A DNA stretch of 60,129 nucleotides, counting the filler, from Globobulimina sp. (taxonomy: Eukaryota), in assembly GCA_003354225.1 (NCBI GenBank). It is 14 parts of 14 records of this genome, joined end to end, with 100 filler letters (N's around TTAATTAATTAA, not from the genome) between each part and the next. Parts side by side here need not be neighbours in the genome. Positions count along the whole stretch, not along the records: positions 25,833 to 30,034 come from PIVH01001476.1; positions 30,135 to 34,336 come from PIVH01001477.1; 12 more parts are not named here. One strand, 5' to 3'. Under the pieces are notes generated by a model. That model made no database searches. It saw only the letters and a list, made by a program, of their open reading frames with translations, and was not told the DNA's origin. Positions 1 through 60,129 of the stretch are shown piece by piece. Made by a program: the position numbers and the translations under genes. Numbering within the stretch: position 1 is the first letter of the stretch; every line of letters starts with the position of its first letter.

Positions 1-43
1 AATAATAATAATTCACTGCAGAAAAAAAACAGAAAAAAATACT

Positions 44-2265
44 TCATTGCATTGTAATCCGTGTATCAACATCAGCAATAACTTGATAACCATCTTTACT
101 GTAATTATATTGGTAATATTGTTTATATACAAAATATAAAAATATCCCAACACAACCAGCAATAAACCAACATCCGACCCACACATTTACAAGATCTCCA
201 TTACTCATTATTGCCAATGTTGATAATACATACTCTTCATTTTCATCATCGACTATATCAATGGGAGCTTCCCATGATTTAAAAAATAAACCTTGCAATG
301 CTTTAGAATATGGAACCATTTCACTTACATCAACACCTCGTTCAATTGCAGCATCTGCATATTCATCATCAATATTATTGAATCCCTTTCTTAAATGCCA
401 TGTATATTCCTGCTCATTCAAAAAGGGCGAAACAAATGCTCCATCACCTACAGTATATATATATATTGTCAATGTAACAATGTTATAAATATAAATATAT
501 ATATTATATACCCAAAAGACTTGGATTCCCGGCGGGCAGTCTATTCCATAAAAATGGCAAAGGCTCACTATATAAATAATGCTCAGTATAACCTTTTAAT
601 ATACGCTTTGCATATTCAATGACTTGGTAATTAATTTGTGTCTCACTGTCCAACTGCAATAAATTTGTTTTTTCAGCAATATCATCAGTTAAACAGAACA
701 AAAATCTATTCTCCACAGCTTGTGCTAATGACACAACATCATCCAAAATCAAATTAAAATTACCATATTGATCAGGAACACACCATCCATCATCACGGAT
801 ATATGCCCACCGATCAATGGCATCGCTTTTTGAGATATATTTATATAACTTATTATCTGCAGGATACTGAAATACAATGCTTGCGGAATCTAAGTTCTTT
901 AAACCTATGTTCATTACAATATGATCCCTTTTATTTTCTTCAGAAACAGCTGCTGAACCATACATAATCAAATCATACTGGTTGACACCTAAAATATTCA
1001 TGTATTCGACGCATATTACAAGCAATGCAGAGGCATGACATTGACATACCATCCCAGGTAAAGTCTTTTTTATTTATCTGACTTAATAAATTGGCATACT
1101 TCAAGAGCGTCGGTGTCCAATCAAGCGAACTAAACATTTCATCGCGTGAAGTGCCATATTGTTCCTCCGGGATAAGTCCACCAGACACCAATGCAATTGT
1201 TCTTAAGTTGCCATCAAACAATGTTCCCTTCGTTCCTCTTAAAGGGAAATTACATCCTTTATTGGAAACATCCCCTCCGTTATCTGAAGTAAATACAATG
1301 ACAGTGTTATCCCATACTTCTTTTACTGCTTTTAACTCATTGATTATGTCACCAACCACATCGTCAGTAAGTAACATATTTTCACAATATTTGTGTCTTC
1401 TATTTGTAGCATCGTATGGTAATATTTTATTACATTCGCCCCTTTTCTCAGGCACTTCATTCAATGGCCCATGGATAGTCTGTAAGGCGATGTACATATA
1501 AAAAGGTGCCATATTCTTCTGTTTTTTCACTTTGCTTTTCTTGCTGTTATATATTTGTTGATCAATGTATTGTATTATTTTATCGCGATACAGATACATT
1601 GTGTTATCATCAAATATATTCTGGTCTGAATAATCAGGGCCAATATAATCACGCAAATCAGCCGCTTCTGCCCATTCTAATAATTGTTGCTGTCTGCCAG
1701 CAATATCCGTGGTTAATAATGTTTGTTCTTTCGCATCTTCCCAAAAATCAAAATGATTGCTATCACCGTATTTAATATCAATATATTTCAAATTATCATA
1801 ATGTATGGCACCTTGATAAAAACCATAAAAATGATCGAATCCACGGCTTGTTGGCAATAATAAATCAGATGAATATCCTAAGTGCCACTTGCCGACAGCA
1901 AATGTATTATATCCACCCACCGATTGCAACCATGATGCTATGGTTGGTTGACCCCGTGGGATTCCTCCAATTTCTGTATAATCCCATGGTAGCATCTTGC
2001 CATAGCCACTATACATTGCATATCGACCTGTGATTATTTGGGAGCGACTCGGCGAACACATTAAATGGATGTAATGAGTATTTAAGGATACACCATTTGC
2101 TTTTAAATCGTCAATGTTTGGTGTTGGGAATTGGCCGCCGTTAAAGCTCACATCATTCCAACCTATATCGTCCATTAAAATAAATACGATATTAGGTGAT
2201 GTTCTTTTTTTCGATAATGACAATAGAAATAAAATATTGAATACAAATAATAGTAAGTGAGCCAT
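44..2265 (-). CDS. Arylsulfatase (ARSB/I/J-like S1 sulfatase) with signal peptide and C-terminal TM helix; exons 2265-1050, 988-512, 447-44
   Basis: Motifs PNIVFILMDDIGWND, formylglycine CSPSR, GKWHLG, RGFDHFYG, TSDNGG, PLRGTKGTLFDG. GT-AG introns at 1049-989 and 511-448 join three ORFs in frame. Confidence 0.92.
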
Positions 2266-2445
2266 TGGAGTCACATGTAATAGGATTTTGCAGCTGGACT
2301 CGACCTGTTATATGTGTCGAAAATTAATGTTTGTGTAACGAATCACGGTCAGGAGCTCGAGATTTTATAATAAAATAATTCAAATATTATATGTACTATA
2401 TATATACAACATGTACAAAGTGAAAAACAAAGATGAAAACACTCG

Positions 2446-3756
2446 TCACTTTTTATCTTGAACAATAAACAAAGTATTATGTTTTCCCAAATACACAGCT
2501 TTTATCTTCACATTCCTATTAATCATTGGGTTTATTAAGTTTAATTCTAATGCATATTCCTGTCCATTATATGTCATACATTCATTAAATCGATTGCTAC
2601 CCCATAAATAATGCTCATTTGCATCTGTTTCCGCATATCCATGATAATAACCACAGGAAATATTTGTAACAGTACAATCGCACAATGCCTTAATCATCAA
2701 TGGAGTGCTTACATTCTCGTTAAATCCTTTTCTTGTTCTTTTAGCATTTCCTAATTGCCCATAATCATTTTTTCCAAATGCAAAAACCTTTCCATTTTGA
2801 GCTAAAACCAAACTAAAATACGCTCCACAACAAATATCTTTGATTGTAATCTTGTGATATTGCCGAAAATATGTAATCATTAATGGCATTTTTTGCATTT
2901 CAATTGCATCTTTATCCATATTTGTTATCTGTTGGCCACATTGACCATAATCATTGTCCCCGTAACTATACACAGTGCCAAGTGATGTTAATAATAAACA
3001 ATGATTAAATCCTGTCTTTATTTTACTGACAATGACACCTTTTAACCGTTTAAATTCTTTCCATTTATGAGCTGATTGCTGTATGGCGGAAAGTAATAAT
3101 TTATCTTCCTCTGCAGCTGTGTTATCATATAAAGTGATGTAAATCCGAGTATATGTTCTACAAAACGTAGATATTAATGTTACAACGTCATTTGGTATAA
3201 TTACATCTTTGAGAAACATACGACGAACCCAGACAGCAATGATTGTGTTTGAAACATTACAGAGTGCAATGGAAAAATAATTACAAGCTTGAACATCAAC
3301 CACGCCGCGAATTTCTCGGATTTCTGTGGGCTTTTTAATATGTTTTATATCAGGAATTCCTGCTTGAAAACGGTCATTGCAGCCCGTTACAAATAATCGC
3401 TGAGTATCACTGACCCAAAATGTGGTTTTACCACCTAATCCAACACATATTTTCTGAAGAGTTATTTCATTATCTTCAAAATATGTGATTGGAGAGAGAG
3501 TTCCCATGGGCGCCAAGTTTTGTTGATATGACCACGTGCCGGATATGCCAATAATTGTATTTTGTGCATTTGAATAAATATTATAGCCAGAGCCAATAAA
3601 AATATTTGCTATCGAATAAGCTTTATGAACGCGTTTAAGAGATATTGATTCTTGAGAACCTATTCCGATTTCAAATGATTCATTTTTACCTATCGCCCAG
3701 AGTCCTTTTGATTTTATTGTTTGTATGTCGTGCACTTTTGACGACTTGTTACCCAT
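2446..3756 (-). CDS. RCC1-repeat protein with possible N-myristoylation (MGNKSS)
   Basis: RCC1 repeats GFNHCLLLTSLGTVYSYGDNDYGQCG, CGAYFSLVLAQNGKVFAFGKNDYGQLG, CGYYH...WGSNRFNEC. Confidence 0.9.
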   Translation of the reverse strand: MGNKSSKVHDIQTIKSKGLWAIGKNESFEIGIGSQESISLKRVHKAYSIANIFIGSGYNIYSNAQNTIIGISGTWSYQQNLAPMGTLSPITYFEDNEITLQKICVGLGGKTTFWVSDTQRLFVTGCNDRFQAGIPDIKHIKKPTEIREIRGVVDVQACNYFSIALCNVSNTIIAVWVRRMFLKDVIIPNDVVTLISTFCRTYTRIYITLYDNTAAEEDKLLLSAIQQSAHKWKEFKRLKGVIVSKIKTGFNHCLLLTSLGTVYSYGDNDYGQCGQQITNMDKDAIEMQKMPLMITYFRQYHKITIKDICCGAYFSLVLAQNGKVFAFGKNDYGQLGNAKRTRKGFNENVSTPLMIKALCDCTVTNISCGYYHGYAETDANEHYLWGSNRFNECMTYNGQEYALELNLINPMINRNVKIKAVYLGKHNTLFIVQDKK

Positions 3757-3808
3757 GATTTATAACAAAAACTCAGTTCAAAACATTACATTACATCTCT
3801 GTCACACC

Positions 3809-4210
3809 ATGGCAGCCGTACAACCACTGATTTTTTTCTTTTCATTCGTTACTATCAACAGTGTCGATTGTGCGAAAACCATAGACTTTACACCATGGAT
3901 TACATCCTCATATAGAATGCCCGAAGCTGATTTTTATACTGCTGTTGGATATCACAATGGTTCTTTCTATTTGTTTGGTGGTTACACTTATCGATCACAG
4001 TTGGTTGAATTCACCGGATTGTCGTCCACAACATTCATTACACATAACCCATTAACTCAACAAATATATGGATCCGGGCAATTTTACACTCAAATTAATG
4101 AAACATTATATTGGATCGATTTTGAATCTGGAGATGCCATCATTGCCTATGATCTGTCGCAGCAAACTGTGCTGCAAAGTGAGAATATATCCACACCGCA
4201 AGGCGTATTA
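3809..4210 (+). CDS. Secreted kelch/beta-propeller-like protein, 3' partial
   Basis: Signal peptide MAAVQPLIFFFSFVTINS and kelch-like AVGYHNGSFYLFGG; runs off the contig end. Confidence 0.6.
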
Positions 4211-4310
4211 NNNNNNNNNNNNNNNNNNNNNNNNNNNNNNNNNNNNNNNNNNNNTTAATTAATTAANNNNNNNNNNNNNNNNNNNNNNNNNNNNNNNNNN
4301 NNNNNNNNNN
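4211..4310. other. Artificial contig linker (44N-TTAATTAATTAA-44N), first of 13
   Basis: The same 100-nt spacer, with stops in all six frames, recurs at 8516-8615, 12821-12920, 17126-17225, 21430-21529, 25733-25832, 30035-30134, 34337-34436, 38638-38737, 42939-43038, 47238-47337, 51536-51635 and 55833-55932. Contig lengths fall from about 4210 to 4197 bp. Confidence 0.99.
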
Positions 4311-5157
4311 AACTAGATTAGAAGTTTGGGTCATGCCTTTTTCTTTTCTTTACAACTCAGTGCCTGACCGGTTTAGTAATTCGGCTGAGGCTTCCTCGAT
4401 AACGTTTATTTCATTTTATTTATTAAAACATATTATGTTTTTTATTTATGTTTGTTATATATTGGTTATACATATTACGAATCTCATTTATATTTTATAC
4501 ATGATTTTAATGGTTGTACATATTATTCATATTTTTAATGGTTTATTAATTCAATTATCGATCTGGATTTTCATTGTTATATATATTTTTGTTATATTGT
4601 CTATAAATTTGTGTGTACGTATTATGAATATATCAAATTGATTTTTAGATGATGCGAATTATACATATTAATCATATTCAAATGGTTTTGTTTGTCAATG
4701 TTAAGTTTTCTGTTATATTCTTTTTCTCTTTCTTTTTTGCAGGATTTTGTTGAATGTCAGAAACTTTAAGCTTTAGTGACTCCGAAATTTCACTGCATGT
4801 CTGACATAGGTTTGTTTTTTATGAATTTAATTTGGTCATTGAGTTTGTTCGGTATTTATATTTTATACACACGAGACATTGTCGTCCGAATTGGTTGAGA
4901 CCAATAAACCATATCTATATCCATTGAGAGAGAAACCGCAAGGAATTATTGGTTTATCCACCGGTAAAACACCCGAACTGTTCATAAGATGGCTGCGTTA
5001 TTATCGATTGAATTGGAAAGAGGACGCATAAATTGTTTGAGAATCCACAGCATAGCGACTCCGAATTTAAATTGTTTTTAAGTCTTCCGTCGTTGCGGTC
5101 TGTTCCGTCGCAACCAATTCAAATTGACGTCAATTTAGGGGACAATAATGAGAGTAA

Positions 5158-7521
5158 ATCGGTGGAGAGCTAAAAGTGAATGATAATATCGCAGTTTATA
5201 TGTTTAATGAGTGGCAGCCCGCAGTTATAATTGGTACAGCTTTAAATTTCGACCCGCAGCTAAATGAAATAATTGTGCATTTTACTCATTTTGATGAACG
5301 TGGTGCAAATATGGATGAGTTGTTGCGTTTGGATGCAGACAGAGTCAGTATTGAATATTTCGATGATGCATTGAAAGCAGCTCAACTGCGCCAAATGGAA
5401 AGGAAAAGAAAAGCGGTCATTAATATTGACAGTGTCGATGTGGTGGATACGAAAAAGGAAAAGAAAATGAAATCCATTTGTAATTCTCGCACCAAACACA
5501 AGATTTCGGCACATTCGAATTCAGCTCGTTCGGCTTCGATTATTGAAACCAATGAGAAATATTATCAATGGAAGAAATGTGAGATTGCGACCAGCCATCA
5601 TTTGAAATATTGCTATCAGCGCTTACTGGAAAATGCGAGCAAGTTTCATTTGTCACCGACGGACATCGACATATTAAACAAGAAGACATTGGTAATGGAG
5701 CTGTCTTTTGTAGACTGCCGACAGGAATTACAGGAACAGTCCGAGATGAAAGTGGCAAATTGCCGCAAAGTAATCGACGAATATGAGATTCAAATCGATC
5801 AATGGTCGCGGGATCTAAAAATACGCGAAATCGACGAATTGGTGAAAATCCGCAGCAAAATTCCCATCGCTCAGTGGAAAAAGAAACAATTCAACAAAAT
5901 GCACGCTGGATACAATAAATACGCATTGCAGAAAGACGAAATACAGCGCAAATTACAATATGCCTGCTTCAAACTGCGGAGTATCAATGTTCGCCAAAAA
6001 TTGAATGATTGGCTGCCGCAATTTTGCGCCATTTGGGATAAAATCAATGAAGAATTCCGGCAGAAGCACTGTGGGAATGTGGTTGGCGTGAAACGGCGCC
6101 ATACGTTTTCGCAGTATATCACCAACTCATTGTACAATTTCCAGCGTCGCATGACTGAGATTTGCAAACATCACCGCGACTGCGCAGATCGGGTCAATAA
6201 CAGCAACCTGGCACTGCAGGATCAAGTGTCTTATTTCCGAGCGAAATGGAATGATTTGTCCGATATCACGGTCTTGTTTCGAGTGTTTGGGCAAATCTTC
6301 GACGACCACAAGAAATTAATCAAATACCAACAGGAACTCAAAGAGACCGAGGAAAAGACGCAAATCCATTGTGCCATTGTGGACGACTTTGACATTGAAA
6401 AATGGACAGTTGTCGGCATCGAGAATCATTTGCGAAATAGGTACGAGATTTGGAAGCAAAAAGCTTTGGGCAAATCGCAGCAATTAAGATATTTGAAACA
6501 GAAACACGAAATCTTATTGAATGCGGGCTGCAGAGTAGAACAGGAATGCTCTATTTGCAAACAGAAAATCCGCGATCCGACGCTGACGCCATGCGGACAT
6601 TTGTTTTGCGAGCAATGCATCTTAGCATGGCTGCAATCGGTGAATCAAAGGAGTGTGAACGGCAAAGCGTGTCCGCAATGTCGACGCCATTTGGACGAAT
6701 CTGAAATATTCCATGTTTCTGAATATTTGACGCAATCGAATTCGTCGTATATACATTCGTCGATCGACTCTGTGTTTAATGGGAACGAGCTGCAGAAAGA
6801 GGTCGAGGTCGATGTTGCGCGCAATCCCAAGGCGGAAATGGACGATGAGGAGGAAGAGAAATTGGAGTGCATCACCTCAGGAACGCATATTGATAACATT
6901 GACATTGTCGGCAAAGGGGATTATGGCACGAAAATTGAGTCTTTGGTGAAATATCTGAAATATTTATCCATTCGAGAAGCCAATGCAAAAAGTTTGGTGT
7001 ACTCTCAATTCAATCAGTTGCTGTCCATCATTGCCGCCATTTTGTACGAGAATGGCATTCAAGTCATCCACCAAAATGCAAATCCGCTGTTGTCGCGACA
7101 GGAAAAGGCGAAACGGATTGAAAAGTTTCAGACCGATCCGAGTGTAAAAGTGTTGCTGTTGTCATTGCGGACGGACTCTTCGGGTTTGACACTGATTCAG
7201 GCGACGCACGTTTTTTTATTGGAGCCGAGTTTGAATGAAGCCATCGAGTTGCAAGCAATTGACAGGGTCCATCGCGTCGGACAGACAAAGCATACTTTCG
7301 TGCACAGATATTTTATGAAAGGCACCGTGGAGGAAAACATTTTGCGGCAAAGATATCAGAAATTGTTAAACCGAAAAAAGAATTCGAATAAAAATGATAG
7401 CGAACATTCCGGATTGGATAAAGGACAAAATAGCGAACAAATGACCATTCAAGAATTGAGGAAGCTGTTTGGCCACAACTCGAGCTCGCAACTAATGATT
7501 GACACCACGCCAAATAATTGA
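5158..7521 (+). CDS. SHPRH/Irc20-like protein, C-terminal half (Tudor-knot-like segment, RING finger, SNF2 helicase-C domain); 5' end disrupted or spliced
   Basis: RING CSIC..PCGHLFCEQC..CPQCR; helicase-C motifs YGTKIESL, KSLVYSQF, SGLTLIQATHVFLLEP, ELQAIDRVHRVGQ. There is an in-frame stop at 5155 and no SNF2 N-terminal ATPase lobe is visible. Confidence 0.82.
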   Translation: MGGELKVNDNIAVYMFNEWQPAVIIGTALNFDPQLNEIIVHFTHFDERGANMDELLRLDADRVSIEYFDDALKAAQLRQMERKRKAVINIDSVDVVDTKKEKKMKSICNSRTKHKISAHSNSARSASIIETNEKYYQWKKCEIATSHHLKYCYQRLLENASKFHLSPTDIDILNKKTLVMELSFVDCRQELQEQSEMKVANCRKVIDEYEIQIDQWSRDLKIREIDELVKIRSKIPIAQWKKKQFNKMHAGYNKYALQKDEIQRKLQYACFKLRSINVRQKLNDWLPQFCAIWDKINEEFRQKHCGNVVGVKRRHTFSQYITNSLYNFQRRMTEICKHHRDCADRVNNSNLALQDQVSYFRAKWNDLSDITVLFRVFGQIFDDHKKLIKYQQELKETEEKTQIHCAIVDDFDIEKWTVVGIENHLRNRYEIWKQKALGKSQQLRYLKQKHEILLNAGCRVEQECSICKQKIRDPTLTPCGHLFCEQCILAWLQSVNQRSVNGKACPQCRRHLDESEIFHVSEYLTQSNSSYIHSSIDSVFNGNELQKEVEVDVARNPKAEMDDEEEEKLECITSGTHIDNIDIVGKGDYGTKIESLVKYLKYLSIREANAKSLVYSQFNQLLSIIAAILYENGIQVIHQNANPLLSRQEKAKRIEKFQTDPSVKVLLLSLRTDSSGLTLIQATHVFLLEPSLNEAIELQAIDRVHRVGQTKHTFVHRYFMKGTVEENILRQRYQKLLNRKKNSNKNDSEHSGLDKGQNSEQMTIQELRKLFGHNSSSQLMIDTTPNN

Positions 7522-7602
7522 TATTATAAATTAAATATTGATTATTTTTTTTTTGCATTGTTCTTAACCATTTCCTGATTCATTTCACGACTTCATTTTC
7601 TT

Positions 7603-7789
7603 TGCATTCCATGTTTTGATGATGAGATCTGCTGTGATCCATACAAATGTCAATCTGTTGATGATTGTTGTACAATTTTTAATTATGGAGCAACATGTAG
7701 TTCGGATAATGAATGCTGTGATACAATGATATGCTGTACGATAAATGTATTTCTGAAGAAGATCTCTGTTGTTCTCGTGATGGCAGTTA
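7603..7789 (+). pseudogene. Remnant of a Cys-rich (CC-repeat) small-protein gene, ending at the MITE
   Basis: Reads CIPCFDDEICCDPYKCQSVDDCCTIFNYGATCSSDNECCDTMICC, then in another frame DKCISEEDLCCSRDGS, stopping at the TIR. Confidence 0.4.
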
Positions 7790-8515
7790 GGGGGTGTTCA
7801 AATGACTTAAGAAAGGACAATCGTATAATAATTTCGATTTTCACAAAAGTGTGAGATGTATATACTTTGTCCGACGCTGAATCACCAAAAGTGTGGGATT
7901 GTACCAAAGTGTCCGACGAAAAAAAAAATTACGTAAAGAAAAAAAATATATCACTCAATTGATTGATGATTCGGTCGCAAATGATTGATAACTTTCCAAA
8001 TTTCAGCTGCATCATTTGATGATTAATTTTAGTTACATTTGTAAGTTACTTAATTCAAAAGTTTTCACATCAAACATGTCTGTTGATGTACAAACTCTTA
8101 AGAAATTCGAAAATTTGAGTATAAAACGCCAGGATCTATTAATAAATGCAGTTGAATTGATTGAAAATGCAGATGATGAAGACATATTCATTGCAAATGC
8201 AAAAATTTAATGACATATCTTACATTGGAAGATTTAGGAAATATGTTATTGGTTAATAAATTATGTCACACTTTTATGTCAGTTAGACATACTGAGGGTG
8301 TTTGGCAGGACGAATATGACGAAGAAGATGGAGAGCTATATTGTGTTGGGTGGAAACCTTTGAATATTGAAAACTTTATGGAAAAAAAAATCGATTCTCC
8401 ATGGAAAGTGTGAGATTACTATTGTTTGTCCGACCATATTTTTAAAAAGTGTGAGATGGATATACTTTGTCCGACGATAAAAATACTACTGTCCTTTCCT
8501 AAGTCATTTGAACAC
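7790..8515. mobile_element. Non-autonomous TIR DNA transposon (PIF/Harbinger, Tourist-like MITE); right end clipped by the contig end
   Basis: Inverted repeats 7794-7819 and 8490-8515 match at 25 of 26 nt. The left end is TTA|GGGGGTGTTC. Four subterminal AAAGTGTG..N..TGTCCGAC direct repeats. No transposase. Confidence 0.8.
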
Positions 8516-8615
8516 NNNNNNNNNNNNNNNNNNNNNNNNNNNNNNNNNNNNNNNNNNNNTTAATTAATTAANNNNNNNNNNNNNNNNNNNNNNNNNNNNN
8601 NNNNNNNNNNNNNNN

Positions 8616-11600
8616 TGATTTAGTATTTAATCCTATTATCCAACGAAATCTATGGAATCAGTCACAATTTGGTCCCGGATTGCTACAGTTTCAATGTAAT
8701 CAAAATTATCTAAATACGAATTATAACGCCGACCCGGATGATTCTAAAGATTTTGTGATGGAAACGTCTCAACCTTTTATACCAAGCGAGTCATTGGTTG
8801 TTAGCCAGTGCGAGAATGCCGACATTAAAATTGATGATATCTCGGCAGAGTATAACGATCATTTTATTATAAATAACAATCGAACGGTGTATATATGTCC
8901 TATTATTGGGTGCGATAAGCACCGTACTTCCGCACATTTGTCATCATTTGTTGATTATTGGACCAATTCATACATTGCAAACAAACGACCCGTGCGTTTT
9001 TATGGATTTATAAAGAAATCTGAGCTAAAAGCTCATTTAACAAAATATCATTTATTAGCAAATCCAAGCTCGATTCCGCCAAAATATCTAATAAAATATA
9101 GTTATAATATATGTAGAATATGTAGCAAATTTTGTCGACGCTCAACCGATGCACATCCCGGTTGTATACAGAAAGAAACAGATTTTATAATTCCTGCGGA
9201 CAAACTAGAATCATTTGAGTCTGCGTCGTTAGATATTATTCAGGCATTACAACCAAAGTTATTATTTAATATACCTTCGTCGTGTACCACATTATTCACT
9301 GAGTTATTGAGTGAAATTATCGAATCAGCAGCTAACCCGAACACGAATCAGGCGCATTTTTTCAAACTTTATCATGCATTTACTAAATTAATATTAATAA
9401 AGCCACCAAAGCGTAGTGGCAGACGAAGATATATGCAACGCGCTAAAATGTGTAAAATACGTTTGAAGATGTTTCGGGATCAAAAATATGATTTATTATG
9501 GACCCATTTATTACAGCATATGGATACTTTGGCAGAAATGAGTCAGAAACGGCTCAAACGCGGTAAAGTTATGCAGCCCATTGCCAATCAATTATTTATG
9601 CGACAAAGGCGAGCGGTTAATTACGTTCGCGAAGGTGACTTAAGTCGGGCGGCTGCAGCGTTGACAACCAATGGTATGGCCCCATTAACTGACGCAATTA
9701 GACAACAATTAGTCGATAAGCATCCGGCCCAACATCGACCTGATTTGACTATATTTAATACCGAAAATCTACCGGAGATTGAATTAATTTCAGGCGAGAT
9801 TTATAAAACATGCCTGAAACAGCAACGATTGGGGGGTTCCGGACCTTCATTATTGAGACCGTATCATATCCGGCAATGTGCGCGGAGTTTTAGTGGACGC
9901 AAATTAGCGTTAAGCATTGCAAAATTTGGGCGATGTCTATTTAGTGGGAATTTCCCATTATATTTAGGTAGATATTTCGCCGCGTCCTCATTATATCCGC
10001 TATGGAAAGATAGTACGTTAACTGGTGCCAGACCTATAGCAGCCGGCGACGTTTTAGACAGAGTTATTGGTCGAACTGTTATGAGAGATAAGCGGATGGA
10101 ATGGAGAGATTTATTGGAACCGGAACAATTGTGCCTATCCGAGCGCGGTACAGAAAAATGTATATTCGCTTGTAAGCACGCAATTGCCGCCAATAAAGAT
10201 AATAAGGATTGGATTATGGTGGCGGTCGATATTAAAAATGCATATAATTCCGGCGATAGACAGATAAAATTAATTGCAACACAGAAATATGCGCCGGAAT
10301 TGTTAAACTTCGAAATATTAAAATATAACGATAGTATACCATTATATTTATCGGATGGTACAGTAATTCAGTCGCAAGCTGGCGGCAAACAAGGCGACAC
10401 ATTGGCTGGTTTTAATCATGGTTTGTATGATAAACTCATTGTCGATCCTATCCGATCCAAACCGAAGTATAATAATTTATTGAATGTCGCATTTGCCGAT
10501 GATAGAAATTTCGGCGCCAATACAAAGACAGCGGCAAGTTTCTATAGAGAGACTCGCGAAGCTTTGGGTAATGCCGGAAGCGAATATGGATCAGTTAAAT
10601 GTTTCATTTTTATGCATCCGGATAATCCATACATTGATAATACTGTTACTGAACCGGACGAGGAGAAGGCCGAAAAACTCCGACATTATAAAATCAGGGA
10701 AATGTTCGGAGATTCGGATATATCCATTCATTATGGATTTAATATGAAATTATTAGGAGCCTATATTGGCGAAGATGAATATGTAAAAGAAAGAGTTGGT
10801 GAGAAAGTGAAGGAGTTACAATTTCTTATGGACCAAGCCGCCGCTTTAGAGGATACGCAGGCGGCGGTTTTATTATTATCAAACTGTTTTGATGCGTGTC
10901 GATTAAATCATATTATCCGCACAACGCATCCGTTGATTATTATTAATGCATTAAAAGATTTTGATTTTTCATTAAAGGAGTCGTTCGAACGTATTTTTGG
11001 TCGAACTTTTACTGATTTTGAGTTTATGGAATTTTGTTTGGGTATCAAGGAGGGCGGTCATGGGGTTCGCACAATTGAAGACATTTCATACGCGGCCTAT
11101 CTGGGTTCCTATGCGCAGACAATTCCATATTTACAAACTATTGGTAATAAGATTGATTGTGATTTATTTTCAAATAATATTTATAATGATTTTGTCGCAT
11201 TAAAACAGTTATTTTGTGAGAAATATAATGTCGATCCGTTGAAATTAAGTGATAATTCATTATTTAATCAAGAAATATTATCGGATTATATTAAGGATTA
11301 TAGGTTGGCTCAATATGAGTCTACTTTGAGTACAGCCATTAACAAAAGTAGACACTCAACGGCAAAGGCTGCCAATTCGGGCGCTTGGATCCGCGCTAAG
11401 CCAACGAGGTCGGCAACTATTCTATCACCAATAATATACAAATTTGCAACATATTCAAGGTATGGATGGAAGATATTTGATTGGAATGTGGATGAGAGAA
11501 ATTGTGTTGATTGTGATGCGGAAATGGATGCCTACGGTACTCACTGTATTAATTGTGGAAGCCGGGACGGTATTTTTACGTATACACATAACAAAATTAG

Positions 11601-12191
11601 AGATTGTCTCGTTTTTTATTCGAAGCGAGCAGGATTTTTGGTTGAGAAGGAAAAGCCAGGTTTATTGGATTCCGGTGCTAAACCGGCGGATTTGTATCTA
11701 TTTAATTATTTAAAAGGTCAAGATTATGCATTTGATGTGACTGTGGTGTCACCGTATAAATTAAATCAGTTAGCTGATACTATCCGGTTTACCGGTATTT
11801 CAGCTGACATTGCTATCCGTAATAAGTATAAGAAATATGAAGAGGATATTAAATCAGTTCATTGGAAATTTCAACCGATTGCTTTCGAAAGAAGTGGGGG
11901 GTGGAGTTTACCCGCCCAACTATTTGTGAAACGAATTGCGAAACAATATGGATCTAAATTTAATATTAATTCAAATATTATTACCAATATTATAACATCG
12001 GAGATTAGTTGTATTCTTCTTAAAAACACAGCTTATATGATTACGAAACGTAAAGTTGATAATGGTCCTTCATTTTTATAAAATATAATCTATTTTTAGC
12101 TTTTGTGAGTATTTGTTTTTTGTTTTGTTTTCTTTTTTGTTTTGTCTTGTTATTATTTTTAAGTTCAGCTCACAATATTTCTTCTAAAAAA
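8616..12191 (+). mobile_element. CRE-like retrotransposon copy including a short T-rich 3' UTR and A6 tail
   Basis: The ORF above is followed by about 100 nt of T-rich sequence and CTAAAAAA, after which unrelated coding sequence begins. Confidence 0.8.
8617..12081 (+). CDS. CRE-clade non-LTR retrotransposon ORF (Zn fingers, reverse transcriptase, CCHC, restriction-like endonuclease), 5' partial
   Basis: N-terminal CPIIGC...HLTKYH and CRIC..HPGC; RT motifs RPIAAGD, VDIKNAYNS, QGDTL, FADD, LLGAYIG; CVDC-x7-HCINC; THNKIRD; RLE KPADL..AFDVTV..K..KY, PIAFERSGGW. The frame is open to the contig start. Confidence 0.93.
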   Translation, partial: DLVFNPIIQRNLWNQSQFGPGLLQFQCNQNYLNTNYNADPDDSKDFVMETSQPFIPSESLVVSQCENADIKIDDISAEYNDHFIINNNRTVYICPIIGCDKHRTSAHLSSFVDYWTNSYIANKRPVRFYGFIKKSELKAHLTKYHLLANPSSIPPKYLIKYSYNICRICSKFCRRSTDAHPGCIQKETDFIIPADKLESFESASLDIIQALQPKLLFNIPSSCTTLFTELLSEIIESAANPNTNQAHFFKLYHAFTKLILIKPPKRSGRRRYMQRAKMCKIRLKMFRDQKYDLLWTHLLQHMDTLAEMSQKRLKRGKVMQPIANQLFMRQRRAVNYVREGDLSRAAAALTTNGMAPLTDAIRQQLVDKHPAQHRPDLTIFNTENLPEIELISGEIYKTCLKQQRLGGSGPSLLRPYHIRQCARSFSGRKLALSIAKFGRCLFSGNFPLYLGRYFAASSLYPLWKDSTLTGARPIAAGDVLDRVIGRTVMRDKRMEWRDLLEPEQLCLSERGTEKCIFACKHAIAANKDNKDWIMVAVDIKNAYNSGDRQIKLIATQKYAPELLNFEILKYNDSIPLYLSDGTVIQSQAGGKQGDTLAGFNHGLYDKLIVDPIRSKPKYNNLLNVAFADDRNFGANTKTAASFYRETREALGNAGSEYGSVKCFIFMHPDNPYIDNTVTEPDEEKAEKLRHYKIREMFGDSDISIHYGFNMKLLGAYIGEDEYVKERVGEKVKELQFLMDQAAALEDTQAAVLLLSNCFDACRLNHIIRTTHPLIIINALKDFDFSLKESFERIFGRTFTDFEFMEFCLGIKEGGHGVRTIEDISYAAYLGSYAQTIPYLQTIGNKIDCDLFSNNIYNDFVALKQLFCEKYNVDPLKLSDNSLFNQEILSDYIKDYRLAQYESTLSTAINKSRHSTAKAANSGAWIRAKPTRSATILSPIIYKFATYSRYGWKIFDWNVDERNCVDCDAEMDAYGTHCINCGSRDGIFTYTHNKIRDCLVFYSKRAGFLVEKEKPGLLDSGAKPADLYLFNYLKGQDYAFDVTVVSPYKLNQLADTIRFTGISADIAIRNKYKKYEEDIKSVHWKFQPIAFERSGGWSLPAQLFVKRIAKQYGSKFNINSNIITNIITSEISCILLKNTAYMITKRKVDNGPSFL

Positions 12192-12820
12192 TTTGGAAGA
12201 TAAATAATGAATCTGTCAATTTAAATGCATTTAAAAATATTGAAACATTAGAAATTGGTCTGAAAGAATTCAATGATTTATCAATATCAAATAAGTCGAC
12301 ATGGTCTAATAATCACTCATTACGCACATTGGCATTAAATAATGTGACTGGCAATGAAGATGATATAATATCATTTATTAATTGTCAACATTTAATCAAT
12401 TATCGTAATGTTACAACTTTAACACTTAGTGGTTTAAAATCGCAATTAATTTATAATATAGCTTCGAAATTTACACAACTTCAAGATTTAACACTTGACC
12501 GCATCCAATTCGATAACAATTCAAACTTAAATAATTCAATTGATATTATAAATTCTAAAAATAAAATAAAAAAATTGTTTATGAATATAAAAACCCTATA
12601 TTTATCTGAGGCAAATACCGATTTTGTGAGTGATATTATTGAAGCATCACATAATGAATTAGAATCTTTATATCTTTGTGACATCGATGTTCAAGCAATT
12701 CCTTCAAATACTGCATTTCCTAAATTACAATCATTGGAATTCCTCGATACACCAAATGTGGATATATTAAAGAACTCTCAAACTCTAAAATGTGTTACAC
12801 TTTGGTCTTATAAGGAAGAT
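12188..12820 (+). CDS. Leucine-rich-repeat protein (F-box/LRR-type), partial at both ends
   Basis: LxxLxL repeats IETLEI, LRTLAL, VTTLTL, LQDLTL, IKTLYL, LESLYL, LQSLEF. The frame is open from 12188 with no ATG before the repeats. Confidence 0.65.
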
Positions 12821-12921
12821 NNNNNNNNNNNNNNNNNNNNNNNNNNNNNNNNNNNNNNNNNNNNTTAATTAATTAANNNNNNNNNNNNNNNNNNNNNNNN
12901 NNNNNNNNNNNNNNNNNNNNA

Positions 12922-15900
12922 CCCATCGATGGCACTCTTATAATAGATTACATTTGTGATTTATTAATATTACTCGATTTACTTTTCAATTCCTTTTATT
13001 TCCATATAGTTCGCACCACAAATATAGGCCATAATGATTATATTCGTAAACCAAATGAAATATTTTATCATTATACCACTAGCTCGATTTTCAAATATGA
13101 CATTTTGTCACTATTTCCCTTTGAAATATTGATATTATTTCTAAACTCTCCGACATTTTTTATATTATTCCGATTAAATAAATTATTCCGATTAGCACAT
13201 CTGACCACTTACTCGAATCAAATTGAAAAATTAGTCAACAAACTTTTCAAAACAACACTGCAATCTGCCTCGTACAGATTGATATATTTAATAATATGTT
13301 TCATAATTACCGTCCATTGGTTTACCTGCATTTGGTTCACCATTGGCGAGTATGAATTAATTACAAATAACAATGGATGGATGGTCCACGATACACCAAT
13401 CCCAACCACATTTGCTCGTAAATATGCACGATCATATTATTGGGCGACAATTACTTTAGTTACGACGGGTTATGGCGATATTCATCCAAAAACACGCTGT
13501 GAAACCATATATTTATTTTTCGTGATGATGGTGGCTGTCTCGTTATGCACAGCTATTATTGCATCATTTGCATCGATTTTCGCCAATGGCAATATTGCTT
13601 TATGGGAACATGAACAAAGAATGGAAGTTATTCAACAATATATGCAATGGAAGCATTTACCGCAGCAAATACAACAAACTGTTGCTGATTATTTCCATTA
13701 TTTATGGTATACAAACGACGGAATTCAAGAAAAAACTATTTTAAATAAAATACCCTGGCATTTACGTAAAGATATTATGATTTTTATGGAAGGCGAAGCA
13801 TTAAACAGATGCTCCTTATTTCGAACAATGGACAGTAATTTTATTGCGTCATTATCCATGTTACTAACCCCAGTTTTATTGAGTCCGGGCCATTATGTAT
13901 ATCGTCGCGGACAATCTGCAGATTCAATGTGGTTATTATACAGAGGCAAATGCGAGAAATTAGATGAACGAGGAAGAGCAAAACAAGTATTAGAAGATAA
14001 CTCCTTTTTTGGTGAAACTGCATTATTAGGCCATCAATATAGAGAGGAATCTGTTCGCACCATAACATTTACTCATTTGTACGTGTTAAAAAAAGAAGAA
14101 TTCCAATCATTGTTAAAAGTTATGACCAATAAAGACAAGGAAAAAGAAATAAAAGTAATTGAAAATCCGAGAGCGAGTACATTACAAAGTACACGGAAAT
14201 CATTATTAAGGCAATCCTTTTCGCCCGTTCATAAGTTATTTGATTCTGTTAAATTAAGCTCTGAAAACCTTGTAGCAGACAAAGAAAGTGAGGATGGCAG
14301 AGACAGTAACCGCGCTAGTCCTGAGTCTGAATATGACAAAATATTGGCTCAGATGAAGAAATCTTATGAATCTGATTTAAAAATGAAAACAAAAGTAAGT
14401 AAATTCTTTGGATCAATGGATGAAGCACCACCACAAAAGCCACGATGTTCTGCTTCCTCTTTGTGTCAAAAAATGAAATGTATTGATTTAAAGAAAATAT
14501 TCCATCCCAAATCATCATTTATGAAATTTTGGAAATTCATTCATTTTTTTATTGTATTTTATTCATTTGTTGTATATCCGTATCGGTCCGCATTTTCTAT
14601 CAATATTTATAGACATTGGAGTGTGCAAAATAAGGCATTTACAGATTGGTTGATTGTAGATATTTTAACCGACATATTTTGGTTTTTAGATTTTTATTTA
14701 CGGTGTCAACATTTTGGACATAATGTATCTCGCGGATCACTTAAATATGTCGTATATAATCCAAGTGAAATATTATTAAAATACAAGGAAAATAATAAAA
14801 TGAAATACGACTTAATATCAATAATCCCCTATGAATATATTTTGTGTTTTTCTGGTTTAGTGCCAATGCAATTTTTTAGTGTCATTCGTTGTAAGATTTT
14901 AATAAAATGGTGGTCATATTTAGACGAATGGAGGGAATTATTATTAGATACATTTGAAGACATCTTATCATTGAATGCGTTGCGTTTAGTTATATTATTT
15001 ATGAAAATTGTATTATTTGGTCATATCGTTGCATGTATTTGGTATTTTATTGGGTTTTCATCAAATGAATTGTTGTCAGTCGATAGAGACGTCACCGATT
15101 TTAAGGTCTGGTTCGATTTTGATGAATTACATTTTGCGACGCAATTTCGACGATATATCCGATCCTTATATTGGTCATTTATTACGATTACAACAACGGG
15201 CTATGGTGACATTAGAGGCTATACAGTGACAGAATCATTGTATACGGGAACCTGTGTATTTTTAGGTGGCATGGTTTATTATGGTGCGGTTGGTCAAATA
15301 TCATCTTTAATTACGAAAATGTCGTGGATGGAACGAAATTTTTTCCAACGCAAAGATGATTTAGAAACATTTATGAAAATTAAGAAATTGCCATTAAATA
15401 TTACTCAGAGAGTACGCAATTATTACTCATATATGTGGGACAGACAGAGAGGCTTCGAAGAATCTGCGATCTTGAATGAATTCCCGCGTTCATTGCAAGG
15501 AGAAGTTACAAAAGCGTTAAATCAGGAAATTGTGTCTTGTATACCGCTATTTGCTGGCTGTGATGAGTCAGTCATAAAAGAGATAACTTCGGTTTTAGAA
15601 TATCGTGTACATATTCCTGGCGATAATATTGTATCACCCAATGAAATGGCGACGGAAATGTTTATTATTAATAGAGGATGGGCTGAAATATTTGATGCTG
15701 ATGGATTGCTGTCGTTAGGTTTATTATCTGATGGCTGCTGGTATGGCCACACTGATTTTATAACGCAGGAAAGGAGACATTGCTATATTCGCGCAATCAC
15801 ATTTTGTGATATTTCTGTCTTATCAGTTGATGATTTATGTGCTGTAATGACACATTTCCCGTCCTCTGAAAAGATAATATTAGAGAATGTAAAAAATCAG

Positions 15901-17125
15901 AAAGTAAATTATGAAAATAAAATGGAATCATTGAATAAAAATTTAAGTTCGGATAAAATCGAGGAATTTTTAGGTACTCGCAATAAATCATTATTTGTAT
16001 CAAGCACATCCAAATCAAAAAACATTATACATCCACACTCATCTAAACGCACAGTATGGACCGGGATTGTTTTGTGTTTGATGCTATTCAATACACTGGA
16101 AATACCGTTATTTATTGCCTTTGTACCATCATCGGTTGGCGTAACTATTCATTTTATGGCAACACTATTTTTGCATATATTTGCCGATGGCGTTGGTATA
16201 GCAAATATTTTGTTAAATTATTATCGATTTGGATTTGAAGAAGAAGGTCAAATTATTGTGGATCCAGATTTAATAAAAGAAAGGTTTTGGAGAAATAACG
16301 ACAACAAATATGATTTAATTGCTTTTTTACCGATAGATTATATTTTATTATTTACTGGCGTTCCATTACAAATAATCGCATTTATTCGTTGTTTACGGTT
16401 AATTTCTTTGTCGCAGTTTTCAAAATTCACTAATTGGCTACAAATAAAAATACAAGAATCAAATGTTGCAATTTCGACCAATTTATTTTATTTTATACAA
16501 TTATTTGTCTTATTGGGCTTAATTGCTCATTGGTGCGGTTTATTGTTTTTTATCATTACCAAATTACTCGACGACAATGGATTGGAAAATGGCTACGAAA
16601 AATCATGGATTGAGAAAGATTTGGATGGCAATTTATATGCTTTTCATCCCGTGGTACAATATCTGCGCTCATTTTATTGGGCATTATCAACGATGACAGT
16701 GGTATGTTTTGGTGATGTTACTCCACAAAAAGATATCTCAACAATCTATGTGACCATTGTGGTGATAATGTGCTTTTTTATGGTTGGTAATGTTATTGGA
16801 AATATCGGTGACTTATTGGGTCGTATTGACGCAGCATCTGCAGAATTAAAAACCCGCACAGATCAATTTGATGTATTTGCATCATCGCATAATTTGCCAG
16901 ATTTTTTAAATCAAAGAGTTAAATTGTATTTAAATGAATTATATCAAGCCAAAAAAGGTATAAATACAGCAAAAATTATGAAGGATTTCCCAGATACACT
17001 TAAAAACCAGGTAATGATGCACTTATTCACGCCGTTATTATTAAACACGCCATATTTTAATTTTATTGAACGGAATCTAATCGAAAAACTCTCACAATAT
17101 TTGGAATATGAATTGTATGTTGAAC
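12922..17125 (+). CDS. Multi-repeat cyclic-nucleotide-binding-domain K+ channel (at least 3 concatenated 6TM-pore-C-linker units), partial at both ends
   Basis: One uninterrupted frame spans the whole contig. Pores TTGYGD (13462), TTGYGD (15193) and VVCFGD (16699) are each followed by a C-linker; CNBDs follow repeats 1 and 2. Confidence 0.92.
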
Positions 17126-17225
17126 NNNNNNNNNNNNNNNNNNNNNNNNNNNNNNNNNNNNNNNNNNNNTTAATTAATTAANNNNNNNNNNNNNNNNNNN
17201 NNNNNNNNNNNNNNNNNNNNNNNNN

Positions 17226-17344
17226 TTGCGACATTTTCTAAAAGTTAAGCAATAATGGAATCTGAGAAAGTGAAACAAAACATCATCCATTTAACATATG
17301 GATATGTTAGAAATGAATTTGAAGCACGGGATGCCTCTGTTATG
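17226..17344 (+). repeat. 119-bp exact terminal direct repeat of contig 5 (second copy 21311-21429)
   Basis: The contig starts and ends with the identical sequence ttgcgacattttctaaaag...gcctctgttatg. Confidence 0.97.
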
Positions 17345-17848
17345 TCGAAGGTTGTCATGAATTTATGTATTCAATATTTATTTCAAACATTACAAGATGA
17401 AGCGATTCAAATTTTTGAGGAAACAAATACTGTCTTACAAATCAAACATGGATACCGTTTGAGGATACCGTTTGTGGTTTACTCAAATCAAACATGTACA
17501 TTTTTGAAAAATGAAAATGCAGCAGATTTAAAAGGAAAAGGTAAAGATATTATAATATTTGAAGGAAACAAGATGATGAAAAAATTTGGTCCCGTTTATG
17601 CAGGAACATCAGCTGGTGATTTCAATATGATTCCATTACAAGAAAAACCAGGATGGCCCAAAGGTTGGTTTGTTACCGGATGGTGTCCAAATATGTTTAC
17701 TTTTGTTAGTAAAACATATGAAATGTCAGATGGCAATATGTTTACTGTTGGTTTATTTGGTCGAGCCAAGCGAAATAAAGATGGTAATTCTTGTCAACCC
17801 GTGTATTGGAATGATACTCAGAAGGAAGGATTTATTGACTCGCAGTAG
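17255..17848 (+). CDS. Hypothetical protein with an N-terminal GYVR module and a globular C-terminal domain
   Basis: 197-aa ATG-to-stop ORF with normal protein composition. Confidence 0.7.
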   Translation: MESEKVKQNIIHLTYGYVRNEFEARDASVMSKVVMNLCIQYLFQTLQDEAIQIFEETNTVLQIKHGYRLRIPFVVYSNQTCTFLKNENAADLKGKGKDIIIFEGNKMMKKFGPVYAGTSAGDFNMIPLQEKPGWPKGWFVTGWCPNMFTFVSKTYEMSDGNMFTVGLFGRAKRNKDGNSCQPVYWNDTQKEGFIDSQ

Positions 17849-17963
17849 CGTATGGAATTGAAATCAAACAACTTTATTATAACAGATGAGCGTTTTCTTA
17901 AAAAATTTGTTCGTGCTATAAATCCGATAGCTATAAATCCGATAATTTTGAGAACAATGCTAG

Positions 17964-19238
17964 TTATAAGAACAATGGATAATAAGTGATAATCATTTGC
18001 TTTACACCCATAGGAACGATCATATTTTGTTTGCGCTCAAACATATTGCCAGCATACATATGTATCAGTTTTTGATAATATTGCTTGTAAGAGACAATTA
18101 ATTGTGATGGCATCAACTCTAACAACGACATTTTAACATGAAACGCCATGTACCCACAATAAATATAATGAACATAATTATCATCTGTTTTTGTAGCATC
18201 TTCTGCATATTTTAAAGGATATAATTTTGCACATTTTATCCATTCATTCCTCAATAAATCCAGACACCAAATATCTTTTTTTTCATTGGATCGAAAATAA
18301 AACACAAATATAACATGTTTAAATGCCACCGTTGAGGTAAAATCATTTGATTGATGTGGCAATGGATTTTGATATAAATTCCAAATATCCCTATTTGGAT
18401 TATATTTGTCACACAAAGCAAAGGTCCAAATACTGTCTGAACTTCCACACATTCCAAAAGTATCCATATCAATGCCTCCCAATATCATTAATTTTTGTTG
18501 AAACGGAACATAAATCAAATCAAAATGCTTCAAATGTTCGTTATATTTATCGTTAAATGAATGCAATGAAAGTAGACGTTTGTTCTTCAAATGATATACA
18601 AAATGGCATGCAATCCGATTGCTATCTATTCCAAATAAATGTATTTGTTCAAAGGGTGATGGAACATAAATCATTTTAGTTTGAGATAAGCGGGGCAAAT
18701 CCCGCAAATTTGTTATATTCCAACTCTTCTGAATCAAATCATAAATAATAAATAACCTTTCTATATTACAATAAATGTATATATGCGCAGATTCATTGTT
18801 TATTGCACTGCAATGCGATCTGAAATGGATATTTGGCGGATATTTAATAGTCTCATAGGTATCATTGGCATTGTTGTATTGGAGAATATGTTTTGTTTTA
18901 TTATCCATGCCATTATGCAATAGCGTTTCTGGATTGTTCATGATGATTAGAATATGTCCATTTGTTGCTGTAGATTTATAATACATTGGTCTTGAATTTG
19001 TTTCATTCATTGTTTGATGTATTACTGATGGTTTGCTTAAATGTATTACATTGATAGTATGTGTATGTAAAGGGGATAACTTGTTGTTTGTTTTTGTGAA
19101 CCACTTATCATGGTATTCATAATGTATCTTGATTTCTGACGGACACGTGTTTGTCACAGTGGCTGTCTTCCATATACCAGAAGCAACCTCAACATCTAAT
19201 TTGTCTCCAACTTGCAGCTTATTTAACCACTCAGTCAT
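17964..19238 (-). CDS. Protein with Tudor/chromo-barrel-like N-terminus and kelch-like beta-propeller
   Basis: N-terminal LQVGDKLDV..W..ATV..IKIHYE..DKW; kelch-like IHLFG, LMILGG...DSIW, DIWCLDLLRNEW. Confidence 0.7.
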   Translation of the reverse strand: MTEWLNKLQVGDKLDVEVASGIWKTATVTNTCPSEIKIHYEYHDKWFTKTNNKLSPLHTHTINVIHLSKPSVIHQTMNETNSRPMYYKSTATNGHILIIMNNPETLLHNGMDNKTKHILQYNNANDTYETIKYPPNIHFRSHCSAINNESAHIYIYCNIERLFIIYDLIQKSWNITNLRDLPRLSQTKMIYVPSPFEQIHLFGIDSNRIACHFVYHLKNKRLLSLHSFNDKYNEHLKHFDLIYVPFQQKLMILGGIDMDTFGMCGSSDSIWTFALCDKYNPNRDIWNLYQNPLPHQSNDFTSTVAFKHVIFVFYFRSNEKKDIWCLDLLRNEWIKCAKLYPLKYAEDATKTDDNYVHYIYCGYMAFHVKMSLLELMPSQLIVSYKQYYQKLIHMYAGNMFERKQNMIVPMGVKQMIITYYPLFL

Positions 19239-19263
19239 TGAAAGAAAAAAGTTTACAAAAGAT

Positions 19264-20138
19264 CTATTTTAAGCTGTTTTTAATTAAATTGTTAATGAAG
19301 TATTCAAATTTGTTCATAAAAAGACAAATCGGTGGTAATCGATTCAAATTATTATACGAAGGCTTTTTTATATCCAAATGTGTCTGGCAAATTCCATAAA
19401 TTGCTTCATTGTCCAATACAACTGAGATCTCTGTGTGGTCCAATAACCAATGAGTTGCTAATAATGCATTGTATGGTTCAACAACACATGTTGATATTAT
19501 TGGTGATGGATATACTTCAAATCCACACTAAATACACAATATTATGCATGCAGTGCATTTAAAGTGAATATAATATTTTTTAACTTTTGATTTCTTTCTG
19601 TAATCCACAGCAATGCGTTCCAAGATCAATGCTCCCAAACCGCTGCCAGTCCCACCACCAACAGAATGATTGAAAACAAAGCCTTGAACATTATCACAGT
19701 TATCCACCAACTTTCGTATGCGATCATTGACTTTGTCGATCATCTCTTTACCGACGGTGTAATGTCCACGGGCAAAATTGTTGGCTGCGTCTTCTTTGCC
19801 AGAGAGTAAGAATTCATTGTTGTAGATTTCTTTGAGTTTGCTGCTTTTTATATCATCGATTACATTTGATTCGAGGTCTACCTGTCATGCATATTTAATA
19901 TTATTTGTTTTTGTTTCTATCCAAACATGTATCATACCATTAGGTTGCGAGGGACGTATTTCCCAGCATTTGTTTCATCGAAAAATGTGCAAAATGCTCT
20001 GTCAAACCGGTAATGAGAATAGTTAACTATGGTACCTTGGCTGTTTATATTGTGCTCGCCACAATATTGGTCCCACACACAATTTCCTAGTTGAACCCCA
20101 CATTGACCAATAGAAACTGATAATACTTCTCGTGGCAT
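19264..20138 (-). pseudogene. Alpha-tubulin of Retaria alpha2 type, truncated after about residue 230; introns 19937-19882 and 19584-19528
   Basis: [68 protein letters not shown]. Homology stops after NLNRL at 19336 and the frame runs on to a stop at 19264. Confidence 0.9.
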
Positions 20139-20339
20139 ATTTACGTACACTCAAATCAGAACCTCAGTCCTCAGTACATTTTTTGGTTGATTGCATCAAA
20201 AAAGGTCAAAGTTTGAAAAACCTAGTTGGTAATATTTATCATATTTAGTTATGCAATACAGTATGTATAAATTAATCGATTGCATTCAAACAATGCATTT
20301 TGCAGTTTCTTCTGCACCTTTAAAAGCTAGCGCCGGATT

Positions 20340-21009
20340 TTATGTAACAACATAAATAACAGCACCAACTCCAACAATTAAAGCCACAACACCAGCAATT
20401 TTGGCAATTCCTATAACAACATTCCATAAACTCTGTTGTCTTCCAATTCTCTGTAAATGTACGTATGTCAGTTCTTACACATATGCAGTATGTACTGGTT
20501 AAGTAGAAGTAACACCTTTTGATATGCCATTGGAACTTTTGGATTTTTTCTTAAATTTCTATAACGTCGATTCATTTGCTCTGCATCCTTTCGAATACGA
20601 TTCAAGCTGCTTTTCCTTCGTCGTCTCATATTCCTATCAATGTCACAAATAGCCCTAACATCACCACTCGCATTTTTGTCGTTCTGTATTGATTTATCAC
20701 GATTCAAATCCTTCAATAAATTGCTTTGATTATATAACGCCGTCTGTGCACCTCTGAGAGTTATGTGACATTTTTAATATAAAAGTTACAAAACGCAACA
20801 TTTTAATATATATATACATACAACTCGGCCACAGAAGCCATTGATCGTTGGGCTAACAACTGTGCTGTTTTATATGCTTCGCTTACTTCCTGTGGCATTT
20901 CTGCATTCATGACAGCATTCGCCATTAAACCGTTAACAGCATTAACTGTCATTGCTGTTGTTGCATTGAGATTTGTTGCGGCCCGATCCGCTGCCTGTGA
21001 TGGTGCCAT
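20340..21009 (-). CDS. Small spliced protein with C-terminal TM helix (tail-anchored-like)
   Basis: ORF pieces 21009-20803 and 20716-20468 are separated by AT-rich GT-AG introns; the last exon encodes VVIGIAKIAGVVALIVGVGAVIYVVT*. Confidence 0.5.
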
Positions 21010-21529
21010 TGTGTTTGAATATGCATTTAAACTATCTTTTATTTGATCTAACCCCTACGTATAGAATTAGATTAATAATTGTAATGATCAAAAAAAAACA
21101 CCTACTTCATTCATTTGTGGCTGACATTTTTTCCACTGTTTTATTTCTTTTGTTTGGTTGTGTGTGAGATCCAATACATTAGATTCAAAACCACCGATTT
21201 TTGCTATCTGGGATTTGCCCATATTACGCTTGTAATTACCACGGAATGCGATTCTTTTCGGGAGTGCCATGTCAGACAAAAAGCTTTAAGTTAAGCAAAA
21301 ATAATAAATATTGCGACATTTTCTAAAAGTTAAGCAATAATGGAATCTGAGAAAGTGAAACAAAACATCATCCATTTAACATATGGATATGTTAGAAATG
21401 AATTTGAAGCACGGGATGCCTCTGTTATGNNNNNNNNNNNNNNNNNNNNNNNNNNNNNNNNNNNNNNNNNNNNTTAATTAATTAANNNNNNNNNNNNNNN
21501 NNNNNNNNNNNNNNNNNNNNNNNNNNNNN

Positions 21530-24500
21530 TTACGCGAGCAAGATCTGACCGATTTAGCTCAGGTTGGCGACTCTTTCCAAAACATCCAGCGCGTGGTCGA
21601 AGACGCAGGTAAGACTGCAGCCGTTCGTGACATGAAAATCTTAGAATCTGCCATGAAACACGGCTACTTTTTATTTATGAACCAGGTGGAAGTGCAGGAA
21701 CAGATCGACTTGGCGCAGCATTTTGATGCGGATCAAATTGGAAGGAATTGTTTACAGTTACATAGTGGTCGCATATTATATTCCTGCGAACAAGTCGAGA
21801 ATATGATTGATCGCATCTTATTATGTCGGCGCAATACGGAGCATAATGTGCAGAAATTAGTGAAGAAGTTGGAGATTTGTAGGGAGATCAATTCGTTGCG
21901 TGTATTGTTTACGCGATCGGGTGGACGCGAGGAAGGTTATGGCGACGTGCTGCGAAAGAAAAAGCTGGTTAATAAGAAGCGAATGTTGCAGCGGTATAAG
22001 TTGCGTGAAGAACAACGTAAACGCAGATTGATTGAAAAGAAGCAGAAAGATAAGGAGCGAATTGCCAAAATCAAACAGCAAATGAAAGATGATGGCTTGC
22101 CGTCATTGGAACCATTGCAGGCGATGAAGCATTTGGAGGTTGTGGAGGAAGAGGAGGAGCAGGCCAATAATGTAGAATTCAGCGATGAAGAGCAAGAGAT
22201 TAAGATCAACGACGAAGAGCTGAAAGAATTGGAGGATATCGGCGAGGATGAGGACAATATCGCGTCTTATTTGAAGACTCCAGTCTCTTTAAAGTTGGCT
22301 GATTATGACGAATTTAGTAAGGAATGGCTGGTCCGGGTAACCGAATGGAATACACATGTGGAGATATTACGGTCTTCGAGCGCATTGATGAATTATTTTA
22401 CGATTAATAATGTACGGACATTGATTGAGAAAATCAATCGGATTATCAAACATGCCAAGAATAACCCGGTCGGGAGAGGCAAAGCCAAAGTTAAAGCAAA
22501 GAAATCAGGGCAGATTAGCGGGACCGACACTTTTATTGATGGGTTGAATCCGGATATATTGCAACGGCATATTTTGCCACATTTTCAATTTGTTAATCCG
22601 CGCTTGCAAGTGGAGGATTTAATAAAATGTCTCAAGAAATGGAAGGTTATGGACGAATCTTGTAATACTGCGTTGACTGCGTTTGACAAATGTTTTAAAG
22701 GCATCATTGTGAGGAAGTTGCATGACACAAAACAGTTTACGCGCAATGTGTCGCCGTTGGAAGAGGGCAAACCGAACTTAGTGGTGACTGCGCGGAATAC
22801 CGCCTTGTTTACAGCGTTGAAAATGTATTTACAACGCAAATTGATACCCAATGCAGAGCATATATTGATATGTCAAAATACGTCGTCTGCGGAGGAAATC
22901 GAAGCGATGATTTTTCGATGTATTCATGCCACCACACGGCACAGTGAGATACCGCCATTGTATTGTTTAATATATCCGGAAGATTTAGATGCCGGCGTAT
23001 TAGATGCGACTATTAACATATTCAACAATCGGTTATTATCTCCGCGAGCATTGGAGCAAACGAGTAAGATTCCATATGCTTTTAGTGTGATATCCGCAGA
23101 TTCTGAGAATAGATTATCTCAAATGTTGGTGCAGTTTAAATTGACCCAATCGATACAGCTTCAAAAGGAAGAAAGTACGAATTTGTTGAAATATTTATTT
23201 CATGATTCGTTGCATGAATTTGTACAGCGATATAACCCCTTTGTGCGAGCTAAGCCTTTCGTGGAACTGTATACGTCAAAGGAGGTTGGTATGGGTAAAT
23301 CGTATGTGATCCAACAAAAAGTCAAACTATGCGGCGCTACGTATATTCGTATACCGTTCAATGGCGATGATATAGATTTAGATTTCTTGGTAGATCGCTG
23401 TTGGTCGTATCATTCGTATACAGAGCATCTAGAAAATGATATGGAGAAAGCATTGGTGATGGATGCTTTGAGTGAAGCGGATAAAAAGGATAACAACGCC
23501 GCAGATGATATGGGCGAAAAGGTTAAAAAAGTGAGTGCAAAGTACGCCAAATTAAAAAGTGCGTCGTATGACAAGAATGCTGCTGATCCGCGTAAGATTA
23601 TATATCATTTGGATATCTCTGCCAACGCCGGGGAAGATTTAAATAATATGTTGTTCAATTTGCTATTTTTACGACATATTCATACTCCAAATAAAAAATG
23701 CTTTTCTGTCGACGATAATATGGCTTTTTTGATTGAAATTCCAACGGAGTTATCTGGTGTTCACGCATTGAATGTCTTAAAACAACAGAAAACTGCGCAG
23801 AATCAAGCAGCAAACATACAAAATAAAGCCACATTAAAACAACCATGGGATGTGTTTTATTTATTGTACAAACCAATGGAATTTCCGTCCATTGCAGTGT
23901 CGAATGACACTAATTTATTCCATTATGATTATGATTGTCATTATGCGGGCAAATTTTTGCGTAGTTTTTATGGCAACGAATTGAAACAAAACGACCCGGA
24001 TCCGTCCACTGTGGCAAATATGACTGATGATGAGATCCATGCATTGATCTACAAACATTTTCAAAATATTGCAGAATCCTCACCCATTCATTACAAGGCA
24101 TTCTTTAAGTTCTTATCGCAGCAATTTACGCAAGTCGTAAACTCCATATTCCTGCGGAACGAATTCAATGATGGCGGACAAATCGCGTGGAAGCATTGGG
24201 TCACTTCTTCCATTATTGATATTGGCAAAGATTTTTGTCGCCGGTTGTACGGCGGCGTGGTACATAAACGAAGGAATGGCGACGAACATAAAGGCAAAAC
24301 CAGTGAAGAATTAATTGATGAGTCCACCGGGAAGGAACACTTTTATTTATGTGAACGTTGGAAGAATGCGAGAGAACCAATGTTTTTATTGAATCAAACG
24401 TGTGATTTTGGCTATGGCGGACCGGACGGCAGTATATCGGCCTTAGTCTCTGATAAATATACATTGCCGCAAGAAAAGCGCACCGCTTTGGAGAATAGTA

Positions 24501-25732
24501 ACTTTATACTGATCCCGTGGAATGAAGAAGAGGAACGGCGGCGACATATGTTATTACAGACGAATTTCATGAACGAATTACCACAACGCAAACAAGAGAA
24601 AATTAACTTATTTTTGCGTATTTTAGGGCTGGACGTGGAGAATAATGTGATTCATCAATCCATTTTGATCTCGTTGCTGTTCGAGGATCCATTTGCAAAT
24701 TATGCCTTGACCTTTGATAATATCCTCAAAATGGTGGCTATTTTCTTTCGCGTCAAATCCGACATACCCGTCATCCTCATGGTATGTATGCCTTTTATTG
24801 CATTGTTTGCATATAATACCTACGCAACACAAAAAGGGCGAAACTGGCTGTGGCAAAACTTCGTTATTACGATATTTGGCCAAAGCAGCATCGGTAGAAT
24901 TTTGCCAAGCCGATGTCCACGGCGGCTTTACAGCGACTCATATTCGCAGCAAAATGTCGGAGTGGATCCAGATTGCCAAACGCAAACAAAATGACGTCGC
25001 AGTCAACACCACATCGCAGGACGTCTGGGTCTTTTTAGACGAAGTCAACACCTCCCCCGATATTGGATGGTTTAAAGAAATTGTCTGCGATCACAGTTTA
25101 GATGGCATCCCCTTGCCATATAACATGAAAGTGATCGCCGCGTGCAACCCATACCGGCGTCGCAAACTAAACATGGACATTGGTGACGAGAAAGGCAATA
25201 AAAAACACAAGAAAATCATCAATGAACAGTTTAAAAATTGGATGGCAGCGTCTGGTTCGGATGACCCTTTGGCGCAGTTTATGTATCGAGTGTACCCGTT
25301 GGCCCCCACTATGAAAGAGTATGTGTGGATGTTTGGCAGTTTATCAGCGTTGGACGAGCTGCAATATGTATGCGAGATGGTGAATAATACGGTACGTAAA
25401 CTGCCGCGAGACGTACAGAAGAATTTCAGTGACTGGCAACGCAAACGTTTGATTGATGCCATTGTCAAATCGCAGGAGTTTGTACGCGATGTATTGCGTG
25501 ATGCGGCGTATGTATCTTTGCGTGATGTCGCTCGCTGTTTGCGTATTATTGAATGGTTAATGAGCAATGAGCTAAAATTTGCGACCTCCAATTCTTGGAT
25601 CGAACGTGCCACGGTTCAAGCTTTAGCATTGGTGTATTACTTTCGGTTGGATAGTATCAATCGGATTCGCTACGCCAAGCGCATCACGCCCGATGTATGT
25701 GGCCGCATTGCCTGGTTTAATAACCGCGACTT
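21530..25732 (+). CDS. RNF213/mysterin-like dynein-related AAA+ ATPase, internal fragment; intron 24782-24836
   Basis: TSKEVGMGKS, IYHLDIS, YALTFDNILKMVAI..IPVILM|GETGCGKT, VHGG, VFLDEVNT, IAACNPYR, YRVYPL, VSLRDV. A 55-nt GT-AG intron joins the two ORFs. Confidence 0.88.
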
Positions 25733-26106
25733 NNNNNNNNNNNNNNNNNNNNNNNNNNNNNNNNNNNNNNNNNNNNTTAATTAATTAANNNNNNNNNNNN
25801 NNNNNNNNNNNNNNNNNNNNNNNNNNNNNNNNCCATAATTCAAAATAATTTACCTTTATCGAAGGCACTACCCACAAGGATAAATATTAGAACTGACATC
25901 ATGAACAACCACACACCAAGTGACAAATGTCCTAACTGATTGTGTACCATAGATTTCACCCTATTATACCTTTTGTACATAATGAATGATTTTGTTATTC
26001 ATAAGTTTTATTGATTGTGCAAGTATCAACAGTGAATAGATAATGAACAGAGTAAATACTTATATGCATCAAGTATATAGTACATTATAAACAAGTATTA
26101 CATGAT

Positions 26107-26544
26107 TCAACAGAGAACAATTTTTTCGAGTAGATCAAACAAAGCTTTATTAGTGGTTTTCTTAAGATGACAGGTTTTCCCTTGATTGAAATTCAAACAT
26201 TTCATCAGTGAGTTTTTCTTGTGACACAAATCTTTTCCATACCAATGAAAGTCTGAATGATTTTGCCAGATCAGATTGAATGACTCAATGTATGAGTCAG
26301 GAAGGGGGAAACGGATTTGAATTTTAGCAGTCAGCTGATCAGATAGAGTAAAGTTTGGAGTTGTTTGCACAACTGTCACTTTGGTCACAGAGAATGAGCT
26401 GATAAACAGTGTTAGACCACTTGACAGAAAGAACGTAGGTATGGAACAGTACAAAAATATTTTGATTGTTACACCACCACTGCCACCATTACTAGCAGTA
26501 GAATTTGATCGACGAAAGAATTGAGACAACAGAGTCAACAACAT
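26107..26544 (-). CDS. Hypothetical ORF downstream of the Maverick integrase
   Basis: 145-aa ORF with no recognisable motif. Confidence 0.3.
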   Translation of the reverse strand: MLLTLLSQFFRRSNSTASNGGSGGVTIKIFLYCSIPTFFLSSGLTLFISSFSVTKVTVVQTTPNFTLSDQLTAKIQIRFPLPDSYIESFNLIWQNHSDFHWYGKDLCHKKNSLMKCLNFNQGKTCHLKKTTNKALFDLLEKIVLC

Positions 26545-26595
26545 TGTAGTGAACAGACCGCACAGTATGGTTACAAATATATGAATGACAGGAAA

Positions 26596-27822
26596 TCATT
26601 GTAAATTTTTATTTCTAGTCCCACGAGACAGAGTTTTCAGTTCCGATGCAGAAATCCATGAGTCATTAGATCTGTTAAAACCAGCCCAGGATACTAAAAG
26701 CATTGTTTTTCTTCCAACCTTCTTTTTTCTCCATACTTTTTGCACTTCAAAAAGATCTTTATCTGGATCCACATGAATTTGTTGCAATTCTGTAGCATAC
26801 GCCCTTCCTTCCAGCAGCTTTCCTTTGTGGTCCTCCAAACCATACATGGGAGGTTTTTGTCCATGTGACACATCCTTCACAGTGAAATACTCCCTGGTCC
26901 AATTACCACTACCAGTGCTTTCCTTTTCGAATGTTCCCTTAAGCCTGGACAGTCTCACTTTATCTCCAACTTTGGGGTCATTTCTTTTGGGTATAACTTT
27001 TGGTTCTTCTTCCACTTTGGTACCATAAAGTTTGCGAAAAGCTGCACGGTCAGCATCAAATTTTGTCATGATGTCAATTGGCTTTTGACCAGTTATTCTG
27101 CTTGTTGATTTATTATAATGTGAAACACACAGTTTCAGTGCTTCCAGCCATTTGTTAGTGTTTTTGGCATTTTGATACCGTCTTATGTAGGTGCGAGCCG
27201 TTCTTATAAAGCGCTCGCTTTGCGGCGCCTTCGTCTTGGAAGATGTCGTATAGAAGTGTACACCATTCTTCTTGAAAAAATTTCTTGTGCTGGCACTTAC
27301 ATGTTCGCCAGCTTTGTCCCCTAATGCTTTCTCTGGCTTGTAACCAGTTTTAAAAATAGTATCCAATGCATCTTGTATATTCTTTGAATTGTTGTGCGAA
27401 AGAGGCACACAAAAGACAAAACGGGAATAACTATCCACAGCTATGAGAGCAAAATTTATGGATTTTCCAGTGTCAGAATCCTTTTCAGGATTCTGTCTTT
27501 GGTCCATGAGGTCAAATTGCATCAATTCTGTCTTGAATTGAATCTGGAAGCTATTTCTCTTATAATGTTTCCTGGCTGGTTTCCAGAGAGTGTAAGTAGG
27601 TTGCGATCTACAAAATGTGCAAGTTTAAAGGAGTACTACAGCAACAATAAAAAAGACTTACTTGAGCCATTCTTTAACCAATTTTATTGTAATACTTTTA
27701 TTTAAAGATTTGGCTGCTTTGTACAGAGGCATAATACCACGCAAAGATGATTTATTCTTTTCATTGTAATATAAGTTGTCCAATAATTGTTTCTGATTGT
27801 CGCTTATCACCACTTGAGCCAT
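26596..27822 (-). CDS. Maverick rve (c-)integrase with C-terminal chromodomain; exons 27822-27662 and 27607-26596 (390 aa)
   Basis: LYYN..LYKAAK..VKEWLK|SQPTYTLWKPARK, QFDLMD, VDSYSRF, GDKAGE, SERFIRT, YN, VGDKVR, FEK..NWT, chromodomain MLLVSWAGFNRSNDSWI. The 54-nt intron contains an in-frame stop. Confidence 0.92.
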
Positions 27823-28370
27823 ACTCTGGGCTTTTTGGTCGGAATCAGTTTTTCAGCAGCTTTTACAGGAGTGGCCGGTGTCTCTATTGCAGTGGCAGCA
27901 GCTGTACCAAGAGACTGACGAATTCTGGTATTTCGGATCAGGAGAATAGGAAAATTATTCTCTTTTAAAAGTGTAATTAGCTGGTCGAGTCCTTTCAATT
28001 GGGTCTTTTGAAATGGAAGCAACAGTGCTGAGATGAGGTCGGTTATATTTGAATCTGTAATTCTCTCACCGCCAACAGTGATTTCACCAGTTTTTGAGTT
28101 CCAAGAAAGTTGTTCTGATGTAAAACGTTGACGAAACGCAGACAACAATTGAATTGCGCCGTTTTTCAAACGTTTAGGCAGAAGTTCGAGTAAATCTGGT
28201 TGAGTTTCTGGCTCTGGATCTACCAGCACTTGTTGAACTTGCCGAGTGACCAAGTCTTCAGTTTCTGTTACAGGCTGTTTAACTGTCTCTGTGATAATAT
28301 CGTCAGGCACAGCTTTTTGCAATAGACGTTGAAATTCTGCTTCGGAAACCAATATCATTCGCTCACACAT
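27807..28370 (-). CDS. Maverick accessory protein
   Basis: MILVSE start region and SWNSKTGEITVGGERITDSNITDLI, resembling (from recall) the conserved ORF upstream of integrase in animal Mavericks; overlaps both neighbours. Confidence 0.75.
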   Translation of the reverse strand: MCERMILVSEAEFQRLLQKAVPDDIITETVKQPVTETEDLVTRQVQQVLVDPEPETQPDLLELLPKRLKNGAIQLLSAFRQRFTSEQLSWNSKTGEITVGGERITDSNITDLISALLLPFQKTQLKGLDQLITLLKENNFPILLIRNTRIRQSLGTAAATAIETPATPVKAAEKLIPTKKPRVWLKW

Positions 28371-28684
28371 AGCAAAAGGGCAAGCTTGCTCAGATTTTTA
28401 ACCAATGATGGTTCTGATTTCAGGGCTGCCCGTCTCTTCGCGGCAGTTTTTGATTTGTCGATGATTATGTAGAGCTGCTTTTTGTATGGTTTCAGAGTTT
28501 TCTTGTCTTTAGCAGGTAGTTGGTAATCCTTGTCAGCCACCAAATTTAGAGTAATCTCTGACAAAAAGTTAATCCGCTCTTTGGACGAACGAGCAATCAA
28601 ACCAGTTATTTCTTTCAAAGACAAAGTTTCGGCTACAGCTTGAAGTAGTGGAGTGTTATCGCTGAGACAACCGCTCATGACCAT
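28355..28684 (-). CDS. Small basic Maverick accessory protein
   Basis: FLSEITLNLV...KKTLKPYKKQL...KRR resembles a small conserved Maverick ORF; its stop overlaps the next gene's start. Confidence 0.65.
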   Translation of the reverse strand: MVMSGCLSDNTPLLQAVAETLSLKEITGLIARSSKERINFLSEITLNLVADKDYQLPAKDKKTLKPYKKQLYIIIDKSKTAAKRRAALKSEPSLVKNLSKLALLLCVSE

Positions 28685-28844
28685 GACAAATACAACAATG
28701 ACTGTGAGAAGGAAATTGTTATGTTTTATGCGGAATGTTGCATCATTTAGTATTTACAATTTTATTGTTTTATATATTTACACATTAGAAACAAATATAC
28801 TGTACAAAGCCGGCCCACACATTATAAATACAAATAACATACAA

Positions 28845-30033
28845 TTACAAATCATTTTGAGTCACATCGCCATTTTTATCAATCTGCACACAGCTCCTAT
28901 ATTCAGCTATAACAAGACCATTGAGGCTTTCTTTCAAATTATCCTTAAATCGTACTTCGACACTAATATTTCCTTCGGATGGCATAGCCAAATTGCTCAT
29001 GTCAGCACTCAAATCCGTGCCAAAGATCGAATTTCCTCCACCGAAGCTTTCATATGTGATGGGGCATATTGGCTGTGGGCTGTTTGTCAACCGTAGTGCT
29101 CTAAGTAGACCCATATAACTCATTACATAATCAGCAGATTCGAAATCGGGGGTGAAAGCATTGAACGAAGTAGGAACACCATCAATGTAGAATTGCACAT
29201 AATTCAACTTATATTTAGCAGCATCAAACACCATTGGGTTGTTATGGAAACTACCGCCACTCACACTGATAGATGGTACAACGGCAAAGAAGAGTCGCGT
29301 TGGCAGTTGACCTGAAAGCAGTATTTTTATGTTTGTATTTATAAAACCAAATATTTCTTGCATTACCAGCGAACAAATTCAGTTGTTTGATACTACTGCT
29401 CCCCATTGGAATGAGAAAGTGACGAAGTTCTGTTCGCATGTAGGGATACAGTGCAGTCTGGGTGGCCAATCTATGATTGATCAAAGAAACCGATTGTGGA
29501 GCCACTGTCACCCGGCGAACAAATAGTGTGCAACTTCGGATGACGATTTTATAGGTGTCAGCGACATTTGCTGGTGTCAACAGACTGAAAGCTGCATCAT
29601 TTCTGTCAAATCGAATTGTAATTTTCACGTTTGGCAGTAATAGCTTGCTGCAGTTGAAGAAGTCATTCTGCAGACGTGTGCACATTGTAACCAATCGACT
29701 TTTTTCGATCAAACTGTGTCGCCAAGTGGGAAAAGTAATTTCTTCCCCAGTTCTCAGGAAAATTTCTTCTGCATAACCTTGTGTGTGTCGAAGTGCCCCA
29801 GACTTGAATTCATCACCGAAATTCAGCAAGTTGCACAAATAAGCCAACTGAGGATAATTGGCCATTTCATTGCCAACGGTGATGTGACCGAGGGTTAGCA
29901 CGATCTTTGAAAACAATGAATCCATGAACCCTACAACAGGGGATACCTGAAACATATCTAACATGGAATCATTTGTCAGGAGTGAGAAATTCCAATAATA
30001 TCCTACCTTTTCTTTGTCTGTATCATCCAGCTC
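28845..30033 (-). CDS. Maverick/Polinton double-jelly-roll major capsid protein, 5' partial; introns 29366-29312 and probably 30006-29947
   Basis: VSPVVGFMDSLFS, YPQLAYLCNLLNF, LFVRRV, ALYP, NLFAG|QLPTR, NPMVF, YIDG, PDF, DLS, GNISVEVRF, AEYRSCVQID. Confidence 0.9.
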
Positions 30034-30135
30034 CNNNNNNNNNNNNNNNNNNNNNNNNNNNNNNNNNNNNNNNNNNNNTTAATTAATTAANNNNNNNNNN
30101 NNNNNNNNNNNNNNNNNNNNNNNNNNNNNNNNNNA

Positions 30136-31627
30136 TTTGTAATTAGCACACAACAAAATGATGTTACTGACGAAAAACAAGATGAAAATAACGAGATAAC
30201 ATTTGCATTTGGTGAACCTTTGTCGTATTATGAACCTCCTATAATTATTCCACATTTCTCATTTTTAAAAGAAGAATTAATTTCAAATCCATATTATAAA
30301 ATAAATGAACATAAATATAATAATTATTATCTGCAAGCATTACAATTTAAAAAATCAGAGCATGCTAATAAAATAAAGGCAAAACAGATGAGCAAATTTG
30401 ACAAATCAGGAATAGAAATTGATGATCATATTAGCATAAATCATATAATTTCATTAATGATATATTGCAATGAAACTGAATTGCAGACTGTTTTTAAAAA
30501 ACATACAAGGAAATTGAATAAAAATGAGCTCTCGGAAACTGTTTATGAAAGAAATAAATATATTGCCAGATGGAGCAAATGTTTGCATGAAAGTTGTCGA
30601 ATGTATGGCACTGAAATGAAGGAAAATGAATATGTATATTGTGGTTTGGATAAAAAAATATTATTTGATTCATTTGGTTTTGAAAATTATTGTCCATTAT
30701 CAACATCTTCATCAATTATTGTTGCAAATAGTTTTGCAAAAACTGAAGGTTTAATCCTGAAATTAACAGGTCATGGATCAGCTGCTGCAAACTGTAGATA
30801 CATTGATATGATTCCGTTGTCAAACTTTGCTGAAAAAGAAAAGTTTTTTTGTGGGTTTGCGAAACTGAAGATTGTAGACATAATAATCGATGGTCAAACA
30901 AATGTAAATAATGTATTATCGTTGCAATTATTAGAAAAAATATTAAATGGCTCATTATTTTACTTCAAATGGAAAAGAAGTTTATTTTCTGACGGCGTGC
31001 AAAATAGTTTATGTGATTTATTAAATGATTATGTTTCCAATAAAAATCAAAATGATTATTTTCAAAAATTAACAAACAAAGTAATTAAATCATTTGTTGA
31101 TAGAACTGATGAAAGCGATGTATTTCGCCTCAAAAAGATATTTTTAAATATTCCCCAAATTAAAAAATTGATCACTTCATTGGCAGAATATTTTTTACCA
31201 CCAAAAGGAAATTAAATTATTTTGTAATAAAAAATCATATGCAAAGATAAATTATATAAAAAAATTTACAAAAATACATTTTAATAAAAAGCGAATAAAT
31301 AAATTGAAACAAATGAGACATGGCAATGAAGGTGAAATTAGAATGTGTCGTTTTAAAGTTGGTGGGTTAACGTTCGAATTAAATATTCAAAGAGCGTCAC
31401 AGCAAACAGGGGATCATTTTGGTATTTATTTTCGTTTAGTATCACAAACGCCATCAATATTGGTAGTATGGGATGTAGTGTTTGAACAAGTTCAATATGA
31501 AAATATTCAAATACATGGTGAGTTGCAAAGTTCCCCGTTTTCTACAGAAGGTTGTACGACCTGTTTATGTTCAGCAATATCACATTTAGACGAGTTAACA
31601 ATTTATTTGAATGTTAGACTTGTGTGA
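30136..31627 (+). CDS. Putative ADP-ribosyltransferase-fold protein, 5' partial; C-terminal beta-rich domain in a shifted frame after about 31210
   Basis: HIISLMIYCN helix, then VYCG ... PLSTS ... A..F ... GLILKL ... SNFAEKEKFF, which follows the order of the R-S-E ART motifs. Confidence 0.5.
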
Positions 31628-31973
31628 AAAGGTCATTTTAAATTGTTCGCATATTTTTTTGTTGCGTGGTTTTTTGTTTGATTGTCAATTTTATGAAAGC
31701 CTTTATAGTATATTAAAGATAAAAAAACAGCACTACCAATCTACCATAAATTAAATGGCTATTTCAGTACAGTACCATCCTTGCACAGAAACATGTTTTC
31801 ATAACAATGTAATAACCAACAATAAGTTATTTGTGGTGCTATGGAGGTTTCAAATAATAATACAAATTACTATTTGATACAATCATCTAACAAAGTAACA
31901 ATGTATTATCTCTCTATTCAATTGTATTGTATTGTCAATGTCAATGTCAATGTGAATGTGAATGAATTATTAT

Positions 31974-32399
31974 TTATTTACCACGAGCAATTTTCTTTGT
32001 TTTCAAACCGTGGAATGATTGAACAGGAACATGCGAAGCCACAATACATGGCTTATTACCTTTTCCTCTGAGTCGTTTCAATGAGAATTTAACTCTTATT
32101 CTGGATGGTGGCCTTTTTACGCCCTGTTGCCATACAACTTTATTCAATCCAGTGTCAATTCTAACAGTTTTTACCTTGAACATTCTACGAGCATGGCGCC
32201 GAATAACTTTTATTGCTCGTGGTGTTTTCTTATGATTCACACTATATTCAATTCATTTTGTTTTGTTTTGATGATTCAGAAATTATTAGAAAATAATAAC
32301 AAACCAATTTCGTACTTTTCTTCTGATATGAATCGTAGTTTCAACTGCTTGTGTTTTACCTCGCTTCATCTTCTTTTTCTTCTCTTTTTTTTTCGGCAT
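31974..32399 (-). CDS. RPL31: 60S ribosomal protein L31 (eL31); intron 32304-32242
   Basis: TIHIRRKVRN|CVNHKKTPRAIKVIR..VRIDTGLNKVVWQQGVKRPPSRIRV. Confidence 0.92.
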
Positions 32400-32762
32400 A
32401 CTGGCTGATGCGTAAAATACAATAGATTCGCACTGATTTGATTGCAGTTAGTGCTTATCAATAACTCTCAACGCAAGAATGATATCCTCTTCCCTAGTTA
32501 TAAGGTTTTTTTTGACTTTTTACATCTTTACTTACTCTCCACCATAGCGCCAATACTTTAACAATTAAGCAGTTGTATTGTTTCATACCATCATCGTCGG
32601 TGGATTGATCAAACCGAATTTTATCGACACAAATATTAACGGTATGTACGTGCTGTATGGAATTCACATATCATGTTCAGATTAAACACGAAAACAATTA
32701 TGATAACAAAAATAGATTATTATAAGATATTATATACACATTAGAAAGTCAAACAATTAACA

Positions 32763-34336
32763 ATGAGCAAGACATCTTTACCCCAACCACCATATTATAA
32801 TCGTCATAATATGAGAATACCAAATGCACGCAATACACGCAACGCACATACACCTCACAACACGATCGCGAATAATAATCGAGTACCAAACACATATCTT
32901 TCTACTTCACCCCGACCACACGATATAAGGAGCAGACAATTATACCAACAGCAATTATATCAACAACAGCAGCACCACCCCATGCCCTCAAACTATAGCT
33001 ATCCGACTCCTTCTCCTTACCATAGGAACCCCATTCACGGCATACACAGCCACAGTCACAATCCCATACCACCTATAATATCGCCATTTGGTATTGCTAA
33101 TACATCCATAAATAATATACCCGTACCACCACCACCTCCGCCACCGCCGCAGCCGCAGCGACCACCGGTAACAGCCCCACCATACATGAGCATAACCACA
33201 AATAATGATGCAAACTCATCAACAACTACCACCAACAATGATGGCACAGCAATACCATTGTTACAACGCAAAGAATCAGCAAATACCAACACCTCTGTTG
33301 TGTCAACAGAGTATTATGAGTCCTCTGATAAGAGCATCATGGCTGCATTTAATGACAATTCATTCTTGAATAAACCTGCAAAAACATACAAGACACAACA
33401 TCGAAATGTCAACAACAACAATAACAAGCCGCGTAATCACGGTATTAAAAAACAAAAAACTGTACAAAATAGCAAACAACAACTCATTAATAAGATGATA
33501 CCGAAGATACCGGCCGTTGAGCCAATGATAAAGAAGGAAATGTCGGCCAGAAAGCTCAAGAAAGAAGAGACTGTGGCTGAGCTGAAGAATGTAAATAAAA
33601 AGAATGCATTGCATAATTATAGAGATGCAGTATATAATGGAGTCTGTATACAGTCGATCTTATCGCAGATAAAGACTGCAATGGATGCAGATCCTGATCC
33701 AGATCGCGTCAAACATGAAAATTATCTGTTTTTAATTCGCGAATATTTTCGTTGTGAGATAAGCAAATATGCATTGGATTGGTTTATGCATACCATTTAT
33801 AAGCGATATATTAAATTACACAATGCCATGTTCAAATATATTCGATGGAACGCCATGTTACAGAGTACAAAGGCTCATAGTTATGGCGCAAACTCCTCGT
33901 TGCATGACATAAATGTTACACATTATCCAAAATTGCATTGTAAACAAGCAACATCAGAGGAAAATAAATTATTTCGGGGTCCACCACCACATAAAAAAAG
34001 GAAATTAAATATGCCCAAAAAATTGGATATTAAGTTGTTACTTAATCGACAAAATAGTAATCATCAACAAAGGAAAAGGAAAGTACATAATGATGAGAAT
34101 TATGTTGATTTTGACCATACAATGAATAAATTACAACCACGATTTCAAACTGAAATCAATGCAAAACAAAAAGGTATTGATTTATTTACTATCCTTGCAC
34201 ATATTTATCTAACTTTATTATTTGCACAACAGATGTAATTAACGTTAAATCGAGTGGGGCCACACCGGACATACAACCAATACAACCGACTCTGCCGCCA
34301 TTATATCCAGACACGAGCACAGCCACTGTCCCAACT
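32763..34336 (+). CDS. Pro/Gln/Asn-rich low-complexity protein, probably 3' partial
   Basis: 491-aa ORF with a poly-Pro tract; probable intron near 34173-34233. Confidence 0.65.
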
Positions 34337-34478
34337 NNNNNNNNNNNNNNNNNNNNNNNNNNNNNNNNNNNNNNNNNNNNTTAATTAATTAANNNNNNNN
34401 NNNNNNNNNNNNNNNNNNNNNNNNNNNNNNNNNNNNATTACACACATTTGACTATATATATACACACAAATATTATCA

Positions 34479-37400
34479 GTGCGCTATCAATTTAATGAGG
34501 CAAAATATTCTAAACAACTGACGCATCGCACAAAATATTATCGAATGCGGCTGAAATCGCTAACTCAATGCATTGGAGAATCGGATTGTACGCAAGCTAT
34601 CGCCTTTGATGAATTTAAAAATTGGTGCAGCAGATGGCAAAATATCATGCATCGCATACGGTATATTTCTGCTGTGGTTGCAAAGCAAATATCATCCATA
34701 AAACCCTCCATTATTGAATTATTGATTGAAGATGAAAGTGATCGACCAAACTGGTCCTTTGACTCTTTAATATTCTTAAATGATTATCAAAAAACAGCGC
34801 ACATTCAATGCATTAAAGAATTACAAAAACCGACGAATTTCGCACAACAAACAACACAAAATGATTTGAACACTATTCACAGCATAGATTGGACGCAATT
34901 ATTTAAAGAATGCCGAGCCAGAGACCCATTTGGAACTCGTTACTTAGGTTTTGAATTAAAAGAAATATTAAACACTTTCGATTTGGTGATTTATGGCGAA
35001 TCTATGAGTTTATTTGTCATCCACTTATTACGCACCCGGAACCTAAACTCATTATGGACGTTTTTGGGCGTTTTATTAAAAACAATGCCGCACAAAATTG
35101 CATTAAAAGTGCTGTATGACAATAGAAGCAAATTAAGAAGGGCCAAACCTACAGATTTGGATTGGATTTGTCGCCAAGTCATACGAGGCACGCGATTTAT
35201 AGTTCCGGTTTGTTTATTTTTATCCCATTTCATGCGGGAAAATGCCAGAGATGACTTGGCAAGGTTTGATATTTGGGAATCGTACGGCCAACGCTATGAA
35301 AGCTATGCGGCGGAACAACTGGATTCTATCGAAGATGATTTCATGTTGACGGTGTTGATGAATATTCCAATTTATATGAAAAACCTATCATTAATACAAT
35401 TAGCATTGGAACAAGAAAACACAGCCTTTTTAAACATAGAACGCGTCAATAGAATGATAAAACATTTATGGTTCACTGCAAACCCGTTAAATCCGCACAT
35501 TGCAATGCTGTCTCACCAACAAAATCCGAAACGAAAATTACGTGATGCATTCAAAATGTTATGCTCAAAACCAATTTATTTTTATCTGACGCCCTTCGGT
35601 TATCAATGGTGCATATCCTCGTTATTCATAATATATTTTGCATGCATTCTGTCATGGATTGCGGTGAATTCCTCAGCCTCCCATACCATGCATGATTTAG
35701 TGTATATATCAAGTATGAGTTGGTTTGAACGGGTCATATGGTGCATGAATTTCGCATTTATTTTGGCTAAAATCCAACAATTGCACATTATGGGTCGTGT
35801 GTTTTTCACTGTTGATGGTGCAGTAAATATCTACGATATGTTGATCAGTCTGACATGGTCGGCTTTGGCGTGTATTCGATTTGCATTTATTTTTGGGTAT
35901 AAAGATAAAACTGCGTTGCATATACCGCCGGCGTCATCATTTCGGCGAAGATTAGCTCAAAATACAATGAATGCGTCCATGTATTGTCCACCACACTTCT
36001 TTTCCTGCAAAGTCGAGTATAATGAAAGTTGTATTGTGGAGATTTCAGGACAAAATAATAAGAAAATGGACTGGATATGCAATGGTCGGAGGCAACTATT
36101 AATTTTAGACAATGGCAACCAATGCAACCTGCAAAATGTTACAATTCCACATGAAAACTCTGATTATTTTTGGAATTCGAGCTGCATAAATTTCCAAGAG
36201 CACAATACAAAAAACGCGTGTATTCTTACAGAAAATGTGTGTGTTAATACATTTGATAGCCGATTATTGATAATATATAATGTATTATGGGCGTGCCAGG
36301 TGGTAATGTTATCCATTCGTTTGCTTTTATATTTGGAGGCCGCTGGCGGATCTTTTGCTGTCTCGATGCGGATTGTTCAAAGTATGGTGGTTGAAGTGTT
36401 AAAATTCATTGTTATTCTCATTGTGGTATCCACCGGCTTTTTGTTTGCAATTTGGTTCCTTTTTAGCGCCGACGTCCAACAAACAAATGGCTTTACTGAT
36501 TTCTACGATGTACTTATATTTTTTTTCAAGTTATTGTTTGGCGGCGGCAACGTTGGAACCATTGACACTTTTTATCAAAATTATCGCGTCTTTGCACAAA
36601 TCTTTATTATGGTTTTTGCCATTTTGGGCGTTCGAATGTTGATGTCATTGTTAATCGCATTAATGTCAGAAGCGATGAATGCGGTTCGCAAAAAAGCAAA
36701 ATCAGAAACTTCATTCAATTCGGCATTGTATGCATTTAAATTGTCATCGTCCACACGAGTCATACCAATGCCTTTAAACAGCGTTGTTTTTATTATTTCA
36801 GTTTTAATAAATATTTTAAATTTTATTCCCGCGATGATAGCACCAAAATATTTAAATATTTATGCATATTTAAACCAAATGAGATTATATGCATTTGATT
36901 GTTTGCGTAAACATGAAAATATCAATTATATGAATTCAAGAAAACGTGTAATGTCTTATTATTTTGGCAGTAAAATAAGCAAATATACAAAACATGATTG
37001 GAGAATATATCACATTGGTTGTTATAATGCAATTATTGGCATTTATGGAACAGAAAAAACAGAAACAATTACAATGAACGAATATTATTCTATTTTAGAA
37101 AGAAAAAGGAGATTAAATGTGCGCGATAAGCTATTTTTAAAACATCTAACATTAAATACATTATTTTGTAAATCATGTTTCCGTCCAATTAAATTGGATA
37201 AAATAAGAAATAATTTGTTAACTCCATTTCAAACGTTACATAATATTGTTTCATGTTATACATTTTATATTTTATGGCCATTTTTGATGGCATTATTTTG
37301 GATTTTATGTAAGTTTGAAAGATTTATTGAATATTATCGGGATGAATTATCCTCTCATTCTCCGAACGTATTATTATGTCAGACCAGAGAGTATGACTGG

Positions 37401-37589
37401 GAATATTTTAGTCGCTCTGCATTAAAGCCAATGAGTGTTAGAAAGAAAACAAAGGCGGATTTATCACGCTTAGGAGGTGGTGGAGGTGGTGGTGGTGGTC
37501 CAGCGGGCAAAGGGATGGCAGGCAAAACAGAAAAGGGGGAAGAAATTGGGGATGAAAGTTATAAAGGTGAGGATGCCGCAGGTGACTAA
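34479..37589 (+). CDS. TRP-family cation channel (TRPM-like), 5' partial
   Basis: Six TM helices; S4-S5 IRLLLYL..SMRIVQSMVVEVLKF; S6 LMSLLIALMSEAM; post-TRP IPMPLN. Confidence 0.8.
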   Translation: MRYQFNEAKYSKQLTHRTKYYRMRLKSLTQCIGESDCTQAIAFDEFKNWCSRWQNIMHRIRYISAVVAKQISSIKPSIIELLIEDESDRPNWSFDSLIFLNDYQKTAHIQCIKELQKPTNFAQQTTQNDLNTIHSIDWTQLFKECRARDPFGTRYLGFELKEILNTFDLVIYGESMSLFVIHLLRTRNLNSLWTFLGVLLKTMPHKIALKVLYDNRSKLRRAKPTDLDWICRQVIRGTRFIVPVCLFLSHFMRENARDDLARFDIWESYGQRYESYAAEQLDSIEDDFMLTVLMNIPIYMKNLSLIQLALEQENTAFLNIERVNRMIKHLWFTANPLNPHIAMLSHQQNPKRKLRDAFKMLCSKPIYFYLTPFGYQWCISSLFIIYFACILSWIAVNSSASHTMHDLVYISSMSWFERVIWCMNFAFILAKIQQLHIMGRVFFTVDGAVNIYDMLISLTWSALACIRFAFIFGYKDKTALHIPPASSFRRRLAQNTMNASMYCPPHFFSCKVEYNESCIVEISGQNNKKMDWICNGRRQLLILDNGNQCNLQNVTIPHENSDYFWNSSCINFQEHNTKNACILTENVCVNTFDSRLLIIYNVLWACQVVMLSIRLLLYLEAAGGSFAVSMRIVQSMVVEVLKFIVILIVVSTGFLFAIWFLFSADVQQTNGFTDFYDVLIFFFKLLFGGGNVGTIDTFYQNYRVFAQIFIMVFAILGVRMLMSLLIALMSEAMNAVRKKAKSETSFNSALYAFKLSSSTRVIPMPLNSVVFIISVLINILNFIPAMIAPKYLNIYAYLNQMRLYAFDCLRKHENINYMNSRKRVMSYYFGSKISKYTKHDWRIYHIGCYNAIIGIYGTEKTETITMNEYYSILERKRRLNVRDKLFLKHLTLNTLFCKSCFRPIKLDKIRNNLLTPFQTLHNIVSCYTFYILWPFLMALFWILCKFERFIEYYRDELSSHSPNVLLCQTREYDWEYFSRSALKPMSVRKKTKADLSRLGGGGGGGGGPAGKGMAGKTEKGEEIGDESYKGEDAAGD

Positions 37590-38738
37590 CTGTGCTATCA
37601 TTTTACAATCATCTTAATTGTGATGCAACAGTCATATTATATATTAATATGTAAATCTATTATTATTTTTATGTTGGCTTAAAATTGGACCCTATAGGTC
37701 CTAGGTCCTGCATTCTTACAAGTTCTTACGGATGAAAAAACGTACTGCTATACAATCCTTTAAGAAAAAAAGTTTGAACTTCTTACAAGTTCTTACGAAA
37801 TTCATGTGTATATATCGTCAATTTAAGTTAAAACAGATACCAAACATCATGGCTTCCTTAACTTGAATGAAATGGAAAATAATTATGTATTTATTAGGTT
37901 TTAAATTTGAAGTGGTAGTATTAAATCTGTGTTGCAGAACAATCTGCTCAGGTACTGTTTCTACGATTTTAGCATATTTATTTTGGTTTGTTGGGTTTTC
38001 TGTGTCTACGATACATATCGATTTACTTTTAAATTGTATGGTGATTGGATTAATGTTTGGTTACAAATAACAGATATTATACAAAATTATGTCGTTGTTG
38101 TGTTTTGGTTTGTTTCCGAAGCCAACGGACTGACGAAGAGCAACAACGGATTCGGTGGTATCTAGATCATGACGGAGAAATAGAAAGTGCGAAATCAAGG
38201 AAACTGGAATTAAAAAATGTAACATCTGCCAGTAGTATTGGTTCCAGCTCAAATAATAATGGAAACAGTCCAACACCTTCGCCACGTGTAACCGTAAAAT
38301 AATAATGAATAACGTTTTCCTTTTTTTTTCTGTTTTTTTTTACATACTGCATGTAATATGTTTTCAGAGAACAGGAAAAATCAAGATTTTGTGGTAAATA
38401 ATACATGTTTGAGTAGTTTGAAAGGAATGACTTTTTGAGGTTTGATAGTGTAGTGCATGGGACAAAATTCAGGCAGGACGTAATTCCGACTCCAGACTCA
38501 CAGATTGCTTGAACATCCCTGTGAGGTTTGATAGAAATTGGACTTTTTAAGGTTTTGAAGCTTTTTGAGAAATCAAGAATTAATTTAAATTTTTTTTAAA
38601 AAAAATTGATCATGGCAGCGGATTATTTGAATAGACANNNNNNNNNNNNNNNNNNNNNNNNNNNNNNNNNNNNNNNNNNNNTTAATTAATTAANNNNNNN
38701 NNNNNNNNNNNNNNNNNNNNNNNNNNNNNNNNNNNNNC

Positions 38739-39238
38739 AGAATAATAATATGTTTGGTGTAGGTGGTGATGATCAGGGCGTGGATAGTGACATTGGTGAT
38801 ATTTATGGATATTCTGAGGATGAGAAAAAAGAGGAGAATGAGGATGGAAAGGATGGGAATGTGCCGGTTGCAGACACTGCAGCGGCCAAAGCAGCGATGT
38901 GTAGATATAATGAAACAAAAAATAAAGAAATGAATGATAAGGTGGATATTGGCATTAATATTGATGATATTTATGGGTATTCAGATGATGAAACAATTGC
39001 AAATGAAAAGGTTGTAAATAATGGGAATGTGAATGTTGAGAAAGTAAAAGCATTGAATAAGGAGGAGATGGGTATGCATAATGATGATGATGAGGAAATT
39101 ATGTATTTTAATGATGATGGAACGGATAATGTCTGTGATGAGGAAAGTGATATGGATGATATTTATGGATTTTCTGATGATGAAAATGAAAATAATAAAT
39201 CGCAAACTGATAACATTGATAATAAAAAAGCTCCCTAA
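38739..39238 (+). CDS. Acidic low-complexity C-terminus with DIYG(Y/F)S(D/E)DE repeats, 5' partial
   Basis: Three copies of DIYGxSxDE in an Asp/Glu/Asn-rich ORF. Confidence 0.55.
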
Positions 39239-39626
39239 AGAACAGCTTAGTTATATTTAGTATTTTCAAGTGTTTTTGTTCATATTTTATTAATCCTTAC
39301 CTGTTGTACCATAAATCACTAGAGAACCAATCAACGCGTACGTGTGAGGCGAAAAAAAAACTGTCAACACGTACGTGTGAAGCGAGAGTAAAAATGTGCA
39401 GAATTGGATATATCAAAACGAACGGAAATTGCCAACACTTCTCCAATCCAAATCAGCTCTTATACACAACAATAAATGCGAAGAAGAAAAACAACCGGCA
39501 CCCAATCCGTCAGTATTTTGTTGATCTAAAGAGGATTGGAAAAAAAGCCAATCCACAAACAGATTTATAATGTATGTACAACAGAAACACTTATTAGGAT
39601 ATACAGCAATACACGCTTGAATTTAA

Positions 39627-40979
39627 TCACTTTTCAACAAATATTAATGTGTTCCGATGCCAAGCACGTATCCTAATGATTTTAGCATAGTTTGCAACAA
39701 CTTCTACACGGCGTGGTGTCGCCTGATTAAGACAACTAAATTGATGCCCCATCATATATAACTTATTTTCTTTCGTCAATACCAATGTGTGTGAATATCC
39801 ACATGTGGCTTGTTCGATTCTTACATTTCCCAACTCAGCCAATGAAGATTGAAACAAATATGGTTTCAACACAAACAATTTCCGGGATTTCCCAACTAAA
39901 AAAACGGGTAACAGTTCATCACATTCACCATTTCCAATCTGTCCGGCTGCATTCAAACCAAACAACAAACCATTTCCATTCACATCAATGACAACAGAAT
40001 GCTGTGCGCCACATTCCACCGCCATAATATTGTACCCAGTTAATGGTGCACACAGAGTCGGCGTTGTAATCATTTATTATTATTACCAACACAGCATTAT
40101 CCATATCCATTGTGCCCCCAACCAAACACCCTTCCCCTATCCGACACACATAATGTAAATGCTGCACCGACGGAAATATCAATAATTTTAAATCGACACA
40201 ATGCTTCACTGAGTGTGGGTACTTTGATGCATTTACTTTCATCATATTTATAAACTCCCTTTGAATTATGTTTCTTATCCACACCAGCTCGTCCATCCAA
40301 ATTACAGCCACAGCTGTAAACTCTGCCATTGTCGAGCAGAAAATGTGTAAACTGACCGGTCACTATTTTTACACATTTAGCAGTGCCGAATATGTCCAAT
40401 ATACTCTGCGGCCATCTATGAACTTTGGGATTTGGGTCTGGCGAATCTGGATTCCGTGTCAGACCGTTACCGCACGAACCCATTTGAGCCGAAACAATAC
40501 ATTCTATTCTTTCTGGTCAATACCAAAGTATGTCGCGCATTATTCCCATCTGAAATTAATTCAATTTCTTCATCGTCAGGAATGCCCTCTAATGCATTGA
40601 AGCCAGTTCTTGGCGGCGCTCCTCGATATAAATTGTTTTCGCCAAAAACGTGTCCACAGACTAAAAATTTATTATTTCTTGTTTTTACGGCGATTCTCTC
40701 ATTTCCCAGAGCTATATCATTTGGATTATCGATTTGATGCAGTATATCCACAATATTGCCATATCCGAATGAATGTGCTGTGTATATACCGCTGTGTTTG
40801 CGACTGTATGATACTATTATAAAAATGACGTCCGTTGCTATCATTTCTATGTTTTGCGATTTAGCAAACGCTCGAACATAACCATTTACAATTGTCAATA
40901 AATCGCTATGTGCTGCATGCTCAGCTGACCATTTAATACTTATTTTGACTGATGTTGTTGCCTCCATCAAATTAAACAT
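39627..40979 (-). pseudogene. RCC1-repeat pseudogene
   Basis: RCC1 repeats are spread over three ORFs: a frameshift near 40483, TAA where Gln is expected (GYG*C) at 40097, and a second frameshift near 40073. No GT-AG intron was seen that repairs them. Confidence 0.75.
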
Positions 40980-41123
40980 AATGTTTTGGGTTTCACTTCA
41001 AACAAAAAGTAAAAGAAAAACCTCCTGAACAGCTCTATGCACAATAAAATTACTAAAAATATACGCGGAATATGATGAACAGGTCAGGTGTATTAAACAT
41101 CTGTATTTGGTTTACTCTGCGAA

Positions 41124-41882
41124 TTAAATATGTTTAATTGCTCTCAATCTCTCGTTTTCTGCTTTCAATAAATGCATTTCCAATTCCATTTCTTTTTTAT
41201 CATCCAATAATAACTTATTCTCTCTCCTCAATCTAATTATTTCTTGTTGCATTGCATTGTTTTTATCATCCAATTGTTTCTGTAACTTTTCAATCTGATT
41301 TTGCTGAAACGTTTTGTGTTTTTCATAGTCAGATTTTATATCTCGTTTCTCATCATTTAAGTCAGATTGTTGCTGCCTCTCTGTATCCTTTGTTTCAATT
41401 ACATTTAAATCATTAATAATGACGCTCTCTCCTTTAACACCTGTCCACATACTGACTACTAAATAATATGTACCACTCACAACATTGCTATATGCAACGC
41501 CTTGATCAAAACCATTTACTTTATACCCTATTTGTTGTTGGTTAAAATCCACAGTCATTTCTATGATATCGCCCGTGTTCCATTTAATTCCATATTTCCC
41601 GCCACGACCAAAGTTATATTTCTTACCGGTATAAGCACCATATCCATAATCTATATTGGTTCTGTTATGCTTCACATCTACGGCTGATATAATACCAATT
41701 ATCATCAACGCACTGCGTTTCTTACAGGTTAACCTCCATTTATACACATCTTTAGTGCTGGACACAATTCCTATACTTCCATATGCATTGTACCAGCTAT
41801 GTTTGCCTTTGCCATTCGTCGCAGCAGTTTTCCCATTGTTTGATATCGTAATACCTTTATGGGCAATGCTAAATGTATCCAT
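41124..41882 (-). CDS. SPRY/B30.2-domain protein with C-terminal coiled coil
   Basis: YKWRL..IIGI..YGY..G.K..YG..W.TGDIIEMTVDF..IGYKVNG.DQGVAY. Confidence 0.82.
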   Translation of the reverse strand: MDTFSIAHKGITISNNGKTAATNGKGKHSWYNAYGSIGIVSSTKDVYKWRLTCKKRSALMIIGIISAVDVKHNRTNIDYGYGAYTGKKYNFGRGGKYGIKWNTGDIIEMTVDFNQQQIGYKVNGFDQGVAYSNVVSGTYYLVVSMWTGVKGESVIINDLNVIETKDTERQQQSDLNDEKRDIKSDYEKHKTFQQNQIEKLQKQLDDKNNAMQQEIIRLRRENKLLLDDKKEMELEMHLLKAENERLRAIKHI

Positions 41883-41914
41883 GCTCTTGATTTAGAAATA
41901 TTTAGTTTTTGATG

Positions 41915-42937
41915 TCAAGCACTGACTGTACCCGAAGCATACACAATTTGCGTACAAGAATCATACAAATAATAATCAAAAGGTCTATCAAATACTATGG
42001 TTTTGTGTGGCTGTTCCTCATCCTCCTCATGTGCACTCTCATCATTTTTTACTTTCCTTTTCCATTTAAATTTCTGTTTAAAATTATACCAATTTATTTT
42101 CAATGCAATGTCTCGCAATCCATATTTCCATCGCATTGCAGCCCAAACTCGTTTCTCTGTATCGAAGTGTCCAATGGATAACAATTCAAATTGGGCACGA
42201 TTTGCATCAATATTTAAATAACTGTTACAATCAATTGATTTTAGACATAAATTGCTATAATACAATGGCAACCAAATTGTATTCAATCCAACCGATACAA
42301 TGTGATGATCTTTCAATTCCGACCGATATTCATTCTCTATCCTCGGTATATACAATTGCAACAACTCATCGTTTCCCGACGCATCCGGCTCGAAAATCGT
42401 ATGTAAATCATGCGGATGAATGGCCCATTTAATATATTTCTGGTTTTTGCTATATTTCTTATCAGCTTTATCATGAAAAATAAAGTCGTAGTCCAATATC
42501 GGTAATGATAGTATCAACGACAAATTATCATTGTTTTTAAATGGAATAACTACAATTTCATGTTCTTGATATTCCATATATTTATAACTATGGAGATCAC
42601 TCTGTAAATATTCTGAAAACGTATTTTCATTTTCATCCTTTTTAAAATATGCAATCTCTGTAAATGGCACTTGCGAATCATGGACAATGTTAAATTTATA
42701 TTTCAATTCATCATCAAATCGCAATGTCGAAGCCAATGTAATTGTGGGTGTTTCCATATTTTCCTCCGTATTTGTCGGAGTTTGCGGAGTTTGTTGATGT
42801 GTTTCAGTGTCATCCAATGTGAATGAATGAGATAATAAATTGGCAAACCATTTTTGTACCATTTCATGTGTGGTTAATGGCAGTGTTTCCGTTTCAAAAT
42901 TGAAAGAATGCAGCCATGATTTTGATAAAAATTTATT
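41915..42937 (-). CDS. Divergent serpin-like protein, 5' partial
   Basis: VVIPFKNNDNLSLILSLP, LYIPRIE, and the C-terminal serpin signature IVFDRPFDYYLYDSCTQIVYASGTV. Confidence 0.7.
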   Translation of the reverse strand, partial: NKFLSKSWLHSFNFETETLPLTTHEMVQKWFANLLSHSFTLDDTETHQQTPQTPTNTEENMETPTITLASTLRFDDELKYKFNIVHDSQVPFTEIAYFKKDENENTFSEYLQSDLHSYKYMEYQEHEIVVIPFKNNDNLSLILSLPILDYDFIFHDKADKKYSKNQKYIKWAIHPHDLHTIFEPDASGNDELLQLYIPRIENEYRSELKDHHIVSVGLNTIWLPLYYSNLCLKSIDCNSYLNIDANRAQFELLSIGHFDTEKRVWAAMRWKYGLRDIALKINWYNFKQKFKWKRKVKNDESAHEEDEEQPHKTIVFDRPFDYYLYDSCTQIVYASGTVSA

Positions 42938-43039
42938 GNNNNNNNNNNNNNNNNNNNNNNNNNNNNNNNNNNNNNNNNNNNNTTAATTAATTAANNNNNN
43001 NNNNNNNNNNNNNNNNNNNNNNNNNNNNNNNNNNNNNNC

Positions 43040-43240
43040 TCAAATTGGGAGCTTCTCAAAAAACATACAAATGATACAACAATTAATGCAGCCAAACAAT
43101 CGCATACATGGAGCATTCCAAATTGTCATAAATCATATACAATGTTCAGAATATATATCACAGGAAAGATTTCATCTGGTTATTATTATATAATGTGTCA
43201 TGGATTTGAGATTTATGGGCTTTTAACAACTCAAAACTAA
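43040..43240 (+). CDS. C-terminal fragment of a discoidin/galactose-binding-like domain protein
   Basis: SNWELLKKHTNDTTI...TW..YTMFRIYITG...GFEIYG. Confidence 0.6.
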   Translation, partial: SNWELLKKHTNDTTINAAKQSHTWSIPNCHKSYTMFRIYITGKISSGYYYIMCHGFEIYGLLTTQN

Positions 43241-43419
43241 ACATATGCAGAAATCTTTAAAACACTGACACACAGAACCTGTTCAATTTTTTTCCTTAAG
43301 GCAATTTTTTTCTCCAGCGTTTTGATTCCATAAATATAATCTACAGATGCATACAATGCATAATATAATAACTACAACCGCTGAACTGGTGAACAAGGTG
43401 TCATGATGAACACTCAAAG

Positions 43420-44850
43420 ATGTTTTCTGCTTGGAATGGTTTGTTGCTCATCAGTCTGCTGTCTGTGTCTTTTATTGCAATATATTCGCTTTTCCTGAAT
43501 GGTTTCTCACGACCAACAATCATAGAATTGCAAATAGAAAATGAAAACATATCCCCAATCAATAATGAATATATTGGATATCCTAAGTGTTTGACCACAC
43601 ACCTCGACAGACTCAACAATGATGAATATGAGTATCGTAACTACAAAGAATCATTTTTCACATTAGCTGCCCACAAAAACATCTCAATGAAATTTTTTAT
43701 TTATACACCATTACATAAAAACATTAGTCAATGTGTAGCAATATATTACGAAGAGAGATTTCAATTTTTATCCCGTCATCCAAACAGAGTGTACGATATA
43801 TCCAAAGCAGATGTCATTGTTATCAATATCAGCACCAATGCATTATGGGCCTATCCGTGTAGAGCACCAAATTATCGCTGGAGGTGGATTCAGCTGCAAA
43901 ATGGACATATTTGGTTTGCTAAAAATAATTCAAAAAACTATTGTCTTTCAGATAATTATCGGAAACACAGACATCATATTTATGAATGGTTCAAACCATT
44001 TTATGACCAATGGATAAAACAGCACCCCGAGACACCAATATTTATGATTATCAAGCCACGAATTGAACATTTCCAAACAGCAAAAATGACCCATTTAATT
44101 CGTGGAGGCATCAGCTTCAACAGACATCAATTCAGAGACAGTTTGGATATCGCTTTGCCGCCGCCATTACAGAATGATTTGGGATTTGGAGAGCATATAT
44201 TTGCTGAATCTGGCTATTCTGAGCTAAGCGATAATTGCAAGCGGAAATATTTTGCCACATTTCAAGGATCATTCAAATCATATCAAGTTCAACGGCATCA
44301 ACGTAGATCATTTTGGAGGCAATTGTTAAAATATTGGCATAATGAGAAAGATGGATTGATTATAACTGAGGGGTCGCGTGCAAGTACGCATGTTTCTCGA
44401 TATAATTATTCTGATTTAATGTTAAATTCGTATTTCAATTTTGCTCCTCGTGGTACATGTTTGTTCACATATCGTTTCAGAGAAATTTTATTTTATGGCC
44501 GAGGAATTCCTATATTGATGGCAGATGGATATATTTTGCCATTTCATAATGTGATTGATTGGGATTACTACATTGGACAACATGCCCTGGTCGTAATTGA
44601 TGAGGAGATGTTTGGAAATTATACAAGAAATATGTTTGTCAAACATGACGGCGGAAATATATCACAAAAACAGTTGTTTCAGCAACTGTTTCTGAAAGGA
44701 TCTGACTCGTGGGATTTCTGCAGAATTCAGCAATATTTGAAGGAATTACGACAATACGTCAATGGAATTGCTTCGGAGACACAAACATTGCTTTTGTCCA
44801 TTCAACAAAGAGTCAATTCATTCAAACAACTGAAAAACGGAATTAATTAG
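43420..44850 (+). CDS. Exostosin-family (GT47) glycosyltransferase
   Basis: N-terminal TM anchor; KFFIY, ADVIV, RKYFATFQG, YSDLMLNSYFNFAPRG, RFREIL..IPILMADGYILPFHNVIDW. Confidence 0.88.
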   Translation: MFSAWNGLLLISLLSVSFIAIYSLFLNGFSRPTIIELQIENENISPINNEYIGYPKCLTTHLDRLNNDEYEYRNYKESFFTLAAHKNISMKFFIYTPLHKNISQCVAIYYEERFQFLSRHPNRVYDISKADVIVINISTNALWAYPCRAPNYRWRWIQLQNGHIWFAKNNSKNYCLSDNYRKHRHHIYEWFKPFYDQWIKQHPETPIFMIIKPRIEHFQTAKMTHLIRGGISFNRHQFRDSLDIALPPPLQNDLGFGEHIFAESGYSELSDNCKRKYFATFQGSFKSYQVQRHQRRSFWRQLLKYWHNEKDGLIITEGSRASTHVSRYNYSDLMLNSYFNFAPRGTCLFTYRFREILFYGRGIPILMADGYILPFHNVIDWDYYIGQHALVVIDEEMFGNYTRNMFVKHDGGNISQKQLFQQLFLKGSDSWDFCRIQQYLKELRQYVNGIASETQTLLLSIQQRVNSFKQLKNGIN

Positions 44851-44960
44851 GTTTTAGAAGGCAATTTTGTCTGTCCATTCGACAAAGAACTCAATAAAAA
44901 AAAACTCGCAAACCATTTTGAAAAGTTTTTGAAAAAATCAGTACTTATCGGCAAGCCCTA

Positions 44961-46538
44961 ATGACTGAAAAACAAGATTTGATAAATCATGCCCAATCAA
45001 GATCACCCACTCCAACATCAGCATCACTGGGACACGAACAACATTGCACAGAATCTAAACCCAAACATGACAACAGTTTCATTCAATCCACTTCATTCTG
45101 GAACGAGACATGGATAATGTTACAGATATTCTTTCCAATTTGTATAGCCGCTTTAGCAGAATATGCGCCACAAGTCGTCATCAACAATATTATCGGACAT
45201 TTGCCAAATGCGCCGCATGCAATATCATCTGTCGGATTTGCACGAATGTTCAGTCAACTCACAGGAAACCTCATTTGTATGGGAATGATCTCCTGTTTAT
45301 ACACTTACATTCCACAGGCAATTGGCGGCGGGAAAAAAGAACATTTACATATCCATATACAAAGAGCGTTTGTGATTACATTCGTTTTGATGATTCCCAT
45401 CGTTGTTTTGCAGTTCTTTGCCGATAAAATATTCGCAGCTTTCCGTGAGCCAAGTGATATTTTGCGAGATACCAAGTTTTATTGTTTGCTAATTATACCA
45501 AATATTTATGGGAAGACTTGGCTATTTATTGTACAGCGAGTCGCACAGAGTTTAAATTATAATTATTGTGTGTTATGGGCAACGTTGATTGTGGCATTGT
45601 TGATGTATCCATTGAATATATTATTTGTCGATTTCTTTGATTTCGGATTTATGGGTTCCGCCTTTGCATTAGATTTCGCATCGATTGTCTCTTTTATTTG
45701 CATTGCGTTGTATTTATGTTACAAAGGCTATGGATACGTCTTCATTCCAATGTGTTTTTCATTCCATTCGTTGCAGCGATTATGTGACAAAAACAGTATT
45801 TATGATTATTTCGCGTTGTCTCTGCCCGGATTGGCACAGTCTTGTTTTGAATGGTTTATCATGCAAATCGGCACGATTTTGAGTGGTTACATCGTGTCGC
45901 CGAAAATCGCAATCTCTGCGACCATTATTATGGGTTTAATGAATGGAATCTGTATTATGTTTTGTTGGGGATGTTATACTGCGGTAAATATTCGCGTAGG
46001 GAAATATATTGGCGCTGGGAAGGAATTTGAAGCAAAACGTTCCGCAAAATCAGGACTATTTATCTCGCTCACAATCTCTGTCATAATTATCTTATTCTTG
46101 TTATTATTTCGGAATGAAATTCCTTATTTCTTTACAAATGACGAAGCAATCACAGCTTTATTGTCTCAGTTGATCATTGTTTTGTGCTTTCAACAGTTTT
46201 TTATGGTTATTTATAATAATTTGAGTGCAATTTATCGAGGGATTGGATTACAGAAAAAAAGCGCAATAATGGTGTTGATTGGTTATTATTGTATAACACT
46301 GCCAATAACGTTGATCATTTTGTTTCTGCCATCTGTTGATTTGCGTTGTAATGCGGCAGCTGGCACAATGGCCATTTGGTCGTCGCTGGCATTTGGAAAT
46401 CTGATCGCAGCAATTACTTTATTTTCATATCTTTTATGTAAAGTAAATTGGAATGATGTTATTTCTGAATCAAGAATGCGATTAAAAAGAACTTCAAATC
46501 TGTTGAGAACGGAAAATTATGGCAGTAGCAGTAAATAA
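44961..46538 (+). CDS. MATE-family transporter
   Basis: About 12 TM helices; IIGHL, QAIG, HIQRA, SLPG..CFEW, IRVGKYIGAG, IYRGIGLQ. Confidence 0.92.
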   Translation: MTEKQDLINHAQSRSPTPTSASLGHEQHCTESKPKHDNSFIQSTSFWNETWIMLQIFFPICIAALAEYAPQVVINNIIGHLPNAPHAISSVGFARMFSQLTGNLICMGMISCLYTYIPQAIGGGKKEHLHIHIQRAFVITFVLMIPIVVLQFFADKIFAAFREPSDILRDTKFYCLLIIPNIYGKTWLFIVQRVAQSLNYNYCVLWATLIVALLMYPLNILFVDFFDFGFMGSAFALDFASIVSFICIALYLCYKGYGYVFIPMCFSFHSLQRLCDKNSIYDYFALSLPGLAQSCFEWFIMQIGTILSGYIVSPKIAISATIIMGLMNGICIMFCWGCYTAVNIRVGKYIGAGKEFEAKRSAKSGLFISLTISVIIILFLLLFRNEIPYFFTNDEAITALLSQLIIVLCFQQFFMVIYNNLSAIYRGIGLQKKSAIMVLIGYYCITLPITLIILFLPSVDLRCNAAAGTMAIWSSLAFGNLIAAITLFSYLLCKVNWNDVISESRMRLKRTSNLLRTENYGSSSK

Positions 46539-47108
46539 AAACATTTCTTTTCAAATGCGATTATCTGACAATTATTCTCTTTTATTTTTGCTTTATTTTG
46601 AGCATTATTATGTGCAATGTGTTGTAAAGCATATAATACCGATAAATATCAGTATGTCAAACAGTGTATTTCTGTTTGGTCCCTGCTTTTTTATGTAAAC
46701 ACAGTGGATTTGGATATTGCTTTTTTGATAGGCAAATATTTACTGTTTGTCAGATAAATTCCACGTTTATATCAATTGTTAAAATCATTGTCGCTCAGTT
46801 TCTTTTCATAATCATTGTCGTTTTTTAGGAATTCCAAGGACTTTTAGAACTTTGCGTCTGTACAGAAATGAATTGCGGGGTTACAAAAACGTTATATGGT
46901 AACAAATGCGTTGCTGATTGACAGAAAAACCTGCTCAAAACCTTGAGAAAAGTTTCTATCTGCCGCGGGACAGAAGAATCGCAAAGTTCCAAAATCACAA
47001 AAGTCTATGGATCCTAAACCATGAACGATAATGAGTATTTAATAAAACACTGTGTACAATCAACACGACATCATCAAAATAGTTTTCCGCTACGTTTCTT
47101 GAGTGATA

Positions 47109-47237
47109 ATGGCAAGTCTGCAAGAAACCGTTCATGGCCAAATTCAAGGTGAAGATGATGGTTTTGATTTTGATAAATGGATCGAACAAAACCATCTCGA
47201 ACAGGCCAAACCATTCCTGATAAAGCATGGCATGACG
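47109..47237 (+). CDS. N-terminal fragment with a SAM-like helix
   Basis: FDKWIEQNHLEQAKPFLIKHGMT; runs off the contig end. Confidence 0.4.
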
Positions 47238-47942
47238 NNNNNNNNNNNNNNNNNNNNNNNNNNNNNNNNNNNNNNNNNNNNTTAATTAATTAANNNNNNN
47301 NNNNNNNNNNNNNNNNNNNNNNNNNNNNNNNNNNNNNGGATTTTGAAAATGCTCAATGATAATAAAAAAGTTAAATTGGTTTTGAATTTAAATGATGGAA
47401 TACTCAGAAAAATGCGTTTTATTCACAGAGTGACATGCAACTTTCTTCCAACTTTTTCTCTATCCGACAATAACAATGATTTACCAGCGCAAAATCGTTG
47501 GCATTCTTGAGACCGATCAATTCAATGAATGTTTCTATGTGGTGTTGACTGATTTGCTTGTAATCATTGATAGCGTCGGTCAGGGTTTTTTTATAACGTT
47601 CTTTGCAATTTGCATTCTCAATCCATTCAATCAAAACCTTTTGTTAGCTGGTGGATTTTTAGTGGGAGCCATAGTTGATTCATATGTTTGCGTTCGAATT
47701 GAAGATTCATCACAAACGTATTTTGATATAGAGGTTAATGAACAAAACCAAATAATGATAAAAATGGTGTATCCTGCCAACCTGTACAGTATTTATATAC
47801 TTACAGATTCTGATTACATCAGAGCTTAATTATAGACACAAAAAATTACCTAAAGTTTTTGAACAATCATTATATCCATAATTTGTGTACACTGCATGTG
47901 GACATATTGGACCAGAACAGGAAAATCTATCTGGTGTATAAC

Positions 47943-48212
47943 TCAATGGACCAAGTACTGTGACTGGGTCACCACTACAATCACCAGATCAATATGTATA
48001 TGAATATAAACGGCATCACCTTCATTGTTACAATCTGTTTCTTTTGATGTGATTGTTCCATTATCATAAACTTGAATACATAGCCCCAGATATGAAGAAA
48101 ACGTAAAACTTGATCCACAAATCATTCTACAACCTTGTTGTCCGCATACTGCAGAAATTGATTGTCTCATTAACAGTACAAACAAAACAACAACTGTCGA
48201 AGACGAAGACAT
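47943..48212 (-). CDS. Small secreted Cys-containing protein (3' end uncertain)
   Basis: Signal peptide followed by several cysteines. Confidence 0.45.
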   Translation of the reverse strand: MSSSSTVVVLFVLLMRQSISAVCGQQGCRMICGSSFTFSSYLGLCIQVYDNGTITSKETDCNNEGDAVYIHIHIDLVIVVVTQSQYLVH

Positions 48213-48268
48213 GATGATTAATAAAACTTAAATAGTTTTGATCCTACACTTCAAAAAATACATAAACC

Positions 48269-49724
48269 ATGCAAGTAGGTGCACAAGTTGCTATTATAGC
48301 AACAGGAGCCGTTACAGCGTATTTAATGGCTAAATTAACTCCAAAAGCGGATGCAAAAATAGCAACAGATACACCTGAACCGACAGAAGAAATTCCAGCA
48401 GAGGAAGCAATAGAATGTGAGCCATATTGTGCATGGAACTTAAGATTGGCAAAAGATGACGATTTCGATATAATTCAACACATAACTGAACAATCTCTAT
48501 CGCATGAATTGGAAAATAGTACTCCTGTGGCAAAGAAGAAAGCGTTAGAAATAATGAAATTTGGTTTACCGTGCTATTCAAATCTCCGATTTTTTGATTC
48601 ATATTGTTCATCAATAAATTATTATACATCTATACCGAATTGGTGTGGTGAGTTGATATCAAATGATGACTTACAAATAAATGAATGTGTGGATCGCAAA
48701 AACTGTCCAGGTTTCTGTGAAGATGAATCTGTTCCAAATCCTTTTAGAAGTTCTTTAACTGATTTTAAACGAAGTGGTTTATCGCGAGGTCATTTAGTTC
48801 CTGCAGGAGATCATAATTCATGTCAACTTAATAAAGATTTAACTTTTAAATTATCCAATGTCGTCCCGCAGAGCATGTCAATGAATGGCTGTGATTGGTT
48901 AAGAATTGAAAGATTTGTTAAAAAACTTGTGCTTACAAATGATGAAATTGGTATTTTAGTATATATCACATACTATATTCCATATTAATGTATTATACAC
49001 AGAAAAATGTTGGATATTTAGTGGTCCTGTGTTTAAGCCAAAGTTTAAGGATTATGATGATCATAGTTACTGTAAACCCGTTATGGTAAAAAAAAAGTAT
49101 GAAGAAGGCGAGGAAGATAAGGAGGAAATGGAAGAGATTTTAAAAGTTTATAATGAAAGGAAAGGAAAAACGGCACGAGATGGAAGGTTGAAAGGTAAGA
49201 TTGAATACAATACGATTGGGGCCACACATGTTCATGTTCCTACTCATTTATATAAAGTAATTTTAGCAGAACGGAATGATGATGTTGTGAAACATGATAA
49301 TATTAACAAATATCAATTGGCTGCTTTTATGGTGGCCAATGAAGCAATTCATGATAAAGTCGGTATAAGTGATTATTTGATAGATATTGAGGAATTGGAA
49401 CATTTTGTTGGATTGCAGTTTTTTCCGAAGTTACGATGTGGCACAGATGCAGATCATGGAAATGTAGCAAAATATGCTGAATTATGTTTAAATTATGATT
49501 GTGAATATGACGATGATGAAAGGAGTGCTGGATGGAGGGGATTAGGAATACTTGAAACTGCAAAAAGTTTGCAAGAATTGGAAAATGTGTGGAAGGCGGT
49601 GGATGAAAAGGGATTTGAACAAAAATGGGTGAGAGGAATGTATAAAAGAGCATATTATTACAGACAAAAGGACTTAATCAAACCAATTCAAAAACGAATT
49701 AATTACATGAGACGTTTTGAGTAA
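48269..49724 (+). CDS. ENDOG: Endonuclease G-like DNA/RNA non-specific nuclease; intron 48951-49002
   Basis: IPNWCGE, DFKRSGLSRGHLVPAGD, TFKLSNVVPQ, W.RIE, SGPVF, VPTHLYKVIL, IEELEHFVGLQFF. Confidence 0.9.
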
Positions 49725-50023
49725 TCATGAATCTATGATTCTCTTCCAAAATTATTTAAAATCCATATATATACAGTGCCTGTTTTTCTTTTATGTCGGC
49801 CGGACTTCCAAATATAGAATGAAAATCTGAATTATAGCGAAAATTGAAAAACAGATCGCAATGATAATCATCAAACAAAAAATTGATTTCTTAAAGTTTT
49901 GAAGAAATACAATTATAATCATAAATAATCGGTAATATGACGACATAAAATTTGGTGAAAGTATTGTTTCGGAAAAATTGAAATTTAAATAAATATAAAA
50001 TGGCTGTAACAATGAAGCACTGT

Positions 50024-50430
50024 TTATTGTACATGCAATCCAAATATTGTAACAACAACATGTGTAGTAGTATTTGTCCAATTAATACAACAACATCCAT
50101 CTGTTCCGGCATCCCATCGACAATCACTGCTCGCATATAATCCGGCACCGTTCTTTTGTTCCATTAATACAGTCACAATATATCTGAATGCAAATGCAAT
50201 ATAGTTATATATGTAATGCAATTTGATATTATTATATATTTAATTAACTTGAATGGTTTATTTAATGTCTGTAAATGCGTAAGGACTGATTCGACAATTT
50301 TATTCATCCATATCTTTGAATCTTTTTCTGTATACAATTTATCGCCAATAACATTAGTCACCGATTCATTTGCTAATTTTGAGATTGCTGATTGATTAAA
50401 CATTAACTCTTCATCATCTAAATCGTCCAT
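50024..50430 (-). CDS. DYNLT1: Dynein light chain Tctex-type; intron 50248-50184
   Basis: LNKPFK|YIVTVLMEQKNGAGL..S..WD..TDG..W.N...VVTIFG. Confidence 0.9.
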
Positions 50431-50687
50431 AATTTAGTGTAACCTATTTAATGTACTACGGAAAGATGAATAATTTGAATTATAAATCCCAACCGATTCA
50501 CAAAAACTTCAAGTGTGACACACTGAAAAACAAACCAGCATAATGGGTTGCTGTCAGGCAAAGCCAACATCTCCAGCACAGCAAAAAAGCGCATTTAGTG
50601 ATTATACGAAAAGAAACGAAGTTTAGTTTGAAATAACAAATTTCGTGCAAACCAAACCCAATAATTCTAAAAACCCATACGCAGCAT

Positions 50688-51535
50688 CATGGAGGCGATA
50701 GTAACTACACATTAAGCTCAGTCAATAAAGGCCTCAAAAATTCAGTGAAATACTATTCAACGCGCGTAAAATCATCACCATCACAAGACGGGAACTACAC
50801 AATCGAGGCAGTCCGAGTCGACACAAACAGCACAGACCACCAACGGCTACATGCTGCAGAATTAGCTCAATTCAACACACAAAGTTCATCTTCTTCTAAT
50901 ACCTCTAATAACTCCACCAAACGCTTACTAAACCATAAAAGTTATTCCTTTTCAAAATAACAACACCAACAAAACCAATTATAAATGCAATTTACAACCT
51001 ACATTCCCTCCACATACACCTATATATAATACACATATACAACCCATTGCACACAGACAAGGTTAACAACTCAGCAACATTACCCTCAGCACACCCCAAA
51101 CCATTCGAGAAACACACGTTTAAACAAACCTTATCCCCCAACGATGCTTCCCCCAAACCACCAACCAAACTAAACAACGAAAACAATATAAACAACAACA
51201 CCATAAATCTCGCCAACGAGCGAGAAGTATCAGTGTCAAAATCACGCTCACGACAATTTAGGCCACGCTCTGAACCAACAGACAGATCGCCAGAAACAGC
51301 AAACGGTAACGGATCCGCACCACCAAATATCAAAAAAGAGATCAGCAGTGATCCGCCGCCCATCAATGACGAAGACGAAGACGATTTCGGGTCCTCCTCC
51401 TCGGGCGATGAAGAAATACCTGGCCTAAAAGAGATTGTACTGAGTGATGATGAAGAGGATGACGACGAGGACGAGGAAGACGATGCAAACCTGCAATTGA
51501 TGCAATTCTTGGTAGCGCAGGAAAATGAGCGCTTA
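50688..51535 (+). CDS. Low-complexity Ser/Asn/acidic protein, spliced, 3' partial
   Basis: ORF segments 50745-50960 and 51047-51535 with coding-like composition and a poly-acidic tract; exon boundaries are uncertain. Confidence 0.4.
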
Positions 51536-51635
51536 NNNNNNNNNNNNNNNNNNNNNNNNNNNNNNNNNNNNNNNNNNNNTTAATTAATTAANNNNNNNNN
51601 NNNNNNNNNNNNNNNNNNNNNNNNNNNNNNNNNNN

Positions 51636-52658
51636 AACGAACCGAAGAATATCTGGTATTTCGGACTCATTTGTATTGTTTTTATAATCTAAAATAAATG
51701 AATCCGTATCGTATTCATCATTCATCAAAAAATTATGCAATTTATTCACAATATTTAGATTTATATTATATTTCACCATTTCATCGTTTAATCCGTCCAT
51801 AAAACAAATAATAACATCATCTGTCTCGGTCTCCGCAGCTGCTTCTTTTTTCTCGTCGGCGTCAAACAAAATGGAACCGGCATTGATATAATTATTCGTT
51901 GTTATAAATTTACTGAAATTAGAGGTTGTTCTTCTTGTTACTCGACACCGCGTCGAATTGCATCGTATTGTTTTAATGGTTTTTGTTAATTGATGAGCCA
52001 TATAATCTTTACACAATACATAATTATCAAAATTCTTCTCATCCATATTATTATTCTCATTTATCGATTTGTTATCTACCAATTTATTCAAATCAATTCG
52101 CATCGTATGATATATATAACAATGCACAGAGTCCAGACATTGTTGATGTGCTATCGACTGATTTGCGTCATTTGCATCTATATTCTTATTATCATTAATA
52201 AAATAAAATGCATTTCGTTGTTTATAATGCCTCGAATAATATGCCTTATCTCTTTCGTGTCTCTCAATGACAAAACACGAATTAATATCACATAAATCAT
52301 CACTTTTATTGTCCATATCGCCATTATCAAATCCTAATAAATGTTTATTATCGAGGACATGCTTAAAATCATTCAAACAATGGGCAAAATTATAATATTT
52401 TGATAATTCATTGTTTATTATATCGCCAATATCAATGTTAATATTGTTCTTATTTCTTTTTTTAATTTGAATCCACAATGAATAAATTCTCAGAATGCAT
52501 TTTAATCTTTTTATACATTCGTCGGTGTTGTGAATGGCACTTTGATTAAATAATGCAACCATATTATATTCTTTATTATTAATATCGATGCCATATTTCT
52601 GCAAATTTCTATGTCGTATTTCGGTTGATTGAGTTTGTTGTTTTGTTTCTTGTGATTT
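51636..52658 (-). CDS. Lineage-expanded hypothetical protein with a Cys/His-bearing domain, partial
   Basis: CIKRL..L..Y, LNDFKHVL..H, CDINSC...RH.R, LDSVHCYIYH, SKF, EYDTDS. The frame opens at a TTTGTTTAG acceptor at 52659. Confidence 0.6.
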
Positions 52659-53872
52659 CTAAACAAAACAAATTTTTTATTATATAGGAGTAATCCTTTG
52701 ATTTGTGTGCAAGGATAGGACTTTGGACATAAGCATAATGTGTACCTTATTTCCCATATTGATTTACAATTCGATCGCACCAATTTGTTATTGGTTTATC
52801 GTGTACTTTTCTCTTACATTTTTTCGAGTGTATATTAGAAGTTCGAGTTTTTTCTTAAATAAGAACTGAATGGCTCTAATTTCCATTTATAATAATCTTC
52901 TGTTCGTGGCTCACAGAGAAGCGCGTTTAACTTATTTCAACGCGAGATTTTAAAGCCTATACTCGAATCGAGTTCAGCCGACCCCCCAATAAATATTACT
53001 GAGTCATCATCCGTCGACAACCATGAACGAGCATTCCAGGCATTTAAAGACAAATGGCTCCTTCATCATGATTCACAGGCTGCAGATCGATTATTTAATG
53101 CGCTGTATGACTCGGGCTCAGACGCTCATATTTTGGATGAAAAGGAGAAAGAAATTGACATTTAGATATTAATAATTAGTATTAGAATTATTTGGGTTTA
53201 TTTTATGTGGATTAGTTTTGTTTTATTTTATTTTAACTTATTTTATTTTGTTCATTTTGATTGGTTATATTATAATCGATGTGTTTCGATATTTCGATTT
53301 TGATTTTGACTTTTGTTGTACAAATTGATTTTATCTCTTTCGTTTATTTTGCTTGCTTTCATAACCGTATTTTATCTGATTTTATTTGATTATTTTATCG
53401 ATAATCTATATTGTTTCATCGTATATTCATTCCATTTCGTTTTATTTTAATATTATTTTATTTCTTGAAATATGTGATTATTATCATTTTACCTCATTCC
53501 TTGTCTTTAAATTTTTATTAATGATAATGTTTGTTGATATTATATTCTTTATTTTTATTTTGCTCACATTTTCAATGTTGGCAAGCACATATATTGGTAT
53601 TTGGATTTGGATCAATAATGATAATATTTTGATTTTGTATACAATTCATCCCATTAATTATTCGTTTTATATTTCATTTTTCTATGATTGCTTTGATCAT
53701 ATTTATAATTATTGATTGGTTGTATTTGTAATTTGATTCCTTTATCCTTCACCTCTATATTTTCATTCTTTTTATAATTTGTGGATTTTTGTTATTTTTG
53801 TGTCCTTACATAGTGATAAAGTTTTTTAGTTTTGGTTTTTCTTATTTAGAAAACCACTTAACTTTTAAATTT

Positions 53873-53911
53873 AACTCCTGACGAAGACAGTATCTGTCGA
53901 AACGTCGAATT
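53873..53911 (+). ncRNA. Minimal type I hammerhead ribozyme of the Penelope-like-element kind
   Basis: AACUC-CUGACGA-A-GACAG(UAU)CUGUC-GAAA-CG-UC/GAAUU: complete catalytic core, 5-bp stem II, palindromic ACGU in place of stem III, stem I with 4 of 5 pairs. Confidence 0.8.
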
Positions 53912-54085
53912 TTTGTCTTGTTTAAAATAACCCTATCTAGAAACAAACACCTCACAAAACACATTCATATTGGATTGATATTAAACAAATTCATCCAATC
54001 AGCTTTCTTTCTGTTGTAAAAATGTATATCGTTTGTCAAAATCATTCTAATTTTCGGAAAACTGCATTCCATTACTTTGTGAACA

Positions 54086-55560
54086 ATGCTCTCTCTTTGC
54101 ATTACTCTCGCAATTTTACTAAATTGCTGCACATCTGCACAACAACTCGCATCCGATGGTTTATCACCTGTCGATTTTTTGATTACTTCGTTACCCGCTT
54201 TTAATGGAAGTTTCAACGACATTCCATTTAAACAGTATTCCGGCTATATGCCATTGGGAGATATTGACGAAACAGCATTATTTTTTTGGTTTCTTGAATC
54301 ACAAAGTAATCCTTCCACTGATCCATTGGTTTTATGGTTAAACGGCGGACCTGGCGCATCTTCGCTTGATTATGGTTTTTGGACAGAACACGGACCATTC
54401 AGATTACAGCAGAATGCAGTCAGTGTTTTGAGTAATTTTAATTACTCATGGAACAAAATAGCAAATGTAATATATTTAGAAACACCATCAGGTTATAAAA
54501 TTATATCCGATCCCCTTCCTTAACATAAGAAACATAACATTTGCTTCTAACAGGAGTTGGATATTCTTATTCGAACAGGTCATCAGGTTATAACTGTTCA
54601 GACAATAAAACAGCAGAAATAAATTACTTATTTTTGCAAAACTTCTTGAATGTGTTCACTGACTATGGCGGGTCGCATGAGATAGTACTAACTGGTGAAA
54701 GTTATGGAGGACACTATATTCCTCAGTTGGCGCAGTACATTATCCAACATAACAATAATAAATGGAATGTGACTGGATTTCTATTGGGTAATCCAGATAT
54801 AAATTTGGATTTTGATTATGCTCCAAATGCATTTGCATTTACAACATATATGTGGTCGCACGGATTATTGCCGCAAACAGCATATATCAAATCATATATT
54901 GCTTGCGATTGGGACCAGTTTTTAACAAATTGTTCGAGAGAGTTTACCCATCCAACAGATGAATGTATAGCTGCTAATAATGCGTCATATGAATATATGC
55001 CAAATTGTATTCCTGATATGAACCCTCCGACCTCTTGCAATCATGATATTTATGTGCCAACTTGTCATGAAAATAGCACTTCAAAGGTGGAATTCCAACA
55101 AGATGGTTATGTGTATAATCCGTGTATGTATAATTGGACGCCGATGTATATGAATCGAGAGGATGTGCTTAAAGCGATTCATGCATTCGGTCATTACAAC
55201 AGAACGTATCCAGATGCCCCAAGCAATTGGTTTTATGCGGACAATAGGCAGAATATGGCGTTGTTGTATCCTTACTTTTTTGAACAAAGACCAAATTGGA
55301 AAATTAGTATCATTTCAGGTGATGCGGATCCTGATGGAAATTGTTTATCAATGCAACGAGAGATTACTTGTTTTAACAGACCAGTCGTTAAGGAGTGGTT
55401 TAATTGGATGATGGATGGAGATGTTGCTGGTGCTGTTCAAATATATCAAGGAATTACCTTTCAAACTGTCAAACATTGTGGACATATGATACCAACTTAT
55501 TGTCCTAAAGCTGGGTTTCAGTTTTTTCAGCAATATGTTTCTGGAATATATAGTTCCTAA
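54086..55560 (+). CDS. Serine carboxypeptidase (peptidase S10); intron 54492-54553
   Basis: Signal peptide, [61 protein letters not shown]. Confidence 0.95.
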
Positions 55561-55932
55561 CTTTTTACATAATTATTACCGCATTCTGCTATCTTAGTAC
55601 TTTAAAAACGTTTTTTAACTTTTTTTTAAAGGAGAGGGGAAAACAAGGCTTTGTAACTTGTGTTAATTAAAGTCGGGGGGCTAGCATAGCACAAATGCTT
55701 AGATTTATTTAATTATTATTATATGATTCCGAGAGACTAGATATTAATCTCAACGCCACAAAATTCTAAATTACAATAATTTAGAGGGAGTCTCTTACAT
55801 CATATAATATGTAACAATCAAACAGATCTAATNNNNNNNNNNNNNNNNNNNNNNNNNNNNNNNNNNNNNNNNNNNNTTAATTAATTAANNNNNNNNNNNN
55901 NNNNNNNNNNNNNNNNNNNNNNNNNNNNNNNN

Positions 55933-57469
55933 TGTGCCGTGTGTGGCAGGCAGGCCATCCATAGTATGCTCCTCTTCTTGTTCTGGCTGGTCTTCGTCAT
56001 CGGATTCGGCGATGAGTAGCGTCTGATTTGTGGTCGAATTTAACGGCATTTCCAAATTAAATGCAGATACAACTGCCCTGTTTTTGTATGTTGCTATATT
56101 TAATACAAACTGACTTTATATTATATAGCATATACCTTTGTGACTGTATTTGTGCTCTACGCAATTTAATCTCGTCGCCTTCGTCAGAGTTTAGGTCGTA
56201 AGCATCGATATCATTCACAAGATGCAAATCATTGCGTTTCTTGTTGTGAGGATGTTGCGATGTAAATATGCTATTCGCCGAATAATAGGTCGGCGGTATA
56301 GTGGATTGAGCGATGATTACATTATTTTTCTTATTTTTATGTTTTTGGGTATGTTGCGATGTAAATACATTCCTCGCGGAATAATAGGTCGGTATTTGAT
56401 GTTTATTCATATTTGAGTGATATTTGGGCGTATTGACTGATTTGGATCTCGCGGTGCGTAGTGCCTCACTGATGGCTTGTACATAATACCTGCCTTGAGA
56501 CGTCACATTGGTTATAAATGAGTATGAGTTTGAGTTTGCATTGCTGTCAGTTTTCAACTCTTCCTCTTCCTCTTCGTCTTCCTGTAGCTGTATATCATCG
56601 ATATCGCCATCGAATGTGTACCTTTTTAGCGAGGATATCTCAATGGTATCAGCCTCAGGCTCTGATCGGGAGGACATCACAAATTTATTTTCACATTTGC
56701 CTTGCATCATTTTTATTTGTACAGAGGTTTGACGCATTTTAAGCAGACATAAAGAGGCGATTATTACGCCCAAACAAGCAAAACAAAACACAGTTAATAC
56801 GGCGATCTCAATGATGTATATTGCATCTTTGTGTTTGGCATTGCCGGTTAGGCTGTATTGCGACTTTAAATGTGAGATAATTATCACTGTTTCAATGGAT
56901 ATATTGTATAATGTAACACATGCGGCGTTGGAGAGGCTGTCACTGATCCACAGTTTGATGGTATTTATTGTGTCGTAAGTATTTATTGCTAAGTGCTGCT
57001 CATTAATTATTATTATATCATTTATAGCAACATATACATGCGATATATTATAGTGAATGTCGATTGCATAGGCTGTATCTGGTCGAATTGGATGGAATGG
57101 GGTGAGGCAATATTGATTCAGTAAGGAGAAATACAATGAATTATGCTTTGGTGATAACCACATGGATGGGTATTCTGTGCAATGCATATCATTATTATTG
57201 TTCATATCGTTGCTGTGAGTCGTTGATTGGATAGAAAATATATTTTCCAGTTTGTCTGATGTAGTGGATGGCTTATCATGATAAATGAGATTAAATTTAA
57301 TGAAAATTTCATCCAATATTAGTATTGAACCATATGACGTATTCACTGTTGCTTCTACACTGGAATCAATCTTAATGTAAGTTGTGCTGTCAGTCTCCAC
57401 AATGTGTCCATCATGACTTGCGACACACATATTCATAAATACTAGCATTACCAAACATCCTTTAATCAT
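55933..57469 (-). CDS. Single-pass type I membrane protein, 3' partial; intron near 56135-56078
   Basis: Signal peptide, beta-rich ectodomain, TM IYIIEIAVLTVFCFACLGVIIASLCLL, and a duplicated cytoplasmic PTYYSAxxxFTSQH. Confidence 0.65.
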
Positions 57470-57591
57470 GCTTGAGTGAGGGTCACTAGCGAGATTTAAA
57501 GAAAATTTTCAGAAGGCTCGGAATATTTGAGTTCTGATTTTTAGGTATTTAATGTGAGAGTAAGGCTGAGAGAAAAAAAAGGGTTACGTTG

Positions 57592-58755
57592 TTAATTTTT
57601 TAACCAATGTGTTAACTGATCTGCATATTGTCGAATACAATAATTTTGTACAATATCTGCATGTTTTGCATGTTCGATTTGTATAATTTTCGTTTCTGAT
57701 AAAACCTCATCCTTTTTACACAAAGCTGTTTTATCCTCCATTCCCCAAATAAATAACCATTGTTTTGCATTATTAAATCTATCATTCTTATATAATGCTT
57801 GATATATTATGTAAAAATCAGCAAACAATGGCATATATCGTAGTGATGATAATAAACTGTATAAATATCCGCGAAGATTATTCTCCATCATTACATTCTG
57901 AAATTTTGTCATTTTATCGAGTGCATATTGAGCTTCATCACCATAAACCTCACAATTGATGGACTTTTCTTGTCTATTTTTAACTGTTTTTTTAGTAACA
58001 AAGAGAGGCACAAACAATTCACCAATCAAAGGCATCCTCACTATATTCATCATAAGTTTGTGTGTGAACGGAATCTGATCAGTACTGAAGCCAGCTGGTG
58101 ATATACAGATTAGTTTATGAACACGGTTTGGATATTTCTGAGCGAACGCAATAGAAATCATGCCACCCATCGAGTATCCGGCTAAGATAAGTCGGCCATT
58201 AATATGTAACGAAGTGATTATATCTGATATTTGAGACAAAAATAACGGCAAATTGTTTGGTGTTAATGTTGTATCAGAATATCCACGGCCATATAAATGG
58301 TATGAGGTGATTGAGGATATTGGAATTGTCTCATCATTGTCGCATAAGTTGAGCATATATGGTATGAAGGCAGTTGTTAGTCCCTGTGGCCATGACCAAC
58401 CATGAATTGTTATCATAGGATATGATTGAATGTCTTTGGAGCGATTTAATATTTGCCAATGTTCGATGTACGTGTCACCATATGATGTGTCGATAAATGT
58501 GTTGTGATAAATGTTATCTTTGTCAGGATCTGTTTTAGTTTCATCGATGTTTGGTGGCGCTATATTTGATTTGATCGATCGAGATATAGTATGTGGTGCA
58601 CATCGATCCCATTGGCTTATTGACATTAATGCGAAAAATAAGAGGAGACAACAAGTAAATCCAACCAAAAATAATATGTTGTCATTCGTATAGTACGCCG
58701 TTGCAATGATGCCTGGCACAGAAAAAATCAATGACACCAATATTATTTGACCCAT
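57592..58755 (-). CDS. Membrane-anchored alpha/beta hydrolase
   Basis: Two N-terminal TM helices; IHGW, LYGRGYS, nucleophile GYSMGG, IWGMED, AKH. Confidence 0.88.
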   Translation of the reverse strand: MGQIILVSLIFSVPGIIATAYYTNDNILFLVGFTCCLLLFFALMSISQWDRCAPHTISRSIKSNIAPPNIDETKTDPDKDNIYHNTFIDTSYGDTYIEHWQILNRSKDIQSYPMITIHGWSWPQGLTTAFIPYMLNLCDNDETIPISSITSYHLYGRGYSDTTLTPNNLPLFLSQISDIITSLHINGRLILAGYSMGGMISIAFAQKYPNRVHKLICISPAGFSTDQIPFTHKLMMNIVRMPLIGELFVPLFVTKKTVKNRQEKSINCEVYGDEAQYALDKMTKFQNVMMENNLRGYLYSLLSSLRYMPLFADFYIIYQALYKNDRFNNAKQWLFIWGMEDKTALCKKDEVLSETKIIQIEHAKHADIVQNYCIRQYADQLTHWLKN

Positions 58756-58940
58756 TATGCTTGGAACTGTATCTTTTGATGAGAAGCAAAAAAAAACTTC
58801 AGTAACACTCGCATCTGTACATCTGTGAGACCGATGGTAATTTAGCAAATCTTGTATGAGACTATGAGATGACTGTGATAGTGTTTTTTGCTAAAAAAGC
58901 CATAATTAAATAATATCTTTTGATAAAACTAAAAGTTGTT

Positions 58941-59720
58941 TTAAAGGCAAATGATGCCTTGTTTTGATGTTTGAATTAATCGTAAAGTTCGTAAACAATT
59001 TATAAGCGCAGTACCAGTCTGTCCGGTCAATTTAACACCTTTATTTGCATATATTTTAATAGCAATCGGTCCTCTCTGTTTTTTGGTTGATGTAAATGGT
59101 TGATTGAAATATATTTTTTTCATTAATTTATATGTTTCATCTAATTGTTCAAATGTTACTCTTTGCTTTGTTGATGGTGGTATTTTATTAAATTTATCCT
59201 CCAGTGACTCCTCATAGTTATTGTTATGGTTATTGTTATTATTATGATTATGATTATTGTTATTGTTTATATTTATATTTGCTGTTTGTTGAAATATGGC
59301 ACTTTCATCTTGCAATTGATCGTGATCATTATTCTGATTCTTATTAAATTTGATAACTTCATCATGAAACTCAGATATCACATTGTCGGGAATGCCGCTG
59401 GTTTTTAATCCGGATTGACACCGTAGTTCATGCACTTTAACACAATTATGAGTTAATTCATCGATTAGATTTGGTACCACCGTTCGTTTTTTTTCAGCAA
59501 TTATATCTGCTCTTTTTTGTAAATCTGTTAATATTTTTTGCAAAGATTTAATTCTTTGACTCAATTTAATTGGATTGATACATGATGAATAGTCTCCTTC
59601 TTCGATTTGTGATTCCAATCGAAGTTGTAAATGACCCAAACAATCAAATGTTTGACGGAATTGATTCCTTAAATTATTAACTCCCTCTGTTAACTGTAAA
59701 TCATCACTAAACGACGCCAT
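58941..59720 (-). CDS. SKA2: Spindle and kinetochore-associated protein 2-like
   Basis: LRNQF..L..L..RLESQ...NPIKLSQRIKSL coiled coil and C-terminal FNKIP..TK.RV...GVKLTGQTG..INCLRTL. Confidence 0.65.
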   Translation of the reverse strand: MASFSDDLQLTEGVNNLRNQFRQTFDCLGHLQLRLESQIEEGDYSSCINPIKLSQRIKSLQKILTDLQKRADIIAEKKRTVVPNLIDELTHNCVKVHELRCQSGLKTSGIPDNVISEFHDEVIKFNKNQNNDHDQLQDESAIFQQTANININNNNNHNHNNNNNHNNNYEESLEDKFNKIPPSTKQRVTFEQLDETYKLMKKIYFNQPFTSTKKQRGPIAIKIYANKGVKLTGQTGTALINCLRTLRLIQTSKQGIICL

Positions 59721-60129
59721 GTTAAATAAGCAACAAAATTGCAAAGAATAGATAGTTTCTTGTAGTCGTAGTTGAAATAAGTCGAATGAGACATTTTCGT
59801 CGGCCTTGCAAAATTTAGATATTATTTAACTTGTAGCAACATACTGATTATTTATTTAATTGTAATTTAAAAAAAAATAAAAGAAAATCATCACGAGCGA
59901 AATATAATAATTACACAATGAATATAACAAAAGCACACAGACAGTCGGTGTGAAAAATGTATATTAATTGACATGTTAATTATAAGTTTATCATTAAATT
60001 AATTCATATATAATTATCAAATATGCTTTATTCATTTTCTTCATATTCGTCGCCGCCTCTTTTAGCTCTCTTTTTTTTCGTAGCTTGTAAAAATTTAAAA
60101 TCAAACGGTTGATTCTTAATACGTGTATA

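Follow-up and report, generated by a model that had tools for sequence, protein, structure and literature searches.

A probable Maverick/Polinton-type virus-like element whose capsid and integrase genes appear to contain short spliceosomal introns

One contig in the Globobulimina sp. assembly GCA_003354225.1, located at positions 25833-30034 of the analysed window (the whole stretch of 60,129 nucleotides, filler included), is likely to be part of a virus-like element of the Maverick/Polinton type whose capsid and integrase genes acquired short GT-AG spliceosomal introns. A 55-nt segment of the capsid gene and a 54-nt segment of the integrase gene both have GT-AG boundaries, and taking them out restores reading frame and homology. 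Introns inside these two genes are unusual for elements of the Maverick/Polinton type.

The window is composed of 14 unlinked contigs of 4197-4210 bp each, arranged in size order with artificial linkers (N44-TTAATTAATTAA-N44) between them. Since such linkers border positions 25833-30034 on both sides, the element makes up one entire contig of 4202 bp, and because the joined contigs are unlinked, the 'genes' that flank it in the window are not its physical neighbours. The minus strand of the contig carries a 5'-truncated capsid gene, two small ORFs that overlap, an integrase gene and a membrane-like ORF. Inspection of the sequence revealed two gene overlaps of 16 nt each, and both of those listed in the preliminary description (28355/28370 and 27807/27822) are real: ORF132 ends (stop codon 28357-28355) beyond the ATG of ORF196 at 28370, and ORF196 in turn ends (stop codon 27809-27807) beyond the integrase ATG at 27822. 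ORF132 (28355-28684, minus strand) encodes 109 aa from an ATG at 28684, and Pfam and PHROGs searches returned no family at a meaningful E-value. ORF196 (27807-28370, minus strand; 187 aa) also had no meaningful Pfam or PHROGs family and is conserved in relatives, with three homologues of 55-76% identity (alignment A6); its predicted structure was unusable (pLDDT 42.5). ORF162 (26107-26595, minus strand) is a putative gene, an open frame with hydrophobic stretches that lies in frame directly behind the integrase stop and had no Pfam or PHROGs family match. None of the three ORFs matched a packaging ATPase (FtsK-HerA-type), an adenain-like cysteine protease or a penton protein in Pfam and PHROGs searches; these genes could lie beyond the fragment.

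No pPolB, ATPase, protease or penton gene and no terminal repeats were found on the 4202-bp contig. Neither end of the element falls on it, which places terminal inverted repeats and a 6-bp target-site duplication outside view. Scans of IMG/VR and JGI metagenomes found no longer loci related to the element, and the window gave no Rfam or tRNA matches. The element sequence occurred in only one of the sample's three runs, and a second near-identical copy or allele was present in one sequencing run of the sample; four of the six differences between the two copies of ORF196 are synonymous. The run-derived contigs are DNA-like, one of them spanning the integrase intron unspliced, as genomic DNA would; there was no contig bridging the capsid intron among those shown from the same run.

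Capsid exon A (30007-30034, minus strand) loses its 5' part to the end of the contig, and approximately 65-90 N-terminal residues are missing, query residues 25-221 aligning to about residues 90-285 of relatives of about 440 aa. Exon B (29367-29946, minus strand; 580 nt, GC 0.44) contains no stop, and exon C (28845-29311, minus strand; GC 0.41) includes the stop codon at 28847-28845. An earlier protein search with the capsid exon against longer proteins gave no match; an exhaustive HMMER search then recovered the family, with 1296 relatives of exon B at E<=1e-3. Sizes of 400-480 aa were found for 100 of the 150 relatives listed (of 1296). Pfam and PHROGs searches with the window's own capsid pieces gave nothing meaningful, and Pfam DJR-like_dom matched weakly in one relative only (E 0.0079). 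The homologue P0012 is 43% identical to the capsid protein (40% and 50% against its two exon rows in alignment A1), and exon C, at 50% identity, runs collinear to its C-terminus. When P0012 was folded with that alignment (pLDDT 93.3), the model matched the solved double jelly-roll capsid proteins of iridovirus, PBCV-1, Sputnik and mavirus with E-values of 1e-16 to 1e-13 (lowest 1.3e-16). Against viral models a protein of the Cotesia sesamiae bracovirus ranked first (20% identity, E 9.4e-25), ahead of proteins from adomavirus, adintovirus and MELD virus. Cotesia bracovirus genomes carry a Maverick insertion. Because the folded protein is P0012 and not the window's own, the fold of the window's capsid is deduced via this homologue. 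The exon B family and the P0012 fold matches support the model-based assignment of the gene product as a Maverick/Polinton-like double jelly-roll major capsid protein, in line with the Maverick-type capsid of the preliminary description. The structure prediction suggested there as a check returned the double jelly-roll fold, for the homologue and not for the spliced protein of the window.

Integrase exon 1 (27662-27822, minus strand; GC 0.31) encodes the N-terminal domain, and exon 2 (26596-27607, minus strand, stop included) the rve core and a putative C-terminal chromodomain. Exon 1 matched residues 1-50 of P0003 ungapped (E 5e-8) and residues 2-32 of P0005 (E 2e-4). With Pfam rve the integrase scored 35.7 bits (E 1.1e-8), above the cut-off of 32.6, and in alignment A3 the D, D and E columns are conserved across the element, P0003, P0004 and P0005. 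For Pfam Chromo the C-terminus reached 17.8 bits (E 0.0032), which is under the cut-off of 25.1; two aligned relatives, P0005 at 28.9 bits and P0003 at 25.4 bits, exceed it, and two Trp columns of the chromodomain region are invariant in the same alignment. The rve match above cut-off supports the integrase that had been reported from first reading, and the Chromo matches of the two relatives make its chromodomain probable. For the integrase, the capsid gene and ORF196 alike, several diverged relatives occur on other short contigs.

The capsid intron (29312-29366, minus strand) is 55 nt long, not a multiple of three, runs from GTAATG to TTTCAG with GC 0.24, and lies in phase 1 with the split codon G|GT. 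This split codon predicts Gly at the junction of exons B and C, and exactly one residue stands there in 61 of 64 aligned capsid homologues, Gly in 49 (alignment A1), a regularity that exceeds chance. Both capsid exons were matched within one protein in 96 of the 150 listed relatives (of 1296), and the projected gap at the junction was exactly one residue in 70 of these 96; among the remaining 26 the gap was 0 in ten, -8 in six and from -52 to +30 in the others. In P0010 (89% identical), the ORF enters the 55-nt capsid site and stops after 11 residues, the read-through being shorter and diverged. The coordinates (29366-29312) and motifs first given for this segment are present, the segment is missing from homologous proteins and homology is restored upon its removal; its predicted behaviour as an intron is supported by homology, boundaries, size and composition. 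The integrase intron (27608-27661, minus strand; 54 nt, GTAAGT to TTGTAG, GC 0.31) lies in phase 2 with the split codon AA|A and contains stops when read in frame (K*VFF...L*T...). P0005 is uninterrupted at this site and both flanks match it ungapped, and P0003 has 17 extra unconserved residues there. The stop-containing 54-nt segment described earlier at 27661-27608 is confirmed in the sequence, its removal gives an ungapped match to P0005, and the same four features, homology, boundaries, size and composition, support this segment as a predicted intron.

Candidate intron 3 (29947-30006, minus strand; 60 nt, GTAGGA to TTTCAG, GC 0.33) could be coding, because it is in frame and stop-free. Keeping it would add 20 residues that are missing from the aligned full-length relatives, and the nine residues before it fit P0012 (BLOSUM62 +18 vs -3), P0016 and P0020, the informative relatives here being only the three closest full-length ones. 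The spliced reading fits better in 35 of 61 relatives. In P0011 the ORF begins just before the candidate site, and its first residues read like an acceptor. The coordinates, motifs and frame originally given for a third intron (30006-29947) are correct and the proposal fits the three closest full-length relatives; the segment is probably, and only probably, an intron.

All three segments are AT-rich: their GC is 0.24-0.33, and that of the adjoining capsid and main integrase exons 0.40-0.44. On other contigs, protein conservation places three cellular introns of 55, 56 and 57 nt, with GC 0.23-0.33, and their acceptors, in this small sample, are AAG, CAG and TAG; two of the element's introns end in TTTCAG. 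The contigs that supplied these introns have no physical link to the element contig and need not derive from the same organism. A crude GT..AG scan of all contigs gave shortest candidates of about 46-98 nt per junction and is too noisy to serve as a distribution. Other cellular ORFs in the window encode generic eukaryotic domains, and for a TRP-like channel on another contig the commonest recorded phyla of the nearest clusters were animal (Cnidaria, Nematoda and Mollusca; 0.87-0.90).

We propose that the two small genes are specific to this lineage and that its capsid and integrase genes acquired short GT-AG introns that are cell-like in size and base composition. The element would be integrated and active, with its genes transcribed in the nucleus, and the spliceosome would excise 54 nt from the integrase transcript and, from the capsid transcript, 55 nt and probably a further 60 nt. 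The predicted products are an integrase of about 390 aa and a capsid protein of about 440 aa, collinear with intronless relatives. From these features we infer that the element would depend on the spliceosome.

The segments could instead be random disruptive insertions in a dead, decaying copy, their GT and AG ends being coincidental. Passages of PMC8097293 state that most vertebrate genomic Maverick copies are degraded and that gene predictors call their insertions 'introns'. Here, however, the GT and AG ends of all three segments stand precisely where excision brings back ungapped homology, and at 54-60 nt the segments share a size class with the cellular introns of other contigs. Every exon piece is open and translates without a stop, and the statement in the preliminary description that splicing leaves no stops or frameshifts held for the capsid and integrase exons, approximately 2.2 kb in all. 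Moreover, the same capsid and integrase sites are interrupted in relatives that are just 30-89% identical in protein, and we consider decay very unlikely. Introns typical of cellular genes would also be expected if the host had co-opted capsid- and integrase-derived genes that then gained introns in host style, and the part of PMC2836005 devoted to Ginger1 documents integrase-derived host genes that keep transposon introns. Domestication is nevertheless hard to reconcile with four to five same-strand genes packed closely together and overlapping twice by 16 nt, which is a viral layout, or with capsid, ORF196 and integrase relatives that are diverged on short contigs, as for a multi-copy or multi-lineage element, or with the second near-identical copy or allele in the run; we rate it as very improbable.

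Introners (intron-generating transposons) might have delivered the introns, and excerpts of PMC11957031 describe how they populate Maverick-Polinton-like elements in dinoflagellates. Against this, the 60-kb window holds no further copy of any of the three introns, only chance matches of <=18 nt, a negative that is weak evidence because the genome sample is small; the introns' mutual similarity lies within about 1.2 to 2.2 SD of shuffles, and 54-60 nt is very short for a transposon. We consider such an origin very unlikely. Finally, the same element could be an exogenous or episomal virus, adintovirus-like and not chromosomal, with introns that are normal for a nuclear DNA virus. An episome would suit the lack of a host flank on the contig, the presence of adintovirus and MELD virus proteins among the structure matches and the confinement of the sequence to one of three runs, whereas an rve-chromodomain integrase is built for chromatin integration. 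We judge the episomal state rather unlikely and retain the reading of a Maverick/Polinton-type element with acquired introns.

Within that reading, relatives of the element show ORF breaks at additional sites. In the integrase an extra break stands before the RFIRTAR motif in P0001 (83% identical), P0002 and P0006, and in the capsid protein before the GY.E motif in P0011, P0013 and P0015, the window being uninterrupted at both sites; P0011, moreover, is without the 55-nt capsid intron. If the extra sites are introns, at least five spliceosomal introns would have been gained or lost among close relatives of the element. We suggest tentatively, and with some doubt, that this may be a Maverick lineage with ongoing intron turnover in its core genes.

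The view that core genes of most such elements lack introns, already held in the preliminary description, agrees with excerpts of three sources: the core genes are intronless in intact vertebrate Maverick elements (PMC8097293) and in a nematode Maverick/Polinton element (10.1101/2022.07.12.499685), and endogenous viruses of protists are described in general as being without introns (PMC10120064). The element resembles the Maverick/Polinton elements (polintoviruses) of animals and protists in its predicted double jelly-roll major capsid protein, about 440 aa long, its rve integrase with a putative C-terminal chromodomain and its compact, overlapping same-strand genes; it differs in the introns of its core genes, and pPolB, ATPase, protease, penton gene and terminal repeats lie off its 4.2-kb contig. 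The introner-bearing Maverick-Polinton-like proviruses of dinoflagellates are of the same broad kind and have spliceosomal introns, which in excerpts of PMC11957031 / PMC12166617 are copies of transposon families, whereas those described here are unique, mutually unlike and 54-60 nt long. Ginger1, as portrayed in part of PMC2836005, is a DNA transposon whose gypsy-like DDE integrase gene has one to four GT-AG introns; it moves by cut-and-paste and is without a capsid gene, whereas here integrase and capsid gene stand in one array. Adintoviruses and MELD viruses share the double jelly-roll capsid and retrovirus-like integrase and are animal-associated and Polinton-like; PMC8502044 is silent on spliceosomal introns and splicing, and the polymerase gene is needed to test membership. 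As to an 'animal type' of the element, there are leads only.

The expectation that ORF-only searches would yield fragments was borne out by P0010, P0011, P0013, P0015, P0001, P0002 and P0006, which begin or end at these sites, and the database relatives are fragments of 100-300 aa that start or stop at intron sites. Since relatives are fragmented in this way, such elements would be under-counted or scored as degraded. Mining for endogenous Polinton-like viruses often uses prokaryote-style gene callers, on the ground, stated in a passage of PMC10120064, that introns are missing, and the lineage of this element contradicts that assumption. Host-sized introns in the capsid and integrase genes speak for transcription in the nucleus and reliance on the splicing machinery of the host. 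If intron turnover is indeed ongoing, the lineage would be a rare natural system in which to date recent intron gain, and its introns would be a sign of long nuclear, spliceosome-dependent residence; introns that differ among close relatives would offer a way to gauge how fast introns are gained and lost.

All genes of the element lie on the minus strand of a single contig. The window holds 14 unlinked contigs of 4197-4210 bp each, size-sorted downward and joined via N44-TTAATTAATTAA-N44 linkers; neighbourhood across linkers is without meaning and anything spanning a linker is an artefact. The element fills one entire contig between linkers (25833-30034, 4202 bp) and hence the contigs outside it are not its physical neighbours. 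The capsid gene is truncated where the contig stops, rather than at a gap across which it might be followed. It comprises exon A (30034-30007, 5' end cut), a 60-nt candidate intron (30006-29947), exon B (29946-29367), a 55-nt intron (29366-29312) and exon C (29311-28845, stop included). A 160-nt spacer containing AATAAA follows, and then ORF132 (ATG at 28684, stop at 28357-28355), ORF196 (ATG at 28370, stop at 27809-27807) and the integrase gene, with exon 1 (ATG at 27822, end at 27662), a 54-nt intron (27661-27608) and exon 2 (27607-26596, stop included). ORF132 and ORF196, as well as ORF196 and the integrase gene, overlap by 16 nt, and all exon pieces translate without a stop, as had been claimed in the preliminary description, whose reading of the genes (capsid and rve-chromodomain integrase) and of the introns was borne out.

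Pfam gave no match on the element's own capsid pieces, nor did a word-based search of the capsid exon against longer proteins. When exon B was run through an exhaustive HMMER search, 1296 proteins came up at E<=1e-3, of which 145 reached E<=1e-10 and 4 reached E<=1e-30. Among the 150 relatives listed, 100 are 400-480 aa long. Query residues 25-221 align with residues ~90-285 of the relatives, which indicates that the first ~65-90 codons are missing from the element's gene; the complete spliced protein would be ~440 aa long. The homologue P0012 (442 aa), which has 40% and 50% identity to the two exon rows of the capsid alignment, was folded with this 66-row alignment (pLDDT 93.3, pTM 0.89). Among solved structures, the model best matched the major capsid protein of Singapore grouper iridovirus (E 1.3e-16) and also those of PBCV-1, Sputnik, Faustovirus and mavirus. 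Compared with predicted viral structures, it came closest to an uncharacterised Cotesia sesamiae Mombasa bracovirus protein (20% identity, E 9.4e-25), ahead of adomavirus LO7 and of capsid proteins from adintovirus, MELD virus and virophages. A language-model atlas offered, as a lead, a cluster with DJR-like_dom in 37% of its members and with arthropods commonest. From the HMMER family, the modelled fold, the structural matches and the atlas lead, we infer that the gene encodes a Polinton-like double jelly-roll major capsid protein, its fold being judged by that of the homologue P0012. This agrees with the Maverick-type capsid proposed earlier.

The 55-nt capsid segment (GTAATG..TTTCAG, GC 0.24) has a length not divisible by three and is missing from homologues. 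In the capsid alignment, exactly one residue stands between the end of exon B and the start of exon C in 61 of 64 homologues, with two residues in 2/64 and three in 1/64. This lone residue is Gly in 49, and the split codon G|GT encodes Gly. By BLASTP, both capsid exons matched within one protein in 96 of the 150 relatives listed, and the projected gap between exons B and C was exactly 1 residue in 70 of these; the other 26 values (0 in 10, -8 in 6, the rest from -52 to +30) reflect the behaviour of local-alignment ends. The capsid relative P0010, 89% identical over 166 residues, enters the 55-nt site and stops 11 residues later, and these 11 residues resemble a shorter version of the element's own read-through, as expected of a homologous intron that evolves freely.

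Integrase exon 2 matched Pfam rve above the cut-off (E 1.1e-8) and Chromo below it (E 0.0032); in the relatives P0005 and P0003 both domains score above the cut-off. Conserved positions in the integrase alignment include the D, D and E columns and, in the chromodomain region, two Trp columns. Exon 1 aligns with the N-terminus of P0003 (residues 1-50, ungapped, E 5e-8) and with that of P0005 (E 2e-4). The 54-nt segment between the exons (GTAAGT..TTGTAG, GC 0.31) contains two stops when read in frame, and P0005, the only relative drawn from an NCBI record, is uninterrupted at this site and aligns to both flanks without a gap. P0003 carries 17 additional unconserved residues precisely there; their ends (K-Y..., ...Y-R) would fit read-through of a phase-2 GTAY..YAG segment, as judged from the residues. 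Both predicted introns stand as originally described. Contigs assembled from the sequencing run X1 of the sample are DNA-like, and one spans the 54-nt intron unspliced. Elsewhere in P0003, near residues 310-330, the conserved FEKES..G motif region is interrupted by another unconserved stretch of ~19-20 residues, which the other six rows of the alignment lack and which is possibly a further read-through intron.

The 60-nt candidate (GTAGGA..TTTCAG, GC 0.33) is in frame and stop-free, and if coding it would add 20 residues not present there in aligned full-length relatives. When the nine residues upstream were scored against the candidate's own last nine in the three closest full-length capsid relatives, the upstream exon was superior in each (P0012, +18 vs -3; P0016, +9 vs -2; P0020, +13 vs -7). 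Over 61 usable relatives, this reading was superior in 35 and tied in 4, a mixed score because the region is variable. In the capsid relative P0011 the ORF begins just upstream of the site and its first residues read like an acceptor. The coordinates, end motifs and frame that the preliminary description gave for this third candidate are confirmed, and we consider it probable that the segment is an intron.

Three cellular introns on other contigs, placed by protein conservation, served as comparators: 24782-24836 (+, 55 nt), whose removal restores a Walker A motif, and 19937-19882 (-, 56 nt) and 19584-19528 (-, 57 nt) in one tubulin-like gene. The element's introns (54, 55 and 60 nt, GC 0.24-0.33) are of the same class as these comparators (GC 0.23-0.33), and GC is 0.40-0.44 in the adjoining capsid and main integrase exons. 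The comparator acceptors are AAG, CAG and TAG versus TTTCAG in two of the element's introns, with n=3 and contigs unlinked to the element's. Together, the 55-57-nt comparator introns and single-exon ORFs as long as 1401 aa suggest a source genome that is AT-rich (GC 0.26-0.41) and has few introns, very short ones.

Cellular ORFs on the other contigs encode generic eukaryotic domains. The divergent alpha-tubulin-like gene (19264-20150, -) has at least two short introns and appears to break off after its third exon. A 1401-aa open frame (12922-17124, +) occupies a whole contig and encodes a channel of unusual architecture, in which Ion_trans_2 and Ion_trans are combined with two cyclic-nucleotide-binding domains. 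A very large gene (21482-25732, +) fills the neighbouring contig; its 1170-aa open frame precedes an exon for an AAA-type ATPase, and the 24782-24836 intron lies in this gene. For a TRP-like channel on another contig, the commonest recorded phyla of the nearest clusters are animal, which is only a lead to the host.

ORF196 has three relatives of 55-76% identity and therefore is a real gene of the element's lineage. Compared with the window, the X1 contigs show 7 differences in coding sequence, pointing to a second copy or allele. Six fall in ORF196 (4 synonymous, 2 conservative) and the seventh changes His to Asn in integrase exon 2, which is a weak hint of constraint. ORF162 (26107-26595, -) begins in frame immediately after the integrase stop, parted from it by the TGA alone, and has hydrophobic stretches at its start; read-through is not suggested since integrase relatives stop at the same position. 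The 4202-bp contig has no host flank and contains neither terminal repeats nor genes for pPolB, ATPase, protease or penton, and scans of viral and metagenome collections (IMG/VR, JGI) found no longer related locus. An X1 contig of 1059 nt overlaps 25833-26075 and continues ~816 nt past the low contig end, so more of the element's downstream end exists in public data.

In published work, ORFs of intact vertebrate Mavericks are intronless, which the authors regard as consistent with Kapitonov and Jurka 2006 (PMC8097293), a nematode Maverick has introns in cargo genes only and intronless core genes (10.1101/2022.07.12.499685), and a large survey of protist genomes chose a prokaryotic gene finder on the grounds that endogenous viruses "do not contain introns" (PMC10120064). 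In Ginger1, the transposase gene is interrupted by 1-4 GT-AG introns (PMC2836005). Dinoflagellate Maverick-Polinton-like elements contain spliceosomal introns as introner insertions (PMC11957031), whereas the introns described here are short and unique; they are mutually dissimilar and have no further copy in the 60129-base window, so that nothing in this limited sample points to an introner family. Searches of openly available main texts yielded no description of a Maverick whose capsid and integrase genes contain short unique spliceosomal introns, which does not prove that none exists. In contrast to the vertebrate and nematode Mavericks, the element has predicted introns in both capsid and integrase and, judged from its sequence, would be a Maverick-type element whose core genes require splicing. 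A bolder reading, drawn from where the ORF fragments of relatives start and end, is that intron positions may vary among close relatives.

Follow-up and report, generated by a model that had tools for sequence, protein, structure and literature searches.

Minimal type I hammerhead ribozymes (min-HHRs) that work only as dimers have been massively documented in animal genomes, where they are tied to Penelope-like elements (PLEs) (PMC4209133). Their published consensus reads 'CUGANGAH GNNNNN...NNNNNC GAAAN Palind NU H', and the features described beyond the descriptor are an unpaired nucleotide, a G10.1-C11.1 pair, GAAA, a palindromic C15.2-G16.2 and a GUC triplet (PMC4209133). Most are found singly, 'probably related to truncated PLEs', and PLEs truncated at the 5' end retain just the 3' hammerhead (PMC4209133). 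According to passages of PMC11167929, reverse transcription of PLEs begins a short distance 3' of the hammerhead and insertion goes into AT-rich DNA. Dimeric PLE hammerheads are attributed to Lunse, Weinberg & Breaker in a passage of the review PMC6765202.

The PLE hammerheads of protists that were described in 2014 are monomeric and possess a long helix III (PMC4209133); the dimer-type minimal architecture is so far described only from animal PLEs. In passages of PMC8557442, EN+ PLEs are said to have long been considered restricted to animals, the PLEs reported from protists are EN-deficient ones, and in the EN-deficient, telomere-attaching Athena/Coprina elements short telomere repeats in reverse complement come after a hammerhead. 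Retrozymes, both the animal non-LTR and the plant LTR kind, are non-autonomous, hammerhead-bearing and intergenic, and consist of tandem or LTR units with at least two hammerheads and a circular RNA (excerpts of PMC7229834 and PMC4918200); those of animals are now argued, in part of a preprint, to derive from PLE pLTRs (bioRxiv 10.64898/2026.07.22.740005). In the literature searched, no report was found of hammerhead ribozymes in Foraminifera, or of PLEs in Reticulomyxa filosa, Foraminifera or Rhizaria.

The window analysed here, meaning the whole stretch of 60,129 nucleotides with its filler, carries a minimal type I hammerhead motif of 39 bases at 53873-53911 on the plus strand, identified by pattern, covariance model and the published consensus. 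The string singled out in the original prediction, CUGACGA-A-GACAG-UAU-CUGUC with GAAUU and then AAATAA, was found where it had been placed: CUGACGA-A-GACAG-UAU-CUGUC-GAAACGUC occupies 53878-53906(+) (as DNA, CTGACGA-A-GACAG-TAT-CTGTC-GAAACGTC), GAATT comes next and AAAATAA lies at 53925-53931. From 5' to 3' on the plus strand, the motif consists of the 5' strand of helix I, AACUC (53873-77); the core CUGACGA (53878-84), which agrees with the catalytic box CUGANGA; an unpaired A (53885) between A9 and G10.1, corresponding to the optional extra H; helix II, GACAG-UAU-CUGUC (53886-98), with five Watson-Crick pairs, a closing G10.1-C11.1 and the loop UAU; GAA (53899-901); the palindrome ACGU (53902-05; positions 15.1, 15.2, 16.2 and 16.1); C17 (53906); and the 3' strand of helix I, GAAUU (53907-11). 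By hammerhead numbering, self-cleavage is predicted at GUC^G, between 53906 and 53907.

Compared with the published min-HHR descriptor (PMC4209133, suppl. Fig. S7), the motif agrees in five of six features. Helix II has 5 bp and a loop of 3 nt, against the required 3-7 bp, G10.1-C11.1 and loop of 3-10 nt, and the second box, GAAA-CG-U-C with its self-complementary ACGU, has the palindromic 15.2/16.2 positions of a dimeric helix III. The sixth feature, at least three contiguous helix I pairs by the core, is lacking: there are two contiguous pairs (C53877-G53907 and U53876-A53908), a mismatch (C53875·A53909) and then two A-U pairs, making four of the five positions paired. With helix I below three contiguous pairs, the descriptor as published would have missed 53873-53911. 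Of the minimal type I hammerhead with palindromic stem III that had been proposed, the core, helix II and the palindrome hold, and helix I falls below the descriptor.

The likeness to the min-HHRs of metazoan PLE pseudo-LTRs (PMC4209133) extends to the type I arrangement, CUGANGA with an unpaired non-G nucleotide, a helix II closed by G10.1-C11.1 and an A-CG-U palindrome instead of helix III; since neither has a true helix III, two copies must pair. The animal motifs likewise have AU-rich flanks and are for the most part lone, dispersed copies presumed to be 5'-truncated elements, and those of Xenopus and Trimeresurus share the same 'CUGANGAA G...C GAAA CG U H' layout (PMC4209133, Fig. S3). 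The differences are that helix I here has two contiguous pairs against the descriptor minimum of three, a D. virilis variant being described with a 2-bp helix I (PMC4209133); that helix II, at 5 bp, is shorter than the 7-8 bp found in the commonest families of schistosomes; and that the host appears to be non-animal, with no PLE ORF linked in the sequence examined. The catalytic core is also that of the Rfam hammerhead families, which do not seem to cover minimal forms that lack helix III.

How readily such a motif arises by chance depends on the descriptor used. The core pattern of the original prediction, with no demand on stem II, is expected 0.02 times per window, and a lax descriptor for any hammerhead proves nothing, since it matched in 34 of 150 Markov-simulated windows. 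A strict min-HHR descriptor (stem II of 4-8 bp, loop of 3-8 nt, GAAA, a 4-nt A..U palindrome, then H) matched in 8 of 2000 iid-simulated windows, falling to 4/2000 with a stem II of at least 5 bp, 0/2000 when G10.1-C11.1 was added to this longer stem, and 1/2000 when the strict descriptor was combined with four of five helix I pairs. Occurrence of the motif by chance in one window is unlikely. For a genome of at least 100 Mb, the simulated rates would predict a few to several such chance strings.

To set the motif against natural sequences, metagenome contigs were scanned with a 19-base pattern, giving 26 loci (12 low-GC and 14 high-GC). Among the 12 low-GC loci, 10 form every one of the three helix II pairs that the pattern left unconstrained; the same pairing is seen in 1/14 high-GC loci, 1/10 prokaryote-genome matches and 0/2 viral matches, with a chance expectation of ~5%. 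Helix I, which was not used in selecting the 11 low-GC sequences that were aligned, is 64% paired in them, and four of its five pairs have changed on both sides. Judging from these loci, the exact motif architecture occurs in nature as a real class. A covariance model built from the metagenome min-HHRs, with the window excluded, gave the motif 49.6 bits against 10.7 bits for the runner-up in the window, a score that is partly circular, the model loci having been fished with a pattern from the window's own core. By this model there is exactly one hammerhead in the 60 kb.

The surroundings of the motif were examined through contigs of several sequencing runs, on which the depth comparison rests in every run used. 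In the contigs of the probable source (X1) and of a close relative (X2), 53849-53952 alone within the spacer is multi-copy, with a depth of ~15-20x single copy. Whereas single-copy contigs stand at 4.5-10.8, the summed contig depth in X1 reaches 119-124 at 53863-53872, with a mean of 159 over the bin 53880-54019. A 161-nt X1 contig matches within 53849-53952 only (13 substitutions, 4 gap letters), with unlike flanks beyond, and a 564-nt X2 contig matches within 53850-53951 only, again with unlike sequence beyond, so that the boundaries agree between the two runs. Loose contig ends occur at 53952 (X2 and X8) and at 53918-53920 (X6 and X8); 53952 is a loose end in two runs, and 5' limits fall at 53849/53850 and 53918-53920, these being limits drawn from few contigs and capped by the window copy. 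A further loose X2 end at 53892 had the look of sequencing adapter and was disregarded. In X1, 45 of the 71 aligned contigs are <95% identical. Among the indels listed, those at 53863, 53866, 53872, 53916, 53920 and 53923 lie in the repeat, and none of the six segment indels falls within 53873-53911.

As contigs pile up on 53849-53952 with indels and unrelated flanks, the hammerhead sits mid-way in a dispersed repeat of ~104 nt on the plus strand, which fits the proposed mobile element with no RT of its own at this locus. Relative to the cut site this repeat spans -57..+46, and copies of the metagenome min-HHR families have in common only short hammerhead-centred segments of -28..+60, -38..+60, -29..+42 and -137..+24; in layout, the window repeat resembles these families. 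A second repeat, at 55540-55832, has no Rfam match.

The original prediction had drawn a far larger unit, of 1.3 kb, in which a start-less frame of ~90 codons, a T-rich stretch of ~700 nt and the hammerhead (52673-53940) would form one non-autonomous PLE or retrozyme making circular RNA. Its components are real. An ATG-less open frame of 89 codons is read on the plus strand at 52896-53165 (stop included), and the T-rich spacer follows at 53166-53848 (plus; 55.5% T, 21% G+C). The parts adjoin on one strand, and the tract is unusual for the window, being the longest and most strand-skewed of its 14 low-GC segments (mean AT skew -0.35). However, single-copy depth spans 52620-53740 in X1, and since only 53849-53952 is multi-copy, the tract lies outside the element, which is ~104 nt rather than 1.3 kb. 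The stretch 52900-53319 has no contig cover in X2, X6 or X8, a gap that carries no evidential weight. Across 53398-53905 an X2 contig shows 26 substitutions and 36 gap letters, the T-rich spacer differing by indels and ~5% substitutions, and this part is a fast-evolving orthologous spacer kept in the close relative, contrary to the larger unit.

The frame follows host codon preferences, with a codon-usage score of 0.257 against 0.214 +/- 0.084 for chunks of real genes (n=91), the other five frames over the same interval scoring -0.16 to -0.79. With its single-copy depth and own-genome codon usage it is host sequence and not the body of an element, probably a host exon or a small orphan gene outside the repeat. 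It has no Pfam family, no homologue among proteins of 48-156 aa, and in the Atlas its best score was 0.87, to unrelated bacterial clusters. A possible acceptor AG lies within it at 52915-16. Both tract and frame are single-copy host sequence unrelated to the element.

Within the window, neither a repeat search nor sensitive blastn found a second copy of the region, and the tract, for which a BLASTN copy count had been proposed, is single copy. With one hammerhead in 60 kb and a tract devoid of direct repeats, there is no unit bounded by two cleavage sites; the locus shares with retrozymes a non-autonomous, hammerhead-bearing and intergenic character, but differs from the retrozyme that had been suggested in its single hammerhead and in having no tandem unit. 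None of the 123 window ORFs of at least 80 aa belongs to an RT or GIY-YIG family, in agreement with the earlier view that the element has no RT of its own. Of an autonomous PLE, neither the pseudo-LTRs or partial tandem, each with a hammerhead, nor a telomerase-like RT ORF (with or without GIY-YIG) is present within the 60 kb. A single mobile element reaching over the whole of 52673-53940 is, on this evidence, highly improbable.

A more serious alternative is that 53849-53952 is some other short dispersed element (SINE- or MITE-like, or a regulatory hairpin module) in which no ribozyme is involved. The nearest-neighbour fold of minimum energy, at -10.1 kcal/mol (z -1.9), is an interrupted hairpin formed by UGACG/CGUCG together with helix II, whereas the hammerhead-compatible fold has -2.8 kcal/mol, and T5 follows the hairpin; the conserved hairpin of an unrelated repeat would give an identical folding result. 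The sole output of the ViennaRNA cofold was an extended intermolecular hairpin duplex, a result outside which the hammerhead dimer falls, being in linear notation pseudoknotted with 32 crossing pairs. The weak helix I, the lack of an RT nearby, the few chance motifs to be expected in a large genome and a MITE-like repeat 1.7 kb away, by which short repeats would be common here, also speak for such an element. So does the lack of an Rfam match: the hammerhead models gave none at gathering threshold in the whole window, nor at E<=10 in 53700-54050. This last point weighs little, since in a control the same models also missed all 13 metagenome min-HHR loci tested.

Against a repeat of this kind stands the coincidence of five independent descriptor features, the unpaired A and G10.1-C11.1 among them (0/2000 windows), and an identical layout is found as covarying families among low-GC metagenome contigs. 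In those families A, U, C and G all occur at N7, and because this variation breaks UGACG/CGUCG, the layout there does not conserve a hairpin. Moreover, no terminal inverted repeats were found around 53849-53952, and the tRNA scan and the promoter/terminator scan gave no tRNA-like part and no terminator-like site. A repeat without a ribozyme is thus possible but considered unlikely. The reading that we favour, and hold to be somewhat the more probable one, is that 53873-53911 is a genuine dimer-type min-HHR in a solo, probably 5'-truncated leftover of a retroelement, most likely inert at this locus.

At its 3' side the repeat unit includes TAACCCTA (53928-53935, plus), 1.3 units of a CCCTAA-type telomere C-strand repeat that starts 21 nt past the cleavage site; only two such 8-mers occur in the 60 kb, both strands counted. 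This may be a telomere-like tail, offered post hoc and as a lead only. A hammerhead near the 3' end followed after 21 nt by TAACCCTA recalls the 3' module of Athena/Coprina as given in part of PMC8557442, from which the locus differs in having only 1.3 repeat units and in being internal and gene-rich, not telomeric. A stem-loop at 53914-53949, 3' of the hammerhead, was weighed as a possible counterpart to the AC-rich RT-start hairpin of PAc and rejected as evidence (z-score -0.18).

The spacer that holds the repeat is bordered by divergent genes, as the original prediction had stated: an unknown frame of 356 codons on the left (51588-52658, minus) and on the right a Peptidase_S10 gene (serine carboxypeptidase; Pfam) on the plus strand, with its ATG at 54086, 180 nt downstream of the hammerhead motif. 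The closest named relatives of this peptidase are in Reticulomyxa filosa (49% identity over 45% of the query), followed by Monosiga brevicollis (43%) and Bigelowiella natans (38%). Neither a search with an alpha-tubulin fragment nor an Atlas search with the peptidase narrowed down the taxonomy. A foraminiferal origin of the window DNA is plausible, and the host seems to be an AT-rich, intron-poor eukaryote outside the animals. Run X6 is RNA, as the 62-nt GT..AG intron of the neighbouring gene is spliced out, and the summed depth of its contigs is 85.6 at 53863, whereas the carboxypeptidase mRNA contig has 24.7, a weak hint that the repeat is expressed.

It could be supposed from this setting that the host has taken over the hammerhead, for read-through cutting or 3'-end formation of the upstream gene or for insulation or regulation of the carboxypeptidase. 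The motif shares its strand with the 89-codon frame and with the peptidase gene, and the insertion is common to the close relative X2. Yet the dimer has no partner and helix I is weak, the X6 peptidase mRNA contig matches only from 54071, with 22 unmatched letters upstream, and excludes the motif, and the surrounding spacer is fast-evolving, with no sign of conservation beyond the two near-identical strains. A role for the host is accordingly regarded as improbable.

For the truncated leftover that we favour, the parent would be a hammerhead-bearing retroelement or its non-autonomous derivative, with 53849-53952 as the remnant inserted in an AT-rich spacer. By analogy with the family, two copies in a multimeric parent transcript would pair through ACGU to form helix III, and each paired copy would cut after GUC, at C53906. 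With a weak helix I and no partner inside the 60 kb, the present copy is most likely an inert relic, a dead fragment without effect on the neighbouring genes; as an exception, pairing in trans with transcripts of other copies could keep it active.

It is also conceivable, if rather doubtful, that a rhizarian or foraminifer-like protist holds a transcribed family of dimer-type min-HHRs, maybe riding an EN-deficient, telomere-attaching PLE with a TAACCCTA tail. If this is true, min-HHRs would extend beyond Metazoa and would link to the protist telomeric PLE lineage. Confirmation of the family genome-wide would mean a wider host range for the min-HHR architecture, and would provide a small, intron-poor genome for studies of the parent element and of what its ribozyme does.

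The motif at 53873-53911(+) lies in a spacer (52659-54085) between two divergent genes, and re-reading of the sequence located every feature on which the original prediction was based. The left-hand gene is an unknown minus-strand frame of 356 codons (51588-52658); the right-hand one, on the plus strand with its ATG at 54086, is a serine carboxypeptidase gene whose two exons were assigned to Peptidase_S10 by Pfam (E-values 2.8e-35 and 1.1e-53). Within the spacer come first an 89-codon open frame that lacks an ATG (52896-53165), then a T-rich tract of 683 nt (53166-53848; 55.5% T, 21% G+C by base composition), no other of the window's 14 low-GC segments being as long or as skewed, and finally the motif itself, which reads CUGACGA-A-GACAG-UAU-CUGUC-GAAACGUC (53878-53906), then GAAUU, with cleavage predicted after C53906. 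The DNA of the window is gene-dense, intron-poor and eukaryotic (35% G+C). The best named relatives of the peptidase are from Reticulomyxa filosa (49% over 45% of the query), Monosiga brevicollis (43%) and Bigelowiella natans (38%), with one EukProt entry being 97% identical. The DNA may plausibly come from a rhizarian or foraminifer. A search with an alpha-tubulin fragment and an Atlas search with the peptidase were uninformative on taxonomy; the alpha-tubulin gene (19267-19884(-)) is divided between two or more frames (Pfam Tubulin, E 3.7e-29 and 4.9e-08) and shows at most 88% identity to environmental alpha-tubulins.

The motif was compared with the minimal type I hammerhead ribozymes (min-HHRs) of Penelope-like elements (PLEs), in which helix III is only a palindrome and which are expected to act as dimers (Cervera & de la Pena 2014, PMC4209133). 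Four features beyond the min-HHR descriptor emerged consistently in that study. Its supplement gives the consensus 'CUGANGAH GNNNNN ... NNNNNC GAAAN Palind NU H', flanked by U-rich and AU-rich sequence, and the layout 'CUGANGAA G...C GAAA CG U H' recurs exactly in rows there for Xenopus and a snake. The window motif carries the extra A (53885), G53886-C53898, ACGU (53902-05) and GUC. It departs from the published descriptor in one item, at least 3 contiguous pairs in helix I, which here consists of C-G, U-A, a C·A mismatch, A-U and A-U. As a Drosophila virilis variant has a helix I of 2 bp (PMC4209133), this is a weakness and no exclusion. The hammerhead families of Rfam gave no match at the gathering threshold, nor at E<=10 on 351 nt, a negative that carries little weight because none of 13 control metagenome loci was detected either, 10 of them having well-formed motifs of the window layout.

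A match to a lax 'any hammerhead' descriptor alone means nothing, since one was found in 34 of 150 Markov-simulated windows. The strict min-HHR descriptor (contiguous stem II of 4-8 bp, loop of 3-8 nt, GAAA, a 4-nt A..U palindrome, then non-G) matched 8 of 2000 simulated windows; this number was 4 with stem II of at least 5 bp, 1 with helix I at 4/5 pairs, and 0 with stem II of at least 5 bp combined with G10.1-C11.1 (hammerhead numbering). Chance occurrence in one window is improbable, and in a genome of at least 100 Mb a few chance motifs would still be expected. Three public collections were then scanned with a 19-base pattern taken from the window motif, in which the fixed positions covered the core, the extra A and both the outer and the inner pair of helix II, its other three pairs being free; the chance rate for all three forming is approximately 5%. 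They form in 10 of 12 low-GC metagenome loci (G+C 0.36-0.46) and in 1 of 14 with G+C of at least 0.50 (nine of these 14 being one bacterial coding gene), from a total of 26 loci on metagenome contigs, in 1 of 10 matches from prokaryote genomes and in neither of two from viral contigs. The well-formed metagenome loci represent five sequence families. Helix II statistics are circular, as 15 of the 26 loci were left out of the alignment of 11 low-GC sequences; helix I, which was no selection criterion, is 64% paired in these sequences, with both partners changing in four of its five pairs. Overall, 81% of pairs form; shuffles give 61% (0/500 reach 81%), and sliding the partners gives 29-46%. Motifs of this layout make up a real class in nature. 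With a model built from the 11 sequences, window excluded, 53871-53913 scores 49.6 bits and the next best of 25 window matches with E<=10 scores 10.7, the former value being partly circular because the search pattern came from the window; the model finds exactly one hammerhead in the window and no degenerate partner. One metagenome min-HHR (L016:258-340) has a nearly perfect inverted second copy immediately upstream, a long hairpin mis-scored by Rfam as a miRNA precursor, and matches the 'dual min-HHRs on opposite strands' of PMC4209133.

By nearest-neighbour folding, the hammerhead-compatible stems (-2.8 kcal/mol) are less favourable than a simple interrupted hairpin of UGACG/CGUCG and helix II (-10.1 kcal/mol, z -1.9), which is in line with the main rival explanation, that an unrelated short repeat imitates the hammerhead core with its hairpin. 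However, this competition is partly built into the hammerhead layout when N7 is C or U, and N7 varies in the metagenome min-HHR families, where the competing hairpin is broken; we consider mimicry unlikely. A stem-loop downstream of the cut was not significant (z -0.18).

Logan contigs of four public sequencing runs (X1, the probable source; X2, a close relative; X6 and X8) were placed on 51640-55830. Single-copy contigs of X1 have a depth of 4.5-10.8, whereas its contigs add up to a depth of 119-124 at 53863-53872 and to 159 on average in bin 53880-54019. The match of a 161-nt X1 contig is confined to 53849-53952 (13 substitutions, 4 gap letters) and that of a 564-nt X2 contig to 53850-53951, both contigs continuing into unrelated sequence, and further loose contig ends occur at 53952 (X2, X8) and 53918-53920 (X6, X8). 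The repeat is approximately 104 nt, -57 to +46 around the predicted cut; pairs of copies in metagenome min-HHR families likewise share short hammerhead-centred segments (-28..+60, -38..+60, -29..+42, -137..+24). Counting this repeat together with a second one (55560-55830), 45 of 71 X1 contigs are less than 95% identical, and, among the indels listed, the six within this repeat segment (53863, 53866, 53872, 53916, 53920, 53923) all fall outside 53873-53911. An X2 contig (53398-53905; 26 substitutions, 36 gap letters) spans the junction of the unique T-rich spacer with the repeat, so the insertion is common to that close relative, whose peptidase exon diverges by 0.6%; the spacer evolves fast. 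X6 is RNA, as the neighbouring 62-nt GT..AG intron of the peptidase gene (54489-54550) is spliced out of its contigs, and its summed depth is 85.6 at 53863 while the contig of the peptidase mRNA has 24.7, a weak hint that repeat copies are transcribed in this relative (~6-7% diverged).

While the observation underlying the original prediction was borne out, its interpretation, a non-autonomous PLE or retrozyme of ~1.3 kb (52673-53940), holds only in part. A dispersed multi-copy repeat with min-HHR layout is present, but only the ~104 nt are multi-copy. A retrozyme is ruled against by the single hammerhead, the lack of a tandem unit around the motif or in the window, and the lack of any RT or GIY-YIG domain, linked or otherwise, among the 123 window ORFs of at least 80 aa. 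The only mobile-element protein domain in the window is in an rve integrase ORF at 26599-27624(-) (E 1.1e-08). Nor do the 89-codon frame and T-rich tract appear to be element parts: 52620-53740 has single-copy depth in X1, and codon-usage log-odds trained on 13 large window ORFs give the frame 0.257, gene-like against 0.214 +/- 0.084 for real-gene chunks (n=91), with its other five frames at -0.16 to -0.79. The frame, for which no Pfam family, similar-length homologue or Atlas relative was found, is best read as a host exon, with a plausible acceptor AG at 52915-16, or a small orphan gene; on that reading, the tract would comprise its 3' UTR plus spacer between the genes. The X2 contig covering 53398-53905 extends 245 nt leftward into sequence unlike the window, and the stretch with the frame (52900-53397) may be structurally different between two near-identical strains; contigs of X2, X6 and X8 leave 52900-53319 uncovered, a hole that proves nothing.

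According to PMC4209133, the majority of min-HHRs occur singly and are 'probably related to truncated PLEs', and in 5'-truncated PLEs only the 3' hammerhead is retained. For an Anolis PLE, PMC11167929 describes reverse transcription beginning a short way 3' of the hammerhead, tolerance of 5' truncation, AT-rich targets, and protein-assisted cleavage that is not needed for insertion in vitro. The window copy fits a solo, probably 5'-truncated, remnant, and on balance we favour the view that it is a lone piece of a dispersed retroelement family with hammerheads and is probably inert at this site. In endonuclease-deficient PLEs, hammerheads adjoin reverse-complement telomere repeats (PMC8557442). 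The 8-mer TAACCCTA at 53928-53935, one of only two such in the window, resembles a telomere C-strand repeat; as a possible telomere-type tail it is a post hoc lead only.

Other repeats were also seen in the window. The second dispersed repeat (55560-55832) directly follows the carboxypeptidase stop codon and runs into an N mask at 55833, with an X1 summed depth of 358-438 against ~8 for single copy and no Rfam match. Imperfect inverted arms (20 nt at 80%, 11 nt at 100%) enclose its segment 55699-55831, giving it a MITE-like appearance. A perfect 119-nt direct repeat (17226-17344 and 21311-21429, 4085 nt apart) lies beside N masks, and the long ORFs flanking it (8617-12078 and 21530-24991), of equal length at 1154 aa, may be paralogues or a duplicated segment. 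The 44-N masks occur in pairs 12 bases apart every ~4.3 kb (26 runs, e.g., 51536-51579 and 51592-51635). They represent withheld sequence and no gaps of the assembly within genes. Some of the long ORFs, several in number, read through them.

The protist PLE hammerheads reported in PMC4209133 are monomeric with a long helix III. No link of hammerheads or PLEs to Foraminifera, Reticulomyxa or Rhizaria emerged from a literature search, in which the one co-occurrence followed up proved to be an item in a reference list. If confirmed, the finding would represent a new host group for the known min-HHR architecture.
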